The translations under genes and the position numbers were made by a program. The notes under the pieces were generated by a model. It searched no databases, had not been told where the DNA came from, and saw nothing but the letters and a program-made list of their open reading frames with translations. From contig CAYIDD010000006.1 in the NCBI GenBank assembly GCA_964362175.1, positions 1-54,325 on the forward strand: a stretch of DNA of 54,325 nt, read 5' to 3'. This document shows, in pieces, positions 1-54,325 of the stretch. Within the stretch, counting starts at the first letter, position 1. Each line of letters starts with the position of its first letter. The stretch is from an uncultured Candidatus Saccharibacteria bacterium. Lineage in GTDB: Bacteria; Patescibacteriota; Minisyncoccia; Phycocordibacterales; UBA2100.

Positions 1-780
1 AGTGCGAGATTGGTCAGCCAAGGCGCGGGTAATGGCTTGGCGTATCCACCACGTTGCATAGGTGGAGAATTTGTAGCCCTTGGTGTAGTCGAATTTGTCC
101 ACCGCCTTGAAAAGGCCGAGATTCCCCTCCTGAATGAGGTCGAGGAGGGTTAGATCGGGGCTTCTGTTGACGTATTTTTTGGCGATAGAGACGACGAGGC
201 GAAGGTTGGAACGCGCAAGGATGCTGCGCGCTTCGTCGTCGCCCGTGAGGATGCGCTTGGCGAGCTCTTTTTCCTGATGACCGTTCAAAAGCGGGTACTG
301 ACCGATCTCGCGCAAATACATCTGCACCGAGTCGTAGCCTGCGTCCGCACGACGATTTTGTAGTTTCTTGCTTGCAAGCACGCTATCTGCCGAACTGTCT
401 TCAAGCATGCCACCACCCTCAAGGACATCAATGCCGGCAGTACTGAAAAGCTCGTACATCTCCTCAAGGAGAAGCACGTTGTCTTCGATCGTAGGAAATT
501 CGCGCAATATCTCGTCGTACGTGATGTATCCGCGCTCTTTGCCGAGTGTGATAAGTGCCTCAACTTTTCCCCGACGCTTACCGAGAGACGCGCTGCCCTT
601 GGAGGCGGAAACGGCTTTCCTGCTCTTGCGCGCCGACTTATTCACACCACGTGTCGCCTTCAACGTGCTACGATTTTTTGAGGCACGAGTACGGGCGACC
701 CGCTTTTGAGGACCTCGCTTTTTGTGGGCGGGTCGTTTCGCTACTTTTGTCTTCTTTTTCATTTGTTTCTTTTTTGCCAT
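1..780 (-). CDS. rpoD: RNA polymerase primary sigma factor (3' end outside window)
   Basis: Manual translation of the minus strand gives region 2 motifs [21 protein letters not shown] and [24 protein letters not shown]. In-frame ATG at 780 (MAKKKQ...). Lies downstream of dnaG. Confidence 0.93.
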
Positions 781-899
781 ACACGAGAAAAAAGACTCAC
801 GAGGAATCTTCCTAAGAAAAAGGCTGTTTTCTTGCTTCCCAGCCTCACGAACCATCGATTTCAACGGAAATATAGCATCGCGAGACCGAACGTGCAAGT

Positions 900-2642
900 T
901 TATACTTTCTCGTGTAATTGTCCAATCCGAGTTGTTAACAGTTTACACACAGCCATGAGGCGCGCGACTTCCTCATTATTATCGTTGTTTTCAGCCATCT
1001 TTAAGGCCTTCGCCGTGCGATCAAGTTCCTCAGCGAGCAGCTCCTTGAGGATAACTGTGAGCAATGCTTTCGCCTCCCGCTCGGGATTGATGCTTTTCCC
1101 ATAGAGGCTCTCGGCTGCAAAACGGAGCGATTCCCGCTCGCTTTCCCCAAGATTTGCCAATGCCGCGAAGGACTCTGCGCCGAGTGCCTCCTCAAGTTCG
1201 CGCGCATAGGCCGCCACATCGATCGACGGCTTGGAAAGCGATTGCTGCCAGAGCAAAATAGAGAATGCTTGCTTTGCCCGTCCGAGGCCCTGCGTAGAGG
1301 TCCGATGCATAGGAGCAGCGTGCGAAGTATTTGGTCCCGTAGCGCGCGCCTCATCGTCATACGATGCGGGGATCCGCGGTAATTTTTGCAGAGCTTCCGC
1401 CACTGCACTCTCCGAGACACCGAGACGGCCCGCGATCTCGCGCACATATTGTTCACGCGCTATAGGACTTGGCACATCGGAGAGAAATGGCAGCACGATC
1501 GTTTCGACGACTCTCCTGAAGCGATCTTTTTGCGGCGCATGCTCAGCGAGTACATCGAGAAGGAACGTGATGATGTCTTTTGAGTCGCGGATCGCTTTCT
1601 TCCATGCGTCCACTCCCTCTTTTTGGATGAGATCTGCCGGATCAAGCCCTGTTGGAAGCTGTGCCACTTTCACGTTGAGCCCACCCTGCAGGGCCGCCCG
1701 TGCCGCGCGGCCCGCCGCCTTGATACCCGCCGCGTCGGCATCAAGTGCAAGCACCAGATTGTCCGTCATTCGGCGGATAAGCGCCGCATGCTCCGGCGTA
1801 AACGCGGTACCGGAGACGGCAACCGTGTTCCTCCATCCGGCCTGATGTGAGGCAAGCAAGTCCATCTGCCCTTCCACTAATATGGCGCAGTTGAGCTTGC
1901 GGATGGCTACTTTCGCACGGTCGAAGCCGTACAAAATACGGGATTTGTGGAAAAGGGGAGTTTCCGGCGAGTTGAGATACTTCGGTGCCTCGGGTGAAGC
2001 ATTTTCTCCGAATATTCTTCCGGAAAACCCGATGATCCGTCCGGCAGAATCTGCAATGGGGAACATGATGCGATTGCGGAATTTGTCGGTTAGACTCCCC
2101 CGCTCGTTTTTTTTGGCGAGACCGGCATCGAGTATCTCTTTCTCTGTGAACTTTTTCCCTTTCAGATATTCCGACGCGGCACTCCACGAGTCCTCCGCAG
2201 ATCCGAGCCGAAATTCTTTTATCGTCGCATCTTTCATCCCCCGTTCTTTCAGATACGCTTTTGCGCCATCGCTCAATCGCGATGTATAAAATATCGTAGC
2301 GACCTCCAAGAGCTCAAAGAGTCGTTCACGCTCATCTTTCTTTTCTTTGCCGCCGCGTTCATATACAAGCTCGACACCCGCTTTTTCCGCGAGCACTTTG
2401 AGCGCTCCTTTGAAATCCAATCCCTCGATAGCTTCAACAAATGAAAAAATATCGCCCCCCACATTGCAGCCGAAGCAATGGTATGTACCTCTGTCGGGCG
2501 ATACGTGGAACGAAGGCGTGCGCTCCGCGTGGAATGGACACCGCGCGCGCAGGCTGGCTCCAGCTCTATTAAGCTTCACGTATTGCGAAACGACGTCAAC
2601 GATAGAAAGTCGGTCTTTGATCTGTTGCACTGTGTCGGCCAT
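900..2642 (-). CDS. dnaG: DNA primase
   Basis: CHC2 zinc finger [11 protein letters not shown]...[20 protein letters not shown] motifs VEGQMD and DADAAG. Start 2642 (MADTVQ) chosen because CATAAT lies 7 nt upstream. Confidence 0.96.
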
Positions 2643-2670
2643 GAGCATCATTATGCACCGAAAGCGAAAA

Positions 2671-2689
2671 CCCGACGAACGTCGTCGGG
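2671..2689 (-). terminator. Probable intrinsic terminator after rpoC
   Basis: CCCGACGA-3nt-TCGTCGGG stem, followed on the minus strand by TTTTCGCTTTC. Confidence 0.6.
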
Positions 2690-2807
2690 CCTCGCAAGAA
2701 AAGATTGGAATCGCTAGTCCTTGCGCAGGGCAAGAATTCGTTCCATTGCTTCGTCCGGAATCGAGACGCTGTCGTAGGCCGGAACTGACCTTACGACATT
2801 TCGCAAC

Positions 2808-6503
<3,696 letters not shown>

Positions 6504-6515
6504 AGGAATTTTTAA

Positions 6516-9500
6516 TTAGAAGTTTTGAGCGCCACCTTTAAATTCGATGTCGATACCAAGCCCCCGTAAATGCCGGACCAAGACATTGAACGTAGCGGGT
6601 GTATTGCTCTCTTCGATGCGCTTGCCGGACACGATGGCATCAAAGGCTGCTGAGCGGCCAAGGATGTCGTCAGATTTGATGGTGAGGATCTCGCGGAGTG
6701 AGTATGCGGCACCGTAGCCCAAGAATGCCCAGACCTCCATTTCCCCGACACGCTGACCGCCGTTCTGTGCCTTACCACCGAGTGGCTGTTGTGTCGTGAG
6801 CGAGTATGGACCGATAGAGCGCATGTGGATCTTATCTTCCACCATGTGATGAAGCTTCAGCATGTACATAACGCCGACGGAAACCGGTTGCGCGAACGCT
6901 TCTCCGGTACGACCGTCGAAGAGGATACGTTTTCCTGTTTCGGAAACACCCGCTGCTTTCAGTTCGTCGCGGATCTCTTCTTCGGTAGCACCCGCAAACG
7001 ACGGCACGACGGCCTGATAGCCGAGCATATCTGCGGCGAGTCCGAGATGCAGCTCGAGGATCTGCCCCAAGTTCATACGCGACGGCACGCCAAGCGGGGT
7101 CAGAATGATGTCGACAGGATTACCGTCTTTGTCGAAGGGCATGTCCTCTTCCGGCAGAATGCGCGAGATAACGCCCTTGTTGCCGTGACGACCGGCGAGC
7201 TTGTCGCCGACCGAAACGGTGCGCAACTGTGCCACTTCGATGTGCACACGCTTGATGACTCCCGATTCGAGTTGATCGCCCGTCTCGCGTGAGAATATCT
7301 TGACGCCGATGACGCGACCGCGCTTGCCGCCCTCCATGCGCAAACTGGTGTCTTTCACATCCTTTGCCTTCTCACCGAAGATCGCATGCAGGAGGCGCTC
7401 TTCCGGCGTGAGCTGTGTTTCACCTTTTGGAGTGACCTTGCCGACCAAGATGTCGCCGGAGCGCACTTCTGCTCCGATACGAACCACGCCGTCCTCATCG
7501 AGGTTGCGAAGTTTGAATTCCGAGACGTTCGGGATGTCGTGCGTGGTGACCTCGGGCCCAAGCTTGGTGTCACGAACAACACAGATGAATTCCTCCATGT
7601 GAATGGAAGAGAATCGCGCTTCTTTGGCGAGTTTTTCTGAAATGACGATCGCGTCTTCGTAGTTGGCACCAAACCACGGCAAGAAGGCGACGCGCACATT
7701 CTGTCCGATAGCGAGCTGGCCGCCGACCGAGGTCGAGGTGTCGGCGAGGACGGCTCCTTTCTTGACCGAGTCGCCGACCGAAATAAGCGGACGCTGGTGG
7801 AACGTCGTAAAGCCGTTGGTTCGGGAGAAATTCACAAGCGGATATTCTTTTGTCTTTCCGTCCGCGTTTTTGACCTTGATCATTTGCGCATCGGCAAACG
7901 TGACCTCGCCCGCTTCTTCGGAAATCACGAGGCGGCCGGAGTCGCGCGCTGCGGCGCTCTCGACGCCCGTCGCGACGACTGGTGCTTCCGGGACGACCAA
8001 CGGCACTGCCTGCTTTTGCATGTTCGAACCCATGAGCGCGCGGTTCGCGTCGTCGTTCTCCACGAACGGGATGAGGGATGTTGCAACGGAGAATGGCTGA
8101 TTGGTCGCTACTTCCATGAAATCCACGTGCTCCCGCTTTACGAGCGTCGGATTTCCCTCCTTGCGTACCTCGGCCATTTTTACGGTGATGAGCCCCGAGT
8201 CGTCGCGCGGCGTCGCTGAGTGCGCGATGGCATACTGTTCTTCCTCGAGCGCATTCATGTAGACGATCTCTTTGGTGATCACTCCCTTCTCCACTTTTGC
8301 GTACGGCGTTTCGATAATGCCGAATTCGTTGGGACGTGCATAGAGAGACATGTGGAGCACAAGCCCGATGTTCTTGCCTTCCGGTGTGTGAATAGGGCAC
8401 ACGCGTCCGTAGTGCGAGGAGTGTACGTCGCGCACTTCAAGACCGGCGCGCTCGGAGGTAAGACCGCCGCGGCCGAGGGTCGAGAGCGTGCGCAAGTGCT
8501 CGATCTCGTCGAGCGTATTGTATTGCTGCATGAGCTGCGAGAGCTGGTCGGTAGTGAAAAATTCACGGATCGCCGCTTGGAACGGGCGGGGATTGACGAA
8601 GGAAACCGGATTGGTCGTCTCGGCATCCACCATCGCCATTCTGTCTTGAATATTACGCTTCATGCGTGAAAGGCCCACGCGCATACGACCCTCGAGGAGT
8701 TCGCCTGCGAATCGTACACGGCGGAATCCAAGGTGGTCGATATCGTCCGCTGTCGCGAGGGGGTCTGCGTTCAATTCCGCAATGTGGGTCACGATGCGAA
8801 TGACATCAGAAAGAGTGAGTGTCGCGTTTACCAGATCCTTCTCAGCGATCCCAAGTCCGAAGCGCCGGTTGAAGTGGAATCGGCCAACGCGTGAAAAATC
8901 GTATCGCTCGGTAGAAAGTATGGCTTCGACATGCGCACGGGCGGATTCCGGGGTCGCGATATCGCCATCGCGCAATCTTCGGTATATTTCGACGAACGCC
9001 TCTTCGGGCGTGTGCGCGTGATCGTGCTCGAGGGTCTTTGCGACCGCCTCACGGGCGAGCGGGGATTTTTCGAACTTGCTGAGGATCTCTTTTTCGCTTC
9101 CGAGACCCAAGACGCGCAGGAGTGACGTAACGGGGAACTTTCGTTTTCGGTCTATTTTGACGTAAATGCCTCCGTCAGCGTCGGATTCTATCTCGATCCA
9201 TACGCCGCGGGCGGGAATGATCTTGGCGGCAAAATAATTCTTCCCCTTGTACGGAATGGATTCGAAGAAAACGCCGTATGAGCGCGCGAGCTGGGGCACC
9301 ACGATGCGCTCAACGCCGTTGATGATGAAGGTGCCGTGCGGGGTCATCCATGGGAAATCCGCGAGGAAAATTTCCTGCTCTTTCTCCTCCCCTGTTGTTT
9401 TGTTCTTGAGACGAACCACCATGGAAAGCGGCGACTCGTATGTGCGCATCGCCCGCTTCGCGTAGTATTCGTCCCAGCGTAACTCACCGAAGGTGAATTT

Positions 9501-9695
9501 AACGAGTTTCAGTTCGAATTTCTTGCCGGAATGATCGGAAATAGGGGAAAATTCTTTAAAAACGCGCTCGGCACCGCCTTCCACAAAGTCGTGGAACGAT
9601 TTGATCTGGGCTTCGACGAGGCTCGGGAATTTTACGAGCGGTTCACGGAATTTTCCGAAGTACTTCTGCGGTCGCACATTTTTTGCTTTCGCCAT
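6516..9695 (-). CDS. rpoB: RNA polymerase beta subunit
   Basis: GDKLAGRHGNKG, PSRMNLGQ, GGQRVGEMEVWA, RALMGSNMQKQAVPL. Confidence 0.99.
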   Translation of the reverse strand: MAKAKNVRPQKYFGKFREPLVKFPSLVEAQIKSFHDFVEGGAERVFKEFSPISDHSGKKFELKLVKFTFGELRWDEYYAKRAMRTYESPLSMVVRLKNKTTGEEKEQEIFLADFPWMTPHGTFIINGVERIVVPQLARSYGVFFESIPYKGKNYFAAKIIPARGVWIEIESDADGGIYVKIDRKRKFPVTSLLRVLGLGSEKEILSKFEKSPLAREAVAKTLEHDHAHTPEEAFVEIYRRLRDGDIATPESARAHVEAILSTERYDFSRVGRFHFNRRFGLGIAEKDLVNATLTLSDVIRIVTHIAELNADPLATADDIDHLGFRRVRFAGELLEGRMRVGLSRMKRNIQDRMAMVDAETTNPVSFVNPRPFQAAIREFFTTDQLSQLMQQYNTLDEIEHLRTLSTLGRGGLTSERAGLEVRDVHSSHYGRVCPIHTPEGKNIGLVLHMSLYARPNEFGIIETPYAKVEKGVITKEIVYMNALEEEQYAIAHSATPRDDSGLITVKMAEVRKEGNPTLVKREHVDFMEVATNQPFSVATSLIPFVENDDANRALMGSNMQKQAVPLVVPEAPVVATGVESAAARDSGRLVISEEAGEVTFADAQMIKVKNADGKTKEYPLVNFSRTNGFTTFHQRPLISVGDSVKKGAVLADTSTSVGGQLAIGQNVRVAFLPWFGANYEDAIVISEKLAKEARFSSIHMEEFICVVRDTKLGPEVTTHDIPNVSEFKLRNLDEDGVVRIGAEVRSGDILVGKVTPKGETQLTPEERLLHAIFGEKAKDVKDTSLRMEGGKRGRVIGVKIFSRETGDQLESGVIKRVHIEVAQLRTVSVGDKLAGRHGNKGVISRILPEEDMPFDKDGNPVDIILTPLGVPSRMNLGQILELHLGLAADMLGYQAVVPSFAGATEEEIRDELKAAGVSETGKRILFDGRTGEAFAQPVSVGVMYMLKLHHMVEDKIHMRSIGPYSLTTQQPLGGKAQNGGQRVGEMEVWAFLGYGAAYSLREILTIKSDDILGRSAAFDAIVSGKRIEESNTPATFNVLVRHLRGLGIDIEFKGGAQNF

Positions 9696-9844
9696 GACTA
9701 CAACAAGCTACCCGTGGGGCGCCTCGCGGTGCTCCAGGTGTGAATTCCGTTATTAAATTTTGTATCCAAACGCACCCTTCGGCGCCCCACCATTGCTTGA
9801 AAAGCACAACCGCAACTCAATCAGCCCGCAGCAAATGTCGCGCG

Positions 9845-9873
9845 AGTATACACGACCCCGCTTTGTCCGTCAA
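9845..9873 (-). promoter_or_regulatory. Sigma70-type promoter of rpoBC
   Basis: TTGACG-17nt-TATACT on the minus strand, about 150 nt upstream of the rpoB ATG. Confidence 0.7.
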
Positions 9874-10544
9874 GCTCCCCTCTTTGCCTTCCTCCACTCC
9901 TCAATTTTGGCGTGATGCCCGCTGAGGAGAACTTCAGGAACTTTATACTTTTTTCCTTTCCAGATGAGAACCTCCGGCCGCGTGTAGACCTCGGGGCTCG
10001 AAACGCGGCTCGCTTCGAGTGATTCGGCTTTACCCAAAACTCCCGGCACAAAACGCGTGACTGCGTCGATGACCGTCGCTGCAGGAAGCTCGCCGCCGGT
10101 CAGGACATACGGACCCATGGAGACTTTCTTCGCCTTTCCTCCGAAGGAGGATCCGCCTCCGGCGGACAATATTTTAAAGACACGTTCATCAACGCCCTCG
10201 TAGTGCCCACAGATAAAAACGATGTCTTTCTTTTGGGAAAGCTTTTTTGCCATCATCTCATCAAATACCGCGCCATCGGTCGAAAAAAATATCTTCTCGA
10301 CCCCCCTCTTGGTGCTGATCGCCCTCTGCGTCGCGCGGAGCACTCCATCCGGCTCTAGGACCATTCCCGGTCCGCCGCCATAGGGCCGGCGGTCAACGCG
10401 CCCGTACTTGTCGCGCGTGAACTTTTTTGGGTCGTAAAAAGATATTTTTATCTTTTTCGCCGCGAGCGCACGACCAATAATCGAGCTCTTCAGATACGGC
10501 TCAATGCTTTCCGGAAACAATGTTATGACGTGAAAATGAATCAT
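9870..10544 (-). CDS. trmD: tRNA (guanine37-N1)-methyltransferase
   Basis: FHVITLFPE, DRRPYGGGPGMVL, CGHYEGVDER, YVLTGGELPA, YTRP, VPEVLLSGHH. True start is the internal Met (MIHFHV). Confidence 0.96.
   Translation of the reverse strand: MIHFHVITLFPESIEPYLKSSIIGRALAAKKIKISFYDPKKFTRDKYGRVDRRPYGGGPGMVLEPDGVLRATQRAISTKRGVEKIFFSTDGAVFDEMMAKKLSQKKDIVFICGHYEGVDERVFKILSAGGGSSFGGKAKKVSMGPYVLTGGELPAATVIDAVTRFVPGVLGKAESLEASRVSSPEVYTRPEVLIWKGKKYKVPEVLLSGHHAKIEEWRKAKRGA
10137..10166. repeat. Two tandem 15-nt palindromes inserted in-frame in trmD
   Basis: TCCTCC-GAA-GGAGGA followed by TCCGCC-TCC-GGCGGA; encodes SAGGGSSFGG. Confidence 0.8.
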
Positions 10545-10576
10545 ACACTTCGCATTCCAACTTTTAGCGAGGTCGG

Positions 10577-10660
10577 CGGGGGATTCGGGAGACCCCGCAG
10601 CGCTTGGCGCGAGGACGGTACATTTTTCAGCAGAAAAATGTTGTTCTCCCGAATCCCCCG
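10577..10660. repeat. MITE/REPIN-like intergenic inverted-repeat element
   Basis: Perfect 16-bp inverted repeat CGGGGGATTCGGGAGA / TCTCCCGAATCCCCCG enclosing the hairpin ACATTTTTC-AGCA-GAAAAATGT. Confidence 0.65.
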
Positions 10661-10674
10661 ACGCCGAGCATCTC

Positions 10675-11046
10675 CTACTCACCTTTCAGGTCCTTAATAA
10701 CATCGTCAACGGTCGTGTCGCGCACGTATGGTTCGGACGGTTTTTCGCTCTCGCTGCCCATTGAACGCCCCTCCGAACTCCCACCCGTGTTTCGTTCACT
10801 CCCCTCCGGCTCTTCTATCTTGAGATTCACGCGTGCGTCGTTCTTCATGCCGACAACGCGTAAGACCGTGCGAATAGCTTTTGCGGTCGCTCCGGAGCGA
10901 CCGATAACCTTGCCCATGTCGTCTTTGTGAACGGAGAGCGTGAGGAGAACTCCCATCTCGTCAACGGTACGGTTAATTTTAACGTCGTTCGGATTGTCCA
11001 CTAATGCCTTCACCACATATTCCAGAAACTCCTGATCTCTTTCCAT
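10675..11046 (-). CDS. khpA: KH-domain RNA-binding protein (KhpA/YlqC family)
   Basis: VKALVDNP...DMGKVIGRSGATAKAIRTVL (GxxG KH loop). Sits between rpsP and trmD. Confidence 0.9.
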   Translation of the reverse strand: MERDQEFLEYVVKALVDNPNDVKINRTVDEMGVLLTLSVHKDDMGKVIGRSGATAKAIRTVLRVVGMKNDARVNLKIEEPEGSERNTGGSSEGRSMGSESEKPSEPYVRDTTVDDVIKDLKGE

Positions 11047-11087
11047 ATCGATCTTGGCTACCTGTTAATCACTTCCAGTATACCAAT

Positions 11088-11462
11088 TTATGCCTGAGCT
11101 GGCGCTCCTTCGACTGCGTCTGCAGCTACCTCTTGAGGAGCCTCCACTGTAGGGGCCATCTCGGCCGGGGCGGCCTCTTCCGCCTTTGGCGCTACATATT
11201 TCGGAAGGACGTTGATCTTCTTTGCTTTCAAAATACCGAGCGAGACGAGCATATTGTGCACCGTAGCGGAAGGCTGCGCACCCACCGATATCCAGTGCTT
11301 GATGCGCTCTGCGTTGAGCACGCGCTCTTTGCTCTTCGGGTTGTAGGTACCGACTTTCTCAACAAATTTACCCGCCTTGGGGCTCGCGGTGTGTTCCACC
11401 ACCACAATGCGATATGAGGGCATATTGATGCGCCCCGTTCGCTGCATTCGTATCTTCAACAT
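11088..11462 (-). CDS. rpsP: 30S ribosomal protein S16
   Basis: MLKIRMQRTGR...YRIVV...EKVGTYNP...WISVGAQPSATV, with an acidic Ala/Glu tail. Confidence 0.96.
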   Translation of the reverse strand: MLKIRMQRTGRINMPSYRIVVVEHTASPKAGKFVEKVGTYNPKSKERVLNAERIKHWISVGAQPSATVHNMLVSLGILKAKKINVLPKYVAPKAEEAAPAEMAPTVEAPQEVAADAVEGAPAQA

Positions 11463-11502
11463 ATGTCGCGACACTCTACCAGATAACCATTTAAAATCAA
11501 CG

Positions 11503-11528
11503 GCCGGCGCCCCGAAGCGGGCGCCGGC
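11503..11528 (-). terminator. Terminator hairpin of orphan gene 11547-11948
   Basis: GCCGGCGCCC-6nt-GGGCGCCGGC just after the stop, followed by CGTTGATTTT on the minus strand. Confidence 0.55.
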
Positions 11529-11546
11529 ACAATGTCGTTCCATCGC

Positions 11547-11948
11547 TTACGCCTGCGCGAGTCTTGCCGTTCCGAACCGGAACCAGTCCAGCCACTTCCA
11601 ACGGTGACGCTCGAGTTGACTCGCAGCCGCAGCTCTCCACTGGGCCTTGATGCGGGTTGCTTCGGCCTCGTCGATGACTTCGAACATCGGATCGGGGTAC
11701 GGGAATTTGATGTCCTCGATTCGCCCGCCGCCGAATACGTCGAAGGTGCCTTCTTCGCGTCGGAACGTGACATGCCCACCGTATTCGTCGAGGACATAGC
11801 TTTTCGCCTCGAACACCGGATTACCCGCGAAAGGAATGACCTTCCCGAACATGGTCGTCCGCTTCGCAAACTCCAGACCCGTTTGCCGATCGGGGAACAT
11901 CCGGAGCAACGTTCCGGGCAATACAGGAGCAACTACAAGTTTCTTCAT
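11547..11948 (-). CDS. Hypothetical protein
   Basis: 133-aa ORF (MKKLVVAP...) with GAGGAGAG SD, TACAAT -10 upstream and a downstream hairpin. Confidence 0.7.
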   Translation of the reverse strand: MKKLVVAPVLPGTLLRMFPDRQTGLEFAKRTTMFGKVIPFAGNPVFEAKSYVLDEYGGHVTFRREEGTFDVFGGGRIEDIKFPYPDPMFEVIDEAEATRIKAQWRAAAASQLERHRWKWLDWFRFGTARLAQA

Positions 11949-12030
11949 GGTCGACTCTCCTCGCTCTGCGAAGCCGCTCACTGCGACTCCTTCGTGCAGA
12001 GACTAGGGTAAATTGTACCGCGTTCTGTTA

Positions 12031-14244
12031 CTATTTCGCCACCTTCTCCGCCTCTTCCAATTTCACTGACAACAATTTCGACACCCCATCCTGCCCCATC
12101 GTGACACCATAGAGCTCGCCAGCGGCGGACATGGTAGCGCGATTGTGCGTAATGACGATGAGCTGCGATTTCTTTCCAAGCTCTTCTATCATGTCGGCGT
12201 AGCGCTTGCTGTTGGCCTCGTCGAGTGCCGCATCGGTCTCGTCCAAAATAAGGAACGGTGGGGGATTCACTTGTGACATCGAAAAGATGAGCGCGATAGA
12301 AGTGAGTGCGCGCTCGCCGCCGGAGAGTACCTCAAGCCCGCGGATCTTCTTGCGGGGGAGCGAGACGTCGATAGAAAGTCCTGCGTACAATTCCTCTTCT
12401 TCGGGAATTACCTCTTCGCCGTCCTCGTCATCTATTTCCATGTCACGTTTAGCGAGACGTCGCGGTTGCTCGACGAAGAGCTTGGCGTGTCCGCCGCCGA
12501 AAAGCTTTGTGAAAAAGTTCTGCAACGCCACGTTGATATGTTTGAGTCCCTCGGTAAATCGCACGTCGATCGTCTTTTCAAGTTCCGCAATGATGTCCTC
12601 AAGTTTTGAGGCTGACACTTCTAGATCCGCAAGCTCTTTGGCGAGAAATTCTTCACGCTCCTTCGTTTGTTTAAATTCCCGCAGGACGGCATCCCCGCTC
12701 CCGATCCCCGACTCCTCGATCTTTATTTTTAGTCGCTCAATTTCGCGTCGGCGCTTTTCTTGTTTCTGCCGATCTTCCTCGAGAAGTGCACCATCAGGTA
12801 TCCCCGCTTTTTCCCACCCATGCACCGCCGCTCCGATGAGCGCTATGCCCTCGCGCACCTCTTCCTCAAACCGCTGCCTCAGGCCTGCGATATTTGCACG
12901 CGCAGCGAGTGCCACGTTCAATTTCCCCTGCGCTTCCCGCACGTCCGCATCGAGCCCCACCACCTCGCGTTCAGCTTGGAATGAAGCGTCGCGCGCTTCC
13001 GCTATTTTTGCACGCGCCGCCTCGGCCTCCGCCGCAAGCCGCGACGCCTCTCCTTCCGTCCGCTTCAAATTCGCACCAAGCGCTTCCACCTGTCGGCGTA
13101 CTTCTTCGTGCGTCTCGGGTGCCGCACCCGATAGTCCGTCCACAAAAGCTTTGATGCGGACGCGCAACTGCCCAAGGAACGTTCGCACCGCCGTGATATC
13201 TTCTTTTACCTCGGCCTCCTCAAGTGCCTCACTCAGCTCGCGCGCGAATTGCCGTACGTGCGGCACCGCGACGATCTGTTCGACGGTCACCGTGTTCACG
13301 CCGAGCGCCCCCTCTGCGCGCCCCAGTTCGCGCGCGAGCTCTTCATGCTTTTTCCGCACATCATGGAGCTTGCCCTCAATCTCCCTCACCTTCTGCTCGA
13401 AACCCGCGATCGAAGAATCCGCACCGCTCGCTCGCGCTCGCTGCGCCTCTTTCATCCGAGCGGTCAATTCTTTCAGATGCGCCTCGTATGCACGAGTTTC
13501 TTCCAAGAGCCTCGAATTCTCCTGTGTTATCCACGCATTCTCACGCGCGAGATAGTCGTTCAATTTCACCGCGAGTTCTTCTTTCATCTCGCGCGCTTTT
13601 TCGATCTTTTCCACCTGCACGCGCAGGAAATTGATGTGCGGCGCAAGCTCACGCCGGAGCGATTTTGTTTTGTCGATATTCACCGCGGTCTCCCCTAGTT
13701 TTCTCTCGCTCTCTGTTTTCTTGTGCTGATAGAGTTTGAGACCGAGCGCATCTTCCACCATCTCACGACGCTCGCGCGGACTTGCATTGAGGATCCGATC
13801 CGCCTCACCCTGCGAGATGATCTGATACCCCGAGCCGCCGATATTCGCTCCGGCGAGAAGACGGATGACGTCCTTGAGACGCACCTGCGAGCCGTTCAGA
13901 AGGTATTCATTTTGCCCATCGCGATGTACGATGCGTTCGATAACGATCTCGCTAAAATCAAGATCGAGCAGGCGCTTGGAGTTATCGAAGACGACTTTCA
14001 CCCCCGCGCGATTCATGCGCGGCAAAGCGGGCGACCCGCCCCAGATGAGGTCCTCCCCGCGCTTCGAGCGCATGGATTTCATAGACTGCTCGCCGAGAAC
14101 AAATCGGAACCCCTCCGCAACATTGGATTTGCCCGAACCATTGGGCCCCACGACACTGACAATAGGCGAGCCAAAGACAAGCTCGGTCTTCTTACCGAAG
14201 GACTTAAACCCCGAAAGTTCTATGGATTTGAGGCTGAGGAACAT
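12031..14244 (-). CDS. smc: Short SMC-family ATPase
   Basis: GFKSF, Walker A GPNGSGKSN, ISQG Q-loop, coiled coils, LSGGE signature, LDETDAALD, ITHN. Only 737 aa. Confidence 0.9.
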   Translation of the reverse strand: MFLSLKSIELSGFKSFGKKTELVFGSPIVSVVGPNGSGKSNVAEGFRFVLGEQSMKSMRSKRGEDLIWGGSPALPRMNRAGVKVVFDNSKRLLDLDFSEIVIERIVHRDGQNEYLLNGSQVRLKDVIRLLAGANIGGSGYQIISQGEADRILNASPRERREMVEDALGLKLYQHKKTESERKLGETAVNIDKTKSLRRELAPHINFLRVQVEKIEKAREMKEELAVKLNDYLARENAWITQENSRLLEETRAYEAHLKELTARMKEAQRARASGADSSIAGFEQKVREIEGKLHDVRKKHEELARELGRAEGALGVNTVTVEQIVAVPHVRQFARELSEALEEAEVKEDITAVRTFLGQLRVRIKAFVDGLSGAAPETHEEVRRQVEALGANLKRTEGEASRLAAEAEAARAKIAEARDASFQAEREVVGLDADVREAQGKLNVALAARANIAGLRQRFEEEVREGIALIGAAVHGWEKAGIPDGALLEEDRQKQEKRRREIERLKIKIEESGIGSGDAVLREFKQTKEREEFLAKELADLEVSASKLEDIIAELEKTIDVRFTEGLKHINVALQNFFTKLFGGGHAKLFVEQPRRLAKRDMEIDDEDGEEVIPEEEELYAGLSIDVSLPRKKIRGLEVLSGGERALTSIALIFSMSQVNPPPFLILDETDAALDEANSKRYADMIEELGKKSQLIVITHNRATMSAAGELYGVTMGQDGVSKLLSVKLEEAEKVAK

Positions 14245-14270
14245 TGGGGTTCATTGTAGCAAAAAACAAC

Positions 14271-14298
14271 ATGCCCCGGAGCGGGTTCCCCGGGGCAT
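14271..14298 (-). terminator. Terminator of small ORF 14315-14464
   Basis: ATGCCCCGG...CCGGGGCAT stem, followed by GTTGTTTTTT on the minus strand. Confidence 0.6.
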
Positions 14299-14314
14299 AT
14301 GCGATTCGGCTGTA

Positions 14315-14464
14315 TCATCCGAAAAATCCTTCCTCAGGAACGACGAAAACGTCGACCTGAGTTGGCGTGCGGGGCGGCGAATGCCATCGACCAGACCGCG
14401 GTTTCCCGTTTCTCTTGTTCGACACGAGATACCGCGAAACAGATTGACCTGCAGCCTTTCTCAT
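14315..14464 (-). CDS. Small basic hypothetical protein (49 aa, not in ORF track)
   Basis: MRKAAGQSVSRYLVSNKRNGKPRSGRWHSPPRTPTQVDVFVVPEEGFFG; GAGGAG 6 nt upstream, TATAGT -10 and its own terminator. Confidence 0.5.
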   Translation of the reverse strand: MRKAAGQSVSRYLVSNKRNGKPRSGRWHSPPRTPTQVDVFVVPEEGFFG

Positions 14465-14556
14465 GATCATCTCCTCGCGCTAGGTTGCGCTTGAAAGACT
14501 ATACTTACCGCCCCTTCGCCGCAAGGGGGGTTCCCAGATTTCAGTTTATCCCCCAG

Positions 14557-14590
14557 ACGATGAGGTTACGATGAGGTTTAACCTCATCGT
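14557..14590. repeat. REP-like palindrome upstream of RAYT-1
   Basis: Half copy ACGATGAGGTT followed by the full palindrome ACGATGAGGTT-T-AACCTCATCGT. Confidence 0.85.
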
Positions 14591-14608
14591 TCAATGTATA
14601 ATTCGGCC

Positions 14609-15313
14609 ATGGCCAACAGAAAACCGATCGAGATCGACGAGTGGTACCACTGCTACAATCGGGGAGTCGACAAACGGAGAGTGTTCCTCAACAAACGAGA
14701 TTACGAACGGATGCTTATCCTTATGTATTTGGCAAAGCATGCCCAAGCCGTTCGCCTTTTCGGTATGACTCACGCGCGGTTGAATGATGTACTCGGAAGC
14801 ACTTTGTCGAAAGAGGACAAGCCGATCGTCGAAATAGGGGCGTATGCGCTGATGCCAAACCATTTCCACTTCGTTCTTAAGGAGGTTCAAGAAGGTGGCA
14901 TTTCTCTCTTTATGCAAAAGGTATTCACTGGCTACACAATGTATTTCAATCAAAAAAATGCACGGACAGGCGCACTGTTCGCCGGTACCTTCAAATCGAA
15001 GCACATCGAAGATGACCAGTATCTGAAACATCTCGTTTCTTACGTGCACTTAAATCCGGCAGAACTCATTGATCCTCTATGGAAAGAAGGGACAAGCAAC
15101 AAGTCAGACATGGAAGAGAAACTGAGGCAGTATCCCTACTCGAGCCTACCAGAATTCTTAGGGGTGAAGCGACCCCATAGATCACTTCTCAATAACTCAA
15201 TTTTTGAGCTTTTTGAGAAGGCACCGACACTGCAACGAATGATTCATGAGGCAAAAACGTATCGAGCGCTCCAGTCCGATGAGGTTACCGATGAGGTTAA
15301 ACCTCATCGGTAG
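14609..15313 (+). CDS. REP-associated tyrosine transposase (RAYT, Y1/HUH family) 1
   Basis: YHCYNRG, HUH motif LMPNHFHF, RTGALFAGTFK, catalytic Tyr in YVHLNP, YPYSS. Flanked by palindromes. Confidence 0.88.
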   Translation: MANRKPIEIDEWYHCYNRGVDKRRVFLNKRDYERMLILMYLAKHAQAVRLFGMTHARLNDVLGSTLSKEDKPIVEIGAYALMPNHFHFVLKEVQEGGISLFMQKVFTGYTMYFNQKNARTGALFAGTFKSKHIEDDQYLKHLVSYVHLNPAELIDPLWKEGTSNKSDMEEKLRQYPYSSLPEFLGVKRPHRSLLNNSIFELFEKAPTLQRMIHEAKTYRALQSDEVTDEVKPHR

Positions 15314-15329
15314 GTTAAACCTCATCGGT
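15276..15329. repeat. REP-like palindrome cluster at the 3' end of RAYT-1
   Basis: CCGATGAGGTT, then ACCGATGAGGTT-A-AACCTCATCGGT, then AGGTTAAACCTCATCGGT. Confidence 0.85.
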
Positions 15330-15341
15330 AAGGTTATCGAT

Positions 15342-16037
15342 TTACCAGCCTTTGGCGGCAAGGGCCTTCTCGGCGGCGGCTTGTTCGGCCTCCTGTTTTG
15401 ATTTCCCTTCGCCAGTCGCCACTCGATCGCTCCCGAGGTGCGCGGCGACAACGAATTTTTTATCGTGGTCGGGGCCCGACTGGCTCACCACTTCGTACGT
15501 CGGCGTAAAGCCCAGTAACTCCTGAGAAATTTCCTGAAGTTTGCTTTTCGCGTCCTGCCACAACTTTTTCGCGACGACTTCGTCTGTTTTGTGGAAGAGT
15601 TGCTTCGCAATGAAATCTTTTGCCGTGTTGTATCCCGAATCGAGGTACAGAGCGCCGATGAGCGCCTCAAACGCATTTGCAAGGATGATCTGCCGCGCGC
15701 GACCGGTATCACGTGACTCACCGCGCGAGAGCAACAGGTACTCGTTCATGCCGAGCTTTGTGGCGGCATCCGAGATGCTGATGGTGTTGACCAGAGCCGC
15801 GCGATAGGCGGTCAGATCCCCCTCCGGTTTTTCAGGGTATTTCGCATACAGAAATTCCGTCACCACGAGCTCAAGTACGGCATCTCCCAGGAACTCTAGG
15901 CGCTCATTGTGTTCCCTGCCCGGGCTTCGGTTTTCATTCAGATACGACCGATGTGTGAACGCGCTCTCCAACAAACGCCTACCTTTGAATGCGTAGCCGA
16001 TCTTTTTTTCAAAGGTCGAAAAATCAGGCATGATCAT
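15342..16037 (-). CDS. rnc: Ribonuclease III
   Basis: HNERLEFLGDAVL signature, ANAFEALIGALYLD, C-terminal dsRBD (DAKSKLQE...SKQEAEQAAA). Confidence 0.97.
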   Translation of the reverse strand: MIMPDFSTFEKKIGYAFKGRRLLESAFTHRSYLNENRSPGREHNERLEFLGDAVLELVVTEFLYAKYPEKPEGDLTAYRAALVNTISISDAATKLGMNEYLLLSRGESRDTGRARQIILANAFEALIGALYLDSGYNTAKDFIAKQLFHKTDEVVAKKLWQDAKSKLQEISQELLGFTPTYEVVSQSGPDHDKKFVVAAHLGSDRVATGEGKSKQEAEQAAAEKALAAKGW

Positions 16038-16948
16038 TTATTCTCCCCTCGCGCAAGTGCATTGATGGCAGGTACGATGATCTTGAGCGTGTCATCATAA
16101 AAATTCAGATCGCCGACTGCCGAAAGTGGGAACCACTGCGCATCGTCCAAGCCACCGCTTGGCCCCAACTTGAGTTCCGTGAAGGACGCCTCGGCAAGGA
16201 AGTAACTCACGCGTTTGCGCTTTTTGCCTCCCTCGATCTTTGAATCATTCGCGACGTATTCATTCACGCCGAGCTCCTGCATGATCTTGATATCGAGCCC
16301 CATCTCTTCTTTTATCTCACGAATAGCGCCCGCCTTCACGTCCTCACCCTCCTCGATCTTGCCTTTGGAGATGGTCCAGTGACCGAAAATATCGTGCACG
16401 AACGCCATGTACGTTTCTCCGTCGGAGCGCGCATAGACGACAGCTCCCGCCAGGTGCTCAGTCGGCATTTTTGCCGGTTTCTGGCTCACGTTTTTGCGCG
16501 TTCCGCCCTCATTCTTGCCCGGCTCGCCCAATTCCACATAAACGGCACCGAGAACACCGTTCACGAATCGGCCCGAAGAAGCGCTCCCGAACGATTTCGC
16601 GAGCTCGATCGCTTCGTTGATTGCGACTTTCGCCGGCACCTGTGTCCTGTCCGCAAAAAGGAGTTCGGTGAGACCGAGCCGGAGCACATTTCTGTCAATG
16701 GCCGCGATCTTTTCGAGCGGCCACTCGGGCGCCGCGCGCACGATGACCTCATCGATCTCTTTTTGTTTTGCGACCGCCGTCTGAAGGAGGTTTTTCATGA
16801 ACGGCATGTCAGAGTCGCGTGTTCCGAATTCCTGCCCGTAATCGGCGAGGCGGGAGAGCATCTGGTCGCTCGTCATTTTTCCCCCCGAAGAATCACGCTC
16901 AAAAAGCACCTGGAGAACGACTGAGCGGGCTAAGTGTCTGTTGGCCAT
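16034..16948 (-). CDS. nusB: Transcription antitermination factor NusB fused to a C-terminal Nudix hydrolase
   Basis: RHLARSVVLQVLF, IDRNVLRLG, VAINEAIELAKSFG, FVNGVLG; then Nudix box GKIEEGEDVKAGAIREIKEEMG. Confidence 0.92.
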   Translation of the reverse strand: MANRHLARSVVLQVLFERDSSGGKMTSDQMLSRLADYGQEFGTRDSDMPFMKNLLQTAVAKQKEIDEVIVRAAPEWPLEKIAAIDRNVLRLGLTELLFADRTQVPAKVAINEAIELAKSFGSASSGRFVNGVLGAVYVELGEPGKNEGGTRKNVSQKPAKMPTEHLAGAVVYARSDGETYMAFVHDIFGHWTISKGKIEEGEDVKAGAIREIKEEMGLDIKIMQELGVNEYVANDSKIEGGKKRKRVSYFLAEASFTELKLGPSGGLDDAQWFPLSAVGDLNFYDDTLKIIVPAINALARGENK

Positions 16949-16985
16949 TGTGGAGAAAGAGCAGGGGAAAGGGCAATGTTTGGTG

Positions 16986-17258
16986 TTAGGTTTGCGCGGG
17001 CTCCTTTTCTTTGGTTTCTGTCATTTGACCGCTCGCGCGAAGTTCGGTCTCTTTGCGCTTGGTGCGACGTGCCTGACGTTTCGCGCGCGCAACGATGTCG
17101 ATGACGACGCGGCCATTGTACTTGCCGCATTCCGGGCATGCGCGATGAGAAACGCGGAGAGCTCCGCAATCGCACTTCACCACTTGCGTGGACACAAGCG
17201 CATGATGGGAACGCCGCTTTGCGGTCTGGGAACGATTCCGGCGCATTCGCACTACCAT
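16986..17258 (-). CDS. rpmF: 50S ribosomal protein L32
   Basis: KRRSHHAL...CDCG...SHRACPECGKYNGR. Confidence 0.93.
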   Translation of the reverse strand: MVVRMRRNRSQTAKRRSHHALVSTQVVKCDCGALRVSHRACPECGKYNGRVVIDIVARAKRQARRTKRKETELRASGQMTETKEKEPAQT

Positions 17259-17268
17259 AGTGAGGGGA

Positions 17269-17874
17269 TTATACAGCTTTTGTGCCGGTTGACAACCTTT
17301 TACAGAAGCTCGCGCGATGAATATCCGAGAGTCCGCATCGCGCTATGGATCGCAGATGAGAGCGGGTGCCATAGCCTTTATGGACGTGGAAATCATACGC
17401 TGGATACTTTTCCGCAAGCCTCTTCATCAGCCTATCGCGCGTCACTTTGGCCATGATCGATGCGAGCGAGATAATGGGCTCCGTGTCGTCCCCCCCGATG
17501 ATCGTTTCTTGACGGACGTACTCAGCGGGCGCCTTGAGGCTTCCATCGAGCAGTACGTGGCACGCTCGTGGTTCAATCTCCAATTTTGAGAGCGCTTCCC
17601 CGAGCGCGCGGCGGATGGCAGGCATTATTCCGTACGTATCAATATACGTAGCCGATGACATCGCGACAGCAAAACGCAACAGTAACGATTCCCGGAGCTC
17701 CTGCGCTCGCTCAAAAATATCCTCGCGCTTTTTTTCCGAAAGTTTCTTAGAATCTCGTACGCCTTCGAGCCGACTCCAATCAAAGTCGAGCGGCACCGCG
17801 ACCGCTCCCACCGCAACGGGCCCCGCAAGCGGCCCCCGCCCCGCTTCGTCGATACCGATAAGGTAACGCATCAT
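17269..17874 (-). CDS. rnhB: Ribonuclease HII
   Basis: GIDEAGRGPLAGPV, DSKKLS, ASIMAKVTRD, HKGYGT, IHRASF. Start uncertain (17871-17883). Confidence 0.95.
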   Translation of the reverse strand: MMRYLIGIDEAGRGPLAGPVAVGAVAVPLDFDWSRLEGVRDSKKLSEKKREDIFERAQELRESLLLRFAVAMSSATYIDTYGIMPAIRRALGEALSKLEIEPRACHVLLDGSLKAPAEYVRQETIIGGDDTEPIISLASIMAKVTRDRLMKRLAEKYPAYDFHVHKGYGTRSHLRSIARCGLSDIHRASFCKRLSTGTKAV

Positions 17875-17953
17875 AGTAATCATAACAACAAACAGGGCCG
17901 CCAACGGGGCAGCCCTGTCGAGATCGTCCGACGCCACGGAGCTGTCGAATGAT

Positions 17954-18259
17954 TCATTCGCCCGGCCGAAATCGGAATGAGGCTTCCTTCGGTTCGAGAT
18001 TTTGCCCCTCCACGATTACGCCACCCGTTGCGGGGTCGCGTCTGGACTCCTCGGCGGTCGGCTTTTCCTGATTGCCCAACGGGGCCGCCAACGTCGGATC
18101 AGCCGCCAGCCCCAGACTCCTGAGCCTTCGCTCTCCATCCAGCCTCGGCCTTCGCCGATGTCTCCGATCCTGGTCAACCCAGCTATCGGATACCCCCTCC
18201 TTGTAGCCACTCAAGGATGTGGGGTCACGGTAGCCTGGTAGCCCGCTTTTCTCCGGCAT
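17954..18259 (-). CDS. Hypothetical protein
   Basis: 101-aa low-complexity ORF with GAGGAG SD, TTGACG-17-TAGAGT promoter and a downstream hairpin near 17892-17918. Confidence 0.5.
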   Translation of the reverse strand: MPEKSGLPGYRDPTSLSGYKEGVSDSWVDQDRRHRRRPRLDGERRLRSLGLAADPTLAAPLGNQEKPTAEESRRDPATGGVIVEGQNLEPKEASFRFRPGE

Positions 18260-18401
18260 GTCATCGCTCCTCACGAAAAAGTCGGATTCCGGCCCCGACC
18301 GTCGCCGCGTCGCGCACTTGTACTGTATTCACCGCCATCACTCTAGCGGCTCATTCACGCTCCGTCAAAGTGGGGAAAAGTCAGCGGTGTATACTGACCC
18401 T

Positions 18402-21400
18402 ATGAGCGCACGCGATTTTGTCCATCTCCACGTCCATTCGCACTACTCCCTTCTCGAAGCAATACCAAAAATCCCCGAACTCGTCGCTGCCGCCAAGGCA
18501 GACGGACAGACGGCGCTTGCGCTCACCGACAACGGCAATCTCTACGGTGCTATCGACTTCTATAAGGAATGCAGGGAGCATGGCATTAAGCCCATTCTCG
18601 GCGTTGATTTTTTTGTCGCTCCACGCACGCGCCATGATAAGGAGCATCGCGTCGACGACCATACCCATCGACTCGTGCTTCTCGCAAGGAACGAAATGGG
18701 ATACCGAAATCTTCTGCAGCTCGTCTCGAAGTCGCACCTTGAGGGTTTCTACGATCGTCCGCGCATTGATAGAGAGTTGATGGAAACCTATCGGGATGGG
18801 TTGGTGGCGATCTTGCCGTCATTTGGTGGCGAACATATCCAGCCCATTCGCGACAACGTCCCGGCGCGCGCGAAAGAAATTCTCGATTGGTACCGCCATA
18901 TCTATGGCGGCGATTGTTTTGTCGAGATCACACGACATCCCGAGATCGAGAGCCACGAAAAACTCATGAGGGCACTCGTCGAGCTCGCGCGAAAACAGAA
19001 ACTGCCCCTCGTCGCGGCGCACGATGTGTACTTCCTCAAACAAAGCGACGCGCTCGCGCGCGAGCTCGTCAATAAGATCCGTACTGCGAGCGTCTTGAAC
19101 CGCGACTTTGAACAGGGCGCTCATGACTTTTCTTTTATCTCACGAGCTCGCGCGCGGGAGCTTTTCGCGGATATTCCAGAGGCGATCGAAAACAGCGCGC
19201 GCATAGTGGAGATGTGTAATCTCAAACTCAAACTGGGACTCTGGGTGTTCCCCGACTTCCCCATTCCCGCAAAAAGTTCCGCCAATGAGGAACTTCGCGC
19301 GCTTGCTGAAAGGGGATTTGCAATACGCGGCGTGCCTGAAACAAAAGAAAACAAAGAGCGCGTCGACTACGAACTTTCAGTCATCGGAAGCAAGGGGTAT
19401 TCCCCCTACTTTCTCGTCGTCGCCGACCTGCTGCGCCACGCGCGTGATGAGAAAATACTCACCAATACGCGAGGAAGCGCTGCGGGCTCTTTGGTCTCTT
19501 ACCTATCGGGCATCACGACGGTGAATCCCATTGAGTATCAACTCCCCTTCGAGCGATTCCTGAATCCGGAACGTCCAAGTCCGCCGGATATCGATATGGA
19601 CCTCGCCGACAACCGCCGCGACGAACTCATCGCGTACGTGCGCAACAAATACGGCGAGGACAAGGTCGCGCAGATCGGCACGTTCGGCACCATGATGGCA
19701 CGCGCCGCGGTGCGCGATGTCTCCCGCGCCCTAGGTCACTCGTACGGGGTCGGCGACAGGATCGCGAAGCTCATCCCCTTCGGCAAGCAAGGGTTCCCCG
19801 TCACCATCGCAGGGGCGCTCGAAGAAACGCCGGAGCTTGCACAGCTCTACAAAAGCGACTCGGATTCGCGCGAGGTTCTTGATCTCGCGCAAAAGATCGA
19901 AGGCAATGCGCGACACGTCGGCGTACACGCGGCGGGTGTCGTTATCGCGCCAACGGCGGTAACGGATTTTTCGCCCGTTCAGATCGATCCCAAGGGCAAC
20001 CACATCATCACGCAGTACGACATGTATGCGATCGAGGATGCGGGACTCCTGAAATTCGATTTTCTCGGCCTCACCAACCTCTCTATTCTCGCGGACTCGG
20101 TCGCGCGCGTGCAGGAACGACTCGGTATATCGGTCGAACTCGACACGCTTGTGCTCAACGACACAAAAACATACGAGATGCTCTCCCGCGGAGAAACACT
20201 CGGCGTATTCCAGCTCGCGGGCGGCGGCATGACCAGCTACCTCGTCGATCTGAAGCCCACATCCATCCACGACATCAACGCGATGGTCGCGCTCTACCGT
20301 CCCGGCCCAATGAACTTCATTCCCGCCTATATCGAACGAAAGAAAGATCCAAAACTCGTCAAATATCTTGATCCGAGGATCGAACCGATACTTAAAAACT
20401 CCTACGGGGTTATCACCTACCAAGACGACGTTCTCGAGATCGCGATTAAGATTGCGGGCTATTCGTGGCTTGAAGCGGATAAGTTTAGAAAGGCGATGGG
20501 GAAAAAGATCCCGAAAGAGATGGAGGCTCAGAAAGAAAAATTCACCAAGGGGTGTGTCGCGCACGGGATGAAGAAGGAGGCGGTGCAAAAATTATGGGAG
20601 CAGATCGAGACCTTCGCGGCGTATGGTTTCAACAAAGCGCACGCCGCGAGCTACGGCAACCTCGCGTACAAAACCGCTTACATGAAAGCCAATTTTCCCG
20701 TGGATTACATGGCGGCAGTCCTCACGGCCGACGCAGGCGATGTGGAGCGGATCGCAGAGGTCGTTGCCGAATGCAAACGCATGGGGATCAAAGTGTTGCC
20801 GCCTTCCGTGCAGGAAAGTTTCGGGAATTTCACGGTCATGGACGATACGAGCATCCGCTTCGGTTTGTATTCGATAAAAAATTTCGGGACGGGAGTGAGT
20901 GACTCCATAATCGCGGCGCGGAAAAGCGGGGGGGTATTTGCGGATATCGCTGGTTTCCTCGCACGCATCACCGACAAAAACCTCAACAAAAAATCACTCG
21001 AATCGCTCATCAAATGCGGCGCGCTGGATGAACTGGGGGAACGCGGTGAACTCCTCGCGAACATCGATATGCTTTTGGACTATCATCGTGAGCACATGAA
21101 TACCCCCACCGACCAAAGCTCTCTCTTTGGCGCAGCTGCCGCAAAACTGGCTCAGTTGCGGCTGGAGAAAACCCCGCCAGCGGCACTCGAACAGCGTCTC
21201 GATTGGGAAAAAGAACTTTTGGGTCTGTACATATCCGGCCATCCGCTTGATAAGCACAAAGAAAAATTCACCGACCCGAAAAAGAGCATCAAGCATGCGA
21301 GGGAGCACGCACGCGGCCTTGAGACCGTCATTGCGGGATTCGTCGAAAGTGCGCGCATCAATACGACGAAAAACGGCGAGCGCATGGGATTCCTCAAGCT

Positions 21401-21560
21401 CGCAGATTTTTCCGGCTCGATCGAGCTCGTCGCGTTTCCGAGGACATTCAAGGAATGCGAAGCACTCATGCGACCCGGAATATGTATCGCGGTCAAAGGA
21501 AAGATCTCAGAGCGTAACGGAGAATCGTCGTTCGTCATCGAGCGCGCGAAGGCGCTGTAA
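18402..21560 (+). CDS. dnaE: DNA polymerase III alpha subunit
   Basis: PHP motif HLHVHSHYSLL, RGSAAGS, PDIDMD, KFDFLGL, YGFNKAHA, C-terminal OB fold. Confidence 0.98.
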   Translation: MSARDFVHLHVHSHYSLLEAIPKIPELVAAAKADGQTALALTDNGNLYGAIDFYKECREHGIKPILGVDFFVAPRTRHDKEHRVDDHTHRLVLLARNEMGYRNLLQLVSKSHLEGFYDRPRIDRELMETYRDGLVAILPSFGGEHIQPIRDNVPARAKEILDWYRHIYGGDCFVEITRHPEIESHEKLMRALVELARKQKLPLVAAHDVYFLKQSDALARELVNKIRTASVLNRDFEQGAHDFSFISRARARELFADIPEAIENSARIVEMCNLKLKLGLWVFPDFPIPAKSSANEELRALAERGFAIRGVPETKENKERVDYELSVIGSKGYSPYFLVVADLLRHARDEKILTNTRGSAAGSLVSYLSGITTVNPIEYQLPFERFLNPERPSPPDIDMDLADNRRDELIAYVRNKYGEDKVAQIGTFGTMMARAAVRDVSRALGHSYGVGDRIAKLIPFGKQGFPVTIAGALEETPELAQLYKSDSDSREVLDLAQKIEGNARHVGVHAAGVVIAPTAVTDFSPVQIDPKGNHIITQYDMYAIEDAGLLKFDFLGLTNLSILADSVARVQERLGISVELDTLVLNDTKTYEMLSRGETLGVFQLAGGGMTSYLVDLKPTSIHDINAMVALYRPGPMNFIPAYIERKKDPKLVKYLDPRIEPILKNSYGVITYQDDVLEIAIKIAGYSWLEADKFRKAMGKKIPKEMEAQKEKFTKGCVAHGMKKEAVQKLWEQIETFAAYGFNKAHAASYGNLAYKTAYMKANFPVDYMAAVLTADAGDVERIAEVVAECKRMGIKVLPPSVQESFGNFTVMDDTSIRFGLYSIKNFGTGVSDSIIAARKSGGVFADIAGFLARITDKNLNKKSLESLIKCGALDELGERGELLANIDMLLDYHREHMNTPTDQSSLFGAAAAKLAQLRLEKTPPAALEQRLDWEKELLGLYISGHPLDKHKEKFTDPKKSIKHAREHARGLETVIAGFVESARINTTKNGERMGFLKLADFSGSIELVAFPRTFKECEALMRPGICIAVKGKISERNGESSFVIERAKAL

Positions 21561-21648
21561 CAATTGACATTCTCGACCTTCTGTGTCAAGTTAATTGCGG
21601 AGGGCGGGCACTGGGAACCGCTGCTCATCAACGGAGTGGAGCAAATCG

Positions 21649-22029
21649 ATGAAAGAGCTTATCGAGGCGGCAGCTGCAGCGGCGAAAGAACTGCGGAAAA
21701 AACCGCTCCCTGAAGAACTGCCGGCAACGCGCACACTCGCACTCGTTACCGGTGACAGCATCCACAGAAAGGGGCTTCACGATTTCGACTTTGCTTTTTG
21801 GCGCTCAGTCCTGGAAAAAGCAGTGGTGGGCGACGGACGCGAAGCGGACACCACGTGTGAAGCGGACGTCTTCTTCTTGGCGAGCAGGTTCTCGCATCGC
21901 GCCATGACTCTCGCGACGGCGCGAACCAACGATGCCGGGGCATCCGGCCTACAACACGTTCCCGAGTCGGAGCGCGTTGATATGATCCTCCGGATCTGCG
22001 ACGCGATGATCGAGGTCGGGGAAACTTGA
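21649..22029 (+). CDS. Hypothetical protein
   Basis: 126-aa helical ORF with GGAG SD and TTGACA upstream; fills the dnaE-thrS gap. Confidence 0.6.
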   Translation: MKELIEAAAAAAKELRKKPLPEELPATRTLALVTGDSIHRKGLHDFDFAFWRSVLEKAVVGDGREADTTCEADVFFLASRFSHRAMTLATARTNDAGASGLQHVPESERVDMILRICDAMIEVGET

Positions 22030-22120
22030 GTGGTGAGTTGCGAACGTTTTGGCGACTGCGGCGGTCGATCTTCGACCGCCGCTTCATTTTTTATACATTC
22101 GCGCTAGTATGGGGACTATT

Positions 22121-23419
22121 ATGGCCGACACACCGGAAACCAAGGATCACAAACAGCTCGGCCGGGAGCTCGACCTCTTCGTCTTTTCGGATCTCGTGGG
22201 AAGCGGACTCCCCCTCTGGACGCCCCGTGGAACGATCGTGCGCGATTCGCTCGAGGCGTATGTATGGGAGCTCCGTAAGAAGCGCGGGTATCAAAAGGTG
22301 AGCATCCCGCATATCTCGAAAAAACAACTCTACGAAACGAGCGGCCATTGGGACAAATTCAAGGACGATCTCTTCCGCATCACGACGCGCGAGGGCGATG
22401 AATTCGCGCTCAAGCCGATGAATTGCCCGCATCACATCCAGATCTACGCGCGACGCCCGCACTCGTATCGCGAGCTGCCGCAACGATTCGCGGAAACGAC
22501 CATGATGTACCGCGACGAGCAATCGGGAGAGTTGAACGGCCTCTCGCGTGTGCGTGCGATCACCATAGACGACGCGCACGTCTTTTGCCGCGAACCGCAG
22601 GTCAAAGAAGAGTTCTCGAAAATTTGGGACATCATCCAGGAGTTTTACGGCACGTTCGGTTTCTCGCTACGGATACGCCTCTCCTTCCACGATCCCAAAC
22701 ACCCTGAAAAATATCTCGGTGACAAGAAACGATGGAAATTCGCGGAAGAGATGCTGCGTGAGATCGCAGAAGAGAAAGGGGCCGACACGTTCGAGGGGGT
22801 CGGTGAAGCAGCATTCTACGGGCCGAAGCTCGATTTCATCGCCAAGGATTCTCTCGGACGTGATTGGCAAGTCGCTACGATCCAGCTCGACATGAACATG
22901 CCGGAGCGCTTTGACCTTACGTGCATCAACGAAAAAGGCGAAAAGGAACGCATCGTCATGATCCACTACGCGGTCATGGGCTCCATCGAGCGATTCCTTT
23001 CGGTCATCCTCGAACACCTGCAAGGCGCGTTCCCCCTCTGGCTCTCGCCGGTGCAAGTCAAAGTACTTCCGGTCTCGGACAAACACACTGAGTATGCGAA
23101 CAGTGTTGTCGACCGGTTGAAGGCGGGCGCTATCCGTACTGAATTGAGCGACGGGGATAGTTTGGGCAAACGTATTCGCGCTGCCAAAATGGAAAAAGTC
23201 CCCTACCTCATCATCGTCGGTGACGAAGAAGTTGCCGCTGGCACCGCAACGCTCGAAGGCCGTGCGGGTAAGATCGGGGCATTGCCGGTGACCGATATTA
23301 TTTCAAGACTCAAAGACGAGATCGCCACGCGCGCCGCATCGGGGCGCGCTAAACAAAAACTCTCCCGAACGGGAGAGTTTTTGTTTTCACCTTGGAGCGT
23401 TGGGCGGCGGCGAAATTAG
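22121..23419 (+). CDS. thrS: Threonine--tRNA ligase lacking the N-terminal TGS/editing domains
   Basis: DHKQLGRELDLF, LKPMNCPHH, YRDEQSGELNGLSRVR, AFYGPKLD, GSIERF, anticodon domain KVPY. Alternative start 22109. Confidence 0.96.
   Translation: MADTPETKDHKQLGRELDLFVFSDLVGSGLPLWTPRGTIVRDSLEAYVWELRKKRGYQKVSIPHISKKQLYETSGHWDKFKDDLFRITTREGDEFALKPMNCPHHIQIYARRPHSYRELPQRFAETTMMYRDEQSGELNGLSRVRAITIDDAHVFCREPQVKEEFSKIWDIIQEFYGTFGFSLRIRLSFHDPKHPEKYLGDKKRWKFAEEMLREIAEEKGADTFEGVGEAAFYGPKLDFIAKDSLGRDWQVATIQLDMNMPERFDLTCINEKGEKERIVMIHYAVMGSIERFLSVILEHLQGAFPLWLSPVQVKVLPVSDKHTEYANSVVDRLKAGAIRTELSDGDSLGKRIRAAKMEKVPYLIIVGDEEVAAGTATLEGRAGKIGALPVTDIISRLKDEIATRAASGRAKQKLSRTGEFLFSPWSVGRRRN
23351..23386. terminator. 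Bidirectional intrinsic terminator
   Basis: AAACAAAAACTCTCCCG-AA-CGGGAGAGTTTTTGTTT (17-bp inverted repeat) between convergent genes. Confidence 0.8.
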
Positions 23420-24801
23420 TTGCGCGTGATCACGATGCGCGGTACACCATTGTCCTTCGAGCGCATGACCACCATTGAATCAGTCGTGCCGTACATTTCT
23501 GCGATCGGAAGATCGATAACGCTGTCGATCTTCTCGGCTGTTTTCGCAACTACCGCTTCCGCCATTTTCACCGGAGCTTGTATGACAGGCTCGATCTTCG
23601 AGGCCGTTCGTCCGACGAGCTGAGATGCGAGTATCATGGCACCACCGCGGCCCGCCTTGCCGAAGACATTGCGAGGCAGGTAGTAGACCAGGAGATACGC
23701 ACCGGCAACTGCGAAGGAGAGCAACGAGAGCCAGTAGAGCGCGTTACCGATCGGACCGAAGTCAAAACCAGTGTACGGGATCTGCGAGAGCGAGACGTAC
23801 GGGTAGTTGCCGGAAACGGAAACGTAGACATTGCAGGTGTTCGTGCCGCCATAGCCGGAGACCGTGAGTGTGTAGGTCTTCGAGCTATTCGGACGGACTG
23901 CAAGCGAGCCGTTGACCGCGACCTGACCGATGCCATCAGAGAGCCATGCGCTGGTTGCGCCAGAAGACGACCAGCTGAGGTAGGCAGCCTGACCGTTCAT
24001 GATGTTGCTCGGGCTTGCGGTGATAGTGCAGTACGTGTTGTTGTAGACCGGATAGTTGTAGTTGTAGTTCGGGTAATACGTCGGAGTGTAATAGGTCGGT
24101 GTGTAGTAGGTCTGCGGATAGACGTATTGGACCGGATACGTAACCGGAGTCTGATAGACGGGAGTGACCGGCGCCGTGTTCGTGTTTACATTCGTGTTGG
24201 TGTTGTTGTTCACGATGTTTATCGGCTGCGCAGCTTGCTGTTGCTGCTGCTGTTGCTGCTGTTGCTGCTGTTGCTGCGGAGCGGCGTATGTAACCGGACG
24301 ACTCACGTACGACGTACTCGGCGCACTGAAAGTGAACTTTGGGAAGGAAAATCCACCACCACAACCACCGCAGCCGCCGTAAGATTGGTTGGAGTATCCT
24401 ATGCCGTCCTGATAGGTCGTGTACGTGTCATACGTGTCGTAGGTATCGTATACGTCATAAGTGTCATACACATCGTATGCGTCCCATTGGTCAGCGTAAG
24501 CGTAGTCCGTATACCCAGCGTCGAGGTAGCCGTAATCTGTGTATCCGGCATCAAGGTAACCATAGTCGGTGTAACCAGCATTGCTGTAACCATAGTCCGT
24601 GTATCCCGCATCGGCGTAACCGTAATCGGTGTAGCCTGCGTCGCCGCCCATCTCAAAGTAGCCGATGTTTTCCTCGGCATGCACGATTGTGGCAAATGCG
24701 CCCATTGAAAGCGCGATCGAGACCGCGAACACGGACAGAGCAAAGAATGTATTCTTTATAGATGCATTTGTCATAATCGTTTTTTTAATTATTTTCTCCA
24801 A
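23416..24801 (-). CDS. Secreted Tyr/Asp-repeat surface protein with IPYTG sortase-like sorting signal
   Basis: Signal peptide ending VHA, repeats, polyQ, Ig/PKD-like beta domain (CTITASPS...LSWSS...YTLTVSGYGG), LSQIPYTG plus TM helix. TTG start with GAGGAG SD; alternative ATG at 24774. Confidence 0.85.
   Translation of the reverse strand: MEKIIKKTIMTNASIKNTFFALSVFAVSIALSMGAFATIVHAEENIGYFEMGGDAGYTDYGYADAGYTDYGYSNAGYTDYGYLDAGYTDYGYLDAGYTDYAYADQWDAYDVYDTYDVYDTYDTYDTYTTYQDGIGYSNQSYGGCGGCGGGFSFPKFTFSAPSTSYVSRPVTYAAPQQQQQQQQQQQQQQAAQPINIVNNNTNTNVNTNTAPVTPVYQTPVTYPVQYVYPQTYYTPTYYTPTYYPNYNYNYPVYNNTYCTITASPSNIMNGQAAYLSWSSSGATSAWLSDGIGQVAVNGSLAVRPNSSKTYTLTVSGYGGTNTCNVYVSVSGNYPYVSLSQIPYTGFDFGPIGNALYWLSLLSFAVAGAYLLVYYLPRNVFGKAGRGGAMILASQLVGRTASKIEPVIQAPVKMAEAVVAKTAEKIDSVIDLPIAEMYGTTDSMVVMRSKDNGVPRIVITRN
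24235..24276 (-). repeat. Poly-Gln (Q14) CAG/CAA tract
   Basis: 14 consecutive CAG/CAA codons. Confidence 0.9.
24493..24642 (-). repeat. Five 30-nt coding tandem repeats ([D/N]AGYTDY[G/A]Yx)
   Basis: DAGYTDYGYA DAGYTDYGYS NAGYTDYGYL DAGYTDYGYL DAGYTDYAYA, with synonymous divergence between copies. Confidence 0.9.
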
Positions 24802-24848
24802 ATAACTCCTCTAACCTATTATAATGTTGCTAGTCCTTAAACGGGCGC

Positions 24849-24876
24849 ATTATATCAAGTCTTTTTGACTTGTCAA
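24849..24876 (-). promoter_or_regulatory. Sigma70 promoter of the surface-protein gene
   Basis: TTGACA-16nt-TATAAT with an extended TG. Overlapped by the inverted repeat CAAGTC-TTTTT-GACTTG. Confidence 0.75.
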
Positions 24877-24951
24877 GCCCATTAAGTAGTTCTCGGGGGA
24901 GTTAGGTTTATGGCCTATTTCCCTCCCCCGAGATGCGTCTCGGCGCTGCGT

Positions 24952-25293
24952 TCATCCCTTCTTTTTGCAGGCGATGTGGACGCACGTTCCGACCGGCCCC
25001 ACCCCCTTGCAAAACCTGGGATTCCGCAAGTCGTCCAACACGGCCTCGCCGCTCGGACACTTCTTGATCGCCGTCCGAAACAGCAAGTTGCGGCAGACCT
25101 CGGCGCCGGGCGCAAACCCGCTTACGCGTATCTGCTCACCGGTCGGCGCATTCACGACCACAGTTCCCGTGACATCGGCGACTGCGGCTGGTTGATATTG
25201 AACACCCTGCTTATCCAAGCAGATGGCATGGGCTTGCGAAACCATGCCAGCGGCAAGAAGCAGCGTGACCAGAAGCGAAAAGATCATCCTCAT
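24952..25293 (-). CDS. Small secreted Cys-rich protein
   Basis: Signal peptide ending AHA; six Cys in the mature part; GGAG SD. Confidence 0.75.
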   Translation of the reverse strand: MRMIFSLLVTLLLAAGMVSQAHAICLDKQGVQYQPAAVADVTGTVVVNAPTGEQIRVSGFAPGAEVCRNLLFRTAIKKCPSGEAVLDDLRNPRFCKGVGPVGTCVHIACKKKG

Positions 25294-25415
25294 GGCTTAT
25301 CTCCGCCAAGCTGTGCCCTCGTACTACGCCCGAGAACGGAAAGGCTCTGTCCGTTTGGATATGGACGTTCCCGCGTAGTATCACGCAGTTCAGACCAATG
25401 CAAACACAAAAAGAA

Positions 25416-25444
25416 GAAGGCGGGCTGAACGTCAGCTCGCCTTC
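25416..25444 (-). terminator. Terminator after gene 25474-25887
   Basis: GAAGGCGGGCTGA-3nt-TCAGCTCGCCTTC, then TTCTTTTT on the minus strand. Confidence 0.7.
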
Positions 25445-25473
25445 GCCGCTACAGAATCATCCGCAACGGGTAG

Positions 25474-25887
25474 TTAATTGACCTTCACCCACCGATTCGG
25501 GCAACGAGTGTTGCCGTTCGGGAGCGTGGTGCAGTCCGGGTCACCGGGCCGCCCCTTCTCGACTCGCCAGCCCTGCGCTTGCGCGCGAGCTTGGGTAGAG
25601 GCGTCGGGTTGACGCCCCCCGACCTCGAACGCGGGTCCGCGAGGATCCGCCACGGGCTTGGCGATAGGCGCCGGAGGCGGTGTGGTCCGTGCCTGCTGCT
25701 CCGGCTTGGTGGCAAGCGCATAGCCGAGTCCAACCGCAAGCAGCGCGACGACAAGGAGTGTCGCGATGCCAGCAACGATTTGGCCGTTGCTGAACGGGTG
25801 TCCGGCCTCGGCTCTCGCTTCGGCCTTCACACCGGTGACGTCGGTCTTCGTGGAGTCGGTACCGGCAACCTTGGTGTCTTCCGGCAT
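25474..25887 (-). CDS. Single-pass membrane protein with Pro-rich linker and C-terminal Cys pair
   Basis: TM IVAGIATLLVVALLAVGLGYALA, TTPPPAP, CTTLPNGNTRC; AAGGAGG SD. Confidence 0.75.
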   Translation of the reverse strand: MPEDTKVAGTDSTKTDVTGVKAEARAEAGHPFSNGQIVAGIATLLVVALLAVGLGYALATKPEQQARTTPPPAPIAKPVADPRGPAFEVGGRQPDASTQARAQAQGWRVEKGRPGDPDCTTLPNGNTRCPNRWVKVN

Positions 25888-25964
25888 GATGTCCTCCTTG
25901 GACTGTTTGCCATTTTAAAAGAGCACGTCCCGGAACGGGACGTGCCCATCCGTAGAGTTCGAAG

Positions 25965-25992
25965 ACTATAGCACCTATAATGCATTTGTCAA
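25965..25992 (-). promoter_or_regulatory. Sigma70 promoter
   Basis: TTGACA-16nt-TATAGT with TGn extension. Confidence 0.65.
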
Positions 25993-26027
25993 GTATTAAA
26001 ATGTGGCTCTAAGTATGGGAAAAACAG

Positions 26028-26051
26028 AACGGCGGGGTGTGGCCCGCCGTT
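26028..26051 (-). terminator. Terminator after gene 26084-26995
   Basis: AACGGCGGG-6nt-CCCGCCGTT, then CTGTTTTT on the minus strand. Confidence 0.65.
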
Positions 26052-26083
26052 TTGGAATGTTTGGAACTGTGGGCTACTCTGCC

Positions 26084-26995
26084 CTACGCCGTCTTGGCTG
26101 GTGTTTCGAGCTTCACAACACCGGACCGTGCGACGAACGCACGCTCGGGGAAGATGTCGAAGCCCGGACGCGGGTAGAGCGTGATGGAGTGCGTACCCAT
26201 CACTTCCCGCATCGCGTCCGCGATCATCTGCGTGGTCGCCACTTGGTCTTCGGGAGCTTTCACCGACTCCTTGAACCAGTGACGGAAGTTGTAATACGCA
26301 ACTCCGAGGGCGGAGCCAACGAACGCGACGTAGATCCAGAGGTGCGTTGGATCGGAAAACTTGATCTCATCCATGAACAGTTTGAAGCCGGTGAGAACAA
26401 GCCAAACGAACAGCGCAGCCGACGGAAAGAAGTCGAAACCCCACAGCCAGCCGTGGCCGGGATTCGCATGTGCCGCCGCACGCTCAAGAAGGAGCCATGC
26501 AGCAAGCAGCAGAAGCGGGTACAAGCTCGGCTGAATTGCCTTCACTTGGCCCTGCCACGGCACTTGCAGGCCGAGGTCCGGGAATGAACCGATCCAGATG
26601 AGCTGGTAGATGTAGTAGCCGACGACCGCGCATGCAGCCGCAGACAACAGCATCACCAGGAGCCGATTGAGAATGCCGCCCGCGGAGATGTTCGGGTACA
26701 TGGTAGACCTCTTTCGTTTTGCTCCCGTGGGAGCGGGTTGACGTTGCATTTCAATCTTCGGCTCCGGCACTGCCGGAGTCATAGTCGTCTCTTGCATATT
26801 GCCTTCCTGAGTCGAAGCGGGTTGTACGCCGAGTGAACGACGCATATACACCGCGAACGGGATGCCGAAAGCAAAGAGCGCCATCAGCAGCAAGTCAAAG
26901 TGCTCGCCGAAGGCAAGCACCAAGCCGAGCAACATCCCGAACATCCCGATCCCAAGAAGACAACACGCGAAGAGTAGTCCGATTTTCTTCGCCAT
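26084..26995 (-). CDS. Multi-pass membrane hypothetical protein
   Basis: About six hydrophobic segments; AAAGGA SD; TTGACA upstream. Confidence 0.75.
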   Translation of the reverse strand: MAKKIGLLFACCLLGIGMFGMLLGLVLAFGEHFDLLLMALFAFGIPFAVYMRRSLGVQPASTQEGNMQETTMTPAVPEPKIEMQRQPAPTGAKRKRSTMYPNISAGGILNRLLVMLLSAAACAVVGYYIYQLIWIGSFPDLGLQVPWQGQVKAIQPSLYPLLLLAAWLLLERAAAHANPGHGWLWGFDFFPSAALFVWLVLTGFKLFMDEIKFSDPTHLWIYVAFVGSALGVAYYNFRHWFKESVKAPEDQVATTQMIADAMREVMGTHSITLYPRPGFDIFPERAFVARSGVVKLETPAKTA

Positions 26996-27152
26996 CGTTC
27001 GGTCCTTTCATCCGACCTGTATTGTCAGTTCCAAGCCCGAATCAGCTTCGGGAACTGGAAAAATTAATACACTGAAAAGTGTGTCTTGTCAAATAAAAGC
27101 AGCGCTCCTTCATCAGAAGAAAGCGCCGCTAGTTCATCACCGGCCGGTTCGA

Positions 27153-27509
27153 TCACCGAGCGGGAATGAAGATTTGTTCACCGGTCCGCCTGTTGGCCAA
27201 CATGGTCCCTGTCCTGACCGCGACCCTGCCGCGATAGACCTGGTGGCTGCCGGTGCGAACCGTAGTAGTGGTCCGCACGCCACGGGTTTGCTGGCCGCCG
27301 CGCTGGCCGTGAACGCTCGTCGTGCAGGGGTTTCGGTGACCCCAGCGCGGCAACTTGTTGACGCAGTTGGCAATGTGCTCCGCCCGAGCGGGGTTGCACC
27401 CCTCGTAGCGACTACCTCCGCAACTGCGGTCGAATGCGGCGGCCGGAGTCGTAGTAAACACGATGGTGGTTGCGAGGCCGGCAAAAAGTGAGGTAATGAA
27501 CTTGCGCAT
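27153..27509 (-). CDS. Small secreted cationic protein
   Basis: Signal peptide ending AAA, four Cys, Arg/Thr/Val-rich C-terminus; GGGAGA SD. Confidence 0.7.
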   Translation of the reverse strand: MRKFITSLFAGLATTIVFTTTPAAAFDRSCGGSRYEGCNPARAEHIANCVNKLPRWGHRNPCTTSVHGQRGGQQTRGVRTTTTVRTGSHQVYRGRVAVRTGTMLANRRTGEQIFIPAR

Positions 27510-27567
27510 TTGGAATCTCCCTAGCGCTGCCGCAAACTCCCCATCGGAGTTTGACCGGTCACTCGCA

Positions 27568-27596
27568 ATTATACCCTAAAATGTAGTAAAGGTCAA
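27568..27596 (-). promoter_or_regulatory. Sigma70 promoter
   Basis: TTGACC-17nt-TATAAT. Confidence 0.7.
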
Positions 27597-27633
27597 TATG
27601 GACAAGAAAAGCAGGATTTTAGCCAAAAAGACA

Positions 27634-27655
27634 GCGGCGGGACGAGGCCCGCCGC
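27634..27655 (-). terminator. Terminator after gene 27698-28117
   Basis: GCGGCGGG-6nt-CCCGCCGC, then TGTCTTTTT on the minus strand. Confidence 0.65.
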
Positions 27656-27697
27656 CGATTCCAGTAACGTGCTGGCTTCTTTCGCAGCAAGATATGG

Positions 27698-28117
27698 TCA
27701 CTTCTGCCGCGTGACCAGCGGCTTCTGCGCAGCGTTGTTGATCGCCAAGTATCCCGATAGCGCAGCATCCAGCAGAGCACCGAGCCAGGGGAAGAAATAC
27801 CACCACTCTGGCCACCACCAATGCACGGCATTGCGAAACGCAATGCCGGTTACGGCGACAGCTATGAGCAGTGACATCACGTCATCCCATTGAAGGTTCA
27901 AGACCGATGTATTCCGGTCAGTGACCGTCACAACCTCGGCAACCAGCCAGAATACCAGCAGGAGGAGCGAGACGAACAACAGCATCCACAGCAAATTGCT
28001 GGTCGGCATGCTGATGGGGGTACGCATTACGGGGATATAGGACCCCACCCAGACCATCAACAGAGGCAGTAACCAACGGATCCACGAGACGATCCGCCAG
28101 AACCGTTTCCAGTTCAT
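27698..28117 (-). CDS. Trp-rich four-TM membrane protein
   Basis: MNWKRFWRIVSW..., four hydrophobic segments, HWWWPEWWYFFPW; AAAGGA SD. Confidence 0.75.
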   Translation of the reverse strand: MNWKRFWRIVSWIRWLLPLLMVWVGSYIPVMRTPISMPTSNLLWMLLFVSLLLLVFWLVAEVVTVTDRNTSVLNLQWDDVMSLLIAVAVTGIAFRNAVHWWWPEWWYFFPWLGALLDAALSGYLAINNAAQKPLVTRQK

Positions 28118-28302
28118 TTTCTGTCCTTTCAAGATCAACCCACATAGGCGCGATGCCTAGGGGTGTTCGGAATCTATATCACGCATTAAAAAAATTCAAG
28201 ATTCCCGTAATGGTTCAATAGCTTGGAAACACTTGCCCACGAATAGTTCCATATATGGAACTACTTGAACAGGCAGAGATAGTTGTATCTGAAATGCATC
28301 CC

Positions 28303-28836
28303 CTACTTTGCGAACGTGACGGCGTGAGCTATTTCCACTACGCGAGCAATCTCCACGGGACGTGCCACTTCTACCGCATGCGCGACGGAAACGGCATGGG
28401 CAACAGAGACTGGGTGAGCGACTTCGACGGCATGGCCAACTTCAACTGCAGTGCCGATATCTATGAGTGCGAATAACTTGCCCGGACCATAGAGATCGAC
28501 CGCGTGCGCGACATTGACGGGATGAGCGACTTCAATCGGATACCCCACATTCACCGGATAACCTACACTCACCGGATAGCCGACGTTCACGCCATGTCCG
28601 ACATTCACTCCGTAGCCAACCCCAACGGGATAACCCGGTGACGCGGGCCTGCCGACGGAGGCGGGATATGCGGTCGTTGCCGGTTGCCCTATCGATGTCG
28701 GATAGGCGTTGTCGAAGCCGTAGTAGATAACCTCTGCGTTGAGTAAGAACGGGTCGAGTGCGATAAACGCAATCGCAACTACCAAAACCGTTTTGAAGGG
28801 GAGAAACGCCGAAACTGTACGGATACTATTACTCAT
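28303..28836 (-). CDS. Exported hexapeptide-repeat protein
   Basis: N-terminal hydrophobic segment, then about 20 units such as VGYPVS, VAHPVN, VAHAVE. Start overlaps the sortase stop (ATGAGTAA). Confidence 0.8.
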   Translation of the reverse strand: MSNSIRTVSAFLPFKTVLVVAIAFIALDPFLLNAEVIYYGFDNAYPTSIGQPATTAYPASVGRPASPGYPVGVGYGVNVGHGVNVGYPVSVGYPVNVGYPIEVAHPVNVAHAVDLYGPGKLFALIDIGTAVEVGHAVEVAHPVSVAHAVSVAHAVEVARPVEIARVVEIAHAVTFAK

Positions 28837-29524
28837 GAGCGTATGCGCCGACAAAATCCGCTTCGAGAACGTAACGCGCGCTCTTGCCAGTCAACGTATC
28901 GCAAGTGACGAGCGTCAGTTTCGTTCCTTGTGTCGGCGAGAGATCAATGGTCGTGTCGCTCACATCGACGCTGCGCACGGAGATCACGCTGTAAAGATAA
29001 TCCTTGCCTTCGCTTTCGAGCGTTATGGTATCGCCCACGGAAAGTTCCGACGCCCGATTGAACGCCTTGTACATTTGATTTTTCACGACTGGCAGGCGCG
29101 ATGAGTGACCGAAGATAAGCATGTTCCCTTTCTCTCCGAGACGCGCGGAATCGACGTAGCGAATGGGCCCCTTCTTCAGGGCTTCATCCAATACGGCAAG
29201 ATCGCGGCTTTCGATGTTTTGCACCGGCAGATCAAGGTCGATCGCGGGAATGCGTATGCGCTCGGGAAGAGTTGTTTGTGCCTGCACCCCTGTTGCTTGT
29301 TCCAACCCCGGAGGACCGAGCTCCGGCAAATTTGCAAGTGCAATGGTCTCTGCCGCTTCGGAGCAGGTGTCGTCTATCCCACACGGCACAAAGCCGATGG
29401 AATCGGCTGCACTGAGCGTGCTGAAGAAAATCATGATGATCGCGGCAAAAAAGACCCGTTTCGGCGCCTGTCCGTCGGCAGGCAGGGTTTTTTCATGTTT
29501 TATCTGCGAAACGTGGCTCGTCAT
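28829..29524 (-). CDS. Sortase
   Basis: N-terminal anchor, RIRIPAIDLDLPV, GNMLIFGHS (His), LTLVTC (Cys), ARYVLEA (Arg). Confidence 0.9.
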   Translation of the reverse strand: MTSHVSQIKHEKTLPADGQAPKRVFFAAIIMIFFSTLSAADSIGFVPCGIDDTCSEAAETIALANLPELGPPGLEQATGVQAQTTLPERIRIPAIDLDLPVQNIESRDLAVLDEALKKGPIRYVDSARLGEKGNMLIFGHSSRLPVVKNQMYKAFNRASELSVGDTITLESEGKDYLYSVISVRSVDVSDTTIDLSPTQGTKLTLVTCDTLTGKSARYVLEADFVGAYAHE

Positions 29525-29621
29525 AGACGACCGATACGGTACACCAAAACACAGGTTTTGTCAACTTTTGACCGTCATGAGGAGCTTGACAAGACGCAAA
29601 ATATATGTAAATGTATCGACC

Positions 29622-30563
29622 ATGGCAGATGAAAAGCTCTTGCCCGAAAAAACCGCGTCGCATGCGCATACCACTCATCAGGAACCAAAGCCGAGCCTGC
29701 TTTCAAACGTGCTCGCGATCGTAGGGTTTATCATCCTCATCGTTATCGTGCTGTGGGGCCTGCTCCATATTGCGACCCTCGCTTCTCCGTGGCTCTCTTC
29801 CCTTTTCAACAGAACTTCCACGTCGGTCCAAGTCACCGCTCCGAAGAACGCAACATCGAGTGAGGCGTTTTCTGTCAGCTGGAAATATTCGACATCCGAG
29901 AAAGGCATGTATGGACTTTTGTACCCGTGCAAGGATACGTTCCGACTCGAAACTTCGGGTACGGGTGCTGCAAACACCATTCCCTGCGGTGCCGCGTTTA
30001 CGGTGCCTTCAAACGAAAAAAGTATTGTCGTAACCCCGAGGCTTTCCGGCACTGTCTCGATGAGCGTCCCCCTCTCGATCATTTTCATCCCAAGCGCTAC
30101 GAGCTCCAAACAAGCACAGGGAAGTGCAACCGTGCTTGTACACCCATCCGCTGCCCGCGTTGAGCCTGCGGCTCCGGTCACACCTACCAAGCCCCGTGCA
30201 ATAACTCCCGCCGACCTTTCCGTAAGTATTCTTGGGGCCAATGTCGACGCGTCCGGCATGGCGATCGTTGAATTCGATATTGCGAACAACGGCGGAAGTT
30301 TGAGCGGCACCTATTACTTCGATGCGTACCTCCCGACCCAGAGCGCATACACGTACTCGTCTCCGGCACAGTCTTCACTTGCGCCCGGCGACCACATCGT
30401 AAACACCTTGCGATTCTCGCAGACAGTTCCGGGATCGATCTCGGTCGTGGTTGATCCCGCACAGACCGTGCACGAATCGAATGAGAACAACAACTACGCG
30501 TCGCAGCCTCTCAATGCGCCTTATTACACGCCGCAACCGTACCAGTATCCCTACATCTATTAG
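29622..30563 (+). CDS. Membrane-anchored CARDB/Ig-fold protein
   Basis: TM LAIVGFIILIVIVLWGLL; C-terminal DLSV...FDIANNGG...SLAPG...VVVDP..VHESNENNN CARDB pattern. True start is the internal Met (MADEKLL). Confidence 0.8.
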   Translation: MADEKLLPEKTASHAHTTHQEPKPSLLSNVLAIVGFIILIVIVLWGLLHIATLASPWLSSLFNRTSTSVQVTAPKNATSSEAFSVSWKYSTSEKGMYGLLYPCKDTFRLETSGTGAANTIPCGAAFTVPSNEKSIVVTPRLSGTVSMSVPLSIIFIPSATSSKQAQGSATVLVHPSAARVEPAAPVTPTKPRAITPADLSVSILGANVDASGMAIVEFDIANNGGSLSGTYYFDAYLPTQSAYTYSSPAQSSLAPGDHIVNTLRFSQTVPGSISVVVDPAQTVHESNENNNYASQPLNAPYYTPQPYQYPYIY

Positions 30564-30608
30564 GGCCGACTGGCGGGAGATTTTCTCGTAGCAGCAAGAG
30601 ACAAAGAC

Positions 30609-31628
30609 TCACTGTGAATTCCTAAAATACGCTTCGAGTGTTTCTCGAACGTACATGTGGTCAACGACAACTCCGATCGAGTAGGTAACACCTTCGGCAG
30701 CGGTTTCCCTGCCCGCGACGTAGAGCCCCCCGAACGCCACTTCCTGCGATCCTGGCGGTACATGTAAAAACGCGCCGCCCGACGCCCCCTCTGTTGGCAA
30801 CCTACCATTGCTTTGCGGCTTGGCTTCGCCGGGGGGAAGGATGATGAGACGCCACGACTCGCGATTCGATTTTTTCATGTATTGTACGTCTTCGCGCACG
30901 CGCACGTTCATCCTGCGCAGAACTTCGTCTGATAATCTCGGCGAAATACGCGAAGGATACTGCTTTCGCTCAAATGGACCGGCGTCGTTATCCGATGCGA
31001 GCACCATCCCGACCTGCCCGCTGATATCCTCACCCTGTTTCGCAAGCGGCAAAAGGGAAAGCGCGGACACTCTTTGCGTTCTTGGGTTCATGGCCTCACC
31101 CTCACTCATTTCGTAAAGCGCGACATCGATGTCCCCAGGATGGTACGTCCAACTTTTCCCGCCCGACAGCGGCACGTTGCGAGCAACGTGCGCAGCGGTC
31201 ACCAGAAAATACTTGTTTTTCCCGCCAGTCCGATCGTCTGCGGCAACTTTCAACACGGTACCGTTGCCTCTAAAATGTCTTTTTGCGTCGAGTAATATGC
31301 GAGCTCCATCGTGCATTAAACCCCCGCGACGCTCAAAATCTTTTATCCAAAGCTCATTCGTTCGCGCAAGAGAACGTATCACTGATCCGACCTGTTTTTG
31401 CGTCGGCGCTTCCTGAAAAAGCCGTTGGGCGGTCGGATCTTTCGAAATGAGGGCGAGGTACGCATCGTCCTCTTTCTCGCGCAACGCTTGTGATTCGGTC
31501 AATGCATACACTACGCCCGGCATTGCTGCAACTGCGCCGACACCCAGTCCGCCTTTCAGGAAGGCACGTCTCGACACCACGTCTCCTAACTCCTCTTTCT
31601 TCCGTGGCCCTGACTCGCGTAGACCCAT
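30609..31628 (-). CDS. Trypsin-like serine protease with twin-arginine-like leader
   Basis: SRRAFLKGG leader; LVTAAHV (His), DIDVALY (Asp), EGASGG (Ser). Confidence 0.72.
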   Translation of the reverse strand: MGLRESGPRKKEELGDVVSRRAFLKGGLGVGAVAAMPGVVYALTESQALREKEDDAYLALISKDPTAQRLFQEAPTQKQVGSVIRSLARTNELWIKDFERRGGLMHDGARILLDAKRHFRGNGTVLKVAADDRTGGKNKYFLVTAAHVARNVPLSGGKSWTYHPGDIDVALYEMSEGEAMNPRTQRVSALSLLPLAKQGEDISGQVGMVLASDNDAGPFERKQYPSRISPRLSDEVLRRMNVRVREDVQYMKKSNRESWRLIILPPGEAKPQSNGRLPTEGASGGAFLHVPPGSQEVAFGGLYVAGRETAAEGVTYSIGVVVDHMYVRETLEAYFRNSQ

Positions 31629-31635
31629 GCGCACA

Positions 31636-33717
31636 TTATATATCCAGCGTGGCCTCCTTGGCGTGGCTCTGTATGAACGACTTTCGTGCAGGCACATCGG
31701 TACCCATGAGCATGTCAAAAATCTGATCGGCCTCCTGAGCATCCTCGATCGTTACTTGTTTTAGAATTCTGCGGGCGGGATCCATCGTCGTCTCCCAGAG
31801 CTCCTCGGAATTCATTTCGCCCAGACCCTTGTATCGTTGAACTGAGATTTTAGCGGCTCTCTTCCCTTGGCTCGCCGTAGCCGATCCATCGGCGGAGGCG
31901 GCTTCACCCTCGATCTCTTCGGGCTCACCTTCAACCTCTACGGGCATATCTTTACCCACGAGCTTCACGCGCTCTTCATCCGAATATGCGTAATGGACCT
32001 CTTTACCTTTTCGTACCTTGAAAAGCGGCGGTTGTGCGATGTAGAGAAAGCCCCCGTCGACGACCGGTCGGAAGTGGCGGTAAAAAAGCGTGAGCAAAAG
32101 CGTCCGGATGTGCGCACCATCGACATCGGCATCGGTCGCGAGGATTATTTTGTGGTAGCGCAGCTTTGACACGTCGAAGATATCGCCGATCGCGGTCCCC
32201 AGCGCCACGACGAGATTCCGGATCTGTTCGGACGCGAGCATTTTGTCGAGGCGCGCGCGTTCGATGTTGAGGATCTTTCCGCGCAGCGGCAATATGGCCT
32301 GAAAACGTCGTTCGCGGCCCATCTTCGCGGTGCCGCCAGCCGAATCCCCCTCCACAATGAAGAGCTCGGACTCTTCCGCGCTTTTGCTCTGACAATCCGC
32401 GAGCTTGCCCGGAAGCGTCATGCCGTCCAGCGCCCCTTTGCGGAGGATCGAATCTTTCGCTGCCTTTGCGGCCTTTCGCGCCTTCATTGCAAGCGTTACT
32501 TTGCCGATGATCGCGCGTGCATCGTCCGGATTTTCCTCCAAGAACCGCGCGAATGCTTCACCAAAAACGGATTCGGTCGCTCCGCGCGCCTCCACGCTTC
32601 CGAGCTTTGACTTCGTTTGACCTTCAAACTGCACTTCCCGCATCTTGACCGAAATGACGGCGGTCATGCCTTCCAACACATCGTCACCGGTGAATGAATC
32701 ACTCTCTTTTCCCCCATTTCCATTTTTGACCTGCGCGTTCAGCGTACGTGTGAGCGCCGTTTTGAAACCCGTCACATGCATGCCACCCTCGCTGTTGTAA
32801 ATATTATTTGCAAACGCGGAAAATCGCGACGTGATGTCGTCGACGTACTGCAGGGAAACTTCCACCTGCACGCCATCCTGCTCTTTTTCTATGTAAAAAA
32901 TATTTTTATGGATGGGTTCTTGGTGGCGATTTTGGAACGCCACGAGGCTCCGCAGACCTCCCTCGAAATAAAAGGTCGTTGAGGGCGCATCAATGCCCAG
33001 CTCGCGAAGATAGAACACGTTTTCGTCCTCAACCTTCCCCGCGTTCCGGAGATCAAGAATGGAAATGCGCAAGCCCCGCACGAGATACGCCTGCTGGCGC
33101 ATGTGGGAAACGATGGTGTCCCAATTAAGCGCGCGATCCGGGAAGATCGATGGGTCTGACTGGAATGTAATGATGGTGCCGTGGAGATCCGATGAGCCGA
33201 TTTTTTTGGTTTTCCCGATAGGCTTACCGCCATTTTTGTATTCCTGAACATATTGGCCGCCATCACGGTGCACTTCTGCACGTACGTGGGATGAAAGCGC
33301 GTTCACGACCGACACACCGACGCCGTGGAGACCGCCTGAGACCTTGTATCCTTCTCCTCCGAATTTCCCTCCCGCGTGAAGCACGGTCATGACCGTCTCA
33401 AGTGTCGAGACTTTGGTCTTGGGATGGATCTCTACCGGAATACCGCGGCCATTGTCCGCGACGCGCACGCGATTATCTGGCAAAAGCGCGATCTCTATGT
33501 CGTTGCAGTATCCGCCCATCGCCTCGTCGCGTGAGTTGTCGAAGACTTCCCAAATGAGGTGGTGCAAGCCGGCGCTGTCGGTGGTGCCGATGTACATTCC
33601 CGGCCGGCGCCGCACCGCCTCCAAACCTTCCAGAACGGTGATGTCGCTCGCCCCGTACGAAGAACCGCCCTTTTTGGGCGCGGTATCTCTGGTCTTTTTT
33701 GCCTTCGTTTCAGCCAT
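31636..33717 (-). CDS. gyrB: DNA gyrase subunit B
   Basis: LEAVRRRPGMYIG, DNGRGIP, SGGLHGVG, VEGDSAGG, PLRGKILN, DADVDGAHI, RYKGLGEMN. Confidence 0.96.
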   Translation of the reverse strand: MAETKAKKTRDTAPKKGGSSYGASDITVLEGLEAVRRRPGMYIGTTDSAGLHHLIWEVFDNSRDEAMGGYCNDIEIALLPDNRVRVADNGRGIPVEIHPKTKVSTLETVMTVLHAGGKFGGEGYKVSGGLHGVGVSVVNALSSHVRAEVHRDGGQYVQEYKNGGKPIGKTKKIGSSDLHGTIITFQSDPSIFPDRALNWDTIVSHMRQQAYLVRGLRISILDLRNAGKVEDENVFYLRELGIDAPSTTFYFEGGLRSLVAFQNRHQEPIHKNIFYIEKEQDGVQVEVSLQYVDDITSRFSAFANNIYNSEGGMHVTGFKTALTRTLNAQVKNGNGGKESDSFTGDDVLEGMTAVISVKMREVQFEGQTKSKLGSVEARGATESVFGEAFARFLEENPDDARAIIGKVTLAMKARKAAKAAKDSILRKGALDGMTLPGKLADCQSKSAEESELFIVEGDSAGGTAKMGRERRFQAILPLRGKILNIERARLDKMLASEQIRNLVVALGTAIGDIFDVSKLRYHKIILATDADVDGAHIRTLLLTLFYRHFRPVVDGGFLYIAQPPLFKVRKGKEVHYAYSDEERVKLVGKDMPVEVEGEPEEIEGEAASADGSATASQGKRAAKISVQRYKGLGEMNSEELWETTMDPARRILKQVTIEDAQEADQIFDMLMGTDVPARKSFIQSHAKEATLDI

Positions 33718-33810
33718 ATTTCGTGCGTCCAGTATAGCAGAAAAAGCCTCGTTTGCATAGCAAAAACCGCTGTGTGTGGGGGCCGCCCAGGGGGGTCAAA
33801 TAAGTACACA

Positions 33811-33839
33811 TTGCAATAAAAAACCCCATCTGTTAGGGT
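33811..33839 (+). promoter_or_regulatory. Sigma70 promoter
   Basis: TTGCAA-17nt-TAGGGT, followed by the hairpin GCTCCTC-GT-GAGGAGC and an AAGGAGG SD. Confidence 0.6.
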
Positions 33840-33889
33840 GCCGCTGGCTCCTCGTGAGGAGCTTCGAGGCAATCGAGAAGGAGGATGCG

Positions 33890-34474
33890 ATGTTGTACCT
33901 GTTGATAGCCGTTTTCCTGTTCGTTGCGCCCGTGGCGGCGAACGCCCAGATGACAGCGGCCACATTCGAGCGGGTCTATGGCAAGCTGCCGGAGTACTTC
34001 GTGAAAGAGGCGTTCGGCAATTGCGGTGACCCGTGCGTGATACCCAACACCAAAGGAGGGTTGGTCCCAGGGATTTTCGGGTTGGCGGGTCACGCCGTTG
34101 GCAAGGCAAGGGCGGTCACGTTTTTGATCGCTGATGATGTCTGCCAAGGCCCCTGTGTTTTGGCCCTCGATTATGCGAGGCCCTGGTCGTGTATCGGGCC
34201 GCATATCGATCTCGCGTTCTTCAGGAACCAACGTCCGATGCCCCAAAAGATCGACCCGCCTCATTCACCGGACGTCAAGAAATGGGTGCGGGGAAAAATG
34301 CTCCGGGAGGGCAGGGTGCTGCCTCCAGATCCCACGATGTCGTTCTTCCCGGTCTCGCCCTTTCCAGATGAGCCTGTCAGGCTAACGCCGGAAGAAGCGC
34401 GACAAATCTTTACACCCTGCAGCGAATCGCTGCTGAAGATCGCGACAGAGCGCAAAGTTGCCACGCGCAAGTGA
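33890..34474 (+). CDS. Secreted hypothetical protein, possibly a degenerate ClpP/crotonase-like fold
   Basis: Signal peptide ending ANA; GG...DDVCQGPCVLAL...CIGP..LAFF pattern; strong SD. Confidence 0.7.
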   Translation: MLYLLIAVFLFVAPVAANAQMTAATFERVYGKLPEYFVKEAFGNCGDPCVIPNTKGGLVPGIFGLAGHAVGKARAVTFLIADDVCQGPCVLALDYARPWSCIGPHIDLAFFRNQRPMPQKIDPPHSPDVKKWVRGKMLREGRVLPPDPTMSFFPVSPFPDEPVRLTPEEARQIFTPCSESLLKIATERKVATRK

Positions 34475-34496
34475 TCGGCGAAAGACTTGTGCAAGC

Positions 34497-34524
34497 CGCC
34501 GAGTCCCATGAGGGGGACTCGGCG
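34497..34524 (+). terminator. Intrinsic terminator
   Basis: CGCCGAGTCCC-6nt-GGGACTCGGCG followed by ACTTTCTTTTT. Confidence 0.8.
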
Positions 34525-34620
34525 ACTTTCTTTTTATCTTACTTCGAAAAACCACCCCTTTGCCCCAGGCAAAGGCGATGTGTATAGTGGCGGAGCACAC
34601 ATGCAAAAAGGGAGACTGGC

Positions 34621-35106
34621 ATGCGCCTGATTCTGTCTATATGTGCGGCTTTCGTCGGCCTCGGCCTCATTATCGGGGCTGATGTTTATGCCTACCGCGA
34701 GATGGAGCGGATCCGTTCTTGTCCCGTCGTGTCGCTGAAGGGAGCGGCGCATGTTCAGTGCAAGGACTGGACTCGCGCGTTTCCTCTCAGCGCCGTCTTC
34801 GAGGGCGATCGCACGATGGTGCGAACGGGGGTCACCGTGCTTGAGTGCACGTGGACACAGAAAGCTTCTCGTGTGCTGGGCATCCCCCTCAGCACGGTGA
34901 AAAACAGCCGGCGGTGCGCGATCTTTAGCATCACCCGCAACGGGGACAACAAGGAGCCCGGGCGTTCGCCCGGGCTTCATTCTTTAGCGTACCTCCCAAC
35001 CCCTATCTTTCACTGCCGCATTCACTTTTTCCATGACCGCATTCGCCTCTGCATCGGTGAGTGTGCGCCCGGGGGATTGGAAAATGAGGCGGAATGCCAG
35101 CGATAG
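34621..35106 (+). CDS. Small exported hypothetical protein (3' end doubtful; may end near 34928)
   Basis: Hydrophobic N-terminus, four Cys in the first 100 aa after the leader, AGGGAG SD, TTGCCC-17-TATAGT promoter. The ORF runs through a hairpin into pheT. Confidence 0.55.
   Translation: MRLILSICAAFVGLGLIIGADVYAYREMERIRSCPVVSLKGAAHVQCKDWTRAFPLSAVFEGDRTMVRTGVTVLECTWTQKASRVLGIPLSTVKNSRRCAIFSITRNGDNKEPGRSPGLHSLAYLPTPIFHCRIHFFHDRIRLCIGECAPGGLENEAECQR
34955..34976. terminator. Hairpin between convergent genes
   Basis: AGCCCGGGCG-TT-CGCCCGGGCT. Confidence 0.6.
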
Positions 35107-36765
35107 TCTTCCGCTCTTTTCAAAACGGTCAAAGGGTCGCACATGCAGGCACATGGGCGCAGCCCACATCGCTAAATCCGATCGGAGACGGTCTGCATCA
35201 GTGTCGGCTGGCACCCAAAGTGCTATATCACGAACAATGAACGGATATTTTGAGAAAGGTTGATAGCGTCCGGTTTTCGAAAGCGGTAGCTCGTCATACG
35301 TGGGAGAACCCGCGCCTTCAAGATGCATCTCCGCTGCTTTTTCCTTTTCGCTCGCGGTACTAACCATCATCATTTCTTTACCGTCGCGCCACACTACCCC
35401 TATCTCGAATAATTTCACTTCTTTGAGCCCGAGCAGGTCTTTGTTGTGGATATTTCTTTCGAGCGCATCGTTGAGACCGTCGACGAGCGTCGCTCGCAAG
35501 TACGGCCTTACGCTATCGACTTTGTTGGCAACGGCTCGTTCGCCCGCATCGGCGAAGACGGATGTGAAGACTTCCGAATAGCCTTTCGAAACAAGGTCCT
35601 CGCGGATTTTCTCGGCCGCATAAAAATTCGCATTGACCTCCGGCTTTTTCGGGAACGGCGGCAGCTCGGTCGCGGGTACTTTGTCGTATCCGATGATGCG
35701 CCCCACTTCCTCAACTAAGTCTTCGGCGATGAGAATATCGAGACGCTCGAAGAGCGGGATAACTTTGAACACTCCGCCTTCTTCTTTGTACCCGAACTCC
35801 AGCCGCACAAAAACATCGGCGATCTCTGCTGCCGTTAATCCGGTCCCGAGCACCTGATTGATCTTTTCGACGGAGACAGAGACGGTTTTCTGATCCCCCT
35901 TCGTTGGATACGCGTCCGCGAACCCCGCGATCGTCCCGCCTGCAAGCTGCACGATGAGGTCCGCCGCCGCGCGCATACCGTATGCGGCCAACTCTGGAGA
36001 AATTACCTGCTCGAATCGCTGCGATGCGTCCGTACGAAGCTTTAATGCTTGAGCGGTCTTTCGCGTACTAGCCCCATCGAAGTTCGCGGACTCGATAACG
36101 ATGTCCACAGTATCACCGTCGACTCCCGAGGGCCTCCCACCCTTAACTCCAGCGATCCCTATGGTCGCATCTGCATTGGCGTCCGAAATAACAAGCATCG
36201 CAGGGGTAAGTGCATACTCTTTATCATCAAGCGCAAGCATTTTCTCTGCTTTTCGCGCGCTACGAACGGCGATCGCATACTTCCCGTCTTTCGCAGACAA
36301 CTTCCCTGCGTCGAACGCATGCAAAGGCTGGCCGAGATCGAACATCACGTAGTTCGTCGCGTCAACGATATTATTTATCGAGCGCTGCCCCAAGGACTCC
36401 AGCGCCTTTCGCAGCCATTCCGGCGACGGGCCGACCTTCACTCCCTTGATATAGCCAGCGATATACCGAGAACACAGTGGCGTATCGATGGATACTGACA
36501 CTGCCTCCACCTTCGGCTCGATGATGATGGACTTACGAGGTCCATCATTTTTGAGCGGGAGTTTAAGGATAGCGGAAAGCTCTTTTGCGATACCACGATG
36601 CGACAAGCAATCATGTCCACGATTCGGCGTTACTTTTACATCGAGAATGTCTCCCTCGATACCATCAATTTCGAACGCGTGGAATGTGAGCGCCTCGGAA
36701 AGCGCAGCCATATCAGACAGCGGGTTCTCAAAATAGGTTTGGAGCCACGCGCGCGAAATCTTCAT
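34984..36765 (-). CDS. pheT: Phenylalanine--tRNA ligase beta subunit (short form)
   Basis: MKISRAWL, VTPNRGHDCLSHRGIAKE, NNIVDATNYVM..GQPLHAFD, EDLVEEVGRIIGY, FDX-ACB domain RDIAL...RTLTDAE. Confidence 0.95.
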   Translation of the reverse strand: MKISRAWLQTYFENPLSDMAALSEALTFHAFEIDGIEGDILDVKVTPNRGHDCLSHRGIAKELSAILKLPLKNDGPRKSIIIEPKVEAVSVSIDTPLCSRYIAGYIKGVKVGPSPEWLRKALESLGQRSINNIVDATNYVMFDLGQPLHAFDAGKLSAKDGKYAIAVRSARKAEKMLALDDKEYALTPAMLVISDANADATIGIAGVKGGRPSGVDGDTVDIVIESANFDGASTRKTAQALKLRTDASQRFEQVISPELAAYGMRAAADLIVQLAGGTIAGFADAYPTKGDQKTVSVSVEKINQVLGTGLTAAEIADVFVRLEFGYKEEGGVFKVIPLFERLDILIAEDLVEEVGRIIGYDKVPATELPPFPKKPEVNANFYAAEKIREDLVSKGYSEVFTSVFADAGERAVANKVDSVRPYLRATLVDGLNDALERNIHNKDLLGLKEVKLFEIGVVWRDGKEMMMVSTASEKEKAAEMHLEGAGSPTYDELPLSKTGRYQPFSKYPFIVRDIALWVPADTDADRLRSDLAMWAAPMCLHVRPFDRFEKSGRLSLAFRLIFQSPGRTLTDAEANAVMEKVNAAVKDRGWEVR

Positions 36766-36766
36766 A

Positions 36767-37498
36767 CTAGAATTGATCGATGAACCGCAGATCGGCCGAG
36801 TGCATGAGGCGGATGTCGTCGATGCCCCAACGCAAAAGCGCAAGCCTGTCGAGGCCCATGCCGAAGGCGAATCCGCGATATTTTTTTGGATCAACCCCCG
36901 CATTCTCCAGAACGCTCGGATGCACCATACCTGCGCCCATCATTTCTATCCACTTGCCGCGCAACTTTTCGGGCGCAGCGTCCCCAACGACGCGCATATC
37001 CACCTCGACGCTCGGCTCCGTGAACGGGAAAAAACTCGGCCGGAAGCGTATCTCAACCTCGGCGCCCTTGAATAGTTCTTTGAAGAATCGAGCGAGTGTG
37101 CCTTTGAGATGCGCGAGTGTAATATCTTCCCCGACTGCGAGTCCTTCTATCTGAAAAAATTCCGCTTCATGTGTCACGTCGGTCGCCTCGTTGCGGAAGA
37201 CTTTGCCAGGCACGATGACGCGATACGGCGGCGCGATACCTTTTTTCATCTGCGATTCCATATAACGCACCTGCACAGGTGATGTGTGCGTACGCAAGAC
37301 CATCCCCGGCTCGTCCTTGATGAAAAATGTGTCCTGCATATCCCGCGCAGGATGATCTTGGGGAACGTTGAGGGCATTGAAATTGTGCCACTCATCTTCC
37401 AGAAGCGGTCCCTCCTCAAAGGCAAATCCCATATTGAAAAATATCGCGTTCGCCTCACGAATGAGCGACGAGATGGGGTGAATGTGACCACGCGGCAT
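36767..37498 (-). CDS. pheS: Phenylalanine--tRNA ligase alpha subunit (catalytic core only)
   Basis: GHIHP, HPARDMQDTF, LRTHTSPVQ, FRPSFFPFTEPS, GFAFGMGLDRL. Confidence 0.96.
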   Translation of the reverse strand: MPRGHIHPISSLIREANAIFFNMGFAFEEGPLLEDEWHNFNALNVPQDHPARDMQDTFFIKDEPGMVLRTHTSPVQVRYMESQMKKGIAPPYRVIVPGKVFRNEATDVTHEAEFFQIEGLAVGEDITLAHLKGTLARFFKELFKGAEVEIRFRPSFFPFTEPSVEVDMRVVGDAAPEKLRGKWIEMMGAGMVHPSVLENAGVDPKKYRGFAFGMGLDRLALLRWGIDDIRLMHSADLRFIDQF

Positions 37499-37591
37499 GA
37501 AGGCCAGTATAGCGCAACGAGGACAGGCGGACACCCTGAAAACACCGTGTGTGCTTCCAGCACGGAGCTTTTTATGGTATAAACACGCACT

Positions 37592-38830
37592 ATGTCAGAT
37601 GGAGGCATTGGCGCGGGGGTTACGTACCTCTTTCTTTTTTTCTCGTTGTATTTCGAGATCTTTCTGCTTATTTCATTTCTCGAGAGACGCCGTGGGCACT
37701 TCCCCACCACACGCACAACGCCCAGACAATTCCCGCACGTTGCGGTCGTCGTTCCCTGTTTTAATGAAGGACAAACTCTCGGAACGACTCTACATTCGCT
37801 CATGGCCCTTGAATATCCCCGCGAAAAAATAGAGATACTGGTCGTCGATGATGGCTCGGCCGACGACACGCTTTCGATCGCACGATCCTTTGCGCACGAC
37901 ACACGCATCCGCGTATTCCACAAAAAAAATGGCGGCAAGCACACTGCGATGAATCTCGCGCTTCAGAATACCCAAGCGGAATTGATCGGTTGTCTCGATG
38001 CGGATTCAACCGTCGACCCCAAAGCGCTCCTTGCCCTTCTGCCGGTATTCGAAAATCCGTCCATCGCAGCCGTTACCCCGGGAATCCATGTGCGGGATCC
38101 CCAGACCATACTTCAGCACGTGCAAAGGGTTGAATATCGCCTTAGCATCTTCAACCGCTTTACTTTTGCAGGACTTGGCTCTGTCTTCATCACGCCCGGC
38201 CCATTCTCGTTTTTCCGTGCGTCCGTCGTGCGTGAATTGGGAGGATGGCGTCATGGACATTCCACCGAGGATATGGAAATGGCGCTCCGCATGCAACAGG
38301 CCGGACATTTGATCGCGAACGCACCGAATGCGGTCGTGCACACCGCGACACCCGCAACATTGCGTGCGCTTTTCCACCAGCGCGTTCGATGGACCTACGG
38401 CTGGTTGCGCAATGCCATTGACTACCGGTTTATGATAGGGAATAAACGTTTCGGGAATCTGGGCCTGATCATCCTCCCTTCGGCCCTTGTTTCCATCGCT
38501 GCGGGTATTTTCTTTTTTACCCGCATTCTGTGGAACTCCCTTCAGGAAACCATGCACTACATTACGCGGGTCGAGGCCACGGGCTCGATCGCATCTCACG
38601 CCTCCTTCAATCTTTTCTACATCAACACGAGCGCGATTCTTTTCCTTGCCATGGTGAGTGTCGGTATGATCGTAGTCCTCATCGGCACAGGATCGTTCAT
38701 CGGCACCGGTTCCCGCCGCCTTCCCGCCGCCACGCCCCTCTTCCTTATCTTCTACGGCCTTCTTGCCCCCCTGTGGCTCTGTACCGCAACGGTACGCGCC
38801 GTCCTCAAAACCGGCGTTCGCTGGCGCTAA
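37592..38830 (+). CDS. Processive GT2 glycosyltransferase (IcaA/PgaC/cellulose synthase-like)
   Basis: VPCFNE, DDGS, GGK, LDAD, TED, QRVRW motifs plus TM helices. Confidence 0.9.
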   Translation: MSDGGIGAGVTYLFLFFSLYFEIFLLISFLERRRGHFPTTRTTPRQFPHVAVVVPCFNEGQTLGTTLHSLMALEYPREKIEILVVDDGSADDTLSIARSFAHDTRIRVFHKKNGGKHTAMNLALQNTQAELIGCLDADSTVDPKALLALLPVFENPSIAAVTPGIHVRDPQTILQHVQRVEYRLSIFNRFTFAGLGSVFITPGPFSFFRASVVRELGGWRHGHSTEDMEMALRMQQAGHLIANAPNAVVHTATPATLRALFHQRVRWTYGWLRNAIDYRFMIGNKRFGNLGLIILPSALVSIAAGIFFFTRILWNSLQETMHYITRVEATGSIASHASFNLFYINTSAILFLAMVSVGMIVVLIGTGSFIGTGSRRLPAATPLFLIFYGLLAPLWLCTATVRAVLKTGVRWR

Positions 38831-38831
38831 T

Positions 38832-39542
38832 ATGGAACAACCGATCGTAAACACACGAAATGCACGGTGGAGCAATTATATTGTCGCCTTTTTCAGCACC
38901 GCCCTCATTTTTGCGACTGCTTTGTACGCTTCCAACTATTTTAACAATCAGCGTATAGAAGATATTCGCGCCACGCAAGAAACTATCTCAACGGACATCC
39001 TCTCTCTTGAAACACAGTTCGATCTTCTCCAAGAACATTCCTGCAGTGATATTTCCGAGAACACCATACTGCCGAGCGCGCTGCGTACGCTCGCAAGCCA
39101 ACTCTCCTACATGGAAGAACAGGGGGCCCGCAACCACGACGAGGTGGCGCGACTCAAGCGCCTCTATTCTCTGCTCGAGATAAAAGACTATCTTCTGATG
39201 AAGCAGATCTCCGCCAAGTGCGGTCTGAAGCCGATATTCATGCTCTATTTCTATTCCAATAAAGGAGACTGCGAGGACTGCGAAAAACAGGGCTACGTTC
39301 TCACATCGCTCGCCGAACAGTACCCGCAACTGCGTATCTATTCATTCGACTACAACCTCGACGTTTCCGCTCTGCAGACGCTCATTTCCATCGACAAAGT
39401 TAGCGAACAGCTCCCCGCCCTGCTTATCAACGGCAAATCGTACTATGGCTTTCAAAGCGTCGGGGACATCAACAAGATCCTTCCCCAATTGGCGACACTC
39501 AAGGCAGCAAGTTCAACCTCCGCTACATCGACGAAAAAATAG
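38832..39542 (+). CDS. Membrane-anchored protein with C-terminal thioredoxin-like CxxC domain
   Basis: N-terminal TM, LYFYSNKGDCEDC, LPALLING. Starts 1 nt after the GT2 stop. Confidence 0.75.
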   Translation: MEQPIVNTRNARWSNYIVAFFSTALIFATALYASNYFNNQRIEDIRATQETISTDILSLETQFDLLQEHSCSDISENTILPSALRTLASQLSYMEEQGARNHDEVARLKRLYSLLEIKDYLLMKQISAKCGLKPIFMLYFYSNKGDCEDCEKQGYVLTSLAEQYPQLRIYSFDYNLDVSALQTLISIDKVSEQLPALLINGKSYYGFQSVGDINKILPQLATLKAASSTSATSTKK

Positions 39543-39572
39543 TCCGGAGTCGTCGCATTCACTACGCTCATG

Positions 39573-39645
39573 AGCCGCCTCCCAGACTCGAACTGGGGAC
39601 CTTCTCTTTACAAAAGAGTTGCTCTACCAACTGAGCTAAGGCGGC
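39573..39645 (-). tRNA. tRNA-Thr(UGU)
   Basis: GCCGCCT acceptor stem, D arm GCTC-AGTTGGTA-GAGC, anticodon loop TT-TGT-AA, T arm CCCAG-TTCGAGT-CTGGG. CCA not encoded. Confidence 0.95.
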
Positions 39646-39743
39646 ACACAAGCGTATTGTGCCTTCTTTCTCCTACTTCCTCAAGCCCGAAGCCGGCAGT
39701 TCTGCAGAGCACATCGCGCAGACTTTCGATCCACCTGCCCTTT

Positions 39744-40145
39744 TCACAAAGTCCCGTGGGATTCATCCACTCCTCCCCCGTTTTTATGTTCACTAACCTT
39801 CTTCAAGAACTCCGACCGTGTCTCGCGCTTCTCGAACCGATGCTTGTGCGAAACCAGATCAGCCAAGCGATGCAACTGCCTTTCCGTGATCCGCGCCAAG
39901 ACCGCAAGACCGAGCGCTGCCTCATGGATGAGGATGCGCGTGAGGCGGAGCGTGAGGGGGGGTATCTTCGCAAGATCCACCCGCGCGGCCGCGAGAAGAT
40001 CCTTCAGATGGAGCGCGCGTGCATCGAACTTTGCGCGCAGGATGGGTGCGATGACGCGCTCATTACGAAGTTCCCAATATTTTAGCGCGAAGAGCGAGAC
40101 GATCGAGAGAAATGAAATAAAAAAGACGGTCGCCGCAAATACCAT
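39744..40145 (-). CDS. Hypothetical membrane-anchored protein
   Basis: N-terminal TM then a helical region; directly after tsf. Confidence 0.7.
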   Translation of the reverse strand: MVFAATVFFISFLSIVSLFALKYWELRNERVIAPILRAKFDARALHLKDLLAAARVDLAKIPPLTLRLTRILIHEAALGLAVLARITERQLHRLADLVSHKHRFEKRETRSEFLKKVSEHKNGGGVDESHGTL

Positions 40146-40149
40146 ACTG

Positions 40150-40731
40150 TTAACGGACGGAGAGGCGTTCAAAACGCACGACCTCGACTTTTTCTCCGAA
40201 CTTCTGCACAGCCGAATCGAGAAGCTGCCGGATGGTGAAGTTAGCGTCTTTTACGAACGGTTGTTCCAGAAGGACGCGTTCGCGCAGGTAACTATCCACC
40301 TTCCCTTCGATAGCTTTTGCACGGGCGGCTTCCGGCACTTTGGCAGCCTCTTCCTGGAACACCTCGCGTGCGGCCCTCAGATCTTCCTCTTTTACATCAT
40401 CGCGGGAAATGAACTTCGGGCCCATCGCCGCCACGTGCATGGCGATGTCGTATGCAAGTTTTGAAAATTCCCCATTCTTCGATACGAAGTCCGTCTCACA
40501 GCCGAGCACTACGGCACCGACAACGGAGTTACCGGCGTGCGTGTAGGCGACCGCGACCCCCGCCCCGAGCGTTCGATCCGCTTTTTTCGATGCGATAGCG
40601 GAACTTTGCTTCCGCAAAATAACCTTTGCTTTTTCAAGGTCACCCCCCGCCTCAGCGAGGGCTTTCTTGCATTGCATTATAGAAACGCCTGTTTCGTCCC
40701 GAAGCCGCTTTAGAACTTCATCAACTGCCAT
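40150..40731 (-). CDS. tsf: Elongation factor Ts (short form)
   Basis: LRDETGVSIMQCKKAL, CETDFV, IAMHVAA, LLEQPFVKD. Confidence 0.95.
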   Translation of the reverse strand: MAVDEVLKRLRDETGVSIMQCKKALAEAGGDLEKAKVILRKQSSAIASKKADRTLGAGVAVAYTHAGNSVVGAVVLGCETDFVSKNGEFSKLAYDIAMHVAAMGPKFISRDDVKEEDLRAAREVFQEEAAKVPEAARAKAIEGKVDSYLRERVLLEQPFVKDANFTIRQLLDSAVQKFGEKVEVVRFERLSVR

Positions 40732-40735
40732 GATG

Positions 40736-41443
40736 TTATTTTGTGACAGGGGCCGTCTGAGCGCGCTTGCCATCGGCGTATGCGTTCGCGATCGCGTTCG
40801 CGACGAGTCCGATGGAACGGACCGATGTGTCGTTCGCGGGGACGGGATACTGCACGGGCGAGAAATCGCAGTCCGAGCTCGAAAGTCCGATCACGGGGAT
40901 CCCCAACTGATTTGCCTCCAAGACGGCGGTGTTCTCGTGTCGCGTATCAACGATAAAAAGCGCGGCGGGGAGATCCGTCATTTTGACCAATCCGCCGAAA
41001 CGCCCGAGAAGCTCATCGATCTCGCGGTCTATCATGAGGCGTTCGCGTTTCGTGTACTTCTCCAGTTCTCCGCGCTCACGCTCGCCCATCAACTTCTCAA
41101 GGCGATCGATGCGCTTCCGGATATTCTTGAAATTCGTGAGTGTCCCCCCGATCCAGCGACCTGCTACATACGGCGCCCCGACGCGCTCTGCGGCGCTTTT
41201 GATGATGCCTAGCGCCTCGTGCTTGCCGCCGACGAACAGAACATGCTTCCCGCTTCCCGCTACTGCGGTCGTAAATGCGAGTGCGATGTCCAAACGCTTC
41301 CCTGTCTCCTCAAGATCAAAGACGTCTGTGCGATCTTTCGTGCCAAAGAGATATTTTGCTGCGGTGGGGTGGCGGCGCGCACGAACATACCCAAAATGGG
41401 CACCTGCCTCAAAAAGCGTCTGGATATCGGTCGTGGCTGACAT
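40736..41443 (-). CDS. rpsB: 30S ribosomal protein S2
   Basis: AGAHFG, RWIGGTLTNF, PANDTS. Confidence 0.97.
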   Translation of the reverse strand: MSATTDIQTLFEAGAHFGYVRARRHPTAAKYLFGTKDRTDVFDLEETGKRLDIALAFTTAVAGSGKHVLFVGGKHEALGIIKSAAERVGAPYVAGRWIGGTLTNFKNIRKRIDRLEKLMGERERGELEKYTKRERLMIDREIDELLGRFGGLVKMTDLPAALFIVDTRHENTAVLEANQLGIPVIGLSSSDCDFSPVQYPVPANDTSVRSIGLVANAIANAYADGKRAQTAPVTK

Positions 41444-41531
41444 GTGCTGAAGATACTAGCAAAATCAATCGCCTCCCGCAACCTCCCCGTTTATTTAAGA
41501 GCAAAGCGATTAATTATAAACAGCAGGTCCT

Positions 41532-42500
41532 TTAGGGCCCCGCGCCCTCGGCCGCCTGTAACGCGGCAATGATAGGCCCCAAGCCCCCGTCCATGATCTT
41601 CGGCACGTTCGACCATGATTCCTTGATGCGGTGATCCGTAACACGATCCTGCGGAAAGTTGTACGTACGGATCTTCTCCGACCGATCTCCGGTACCGACC
41701 TGTGATTTCCGATCTGCCGCGCGTTCGCGTGCCTCCCGCTCGTCCTGCTCCTGCTGAAGCTTGCTCGCGAGGAGCTTGAGCGCTTTCTCCCTGTTTTGTA
41801 ACTGAGAACGCTCGGAAGTGCAGCGCACTTCGAGTCCGGTCGGCTTATGCACGATGCGAACAGCGGTTTCCACCTTGTTCACATTTTGCCCGCCCGCGCC
41901 ACCGGAACGTGACGTTTCTATTTCGAGGTCCGCGGGATTCAATTCTATTTTCGTGCGTTTGTAGATGGGGAGAATGGCGACCGATGCCGTGGACGTGTGT
42001 ATCCGGCCCTGCTTCTCGGTTGCGGGCACACGCTGTACACGATGCACGCCAGTTTCAAAGCGAAGATCGCGATACACATCCCGCCCCTTGATCTCAAATT
42101 GCGCTTCTTTGTACCCGCCAAGAGCGCCGCGGGATTCATCGAGCGATTTTCGGGACCAGCCTCGTGTTTCCGCATACCGTAAGTACATGGCGGCCAATTC
42201 TTCGGCAAAGAGGGACGCCTCTTCGCCTCCCACACCTGCTCGCACCTCAAGCACGACTTCGTTGGGCCACTCGCGCTCATTGGGATTTCCGATTATCAAT
42301 TCCATTTGCTTCAATAGCGCGTCTTTTTGTGCCTCAATGTCCTGCAATTCTTTTGCGGCCAACTCGCCCATCGCGGGATCGACTTCCATAAGTTCCTGCG
42401 CGTCTTTTTCGGCCTGCGTGAGGCGCTTCCACTCCGCAACAAGAAACGACACGCGATGGTCGTCGGCGTATTCTTCCGGTTGTATGCGTGTGTTGGTCAT
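41532..42500 (-). CDS. prfA: Peptide chain release factor 1
   Basis: [11 protein letters not shown] (PxT), [29 protein letters not shown]. Confidence 0.96.
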
Positions 42501-42554
42501 AGCGTAAGTATAGCGCCGCGTCAGCCCCAGGCTGACGCGGCGCAGAAAACGAAG

Positions 42555-42824
42555 TTATTTCTTGGAGGCTTTCGAACCCTTCGCAGCGGCGCGCTTCTTG
42601 AACTTATCAACGCGACCAGCCGTATCGATAACTTTGGATTGACCGGTATAAAACGGGTGTGACGCGCTCGAGATCTCAACTTGAAAGACGGGGTACTGCT
42701 TGCCATCCTCCCATTTGCCGGTCTTTTCGGTCTCGATGGTCGAACCGATGAGAAAACGCTTCCCCGATGTGGAGTCCTCAAAAATAACCTGGCGGTAGGT
42801 ATCGGGATGAATGTCCTTTTTCAT
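42555..42824 (-). CDS. rpmE: 50S ribosomal protein L31 type B
   Basis: [29 protein letters not shown]; no Zn cysteines. Confidence 0.95.
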
Positions 42825-42872
42825 AGTGGAGAGAGAATACCCCAAATCCGGCAAAAAGACAATACGCTACCA

Positions 42873-44198
42873 CTATTGATTCAAAATATCGATCTGTCCC
42901 TGTATCTCATCGACAAGCTCCATCACTCCATCACCATAAAAAGCGTTCGCGGGCTTGCTCCAATTGCTTCCGGCAAAATATTTGAGTGCGGCTTTGCGCT
43001 CGCTCGCGCGCGTTCCCGCGTCTGCTCCATTGTCCCCCATAAGGAGCGCCGTCGCGAAAATCGCCGTTCGCGCATTCCAAGGGTCCGGAGTAGCCTCTCC
43101 CGTGAGCTGCGACAAACGTTCCCTATACAACATCCACGTCGATGGTATGAATTGGGCAGGACCCATCGCTCCGCCATACCCACTGCCCTGTGGACATGAC
43201 ACAGGCGTCGTAGACCAGTCCCTTCCAAGCGCCTCGGTAATTGCCCGAAATGGCACCGTGTCACGGGGCGCTTTCATAACGTTCGAGAATACTTTGCCCG
43301 TATTTTTCCCGATACCGCTTCCGGAGAAAATATCCATCACGTAGCACGAGCCAACGTTCTGCCCGAGATCTGATTCTTGTGTAAGGATCGCGAGTATGAG
43401 GGCGGGGCGTACGCTCGTGAGAGCAGACGCTTGCTTCGCATAATCATATGCGGTGCCAAAGGGAATGGCGCCGGAATCGCGCAGGCCGAAGAGTGCTGCG
43501 CGTATCGCCGCAGCTTGTTTTTGTTTGTCTGCAATGAGTTGTTGGTATGCCCTCTCCTGCCCCTTCGTTGTAGTCAAAATATCCCGCTTTTCTTTCTCAT
43601 CCTTCTGGATGGCGACCTTTGCCAGTACCTGCACTGTCCGCACTTTCTGCGCTTCGTCCTCCTTTTCCTCAAGATCCACCTTTCGCTGGGCAAGCTCTTC
43701 GTGGAGCAGGGCCATTTCCGTGAAAGAATCGCCGAGCGCCTGCTGGATCATTTGGAAGTCATCAATATCGCGGAAGAAGTCGTTCAGATTCTTCCCAAGC
43801 GCCAGCTCGGCAAGAGAAAGGTCGTCTATCTCCCGCGTGCGGCGCAGAAGTTGGGCTAGGGAGCGTTCACCGCGCACGACCTTGGCATCAACCTCCTTTA
43901 TCGCAGTCTCTTTCTCCGAAATATTGTTCTTGATCTGCGAGAGCGCAAGGTCGCTCTGTTTGATCTGGAGCTGGGCGGTCTTTATCTTGTTGTCGAGAAT
44001 AGCAATGCTTCGTTCAAGGCTCGTGCGTTCTTTCTGGAGCTCCGACAGGACGCCCTGATTCCCCGCTATCTCCCGTTCTATCTTGTCGAGTTGTGCCTGG
44101 AGCGCGGCGCGTTCTTCAACGCTCGTCACCGCGCTTGCCGGATGGGGAACTATGAATGCACCGACACAGAAGAGAGCTAAAAAAATGATGGCACGCAT
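42873..44198 (-). CDS. Secreted coiled-coil protein with C-terminal lytic transglycosylase-like domain
   Basis: Signal peptide, PcsB/CwlO-like coiled coil, AILTQES (catalytic Glu), GAMGPAQFIPSTW, DPWN. Confidence 0.85.
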   Translation of the reverse strand: MRAIIFLALFCVGAFIVPHPASAVTSVEERAALQAQLDKIEREIAGNQGVLSELQKERTSLERSIAILDNKIKTAQLQIKQSDLALSQIKNNISEKETAIKEVDAKVVRGERSLAQLLRRTREIDDLSLAELALGKNLNDFFRDIDDFQMIQQALGDSFTEMALLHEELAQRKVDLEEKEDEAQKVRTVQVLAKVAIQKDEKEKRDILTTTKGQERAYQQLIADKQKQAAAIRAALFGLRDSGAIPFGTAYDYAKQASALTSVRPALILAILTQESDLGQNVGSCYVMDIFSGSGIGKNTGKVFSNVMKAPRDTVPFRAITEALGRDWSTTPVSCPQGSGYGGAMGPAQFIPSTWMLYRERLSQLTGEATPDPWNARTAIFATALLMGDNGADAGTRASERKAALKYFAGSNWSKPANAFYGDGVMELVDEIQGQIDILNQ

Positions 44199-44266
44199 AC
44201 CGAATACCCACAATTATAGCAGGGGGCCAAAGACTCCCGTACAAAAACGCCATTGTGCCGGAGTGA

Positions 44267-44923
44267 TTACTCGGCCTTCTTTTCTTTCTTTGCCTCGGCC
44301 GGAACTGCGCCCTCGCCCGCTTCGGGCGCTTTCGCGGTCGTGATGACGGTCTCCGGAGCCGGCGTGATCTCTTCTTTCTCCTCCTTGAACTCAGTTACGG
44401 AGGCGGCGATCTCTTCCCCATGTGTGATAAGCGTTGCGCTCGCGGGGAGTTTGATCTGTGATGCCGTGATGTGATCGCCCACATCGACGAGCTTCGTGAG
44501 ATCGACCGAGAGATGGTGCGGGAGTTCTGCGGGCGCGACTTCGATCTCGACCTCATGCAAGGCCTTGACCACGATGTGTCCTGACTTCTCGGCAGGGGCC
44601 GCACCTTCGAATACAAGCGGAACGCTGATCTTGATCTTCTTGCCCTTCTCGAGAACGTAAAAGTCGGCGTGCAGAAGCTTGCCTGTCACCGGATGGAATT
44701 GGGCATCGTGAATGAGCGTGTCCTTATCCTCGCCGATACCCTTGAGGGTAACAATGGTCGTCTCACCTGCCTCCTTCCAGACATGCTGGAGCCTTCGGGC
44801 GTCTACGGAAATCGAGGTCGCCTCCTGTTTGGGACCGTAGAAGACAGCCGGTACAACGCCACGCTTCCGCAATACATCTGCGGAATCTGCTTCTGCGCGG
44901 GCATGCACTTCTAATGTCAACAT
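44267..44923 (-). CDS. rplY: 50S ribosomal protein L25/Ctc
   Basis: VPAVFYG, QFHPV..LLHADFY, C-terminal Ctc domain. Confidence 0.93.
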   Translation of the reverse strand: MLTLEVHARAEADSADVLRKRGVVPAVFYGPKQEATSISVDARRLQHVWKEAGETTIVTLKGIGEDKDTLIHDAQFHPVTGKLLHADFYVLEKGKKIKISVPLVFEGAAPAEKSGHIVVKALHEVEIEVAPAELPHHLSVDLTKLVDVGDHITASQIKLPASATLITHGEEIAASVTEFKEEKEEITPAPETVITTAKAPEAGEGAVPAEAKKEKKAE

Positions 44924-45052
44924 GCGCGCGAGTATACCCCATCGGGTCGGGAATATCAATACTCCGCGTGCTACAATGGGGCGCCGCGTTCAAAGGACGT
45001 GACGCGGCATTCGGATCAGCAGATCCGAAACTTGGTAATTTCGAAAAATCAC

Positions 45053-46042
45053 ATGAAATACGACTTCGTGGCACTTGGGGATATTACGACCGATGCGTTT
45101 ATCAGGCTGAAAGATGCGCAGGTGCATTGCAGGATCGACAATACCGCGTGCGAGCTATGCGTGCGGTTCGGTGACAAGGTACCGTACGAGGAAGTGACGG
45201 AGGTTCGCGCCGTGGGCAACGCGGCGAATGCAGCCGTCTGCGCGCATCGTGTTGGTCTCACGTCCGCTTTCATCACGTGGATGGGTGACGATGAGAATGG
45301 TCAGCACTGCCTCGAACAGTTGCGAAAGCAGGGTGTCGCCGATGAATATGTGACTATAGAGAAGGGAAATAAAACCAACTACCACTACGTATTAATGTTC
45401 GGTCCCGAGCGCACTATTCTTATCAAGCATGAGAACTACGCCTATCATCTGCCCGCGAATCTCGAACCCCCGCGATACCTGTACTTCTCATCCATTTCCG
45501 AAACCGCGCGCGAATTCCACCATGAGGTTGCCGCCTTCGTGCGCGAACACCCGGAAACAAAATTGGTGTTCCAACCCGGCACGTTCCAAATAAAGCTCGG
45601 CGCCGAGGAACTCAGGGACCTGTATGCCGTTACTGAATTCTTCTTTTGCAACAAAGAGGAAGCGCAATCAATATTGAAGTCCGACGAAACGGACGTGAAA
45701 AAGCTTATGGAAGGTATTCGCGCGCTCGGGCCCAAGATCGTCGTCGTGACCGATGGACCAAAAGGTTCCAACATTTTGGACGAAAGTGGTGTGTGGCATA
45801 TTCCGATGTACCCGGATCCCGCACCTCCCAAGAACCGCACCGGCGCGGGCGATGCAACTGCCTCAACGACCGTCGCGTACGTGGCGCTCGGGTTTGCGCC
45901 CCACGAGGCCCTCATGCGTGGACTCATCAATGCCGCTTCGGTGGTGCAAGGGATCGGCGCACAAACGAAACTGCTGACGAAAGACGAGATCGAAGAGTGG
46001 TACGCGAAGCGGCCCGCTGATTTCGTCGCTACGGCAATCTGA
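45053..46042 (+). CDS. PfkB-family carbohydrate kinase
   Basis: GNAANAAV, CNKEEA, VVTDGPKG, NRTGAGDA. Confidence 0.92.
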   Translation: MKYDFVALGDITTDAFIRLKDAQVHCRIDNTACELCVRFGDKVPYEEVTEVRAVGNAANAAVCAHRVGLTSAFITWMGDDENGQHCLEQLRKQGVADEYVTIEKGNKTNYHYVLMFGPERTILIKHENYAYHLPANLEPPRYLYFSSISETAREFHHEVAAFVREHPETKLVFQPGTFQIKLGAEELRDLYAVTEFFFCNKEEAQSILKSDETDVKKLMEGIRALGPKIVVVTDGPKGSNILDESGVWHIPMYPDPAPPKNRTGAGDATASTTVAYVALGFAPHEALMRGLINAASVVQGIGAQTKLLTKDEIEEWYAKRPADFVATAI

Positions 46043-47243
46043 CCTGCTCCTTGGCGAAATACGTCCGTAGTGCCTTCATGTTATCGCGCGTTTTTCGAGC
46101 GTATGGCCCGATGTTGCCGAATGATGCACACGATTCCACAAAATCTGGTTCGGCGTATTTATTTTTGTTGGCACGGTAGACCTCATACTGCTGCAGATAG
46201 ACCTCAAATCCATTAATGGCATTCGCGGGAGAATGGTGCGCCGCCGCAATGAATTCTGTTACCAGATCCTTCGGCATGTCCGGCAGATGCTTCAAAAGAT
46301 CTCGTGATCGGTTTTGGTTCAAGCGACGAACGAGGAGCGCGAGATTATGAACGGCAAAGAGATACGCTGCGCGATGATGATCGCCGCCGCGTAGCGCACC
46401 AATGGTCCGAGGAGTTTGCGGTTGCTTCGATACGCTGTCGATCAGCCGTGCGCCCTGTAGCCGGCCCGAGACAGGATCGACGAATACACCGGGGGTAAGC
46501 TGATAGAGTCCAAATGAGAACTCGGCATCACCCAATGCTGGCATACCCTCTTCGAGGTACTCGCGGCCTGCACTGCGCAAGAGCCAGTCGTATACCTCAA
46601 TACCGACTACACTCTGGACACCCGTCGTCGGCATGATCTCGGTCAAACTGTATCCGAGCAAAGACATCGCGGTGATGCGTTTTTCGAGAGCCTCGACCAG
46701 ACTGACCTGTTCTTTGTCGAGTGATTTAAAAGCGGGTAAAGACTGAATATTTTTCAGCGGGAGATCTGCACGTACTTTTTGTATAGACTTCCCGATCTCT
46801 CCCTGATATTGGAGAATGTTCATTTTTGTGGAGCGTTCCGGATCGTACGACGTGAATAATTTTTCTGCGGCAATGAGTGTTGAGGGCGGGTGCCCTTTGT
46901 GTCGCTCATGGATACGCTCCAATTTATACTTCCACATCCGGGCAAGCTGGGATCGAAAGTCGACCAATGCTTCGCGCGGAACAGGACCTTTGATACCGGT
47001 GTAACTCGTGAGGAGACCGCTGAATTTCCTCCCCGAAAGGCGGCCCGTGTCGTATTTTTTTGGTGAAGGCGTAACCTCGAGAAAACCCAGCGGACTATGT
47101 TCCGGTTTTTCAGTGCTCGGAACGGATCCGGTGACCTCTTCGGTTCCCTCTTTGGAAAGATGGGACGCTAGAGACGCTATACCCATGGCGGCAACGCCAC
47201 CGAGGAATGCCCTGCGCGTTGTCTTTTTGCCCTCCAAGCTCAT
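46029..47243 (-). CDS. Hypothetical protein with twin-arginine-like leader (possible lysozyme-like fold)
   Basis: TTRRAFLGGVAAMG leader; SLTEIMP...SFGLYQLT. Start overlaps the transketolase stop (ATGA). Confidence 0.7.
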   Translation of the reverse strand: MSLEGKKTTRRAFLGGVAAMGIASLASHLSKEGTEEVTGSVPSTEKPEHSPLGFLEVTPSPKKYDTGRLSGRKFSGLLTSYTGIKGPVPREALVDFRSQLARMWKYKLERIHERHKGHPPSTLIAAEKLFTSYDPERSTKMNILQYQGEIGKSIQKVRADLPLKNIQSLPAFKSLDKEQVSLVEALEKRITAMSLLGYSLTEIMPTTGVQSVVGIEVYDWLLRSAGREYLEEGMPALGDAEFSFGLYQLTPGVFVDPVSGRLQGARLIDSVSKQPQTPRTIGALRGGDHHRAAYLFAVHNLALLVRRLNQNRSRDLLKHLPDMPKDLVTEFIAAAHHSPANAINGFEVYLQQYEVYRANKNKYAEPDFVESCASFGNIGPYARKTRDNMKALRTYFAKEQVRLP

Positions 47244-48235
47244 GCCGAGATTTTCCTACCCGCGGCTCTTTTCACTGCCTCGACGATGTGCGACACCCCC
47301 ATGCCGTAGTGTTCGATCAATTCTTTCGGCGTGCCGGATTGCCCAAACATGTCGTGAACGCCGATGAATTCCATCGGCACTGGATACTCCCGCGCAAGAA
47401 GTTCCGCGATGGCCCCGCCAAGACCGCCGGTGGTCTGATGTTCCTCCACCGTAACGACAGCGCCAGCTGCGCGCGCGAGCGAAACAACCGTTTCTGTATC
47501 AAGCGGCTTTATCGTATGTACATTGGTGACCGTAACGTTGACACCCTGCCCTTCCAGCTCGCGCGCGGCCAAAAGTGCATTGTGAACGAGGGGGCCTGTG
47601 GCGAAGATCGCAACGGCTGGTGAGTCCGATCTCCATACGACATTCGCCTTCCCTATTTCGAACGGCGATTCGGCTGTTGTCATGATCGGCGTCTTTTCAC
47701 GTCCGAAGCGCAGATACGCGGGCTTCGCAACTTTCGCGAGCGCGAGGGTGGCCTTGCGCCCTTCCTCGGCGTCACAGGGCGAAATGACGATCGTGTTTGG
47801 AAGCGCCCGCATAAGTGCGATGTCTTCGAGCGCTTGGTGGGTCGCGCCGTCGGGTCCCACCGAAACGCCGGCGTGCATGCCGCACACAATGACGGGAACA
47901 TTATTGAGACAAATGGTCGTTCGTATCTGCTCCCAATTTCTTCCTGGTGAAAACGTCGCGTACGAGGTGATGAAGGCGATCTTGCCGTAGTTCGCCATGC
48001 CCGCGGCGACCGTGGCCATATTTTGCTCGGCAACGCCGACCTGCACAAAACGCTGTGGGAACGCTTTTTGAAAATGATGCGCCTGTGTGGATTCTGCAAG
48101 ATCAGCGGTGAGAACCACGACGCGCTCGTCCGCCCTTCCCGCTTCAACGACACCCTTCCCGAATCCCTCGCGCGTCGAGGCCATATCGGGTGTGTCGAAA
48201 ATATTCGCTGCAAGTTTTGCGTCGGGATGTATCAT
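47240..48235 (-). CDS. Transketolase, C-terminal subunit
   Basis: GVAEQNM, GPDGATHQALED, YLRFGR, TVEEH. Confidence 0.93.
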   Translation of the reverse strand: MIHPDAKLAANIFDTPDMASTREGFGKGVVEAGRADERVVVLTADLAESTQAHHFQKAFPQRFVQVGVAEQNMATVAAGMANYGKIAFITSYATFSPGRNWEQIRTTICLNNVPVIVCGMHAGVSVGPDGATHQALEDIALMRALPNTIVISPCDAEEGRKATLALAKVAKPAYLRFGREKTPIMTTAESPFEIGKANVVWRSDSPAVAIFATGPLVHNALLAARELEGQGVNVTVTNVHTIKPLDTETVVSLARAAGAVVTVEEHQTTGGLGGAIAELLAREYPVPMEFIGVHDMFGQSGTPKELIEHYGMGVSHIVEAVKRAAGRKISA

Positions 48236-48657
48236 ACGCGCAAAAGGTTGAGGCCCGTCTCCTCATCGGGGCCGCGCAGGAGCGGCTGCGTCACGAGCCA
48301 AAGGCAGAGTTCAAGCGTTACGGCGACTATCGCTGACCGGAGATGTCCTCCGATACATTCGAGCGTTTCATCGCACCGCGAAAGCACGGCGTGCGCGTGG
48401 ATGAGCGGCCGCTCATTCAGTTCGGAAATATTACCGTCCATACTCGCGACTTCGAGCGGCCCCTCTTCCTTAAGAAATACATACTGACGGTTTTCAAGGT
48501 CGTAGTAACCGATCTCCACATCCTCGACCGCACCGACTGCCTGAAACTGCGCCCAGTGCACATCCTGCTCTTCGCAGAAACGCGTGAGCGTACTTATGAA
48601 CTCCTCACCACGCGAGAATACGAGGAAAAAACCGTTGTGGATCTGTGTAAATTTCAT
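48232..48657 (-). CDS. PPC/DUF296 domain protein
   Basis: RGEE, AVGAV, EVASMDGNI, HAHAVLS, GGHL, TLEL. Confidence 0.88.
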   Translation of the reverse strand: MKFTQIHNGFFLVFSRGEEFISTLTRFCEEQDVHWAQFQAVGAVEDVEIGYYDLENRQYVFLKEEGPLEVASMDGNISELNERPLIHAHAVLSRCDETLECIGGHLRSAIVAVTLELCLWLVTQPLLRGPDEETGLNLLRV

Positions 48658-48658
48658 A

Positions 48659-49546
48659 CTATTGATACCCGCCCGACACCTTTCGATCGGATGCGCTCAG
48701 CGCGTTCAAGAATACTTCTTTTTGTTTGTCCGCCGGGATCTTGTCGGTGGGGCCCTTACCCGGCGGCGTGCCGTGCCAACGGTAATCACCTTCAATTTCT
48801 TTTATTCCCTTACCGGGGATCGTGTGCGCAAGAATGAGTGTCGGTTTTTCTTTGATCGCGCGCGCCTCAAAACATGCCGCGATGAATTGCGGGATGTTGT
48901 GCCCGTCCACTTCAATAACGTGCCAATTGAACGCTTCGTATTTGTCGCGCAGCGGCTCAAGTGGCATCACATCTTCGGTGTTACCATCGATCTGAATGTT
49001 GTTGCGATCCATGATAGCGGTCAGGTTGTTCAGCCGGTATTTTCCTGCGAACATCGCCCCCTCCCACGTATTTCCCTCCTCCTGCTCGCCATCGGACATC
49101 ACACAAAAGACATGAAAATTTTTACCGTCCATGCGCGCGGCGTACGCATATCCAGACGCCTGCGAGAGGCCGCTCCCCAGCGGTCCCGAAGTCGTTTCCA
49201 CGCCAGGAAGTTTTTCCCGCTCAGGATGCCCCTGCAGGCGTGAACCGAACTTACGCAAGGTGGAACATTCTTCTATCGGAAAGTAACCCGCATGCGCCAT
49301 GGCGGCGTAGCGCACCGGCGTGATGTGTCCGTTGCTTAAAAAAAGTCGGTCGCGCTCTTCCCACTCAGGATTCTTGGGATCATGCTTCAATACGCGAAAA
49401 TAGAGCGCCGTGAATATATCTGTCATTCCCAACGGCCCCGCAAGATGACCCGAGCCGGCGGTGGCGAGCATTTCGACTATCGTACGGCGGATCGCGTTTG
49501 CATACGCCCCAAGTTCTCGCACTTCTTCGTCGGTCAGTGGCTCCAT
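48659..49546 (-). CDS. Transketolase, N-terminal subunit
   Basis: GSGHLAG, RDRLFLSNGH, LQGHP, GPLGSG, TPP motif SDGEQEEG...DRNN. Confidence 0.94.
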   Translation of the reverse strand: MEPLTDEEVRELGAYANAIRRTIVEMLATAGSGHLAGPLGMTDIFTALYFRVLKHDPKNPEWEERDRLFLSNGHITPVRYAAMAHAGYFPIEECSTLRKFGSRLQGHPEREKLPGVETTSGPLGSGLSQASGYAYAARMDGKNFHVFCVMSDGEQEEGNTWEGAMFAGKYRLNNLTAIMDRNNIQIDGNTEDVMPLEPLRDKYEAFNWHVIEVDGHNIPQFIAACFEARAIKEKPTLILAHTIPGKGIKEIEGDYRWHGTPPGKGPTDKIPADKQKEVFLNALSASDRKVSGGYQ

Positions 49547-49553
49547 CCGCCCA

Positions 49554-50267
49554 TTATATCGCATCCGCCAACTGGCGGATCGCGATTGCTTTTAGATCTT
49601 CGTACGCTGCTTTTGGATCCGGTGCCTTTGATATCGCAGAGCCGATGCCAAAGCGCCTGGCTCCCGCGCGGACAAGGTCTGCGATGTTCGTTGCGGAAAC
49701 GCCGCCATCAATAGCAATCGTAAGGTCAGGATATTTCGCGTGTAGTTCCTCGATACGCGGAAATATTCGCGGTTCGAACGGCGCGCCCTGCGCGCCGAGC
49801 TTTGCTATCGACATCAACTGCGCCACATCGCATTTCCCGATGGCCGGCTCCAGCTGAGACAGTGGCGTATCGATGAGGACCGCGAGGCCGACCTCCCCTG
49901 CTCCCGCCGCCTTCCACGCCGCGAACGCCTCCGTAACCGATGCGGCGCCGTCAAAAACCTCGACATGCCCGATGATCCGTCGGCATCCGGCACGAGCCAG
50001 AAGCTCGCCGATACGGAGCGGCTCATCGACCATCAAATGAACTTCATACCTGAGCGTATCCGCGCAGGGAAGCTGCTGCCCTCCTATCGCCATTCCCTCA
50101 AGCTCCTTCCACTGTTCGCCCAAATACGGCCACGAAAGCTCCGGAGCGAACATGCCATCATCGATATCGAGTTGCACTTGGTCCGAAAACCCTTCGAAAA
50201 TGCGCGAACGCCGGGAAAGCTCCGCCATATCGGGCGGACACGTGTTCGTGGGTATGACCTCGATCAT
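49554..50267 (-). CDS. rpe: Ribulose-phosphate 3-epimerase
   Basis: QLDIDDGMFAP, EVHLMV, IGHVE, LGAQG, IDGGV, GSAI. Confidence 0.88.
   Translation of the reverse strand: MIEVIPTNTCPPDMAELSRRSRIFEGFSDQVQLDIDDGMFAPELSWPYLGEQWKELEGMAIGGQQLPCADTLRYEVHLMVDEPLRIGELLARAGCRRIIGHVEVFDGAASVTEAFAAWKAAGAGEVGLAVLIDTPLSQLEPAIGKCDVAQLMSIAKLGAQGAPFEPRIFPRIEELHAKYPDLTIAIDGGVSATNIADLVRAGARRFGIGSAISKAPDPKAAYEDLKAIAIRQLADAI
49563..49580. repeat. 18-nt palindrome in-frame at the end of rpe
   Basis: ATCCGCCA-AC-TGGCGGAT, exactly six codons (IRQLAD). Confidence 0.65.
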
Positions 50268-50276
50268 GAAAACTCA

Positions 50277-50738
50277 CTACGGCCCTACTGTGTAGCCAAC
50301 ACCGGCAAGAGTGCTGTTCAGACCCGATGTACCCGTATTACAAGTGGAAGGCGGTGCGGTTCCCTCGTAGGCGGTGCCGATGCAATAGAATGTCCCCCCG
50401 GCCGTGGTCTTATATATGTAGTGGTATGCACCCCCCAGAGGATCTTCCGGAAGTACCCCGATATAGCCGCCGGTAACGAGCCCGCCCAACACATTCGCAA
50501 CATTTTCCACCACGGTTGAGACGGGATATCCGGGACTTGCTTGTGAGTCATAGTACAGCTCGAGCGCGACCTGAAGCTGTTTGAGGTCTGAAAGACGTCG
50601 CGCGTCGCGGCCCTTTTTTCGGGCACCATTGAGAGAACTTAAGACAACGGACGAAAGGAGGCCGATGATCGAGATGACGACCAGGAGTTCTATAAGCGTG
50701 AATCCCCGATCCTTCGTTGAAGCACGTGCAAAGTTCAT
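50277..50738 (-). CDS. Type IV pilin / pseudopilin-like protein
   Basis: Class III signal RG-FTLIELLVVISIIGLL, RDARRLSDLKQLQVALELYY, LPEDP, C-terminal Cys pair. Confidence 0.92.
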   Translation of the reverse strand: MNFARASTKDRGFTLIELLVVISIIGLLSSVVLSSLNGARKKGRDARRLSDLKQLQVALELYYDSQASPGYPVSTVVENVANVLGGLVTGGYIGVLPEDPLGGAYHYIYKTTAGGTFYCIGTAYEGTAPPSTCNTGTSGLNSTLAGVGYTVGP

Positions 50739-50760
50739 ACAATATGGCGATCGGCGGACA

Positions 50761-51003
50761 TTATGCTTCGGCAGAAATACTGGTGGGCGGGGGTGGCGGC
50801 AAACTCCCCCCGGACCCTCTGAGCGCAAAGAAGGTTCCTATGAGGGCGAGCACTGCAATCGCGATGAGTACGTATTGTGCCTCCTGCCGAGACGACACGA
50901 GGCCCCACGACATGAGTTTGCCGCTCAGGTCGAATCCCGCTGATCGCTCCGGAGGTGTGCCAAATTCTTCCCCCTGATTTTCGAAACGAACTTCGCCATC
51001 CAT
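50761..51003 (-). CDS. Small single-pass membrane protein
   Basis: 80 aa, TM YVLIAIAVLALIGTFFAL, poly-Pro tail; TATAAT 7 nt upstream. Confidence 0.7.
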   Translation of the reverse strand: MDGEVRFENQGEEFGTPPERSAGFDLSGKLMSWGLVSSRQEAQYVLIAIAVLALIGTFFALRGSGGSLPPPPPTSISAEA

Positions 51004-51058
51004 AGAATGAATTATATATGGTCCGAAAGGCCTGTACAGGGGGTGCGGAGGGGATATC

Positions 51059-51550
51059 TCAGCCGAGGGCATCAATGTCCCGAATGCGTCGTGCGTGCCG
51101 CTCTTCCCCGGAAAATGGTGTCGAAAGCCAATGCTGAACGGCGTCTTTTGCCTCATCGAGTGTCAGGAATCGAAGACTCAGACTGAGAGCGTTCGCATCA
51201 TTATGTTCCCGCGTTGAGGCAAGCATGTCGAGCTGTTTTCCGCTCATATCGGTCTGTTGGCGATCCGTCGCGCCGTAATAGAGAGCGCAGCGAACTCCTT
51301 TAAAACGGTTTGCGACCATTGCCTCTCCCTGTCCCGAAGCACCGGCGACAATGGCACGACTGTCGAGACCTGACGCAACGTCTGCCGAAAGTTTGCGTGC
51401 CGCGGTCGCAATGATCCCAGGGTAGTCATCGGCGGGGTCGTTCACGAACGCTCCGCAATCTTCCACTTCGTACCCAAGATTTTTTACATGCTCAACCAAC
51501 GCATTTTTCGTCTCAAAACCCGCGTGGTCGGCAGCAAAGTAAACTTTCAT
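51059..51550 (-). CDS. rpiB: Ribose-5-phosphate isomerase B
   Basis: ADHAGF, DDYP, SGQGEAMVANR, REHNDAN, RHARRI. Confidence 0.93.
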   Translation of the reverse strand: MKVYFAADHAGFETKNALVEHVKNLGYEVEDCGAFVNDPADDYPGIIATAARKLSADVASGLDSRAIVAGASGQGEAMVANRFKGVRCALYYGATDRQQTDMSGKQLDMLASTREHNDANALSLSLRFLTLDEAKDAVQHWLSTPFSGEERHARRIRDIDALG

Positions 51551-51553
51551 GCG

Positions 51554-52564
51554 CTAGATCTTTTTCGCAACTTCGGCAACGTGCTCGATAAGCGTGTGCG
51601 TGTACCCCATTTCGTTGTCGTACCATGCAAGGACTTTCACCAAGAGGCCGTCGACGACGCGGGTCATGCCGAGATCCGCTATTGCGCCGTACGGCAACCC
51701 CAAAATATCGGAAGAGACAAGGGGCTCATCGGTCACGGCAAAGACACGCTTCCAGCGGTCAGTGGCCGCAGCCTTTTTCATCGCCTCGTTCACTTCTTCG
51801 ACCGTGGTCGGACGCGATGGTGTGAAGGTGATATCCACGATAGAGCCGGAGGGCACGGGCACACGCACCGCGATGCCATCGAATTTGCCTTTGAATTTCG
51901 GATAGACGAGCGCGGTCGCCTTGGCGGCGCCCGTCGAGGAGGGGCCGAGATTCTGCGCACCCGCGCGGCCGCGTCGGAAATCGTCGGGGGCCGTTCCATC
52001 AACGATACTTTGGGTCGCGGTGTAGGCATGCGTCGTGTTGAGGAGCGCGCGCTCGATCCCGATGGCCTCATCCAGTATCCCAATGAGCGGGCTCGCGCAG
52101 TTGGTCGTACATGATGCATTCGACGTAATGTCGCACGTGCCGAACTTTTCTTCATTTGCACCGATGAGGATGGTCTCGACGCCCTCACCTTTGCCGGGCG
52201 CCGTGATAACAACGCGTTTCGCGCCCGCATCAATGTGCGCGCGAGCTTTCGCGCCGTCCGTGAAAAATCCCGTTGATTCAACGACGATGTCGATGCCCAT
52301 GTCGCGCCACGGCAGTTTCGCGGGGTCATTCTCTGCAAGCACGGGGATCGTTTTTCCGTCGACGACCAGCAAGTTGCCGCCAGCGGCAACAGAAAACTTG
52401 GCGCGACCATAGACCGTATCGTACTTCAAAAGGTACGCGAGATTTTCTGCGGATGAGAGGTCATTGATCGCAACGATCTCGAAGTCACTCCTGCCCTGAG
52501 CGGCGCGGGCAAATCCCCTCCCGATCCGACCGAAACCATTTATTGCTATCCGTACCATATTCAT
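51554..52564 (-). CDS. gap: Glyceraldehyde-3-phosphate dehydrogenase type I
   Basis: INGFGRIGR, SNASCTTNC, STGAAKA, WYDNE. Confidence 0.97.
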   Translation of the reverse strand: MNMVRIAINGFGRIGRGFARAAQGRSDFEIVAINDLSSAENLAYLLKYDTVYGRAKFSVAAGGNLLVVDGKTIPVLAENDPAKLPWRDMGIDIVVESTGFFTDGAKARAHIDAGAKRVVITAPGKGEGVETILIGANEEKFGTCDITSNASCTTNCASPLIGILDEAIGIERALLNTTHAYTATQSIVDGTAPDDFRRGRAGAQNLGPSSTGAAKATALVYPKFKGKFDGIAVRVPVPSGSIVDITFTPSRPTTVEEVNEAMKKAAATDRWKRVFAVTDEPLVSSDILGLPYGAIADLGMTRVVDGLLVKVLAWYDNEMGYTHTLIEHVAEVAKKI

Positions 52565-52626
52565 TCAGTAAAATTCGATCTTCTAAGTGTCCTGCCATTG
52601 TAGCGCACTTTTTCCTCCCTCCTGTG

Positions 52627-52655
52627 CAAAAAAGGACTTCCGATGTCCTTTTTTG
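52627..52655. repeat. REP-like palindrome upstream of RAYT-2
   Basis: CAAAAAAGGAC-TTCCGAT-GTCCTTTTTTG. Confidence 0.85.
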
Positions 52656-52670
52656 ATATACTCAAAATTA

Positions 52671-53342
52671 ATGCCTCTCATCCACGCACTCAACCGCGGG
52701 ACAGACAAGCGCGACATCTTTATGGACGACCATGACCGCATGCGTTTTTGCTATGGACTTTTTCTTTTTAACGACACGAGACACGTGGACATCGCTGCTC
52801 TCAAGACGAAAGGACTTCCGATGTCCTTTTTTGTGGAATCGACTCCCCCGCGCAAACGACTAGTTGATGTTCACGGGTGGTGCCTGATGACCAATCACTA
52901 TCATTTATTGCTTTCCGAACGCACGGAGAGCGGAGTGAGCCGTTTCTTGCAGAAACTTAACATCGGGTACGCGAAATATTTTAACGACCGCCACAAGCGC
53001 GTCGGGACGTTATATCAAGGACGTACCAAGCAAGTACTTATTGAGTCTGACCGACAGTTCCTGCACATTCTTAACTACATTCATTTCAACCCGCTCGATT
53101 TCCTCAATGGATCCAAGGAATGGCGGGAGCGACGCATTTCAAATACGCAAAAAGCACTCGACCATTTGAACAAGTACCGGTGGAGCAGCTACGCAACCTA
53201 TTGCGGCAAAGGAGACTTTCCCGCCATCACGACAACTGAGCTATTTGCCGACGTTTTCAAGGATTATAAGCGGGAGGTTGTGGGATATTTGCACGATATC
53301 GAGATCGAGAGTATCCAACTTGACGGCCTAAACCTTGAGTAA
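52671..53342 (+). CDS. REP-associated tyrosine transposase (RAYT, Y1/HUH family) 2
   Basis: HALNRG, HUH motif LMTNHYHL, RVGTLYQGR, YIHFNP, YRWSS. Flanked by palindromes. Confidence 0.88.
   Translation: MPLIHALNRGTDKRDIFMDDHDRMRFCYGLFLFNDTRHVDIAALKTKGLPMSFFVESTPPRKRLVDVHGWCLMTNHYHLLLSERTESGVSRFLQKLNIGYAKYFNDRHKRVGTLYQGRTKQVLIESDRQFLHILNYIHFNPLDFLNGSKEWRERRISNTQKALDHLNKYRWSSYATYCGKGDFPAITTTELFADVFKDYKREVVGYLHDIEIESIQLDGLNLE
52809..52833. repeat. REP-like copy inside the RAYT-2 coding sequence
   Basis: AAAGGAC-TTCCGAT-GTCCTTTTTTG, read as KGLPMSFF. Confidence 0.85.
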
Positions 53343-53366
53343 AAAGGACATCGGAAGTCCTTTTTT
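53341..53366. repeat. REP-like palindrome downstream of RAYT-2 (inverted orientation)
   Basis: AAAAAGGAC-ATCGGAA-GTCCTTTTTT, overlapping the stop codon. Confidence 0.85.
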
Positions 53367-53372
53367 GGGTTG

Positions 53373-54325
53373 TTATGGGGTGGTGGATGTGTCGGTTGTA
53401 GGTGCTGGATCTGTGGTTGGCGCGGGTTCTGGTGCGGGCGCCGGAGCCGGATCCACTGTAGGCGCGGGGTCAACCGTGGCTGGGTCGGTTGTCCCTGTAG
53501 TTGTAGTGGTTGTGGTTGTGGTGTCTATAGTTGTGGTAGTAGGCGCAGGGTCGGTAGTCGGTGTTGGGTCTGTGGTTGTTGGATCAGTGGTGGAAGTGGT
53601 GGTGGTCGAATCCGTGGTCGTAGTGGCGGTCGACGTAGTAGTCGATGTTGGCTCCGGTGCGGGGGCGGGGTCTGGGGCGGGGGCAGGCGCGGGTGAGCTT
53701 GCCGTGGCAGTTTGTCCGGCCAAAAGCGCATCCAACTGACTCTTCGTCACGCATGTCTGCGCGCCACCCTCATCCGCAACACAAAGTTTCTTTGTCGTGA
53801 CCTGATCCGCGCTAACGTTGACCGCAACCAACTCTTTCGTAAATATCTTTTCTATCCCATTCCCCGCATCCGCAAGCCACCCCATAACCCGCGCAAAGAG
53901 GTTGTTCCAGAAACTCGAGGCAAACGACTGCGATACCGGAGTCGAAGAGGCCGTAGTCGAGGCGATTGTTTCAAGATTAAGCGAGAGCTCCTGTATCGCC
54001 CCGGTGAGCACGGCGGTGAGCTTGCTGTAGTCGAGGCGCTCGTACCCTGCCGTGTCGGTGATGACGAGGTCGGTATTCGGGAAGAGCGACTTGACGTCCT
54101 GCGCGATGAAGCCGAGCGAGCTGGAGGTGCCGGTGTTGTACTCCCCGTTCCAAGTGAAGGTGACGGGGCGCAGCTGCTTCACGAGGCTGAGGGCGCCACC
54201 GAGGTCGGCGATGTTGTTCTTCAGCCGCACGTCGGAGATTGCGGACGTGTCGTCGGTACACACGTCGTCGGCGTTGAGGTCAAGGCAGACGGTCCCCTTT
54301 ACGTCAAGGAGCGCGTCGGGGGTCG
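53373..54325 (-). CDS. Fibre/adhesin-like protein with peptidase S74 intramolecular chaperone domain and Thr/Pro-rich tail (5' part outside window)
   Basis: Frame stays open to the window edge (TPDALLDVKG...). SDVRLKNNI...LRPVTFTW...GFIAQDV..LFP...LDYSKL...AIQEL. Confidence 0.85.
   Translation of the reverse strand, partial: TPDALLDVKGTVCLDLNADDVCTDDTSAISDVRLKNNIADLGGALSLVKQLRPVTFTWNGEYNTGTSSSLGFIAQDVKSLFPNTDLVITDTAGYERLDYSKLTAVLTGAIQELSLNLETIASTTASSTPVSQSFASSFWNNLFARVMGWLADAGNGIEKIFTKELVAVNVSADQVTTKKLCVADEGGAQTCVTKSQLDALLAGQTATASSPAPAPAPDPAPAPEPTSTTTSTATTTTDSTTTTSTTDPTTTDPTPTTDPAPTTTTIDTTTTTTTTTGTTDPATVDPAPTVDPAPAPAPEPAPTTDPAPTTDTSTTP

Follow-up and report, generated by a model that had tools for sequence, protein, structure and literature searches.

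A 30-bp double-hairpin repeat found in reading frame within essential genes across many unrelated bacteria of groundwater

A double hairpin inside trmD

The window analyzed here comprises 54,325 nucleotides of a contig from an uncultured Candidatus Saccharibacteria bacterium, whose 780-kb genome is termed G000. On its minus strand, at positions 9870-10544, lies trmD, which encodes tRNA (guanine37-N1)-methyltransferase and matches Pfam PF01746 with an E-value of 1e-39. Sequence and orthologue alignment reveal that codons 127-136 of this gene (10137-10166, minus strand), which read SAGGGSSFGG, are an in-frame insertion of a 30-bp double-hairpin element. The plus strand reads TCCTCCGAAGGAGGA at 10137-10151 and TCCGCCTCCGGCGGA at 10152-10166, and each of these segments is a perfect palindrome with a 6-bp stem and a 3-nt loop. 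On the coding strand, the first hairpin (10152-10166, minus strand) is TCCGCC-GGA-GGCGGA, encoding S A G G G, and the second (10137-10151, minus strand) is TCCTCC-TTC-GGAGGA, encoding S S F G G. An earlier note on this DNA had reported two abutting 15-nt palindromes that occupy exactly ten TrmD codons, with one C-GNA-G loop on each strand. Both observations are confirmed, the loops being C-GAA-G on the plus strand and C-GGA-G on the minus strand.

When folded as single-stranded DNA, either strand of the TrmD element is predicted to form the two hairpins, with energies of -11.0 and -11.2 kcal/mol (z -3.5 and -2.8). Codon counts from a crude set of 463 genes put TCC at 19% of serine codons, GCC at 23% of alanine codons, and GGA and GGC at 21.5% and 37% of glycine codons. 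Given the peptide SAGGGSSFGG, this codon usage yields a probability of ~6e-6 for the palindromic codons; thus, the TrmD palindromes reflect neither chance nor codon bias. An Rfam search of positions 9800-10750, with E-values up to 1, produced no match.

The insert is present in only one of 28 aligned TrmD orthologues, that of the relative G011, which carries it at the same site. The 30 nucleotides are identical in G000 and G011, whereas 10 of the 51 flanking nucleotides shown differ. The other 27 orthologues lack the insert, in agreement with the earlier note's proposal that dropping the ten codons restores the usual TrmD spacing, and no orthologue was found that conserves the peptide with synonymous changes that break the palindromes. 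Alignment with TrmD of H. influenzae (4ypw_A) places a 10-residue gap exactly at the insert. An AF2 model of TrmD depicts the insert as a coil between a helix (residues 120-127) and a strand (138-142), and the structure, as modeled, tolerates it.

A repeat family with filled and empty sites

The genome G000 contains 13 adjacent double hairpins, which establishes that the motif is repeated genome-wide, as had been suspected. The double is the repeat unit. No solo hairpin was detected inside a G000 gene, and only one was found elsewhere (C10:19747, upstream of nusA). This same copy was the only solo hairpin that emerged when G000 was searched for long elements bounded by single hairpins. Within the genus, 40 of 116 genomes carry 1-32 copies, and a reversed-pattern control gave zero matches in all 116. 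The genome G011 has 42 sites. Among close kin with RpoB identity of 93-94%, copy counts span 0 to 32.

The family has the form TCC[G/T]CC-NNA-GG[C/A]GGA followed directly by TCC[G/T]CC-TNN-GG[C/A]GGA, two palindromes that together span 30 bp. Strong conservation across phyla marks the arms, and the loops, together with the residues they encode, are unconstrained. The arm types TCCTCC/GGAGGA and TCCGCC/GGCGGA are correctly paired in 44 of 48 elements from G000 and G011, stem variants are compensated (TCT..AGA, CCC..GGG), and GGCGGA arms are the commonest form outside the genus. Identical 30-mers recur up to 12 times among 129 copies. Complementary loops would point to an origin of the whole 30-mer by fold-back; such loops occur in 20 of the 129 copies, against 22.8 expected, and hence give no such sign.

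The element begins with TCC and ends with GGA, and is embedded in symmetric flanks that define the insertion-site consensus TTN|NAA (T at position -2 in 200 of 258 pooled flanks). In trmD, the half-site 5' of the element is the codon TTG (Leu126; 10167-10169, minus strand), which pre-exists in empty orthologous sites, and the half-site 3' of the element is AAG (Lys137; 10134-10136, minus strand), which is AAA or AAG in empty orthologues. The half-sites are already present in the empty sites ATATTG|AAAGCA (trmD of G021), TTCGTC|AAAGGC and AAGTTC|GAAAAA. The last of these lies between codons 208 and 209 of the window's own rpoB (AAG TTC|GAA AAA; 9069-9074, minus strand), which is empty in G000 and filled in four relatives (G021, G017, G108 and G107). 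Conversely, a PurT-like gene is filled in G000 and empty in G117, G021 and G044. For TrmD, the PurT-like gene and rpoB, the filled site minus the empty site is exactly 30 bp, with no target duplication. In GlmS, the copies of G000 and G011 mark two positions that lie three codons apart. At a fourth site, in a PLP decarboxylase, the empty sequence is uncertain because the comparison is with distant orthologues of 62% and 36% identity. The TrmD and rpoB sites, which are filled in several relatives, could date from early insertions that were later lost in places, instead of having been gained repeatedly.

Codon phase, gene context and distribution

At least 9 of the 13 copies in G000 reside inside Pfam-supported genes, and all nine are in the same codon phase, designated phase 0. 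The host genes encode GlmS, an HD hydrolase, a carbamoyltransferase, an AMP-binding enzyme, a PLP decarboxylase, DnaK, the PurT-like enzyme, TrmD and a class-I aaRS. Phase 0 also holds for 34 of the 36 copies that lie within Pfam-supported ORFs of other phyla. Thus, S-[A/S]-x-G-G is encoded twice in 43 of 45 Pfam-supported cases (binomial P ~1e-18 against an expectation of one third), a frame bias within coding sequences that the earlier note had proposed to look for. Its view of a repeated 30-nt micro-element that encodes Gly/Ser/Ala loops within loops of core proteins is therefore supported. For 54 of 80 copies in other genomes, the longest spanning ORF gives phase 0; such an ORF was the only guide to phase in G011 and in ORFs that lack a Pfam match. 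The strict phase-0 rule implies translation of the insert, and translational bypass and RNA-level removal were rejected on this ground.

Some copies do not contribute this peptide. Two sit in phase 1, one of which, in an IscS, reads LRQRRIRLGR, and others precede start codons, by 7 nt in an integrase gene and by 10 nt in rplN. In addition, all nine occurrences of the decapeptide motif in G000 use palindromic codons, even though TCC, GCC and GGA are minority codons. The codon-usage probability given above, the copies upstream of start codons and the phase-1 copy in IscS establish that the constraint acts on DNA and not on the peptide.

The exact pattern is detected in species-representative genomes of many phyla, with more than 116 matches among those listed, whereas the chance expectation for 44 bits in 596 Gb is ~0.03. 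The loci of these listed matches range in GC content from 35 to 71%, and their contigs include some of 868 kb and 1.6 Mb. Five metagenome-assembled genomes (MAGs), non-CPR or other, contain 58, 24, 37, 27 and 5 copies, and controls contain none; phylum labels here are those of MAG record titles, which are subject to possible binning errors. A scan of IMG/VR viral contigs gave two matches only and so does not point to carriage by phages. The earlier note did not foresee the spread across phyla, the symmetry of the TTN|NAA target or the intergenic copies.

Contigs from groundwater metagenomes also exhibit the repeat. Summed depth rises from ~8 to 1046 (X1), 572 (X2) and 465 (X4) exactly over the element, and the repeat has sharply defined edges at 10133-10137 and 10166-10170. 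Loose contig ends at the TrmD element lead into heterogeneous flanks. De Bruijn unitigs break at the element, which indicates that assemblers struggle with it. Four public runs compared with positions 9700-10700 contained no contig that skips the 30 nucleotides and no indel row; because contigs drop rare variants, this result is uninformative with regard to polymorphism within populations, and the best-matching runs may be the window's own source.

Possible origin and mobility, and relation to known elements

The repeat thus occupies essential genes, in reading frame, across many unrelated bacteria of groundwater, and adds a short Gly/Ser loop to each protein. We consider that the TrmD insert is probably one copy of a selfish, non-autonomous family of palindromic DNA repeats. 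On the basis of events read from sequence comparison, a mobile or proliferating insertion element is, by a slight further margin, the probable nature of the family. New copies would enter as exactly 30 bp at TTN|NAA without target duplication, the element being copied or cut and pasted. It may travel as single-stranded DNA folded into hairpins, on which an enzyme specific for hairpins would act in trans, as in IS200/IS605-type excision. Because the element is almost its own reverse complement, either strand reads Ser-(Ala/Ser)-x-Gly-Gly twice in one codon phase, which presumably yields a flexible, hydrophilic loop. Phase-0 copies in surface loops, linkers and tails of proteins would be tolerated, as would copies in short 5' leaders, and insertions in other phases, which are Arg-rich or Pro-rich, would mostly be purged. 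Survival inside genes would then follow from the fact that either strand encodes a flexible loop.

As the mover, an HUH/Y1 enzyme is a possible candidate, albeit one that we regard as somewhat unlikely, with the remaining probability assigned to another enzyme or to template switching during replication. Cas1-type spacer integration and DDE transposition were set aside, because both duplicate target DNA and there is no target duplication at the element.

The specific proposal that a RAYT moves the element, with the window's Y1 genes acting on the double hairpin as a REP-type substrate, appears unlikely. Of three Y1_Tnp matches in G000, two fall in the window. On either side of the Y1 gene at 14771-15049 stands a different hairpin, cgATGAGGTTnAACCTCATcg (at 14572 and 15292), which belongs to a TGAGGT family with 11 perfect copies in the genome. 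Because this RAYT is accompanied by its own hairpins, the suggested RAYT movement is not supported. The earlier note itself gave the caveat that the element does not match the REPs of the window's two RAYTs. That note had also called for a search for a RAYT flanked by the double hairpin, and there is none in G000, where every double hairpin is more than 3 kb away from the Y1 matches. In favor of such an enzyme, Y1 genes occur in 108 of the 116 genus genomes, with or without the element, and in all five carrier genomes of other phyla compared with 6 of 14 control genomes. Carriers within the genus also have somewhat more Y1 matches than do the other genomes (median 4 versus 2). However, the correlation between Y1_Tnp count and element count is weak (rho 0.23, P 0.014), is uncorrected for kinship, genome size or completeness, and is not taken as support. 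Moreover, most of the 76 genus genomes without the element still have Y1 genes, whereas G077 has 12 elements and no Y1 match, in a genome that is 69% complete. The element also lacks the GTAG/CGTC tag of REP superfamilies, and its perfect palindromes provide no strand asymmetry. A Y1 transposase of the IS200/IS605 type does recognize hairpins at element ends and forms circular single-stranded DNA intermediates, according to the account in PMC6006769.

Other explanations do not require a mobile element. Conservation and compensation of the arms across phyla, with loops left free, would be expected also of a functional nucleic-acid motif that is kept by hosts and spreads with transferred genes. 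Such a binding site or structural signal could, for example, be of the recombinase type, with GGATCC between inverted arms, or could pause translation, mimic a ribosome-binding site or stabilize mRNA. The sharing of the same 6-nt arms across phyla could, in this regard, reflect binding by a conserved host factor, and hence function. The layout is one of 12-nt inverted arms around a 6-nt center, several copies lie 7-10 nt before starts, and GGAGGA and GGCGGA arms resemble a ribosome-binding site. However, the GGCGGA arms that predominate outside the genus are poor mimics of such a site, and Rfam holds no match. The copies reside in unrelated places of unrelated genes with no gene class or position in common, and their number varies from 0 to 32 among close kin whose orthologous sites are freely empty. 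We therefore judge function to be still less probable than movement by a RAYT. Selection on the peptide, with SxxGGSxxGG serving as a useful linker or modification motif and palindromy as a side effect, is highly improbable. The sequence is a plausible flexible linker, forms a coil in the TrmD model and is found in the naturally flexible DnaK tail and DnaJ G/F region, but it is written in palindromic minority codons in nine of nine G000 occurrences, the residues encoded by the loops are unconstrained, and copies exist outside genes and in phase 1.

Template-switch mutation creates and perfects palindromes, and the flanks have a TT/AA bias resembling microhomology. A local origin at each site, by slippage or template switching in GGA/TCC-rich DNA with likeness arising by convergence, is nevertheless very improbable, since the empty sites ATATTG|AAAGCA, TTCGTC|AAAGGC and AAGTTC|GAAAAA hold no template for the arms, and the same 30-mer, identical in up to 12 of 129 copies, occurs in loci of widely different GC content in many phyla. 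Template switching that copies in an existing element from elsewhere is counted under the preferred explanation of a proliferating repeat. The breaking of De Bruijn unitigs at the element might suggest an artefact of assembly, library preparation or contamination, which we regard as the least credible of these alternatives. Two species with diverged flanks carry the insert in frame at one and the same codon, its loops vary between copies, the flanks are host genes, and the MAGs derive, by record titles, from many projects and include the long contigs noted above.

A literature search, which extended to few subscription journals and to no supplements, found Rickettsia palindromic elements (RPEs), REPs, PARCELs and mitochondrial elements, and no description of the 30-bp element. 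RPEs, as described in PMC10969869 and PMC3733652, are palindromic repeats found in frame in unrelated housekeeping genes, to which they add peptides that seem compatible with function; the former source describes ten families of ~150 bp that are confined to Rickettsia. The element similarly is a palindromic, in-frame insertion in unrelated functional genes. It is set apart from RPEs as described by its size of 30 bp, its symmetry, the similar peptide from either strand, and its presence in CPR and many phyla. REPs are GC-rich palindromic repeats of 20-40 bp whose copy number varies between relatives and some of which are intragenic, and they have a GTAG or CGTC tag at one end, are mostly downstream of genes and flank RAYT genes (as characterized in PMC3733652). 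The element resembles them in being 30 bp long and multi-copy (13 copies in G000, and as many as 58 in a genome elsewhere), but it is untagged, mostly intragenic and codon-phased, and does not flank RAYTs. MITEs, by the same description (PMC3733652), are 70-300 bp long with terminal inverted repeats of 15-30 bp, whereas the element has 30 bp in total and 6-nt arms, and lacks a target-site duplication at TrmD, the PurT-like gene and rpoB.

Mitochondrial double-hairpin elements and GC clusters, fungal and other, consist of two adjacent short GC-rich hairpins that have spread in a compact genome, including coding regions. These elements are organellar, differ in sequence and are variable in length, and we know of no symmetric target or codon-phase rule for them. 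The element shares with this family, as generally defined, the unit of two adjacent hairpins and the occurrence in coding regions; it differs in being bacterial, fixed at 30 bp and directed to a symmetric target. IS200/IS605 elements, which move by single-strand "peel and paste" and also have transposase-less derivatives, produce no target duplication and reseal the donor exactly. They are hundreds of bases long, with imperfect, asymmetric hairpins and a target motif on one side. Likewise, empty sites here equal filled sites minus 30 bp. Hairpins are present at both ends of the element, and joined ends would recreate the GGA|TCC junction of the element's own center. Unlike IS200/IS605, however, the whole element is two perfect hairpins, its TTN|NAA target is symmetric and it has no linked transposase. 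PARCELs are coding DNA with dyad symmetry, punctate across distant microbes, for which horizontal transfer was proposed; they consist of a 25-residue amphipathic domain repeated in tandem, in ORFs that have no known function (as presented in PMC2996958). The element shares the dyad-symmetric coding DNA and the punctate distribution across distant microbes, but it consists of single 10-codon insertions in core enzymes and not of tandem arrays.

A broader reading, for and against which we see even chances, is that the repeat represents a new class of very small mobile DNA. Such an element would be a 30-nt symmetric double hairpin that encodes a harmless Gly/Ser loop from either strand and jumps, without duplication, into TTN|NAA, possibly as a closed, 30-nt single-stranded dumbbell. 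It would have crossed many bacterial phyla that share groundwater and sediment, and one decapeptide would thereby have entered RNA polymerase, DnaK, ribosomal proteins, tRNA synthetases and TrmD alike. The enzyme activity that moves it would be specific for hairpins and either new or previously unrecognized.

If the preferred reading is correct, a repeat of 30 bp can invade even the most compact of bacterial genomes because both of its strands can be translated, which would make it an extreme example of selfish DNA adapted to life inside genes. The repeat would serve as a natural tag for DNA exchange where CPR and other phyla share a habitat, would recurrently introduce indels into "universal" phylogeny markers (RpoB, RpoC, ribosomal proteins and aaRSs), and would be a source of breaks in metagenome assemblies. 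The copies would also amount to a natural inventory of loop positions at which essential enzymes permit insertions. The mover, once found, could provide a small DNA insertion activity that is sequence-defined and leaves no scar.

A ten-codon insertion in TrmD

The trmD gene (9870-10544, minus strand; Pfam PF01746, E 1e-39) contains two perfect palindromes that directly abut, each a 6-bp stem closed by a 3-nt loop. These are TCCTCCGAAGGAGGA at 10137-10151 and TCCGCCTCCGGCGGA at 10152-10166, as read on the plus strand, and together they make up codons 127-136, which encode SAGGGSSFGG. When folded as single-stranded DNA, both strands give exactly two hairpins (-11.0 and -11.2 kcal/mol; z of -3.5 and -2.8 relative to shuffles).

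TrmD was detected in 37 of 41 related genomes, and 28 orthologues (21 from the same genus and seven from the same order) were aligned. The ten residues are missing from 27 of these and are present in G011 alone, a related genome in which they likewise lie between KIL/KVL and KAKK. An earlier note, based on the sequence alone, had described an element inserted into the gene, with one C-GNA-G loop on each strand; the loops are indeed C-GAA-G on the plus strand and C-GGA-G on the minus strand, and the alignment agrees with an insertion. The nearest allele without the element, in G021 (85% protein identity), has the sequence ATATTG|AAAGCA, and the filled alleles equal the empty one plus exactly 30 bases, with no duplication. 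These 30 bases are identical in G011 and G000 (the genome of the window); the flanks differ at 10 of the 51 bases shown in the comparison, and the two proteins are 79% identical. In the alignment with TrmD of Haemophilus influenzae (4ypw_A), a 10-residue gap falls opposite the insert, which an AlphaFold2 model (27-sequence alignment, mean pLDDT 78.8) places as coil between a helix (120-127) and a strand (138-142). Judged from these alignments, the ten-codon segment is an insertion.

The palindromes are not explained by codon usage. Within their codon families, TCC, GCC and GGA have shares of 19%, 23% and 21.5% in G000, and the chance of obtaining the palindromic TrmD codons from this usage is ~6e-6. 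In a crude set of 463 G000 genes, all nine occurrences of the decapeptide motif are the DNA element, and 14 of the 25 S[A/S]xGG pentapeptides in that genome are perfectly palindromic, all 14 inside double hairpins. Constraint on the element acts at the level of DNA.

A perfect 16-nt inverted repeat occupies the spacer upstream of trmD (CGGGGGATTCGGGAGA at 10577-10592, with its complement at 10645-10660). Metagenome contig depth at 10584-10651 is 5-8 times that of the flanks in some runs, and one copy related to this repeat (10577-10660) was found, at G000:C1:29216.

Copies within the genome and the genus

G000 (780 kb in 26 contigs) contains 389 perfect 6+3+6 hairpins. TCCGCC (nine copies) and TCCTCC (eight copies) are two of its three commonest stems of this kind, and nearly all of these hairpins occur in abutting pairs. 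Double hairpins number 13, comprising 11 with TCC/CCC/TCT-type arms and two that are divergent, and one solo hairpin of the element type, upstream of nusA. Nine doubles reside in Pfam-supported genes, which encode GlmS, an HD hydrolase, an Asp/Orn carbamoyltransferase, an AMP-binding enzyme, a PLP decarboxylase, DnaK, a PurT-like ATP-grasp enzyme, TrmD and a class-I aminoacyl-tRNA synthetase; each of the nine has the phase in which S/P-[A/S]-x-G-G/R is encoded twice. The ORF of ribosomal protein S10 contains a further in-phase copy, 33 codons ahead of the S10 domain. Two copies are in 5' leaders and stop 7 and 10 nt short of the ATG of an integrase gene and of rplN, and one lies outside any long ORF. 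G000 also carries a homopolymer palindrome (G000:C4:56918-56965), in which ~10 or more C are directly followed by a run of G. Orthologous stretches of G000 share 72-75% DNA identity with loci titled Candidatus Kaiserbacteria.

With at most one mismatch, the element pattern is found in 40 of 116 genomes of the genus, at 1-32 copies each; a reversed-pattern control gave 0 copies in each of the 116. The nearest relatives of G000, with 93-94% RpoB identity, have 0, 13, 0, 1, 0, 0, 32, 3, 1, 9, 25 and 1 copies, and lineages farther away in the genus have 18-27. G011 has 42 sites at up to two mismatches and several genes with two copies; 33 of its 38 analysed sites are in phase 0 (S-[A/S]-x-G-G twice) of the longest spanning ORF, with phase set by ORF length alone.

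Orthologous sites in the genus are either filled or empty and differ by exactly 30 bp, in a comparison of alleles that takes gains and precise losses together. In the PurT-like gene, G000 has the element, and G117, G021 and G044 have an empty site (TTCGTC|AAAGGC). In the glutaminase-domain loop of GlmS, four relatives are empty, and the copies of G000 and G011 (loci L031 and L201) are an identical 30-mer (SAEGGSSSGG) placed three codons apart. Thus, this loop seems to have been hit twice, which points either to a hot target or to strong selection for the positions at which an insertion is tolerated. In the window itself, rpoB has an empty site (AAG TTC|GAA AAA, 9072|9071) that is filled in G021, G108 and G017 by double hairpins with different loops, the G017 copy being a compensated stem variant. 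In G107, the site (locus L216, G107:C9:2035-5253; RpoB codons about 208-228) holds a composite of ~20 codons, probably a complete copy nested before the AAA loop of a degraded older copy. G011 has, beside its 93% copy, a second, divergent RpoB-like match (G011:C10:1175-4315; 66% identity to G000 RpoB), which may reflect MAG contamination or a second organism in the bin.

Distribution across phyla, anatomy and target

When one genome of each prokaryotic species was scanned for exact matches (596 Gb in all), at least 116 stretches were obtained; the pattern carries ~44 bits, so that, by arithmetic, DNA of that total length and even composition would contain ~0.03 matches. Among the matches listed, the titles of the MAG records, from which phylum names are taken, include many CPR candidate phyla, Omnitrophota, Elusimicrobia, Kiritimatiellae, Lentisphaerae, Verrucomicrobiota, Ignavibacteria, Bacteroidota, Planctomycetales, Chloroflexota, Firestonebacteria, one Desulfotomaculaceae MAG and Gammaproteobacteria-labelled MAGs. 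The GC content of carrier loci is 35-71%. Five carrier genomes among the matches listed have 58, 24, 37, 27 and 5 copies, with 0 in controls, and viral contigs gave two matches only.

The longest spanning ORF, which sets the phase of copies without Pfam support, is in phase 0 for 54 of 80 copies from other genomes. Outside the genus, 41 of 70 scanned host ORFs have a Pfam match, and 34 of these 41 are phase-0 hosts. Their products include DnaG, a class-II aminoacyl-tRNA synthetase, CysRS, PheRS, RpoC, DnaE, the Pol I 5'-3' exonuclease, ribosomal proteins S3, S9 and L15, GrpE, DnaJ, MurD, MraY, FolD and TsaE. In five of the 41, the element precedes the start of the family model and is therefore probably in the 5' leader, and two have internal phase-1 copies. 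One of the latter (L151:451-480, from a MAG titled Candidatus Moranbacteria) is an Arg-rich copy in IscS; its residues LRQRRIRLGR are really extra relative to solved IscS structures, and phase 0 is closed because of a TAG in the second loop. The other lies in a YfiH homologue, inside an extra region of ~87 residues. Repetition across the genome and a bias of frame within coding sequences were checks that the earlier note called for. The former is borne out by the doubles of G000, and the latter by 43 of 45 intragenic, Pfam-supported copies in phase 0 (G000 and other phyla; P ~1e-18 versus one third).

In groundwater metagenome contigs from two studies, whose best-matching runs may be the source of the window itself, summed depth rises from ~8 to 1046, 572, 465 and 58, and the rise coincides exactly with the element. 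Contigs begin or end at 10137 and 10164, and heterogeneous loose ends extend from 10133-10135 and 10166-10170. The depth and the contig ends therefore indicate a repeat that is common in the groundwater community and has sharp 30-nt borders.

Anatomy was drawn from 129 copies. The arms are TCCGCC/GGCGGA in 188 hairpins and TCCTCC/GGAGGA in 44, with compensated variants (TCT..AGA, CCC..GGG and TCGGCC..GGCCGA) and few mismatched pairs. Of 48 elements in G000 and G011, 32 combine a hairpin of one arm type with a hairpin of the other, and 44 retain local pairing where the arms vary; in other phyla, 69 of 81 elements have all-GCC arms. These mixes look like lineage-specific subfamilies. Many copies in G135 (a MAG titled Omnitrophota) have outer arms TCCTCC/GGAGGA and inner arms GGCGGA/TCCGCC, such that the whole 30-mer is palindromic and each small hairpin is mismatched, the opposite of pairing in the G000 genus.

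The first loop is NNA (GGA, AAA, GAA, AGA and others) and the second is TNN (TCC, TTT, TTC, TCT and others), which makes the centre a palindrome of 14 nt, AGGCGGATCCGCCT. Complementarity between the two loops of an element is not above chance (20 of 129, versus 22.8 expected). As judged from these copies, the element approximates its own reverse complement and lacks intrinsic polarity; because of this near symmetry, the encoded peptide is of one kind whichever way the element is oriented. With both sides pooled, the flanks have T at -3 (~0.55), T at -2 (~0.78; 200/258) and T at -1 (~0.5, with A nearly absent), for a consensus of TTN|NAA. Because empty alleles already have the half-sites (TTG|AAA, GTC|AAA and TTC|GAA), this consensus reflects a preference of the insertion process and is not part of the element.

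Related elements and possible movers

In shape, the nearest elements are the double-hairpin elements of mitochondria. The element resembles Rickettsia palindromic elements (RPEs) in its in-frame insertion into housekeeping genes; passages of PMC10969869 describe RPEs as ~150 bp long and restricted to one genus. REPs, according to portions of PMC3733652, are palindromes of 20-40 bp, some of them intragenic, and are defined by GTAG/CGTC tags and RAYT association, whereas the element has neither. PARCELs, according to PMC2996958, are palindromic repeats within coding sequence whose distribution across kingdoms is punctate; they form tandem 25-residue domains, and these domains set them apart from the element. 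We rate the element as a REP-like or RPE-like intragenic palindromic repeat. No description of it was found in the literature searched in full text, which covers few subscription journals. Its 30-bp size, two-strand coding symmetry, symmetric duplication-free target and cross-phylum spread are features for which we have seen no description.

Exact 30-bp insertion without duplication has occurred repeatedly, at sites that are polymorphic, and the element is spread across phyla. We infer that it is selfish DNA that multiplies within genomes and is passed between them, and that it presumably persists in gene-dense genomes because either strand, in one phase, encodes a flexible Ser/Ala-x-Gly-Gly loop. 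Such an insert would be tolerated in loops, linkers and tails, and Arg-rich and Pro-rich phases would mostly be eliminated by selection. The codon-phase filter is strong, not absolute.

The earlier note considered a RAYT a plausible mover. Y1 genes (Y1_Tnp-domain transposase-like genes) are present in 108 of 116 genus genomes and in five of five other-phylum carriers, and their count correlates weakly with element copy number, uncorrected for kinship. However, the Y1 gene of the window is flanked by different hairpins of its own, and no Y1 gene resides beside an element copy in the genomes examined, so that the proposal is not supported. Single-strand peel-and-paste transposition yields exact empty sites, leaves no duplication and involves hairpins at both ends, as seen for the element. 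Known IS200/IS605 and REP/RAYT systems do not fit its symmetric target, perfect palindromes and lack of a linked transposase. Joining the element end to end would create the same GGA|TCC junction as is found at its centre, which makes a closed dumbbell of 30 nt conceivable as an intermediate. It is also possible that the element is copied in by template switching from an existing copy, which would need no dedicated enzyme and could use the TT/AA microhomology.

The Y1_Tnp (RAYT-like) match at 14771-15049 has hairpins cgATGAGGTTnAACCTCATcg on both sides, at 14572 and 15292, and a partial repeat follows the latter (region 14560-15330). TGAGGT-NNN-ACCTCA is the commonest perfect 6+3+6 hairpin in G000, with 11 copies in two subtypes, and the Y1 gene with these hairpins looks like a REPtron that has its own REP family. 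A second Y1_Tnp-domain match (52863-53027, E 2e-6; open frame of 251 aa) lies near the window end, and a third, weaker match is at G000:C4:70970-71230.

Follow-up and report, generated by a model that had tools for sequence, protein, structure and literature searches.

Hairpin binding, tyrosine cleavage near the hairpin foot and rejoining have been structurally solved for TnpA-REP and for the TnpA protein of IS608, and phiX174 gene A and pT181 repC each contain the DNA site on which their own nicking-joining product acts. TIRYT proteins and their TIRtrons (Di Nocera 2013, PMC3733652) are equated with TnpA-Y1 subclass 2.1 (Quentin 2018, PMC6006769) and RAYT group 1 (Bertels 2017, PMC5581495) in the available portions of these papers; such Y1 enzymes are widespread, and the same portions report neither their hairpin partners nor their role. 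The accessible text on subclass 2.1 gives NH[YF]H and Y[IV]HLNP as its motifs and a length near 238 aa (PMC6006769). In addition, palindromic repeats located in frame in housekeeping genes, where they are tolerated in loops, are described for intragenic REPs and the Rickettsia RPE in the sections available (PMC10969869, PMC3733652).

Here we analyzed the gene RAYT-2 in a stretch of 54,325 nucleotides (the window) from a Kaiserbacteria-like patescibacterium of groundwater, with a 780-kb assembly. We consider it fairly probable that the region 52627-53366 is a compact unit of the RAYT/TIRYT type, made up of a Y1 HUH gene and three cognate palindromes kept alike by exchange. The gene (52671-53342, forward strand) is an open reading frame from ATG to TAA that encodes a Y1 HUH enzyme of 223 aa, divergent from gapdh (51554-52564, reverse strand). 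The HUH motif corresponds to H76-Y77-H78 and the catalytic tyrosine to Y136, within YIHFNP; N75, H76, H78, Y136 and N140 are invariant across 70 aligned homologues. Residues 65-119 matched the Pfam family Y1_Tnp (PF01797; 27.3 bits, cut-off 23, E 4.3e-6), with no further Pfam family at E ≤0.01, and the score against the NCBIfam RAYT equivalog NF047646 (40.3 bits) was under the cut-off of 80. An AF2 model (pLDDT 90.4), in which the C-terminal helices are present, had as top Foldseek match TnpA-REP bound to a REP hairpin (4er8_A, E 1.4e-5), followed by the TnpA proteins of ISDra2 and IS608 (2xma, 2xo6, 2vjv), with nine matches at E ≤0.001; a PDB profile search likewise returned 4er8 (E 1e-4). 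Judged by its sequence and modelled structure, RAYT-2 is an intact Y1 HUH enzyme gene. A -10-like hexamer, TATACT (52657-52662, forward strand), is located 8 nt before the ATG, a spacing that suggests a leaderless or near-leaderless transcript. Most of 29 orthologous loci also have a TATA(C/A)T-like hexamer after the upstream palindrome, usually 6-8 nt before the ATG (by eye). A consensus scan of 52400-53500 returned 0 promoters and 0 terminators, the promoter result being uninformative since the rule needs four of six -35 matches.

The original prediction placed three copies of AAAGGAC-TTCCGAT-GTCCTTT at RAYT-2, and the sequence bears this out. The upstream copy (UP; 52627-52655, unstranded) is a perfect hairpin, CAAAAAAGGAC-TTCCGAT-GTCCTTTTTTG, with an 11-bp stem and a 7-nt loop, located in the divergent intergenic region shared with gapdh, where it spans the -35/spacer to be expected for the RAYT-2 promoter; a single base, 52656, separates its end from TATACT, as had been described, and the region 52622-52660 folds with -14.4 kcal/mol (RNA parameters). 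The internal copy (IN; 52809-52829, forward strand) is the hairpin AAAGGAC-TTCCGAT-GTCCTTT plus a T-run, with the shared stretch extending to 52833. It is read in frame as K47-G-L-P-M-S-F-F54, which agrees with the KGLPMSFF translation given previously, and belongs to the loop that runs from helix 1 (ending in FND) to the strand leading to the HUH motif, modelled with lower confidence (pLDDT 73 for residues 41-50 and 65 for 51-60). As in intragenic REPs and RPE, the 223-aa frame stays open and keeps all catalytic residues despite the palindrome. The downstream copy (DOWN; 53341-53365, unstranded), AAAAAGGAC-ATCGGAA-GTCCTTTTT, lies between convergent genes and overlaps the stop codon TAA (53340-53342) in the inverted orientation that had been claimed; its loop, ATCGGAA, is inverted with respect to that of UP and IN, TTCCGAT, so that inverted copies enclose the gene, as in RAYT/TnpA-REP loci. 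Each of the three copies at this locus is followed by a T-run, and none is flanked by a GTAG-type guide.

The 23-nt palindrome occurs three times in the assembly (780,135 bases, 26 contigs), always at RAYT-2 and nowhere beyond it, and the 17-mer core at 0-2 mismatches gave the same three occurrences genome-wide. With up to 3 mismatches, this core matched six times in the window, corresponding to the three sites on both strands, against an expected 0.10 and with six matches reached in 0/100 shuffles. A 15-nt core, GGAC-WTCSGAW-GTCC, was found five times in the genome (three at RAYT-2, one in LeuS and one in a PurL-like gene) and 0 times in shuffled sequence. The genome-wide mapping that had been proposed thus divides: exact copies are confined to RAYT-2, while the shorter core also reaches two other genes, in line with the proposal that such palindromes occur in frame within coding sequence. 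With every exact copy located at the gene itself, dispersal by the RAYT-2 enzyme is not seen in this genome.

RAYT-2 is not the only gene of its type here. The RAYT-1 gene in the window is associated with a different palindrome, CGATGAGGTT-A-AACCTCATCG (14557-14590 and 15276-15339), and a third RAYT-like gene (C4:70799-71473) is flanked by GGGAGGCGAGGCCTCCC and an inverted copy of it, so the two coexisting enzyme/palindrome pairs of the original prediction are in fact three in the genome. The three homologues share 32-35% mutual identity. When the window was scanned for hairpins (perfect stems of at least 8, three core types), PheT (36524-36548) was the only hit besides the two RAYT genes.

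Compared with TnpA-REP and the REPtron of Escherichia coli (4ER8), RAYT-2 shares the Y1 HUH fold, this being its best structural match, as well as the inverted palindromes bracketing the gene, the presence of the palindrome elsewhere in the genome and paralogues that are diverged rather than near-identical. It differs in scoring under the cut-off of the NCBI RAYT model, in the missing GTAG guide, in its palindromes, which are near-perfect around a 3-nt centre where REPs are bulged, and in carrying one palindrome inside its own reading frame. The number of copies also sets it apart: there are 3-11 sites per genome (here three exact copies, five by core), mostly intragenic, versus hundreds for REPs, which are highly repeated outside genes. 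To the TIRYT proteins of subclass 2.1, as described in the available parts of the sources, it can be likened tentatively in size (~220-240 aa; 223 here), in the NH[YF]H motif (NHYH) and, with F instead of L (YIHFNP), in the Y-x-H-x-NP tyrosine motif; it shares with them flanking inverted repeats that are sometimes self-complementary and often rare in the genome, and the coexistence of several diverged genes in one genome with a separate repeat for each. However, the accessible portions of that literature report neither REP-like hairpins nor an in-gene copy for the subclass (PMC3733652, PMC6006769, PMC5581495); furthermore, the GGGGWSAS repeat motif is missing at RAYT-2, a C-terminal HTH-like domain was undetected in it (Pfam found only Y1_Tnp), and its host belongs to the Patescibacteria. 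IS200/IS605 elements such as IS608 and ISDra2 resemble the unit in their HUH/Tyr chemistry, the recognition of single-stranded hairpins and the small single-gene format, but RAYT-2 has inverted flanks, a fixed locus, no identical copies and solitary palindromes elsewhere. Unlike intragenic REPs and RPE, the elements described here are just 21-33 nt long and linked to an adjacent gene for the cognate enzyme, their orthologous sites vary in sequence from genome to genome, and the enzyme's own gene is among those that carry them. The sites of phiX174 gene A and pT181 repC are phage and plasmid replication origins, whereas no replicon is evident at RAYT-2. In the literature we found no RAYT or TIRYT with a palindrome in its own frame, and none in Patescibacteria, although supplements of the RAYT papers might list cases.

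Related loci were then compared, all genomes used here being metagenome bins. Each of the 30 closest homologous loci has a palindrome specific to it, both upstream of the gene and in the corresponding loop, which answers affirmatively the question raised earlier of whether related RAYTs hold their cognate palindrome there. The palindrome is also present at the stop codon in 26 of 29 scored loci, the exceptions being two contig ends and one foreign palindrome. Within a locus, the median agreement of IN with UP or DOWN is 24/25 bases (at least 22 in 89.7% of the comparisons), versus 17/25 in the cross-locus control (at least 22 in 8.1%), and the core follows the protein clade: GACYT-nnn-ARGTC in clade A, GGACA...TGTCC in clade B and AAGGT-nnn-ACCTT in clade C. 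For wider sets of loci we relied on exact 12/13-mers, controlled by codon shuffling, a 10-mer link being too lenient and the strict core too narrow. Exact 13-mers are shared between UP and DOWN in 61/67 and 63/78 loci (two sets) and with internal site 1 in 39/67 and 23/78, the latter with 0 in the codon-shuffle controls of both sets; a second recurrent internal site is found at around +416 to +471 nt in other lineages. The RAYT-2 clade as a whole conserves the three-site layout, which is also seen in a distant clade and more widely across Patescibacteria. On sequence comparison, palindromes that are specific to a locus and nearly identical within it constitute concerted evolution. The internal copy had been taken as the best local evidence that palindromes enter genes; its conservation across the whole gene clade speaks against that use of it. 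At the same time, it was absent from RAYT-1, RAYT-3 and all 20 loci sampled in clade B, and therefore the enzyme does not need it.

As for the mechanism, the RAYT-2 enzyme, as a putative single-strand DNA nuclease/ligase, would recognise the three copies as cognate sites, two of them forming an inverted pair on either side of the gene, one covering the -35/spacer of a promoter of leaderless type and the other the stop codon, and the third in frame within a flexible surface loop. Each copy would form a hairpin when the DNA is single-stranded; the enzyme would bind it, its tyrosine would cut near the foot and the DNA would be rejoined, as in TnpA-REP and the TnpA of IS608. The sameness of the copies could stem from strand exchange among them or from templated conversion, either of which may also overwrite or seed other sites, of which the copy in the enzyme's own gene would be the nearest, with a permissive loop that tolerates the palindrome. 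We infer from the sequences that an ongoing exchange process of this kind homogenises the copies. Bound to the upstream copy, the enzyme probably represses its own promoter, the palindrome acting as operator, and bound to the internal copy it may exert an additional brake. The location of UP upstream of the -10-like box, together with the orientation of the centre triplets (IN in both ways, with ACG in 14 loci and CGT in 11; UP mostly CGT, in 20/29; DOWN mostly ACG, in 20/26), argues for a role at the DNA rather than the RNA level. A dimeric protein that binds double-stranded DNA would, however, be served just as well by palindromes of this near-perfect kind, with their 3-nt centre.

A different view of the unit, as an autonomous insertion sequence of the IS200/IS605 type whose outer palindromes are end hairpins and whose inner copy is incidental, would fit its size (~740 bp), its one Y1 transposase gene and subterminal hairpins, the up to 14 homologues per genome, the several genomic contexts of these homologues and the occurrence of members of three clades beside gapdh in different genomes. 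This we regard as unlikely, given that the three homologues of this genome are far from near-identical copies and that solitary palindromes, not whole elements, are dispersed in relatives. Moreover, clade-A RAYT genes keep gapdh as their left neighbour, ~75-120 nt away, in 15/30 loci, a sign of vertical persistence, even though RAYT identity is down to 51-59% (GAPDH itself being 69-81% identical to that of the window in these loci). The flanking hairpins are also mostly inverted with respect to each other, whereas in IS608-type elements both end hairpins are on one strand, according to the portion of the source available (PMC6006769). It is harder still to credit that the palindromes are an operator, attenuator and terminator for host machinery or another regulator and are ignored by the encoded enzyme. 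The position of UP on the promoter, that of DOWN between convergent genes and the T-run after each copy at RAYT-2 would agree with it, but the T-run is missing from most orthologous copies, the terminator scan found none, the palindrome type follows the clade of the adjacent enzyme, and a local signal leaves unexplained the same sequence inside unrelated genes of one genome.

Those genes are found in relatives of the host, where each genome has 0-8 extra sites of the cognate palindrome, most of which are read in frame within housekeeping genes such as PheT, LeuS, PurL and TsaD. G069 and G082 have three sites each and zero extra, G081 four, G097 and G046 six, G035 nine and G105 eleven; 13 of 16 non-RAYT sites examined were within Pfam-supported genes, and in G105 the palindrome bracketing the RAYT gene is also in frame in PheT, LeuS, PurL, UvrC, AdoHcy hydrolase and MiaA. 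The idea that RAYT-like enzymes are a host system which writes palindromes into protein loops for diversification, the RAYT-2 copy being one product, draws on the fact that palindromes replace or extend loops in PheT, TsaD, LeuS and PurL, that the orthologous sites in these four proteins carry different palindromes, and hence different peptides, in different genomes, and that the same host sites recur across genomes. We nevertheless hold it to be very unlikely, and the 'RAYT-driven protein-loop diversification system' remains speculation: the hosts are conserved housekeeping enzymes, for which tolerance is the simpler explanation of altered surface loops, this genome has exact copies of the RAYT-2 palindrome at that gene only, and the pattern fits selfish intragenic palindromes such as Rickettsia RPEs (PMC10969869) and intragenic REPs (PMC3733652), as presented in the parts of these papers available. 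There is an equally slim chance that the internal copy is roleless and not homogenised, being passively re-inserted time and again into a single tolerant loop. Its frame does vary from clade to clade (the centre falls on codon position 1 in 27/29 clade-A loci and on position 2 in clade C), other lineages do have the second internal site, and TsaD contains a true insertion of 12-17 residues; but the 30 clade-A loci all have the copy, with constant frame and, among the loci displayed, at one and the same stretch of the alignment, and G000, G069 and G082, which lack extra copies, still keep IN matched to the flanks. Loops bearing the copy are also only ~2-6 residues longer than those without it, and thus a simple insertion is not demonstrated.

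A more tentative extension of exchange between cognate copies, which we would not favour as it stands, is that hairpin sites are persistent 'landing pads', overwritten with the palindrome of the resident Y1 enzyme through hairpin-for-hairpin strand exchange and evolving in concert with it, one pad being the loop of the enzyme itself that immediately precedes the HUH strand. The corresponding region of TnpA-REP gives R46 to the hairpin-binding surface. If the sites did behave as landing pads, a change of palindrome would directly rewrite part of the protein beside its DNA-binding face, so that site and reader would be coupled in one stretch of DNA. The comparison provides a clear pairing of enzyme and palindrome, a conserved three-site layout with concerted evolution and, in the dozens of natural enzyme/site pairs differing in sequence, a ready specificity series for biochemistry. 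In the gene-dense, tiny genomes of Patescibacteria such palindromes reside mainly inside proteins, which bears on annotation, on marker-gene alignments and on the persistence of selfish or domesticated DNA where intergenic space is nearly nil.

DNA looping with a fixed helical phase was also considered and discarded, since the UP-IN centre distances (~161-211 bp, hand-derived) show no constant phase. Contigs from four public DNA runs cover RAYT-2 with all three copies and only small differences; they contain no rearranged forms or joints at the locus, contigs being blind to rare forms. Mapping beside gapdh in 20 genomes did not fix the borders of the element, the intergenic DNA being too diverged, and revealed that the closest relatives have other neighbours at this position; in G121 the Pro/Thr-rich gene directly adjoins gapdh, and in G104 a RAYT-1-like gene occupies that spot.

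RAYT-2 is an intact Y1 HUH enzyme gene (52671-53342, 223 aa) with three cognate palindromes at fixed places, a layout that is conserved among its relatives. Direct reading of the region located the core AGGACTTCCGATGTCCT at 52633, at 52811 and, inverted, at 53345. The upstream copy (UP) forms a hairpin with an 11-bp stem (52627-52655), and the TATACT hexamer (52657-52662) starts two bases past its end; the internal copy (IN) has a 7-bp stem (52809-52829), with the common stretch extending to 52833, and is translated in frame as K47-GLPMSF-F54; the downstream copy (DOWN), with a 9-bp stem and the loop inverted (53341-53365), is overlapped by the TAA stop of the gene. These three copies, including the in-frame reading KGLPMSFF, had been put forward in the original prediction and are all confirmed by the sequence. 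A search for the core pattern with up to three mismatches gave six matches, corresponding to the three sites on both strands, with 0.10 expected and none of 100 shuffles reaching six. Throughout the assembly (780 kb, 26 contigs, 94.5% complete), the core at 0-2 mismatches was present in these three places only.

The Pfam Y1_Tnp profile matched RAYT-2 at 27.3 bits, above the cut-off of 23, and the NCBI RAYT equivalog profile at 40.3 bits, below its cut-off of 80. Residues N75, H76, H78, Y136 and N140 were invariant in an alignment of 70 homologues, which was the input for an AlphaFold2 model (mean pLDDT 90.4, pTM 0.88). Its only lower-pLDDT parts were the C-terminal tail and residues 41-60 (73 and 65 per ten-residue block), which form the loop with the palindrome-coded residues. 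Foldseek with this model returned first 4er8_A, the TnpA-REP protein with a REP hairpin (E 1.4e-5), and then the transposases of ISDra2 and IS608; 4er8 was likewise a hit when PDB sequences were searched with a profile (E 1e-4). The genome has two more RAYT-type genes, RAYT-1 (window ~14609-15313) and a third on contig C4 (C4:70799-71473), both 32-35% identical to RAYT-2. Each of the three genes is bracketed by a palindrome of its own, in agreement with the proposal that separate enzyme/palindrome pairs coexist. Several overlapping copies of the RAYT-1 palindrome, CGATGAGGTT-A-AACCTCATCG, lie on both sides of that gene (14557-14590 and 15276-15339), and its ORF (14609-15313) runs into the downstream copy. 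CarB (C2:47740) also contains the RAYT-1 21-mer in frame, and LeuS (C2:114594) a shorter version of it.

Homologues were searched for in 151 genomes of the same family, all of them, like every genome in this analysis, metagenome bins, and 116 of these had at least one, the highest number in a genome being 14. The 30 best loci, that of the window included (protein identity 51-61%), each have their own palindrome in three positions: ~15-50 nt upstream of the start codon, within the ORF at +126 to +167 nt, and on the stop codon or directly behind it; the exceptions are two loci that stop at a contig end and, for the downstream palindrome, one foreign and one chimeric case, and a few of the internal copies show partial decay (L002, L009, L020). 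The downstream palindromes of loci L015 (genome G028) and L008 (G030) are of another locus's type or a chimera with one, which hints at end exchange between elements.

Within a locus the copies show concerted evolution, which in relatives extends genome-wide. When centred 25-mers were compared, IN agreed with the flank copies of its own locus at a median of 24/25 bases (at least 22 in 89.7% of comparisons), whereas on the flanks of other loci the same IN 25-mers gave a median of 17, with at least 22 in 8.1%. In clade A, the protein clade to which RAYT-2 belongs, the palindromes have near-perfect symmetry around a central triplet. Across 29 loci this triplet was CGT in 20 and ACG in 7 of the UP copies, ACG in 20 and CGT in 4 of the DOWN copies, and ACG in 14 and CGT in 11 of the IN copies; thus, flank copies are usually inverted to each other and IN is found in either orientation. 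The IN centre occupies codon position 1 in 27/29 loci, that of the window being one of the two exceptions.

The range of the internal copy was analyzed with 40 further homologues from two lower identity bands, picked by listing order and ignoring the feature, and a tree of 71 proteins (IQ-TREE quick search) for which internal-copy labels were set before tree building. The idea that related RAYTs hold their cognate palindrome in the same loop was borne out by all 30 clade A proteins and 13 of the 21 in clade C, which includes RAYT-1 and RAYT-3, both without the copy, and by none of the 20 in clade B, the sister of clade A. At least five changes of this label are needed on the tree, two of them forced by well-supported branches. 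In clades A and C the copy occupies the same alignment region, between the helix with FND/ANS at its end and the strand that runs to the HUH motif, and copy-bearing loops are somewhat longer than copy-free ones (median 29 residues in clade A vs 23.5 in clade B; 31 vs 29 with and without the copy in clade C). A wider scan with the homologue alignment, using one genome per species, yielded 80 loci, with record titles of Kaiserbacteria, Paceibacteria, Wolfebacteria, Azambacteria, Nomurabacteria, other Patescibacteria and a few other labels. Taking as shared an exact common 13-mer, direct or inverted, UP and DOWN matched in 61 of the 67 loci scored in the first set and 63 of the 78 scored in the wide set; a shared internal copy was present at site 1 (+110 to +235) in 39 and 23 loci, respectively, and at site 2 (+400 to +490) in 0 and 9, with 0 at either site after codon shuffling in both sets. 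The second recurrent in-frame cognate site, at ~+416 to +471 nt and after the catalytic-tyrosine motif, was seen in L100, L142, L149, L151, L152, L154, L163 and L165, loci of other Patescibacteria lineages, and some genes have both internal sites filled.

A divergently transcribed gapdh adjoins 15 of the 30 loci, with rpiB beyond it in 12 of these. GAPDH identity to the window is 69-81% at these loci and RAYT protein identity 51-59%, and hence the gene has kept its position beside gapdh over a long period of divergence, during which its three palindromes changed in step. In the two nearest relatives, judged by GAPDH (91% and 90% identity), other neighbours lie beside gapdh and the RAYT spot is empty, and in one genome a RAYT-1-like gene is in the gapdh-side spot. 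The position just upstream of gapdh (window 52565-52670; L044, L070, L077) holds RAYTs of clades A, B or C or a RAYT-1-like gene depending on the genome, and is possibly a hot spot, or else has been occupied for a very long time. No rearranged forms of the RAYT-2 locus were detected in the assembled contigs of public runs. Downstream of RAYT-2 lies a gene for a Thr/Pro-rich low-complexity protein (53373-54263, minus strand), which in public contigs shows small indels (3-nt and 27-nt insertions, a 6-nt deletion).

Palindrome copies are mostly inside genes. Genome-wide mapping gave a divided answer in the window's genome: beyond its three sites the exact RAYT-2 palindrome is absent from the whole assembly, while the 15-nt core GGAC-WTCSGAW-GTCC occurs five times (mean 0.0 in 20 shuffles). 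LeuS and a PurL-like gene contain the two additional core copies, both of them perfect palindromes of greater length. Scanning the genome for perfect hairpins of three clade-typical cores added palindromes in PheT, TyrS, CarB (the RAYT-1 cognate 21-mer), TsaD, RsmA/KsgA, an HhH-GPD glycosylase and DHFR. The PheT palindrome (36524-36548, in the minus-strand gene 34987-36939) is of clade-A type, perfect, with a 9-bp stem and a 7-nt loop, and is read in frame as NDGPRKSIII; 7/30 orthologues have a palindrome in this loop, of at least five sequence types and with length almost unchanged. Likewise, at orthologous sites in TsaD, LeuS and PurL the palindrome differs by genome, and TsaD has a true insertion of 12-17 residues in two genomes.

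In relatives, the link of the dispersed palindrome to the enzyme is, at the sequence level, direct. A single 21-nt palindrome occupies 11 sites in G105, three at the gapdh-adjacent RAYT (upstream, +134 and downstream), one in PheT and seven elsewhere; cognate palindromes were found at nine sites in G035 and G026, seven in G102, six in G097 and G046, five in G079, four in G081, G100 and G108, and three in G082 and G069. The G105-type pattern also appears in G064 (five sites), where no cognate RAYT locus was identified, and in G033 (one site), for which the search of 151 genomes gave no close RAYT-2 homologue. G033 and G000 each have one orphan copy of a foreign palindrome type, and two control genomes had no copies of a foreign pattern. 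Sequences were retrieved for 16 non-RAYT sites in three genomes: 13 sites fall in Pfam-supported genes (UvrC, LeuS, AdoHcy hydrolase, PurL, MiaA, TsaD and a zincin), another is at the junction of genes, and the remaining two are outside any gene.

By analogy with solved homologues, as described in the available parts of two reports (PMC3479197, PMC6006769), the enzyme would bind the palindromes when these are folded into hairpins in single-stranded DNA, and would cut and rejoin DNA near them. The proposed exchange between copies could explain both why they are so alike and how persistent sites come to be overwritten, and the IN copy would be the nearest member of the site set, kept in a permissive loop of the enzyme's own gene. 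Residue R46 of TnpA-REP helps hairpin binding according to the accessible text of PMC3479197, and alignment to 4er8 places it just before the HUH-carrying strand, so the palindrome-coded loop of RAYT-2 plausibly lies near DNA. The UP copy is predicted to be probably an operator. In most clade-A loci, inspected by eye, there is a TATA(C/A)T-like hexamer 0-6 nt beyond the UP palindrome, usually 6-8 nt before the ATG, and the left arm of the palindrome is often TTGAC or TCGAC; UP would thus cover the -35/spacer region in a promoter of the leaderless type. The UP copy itself would then be untranscribed from the RAYT gene's own predicted promoter and this, along with the free orientation of the IN centre, argues for a role of the palindromes at the DNA rather than the RNA level.

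We found no literature report, supplementary files aside, of an in-frame self-copy in RAYT/TIRYT, nor of RAYT/TIRYT-type elements in Patescibacteria. Among described elements, those most similar are REPtrons, TIRYT/TIRtrons, intragenic REPs and Rickettsia RPEs. In the available parts of the corresponding papers, TIRYT/TIRtrons are equated with TnpA-Y1 subclass 2.1 by Quentin et al. (PMC6006769), and this subclass largely matches RAYT group 1 (PMC5581495, PMC6006769). According to those parts, REP-like hairpins were not found for subclass 2.1, and they make no mention of a copy inside the gene.

Other palindromes were observed outside the window. Homopolymer palindromes at C4:56925-56959 (a C run of ~17 followed by a G run of ~16) and C13:13553-13581 (G13...C11) may be assembly artefacts. 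Four perfect palindromes of 25-27 nt, at C1:40710, C3:22697, C7:18944 and C12:13191, form a family, TGCAATGAGGTC-W-GACCTCATTGCA; no adjacent RAYT gene was seen, and two members lie in genes, those for the HhH-GPD glycosylase and RsmA/KsgA.
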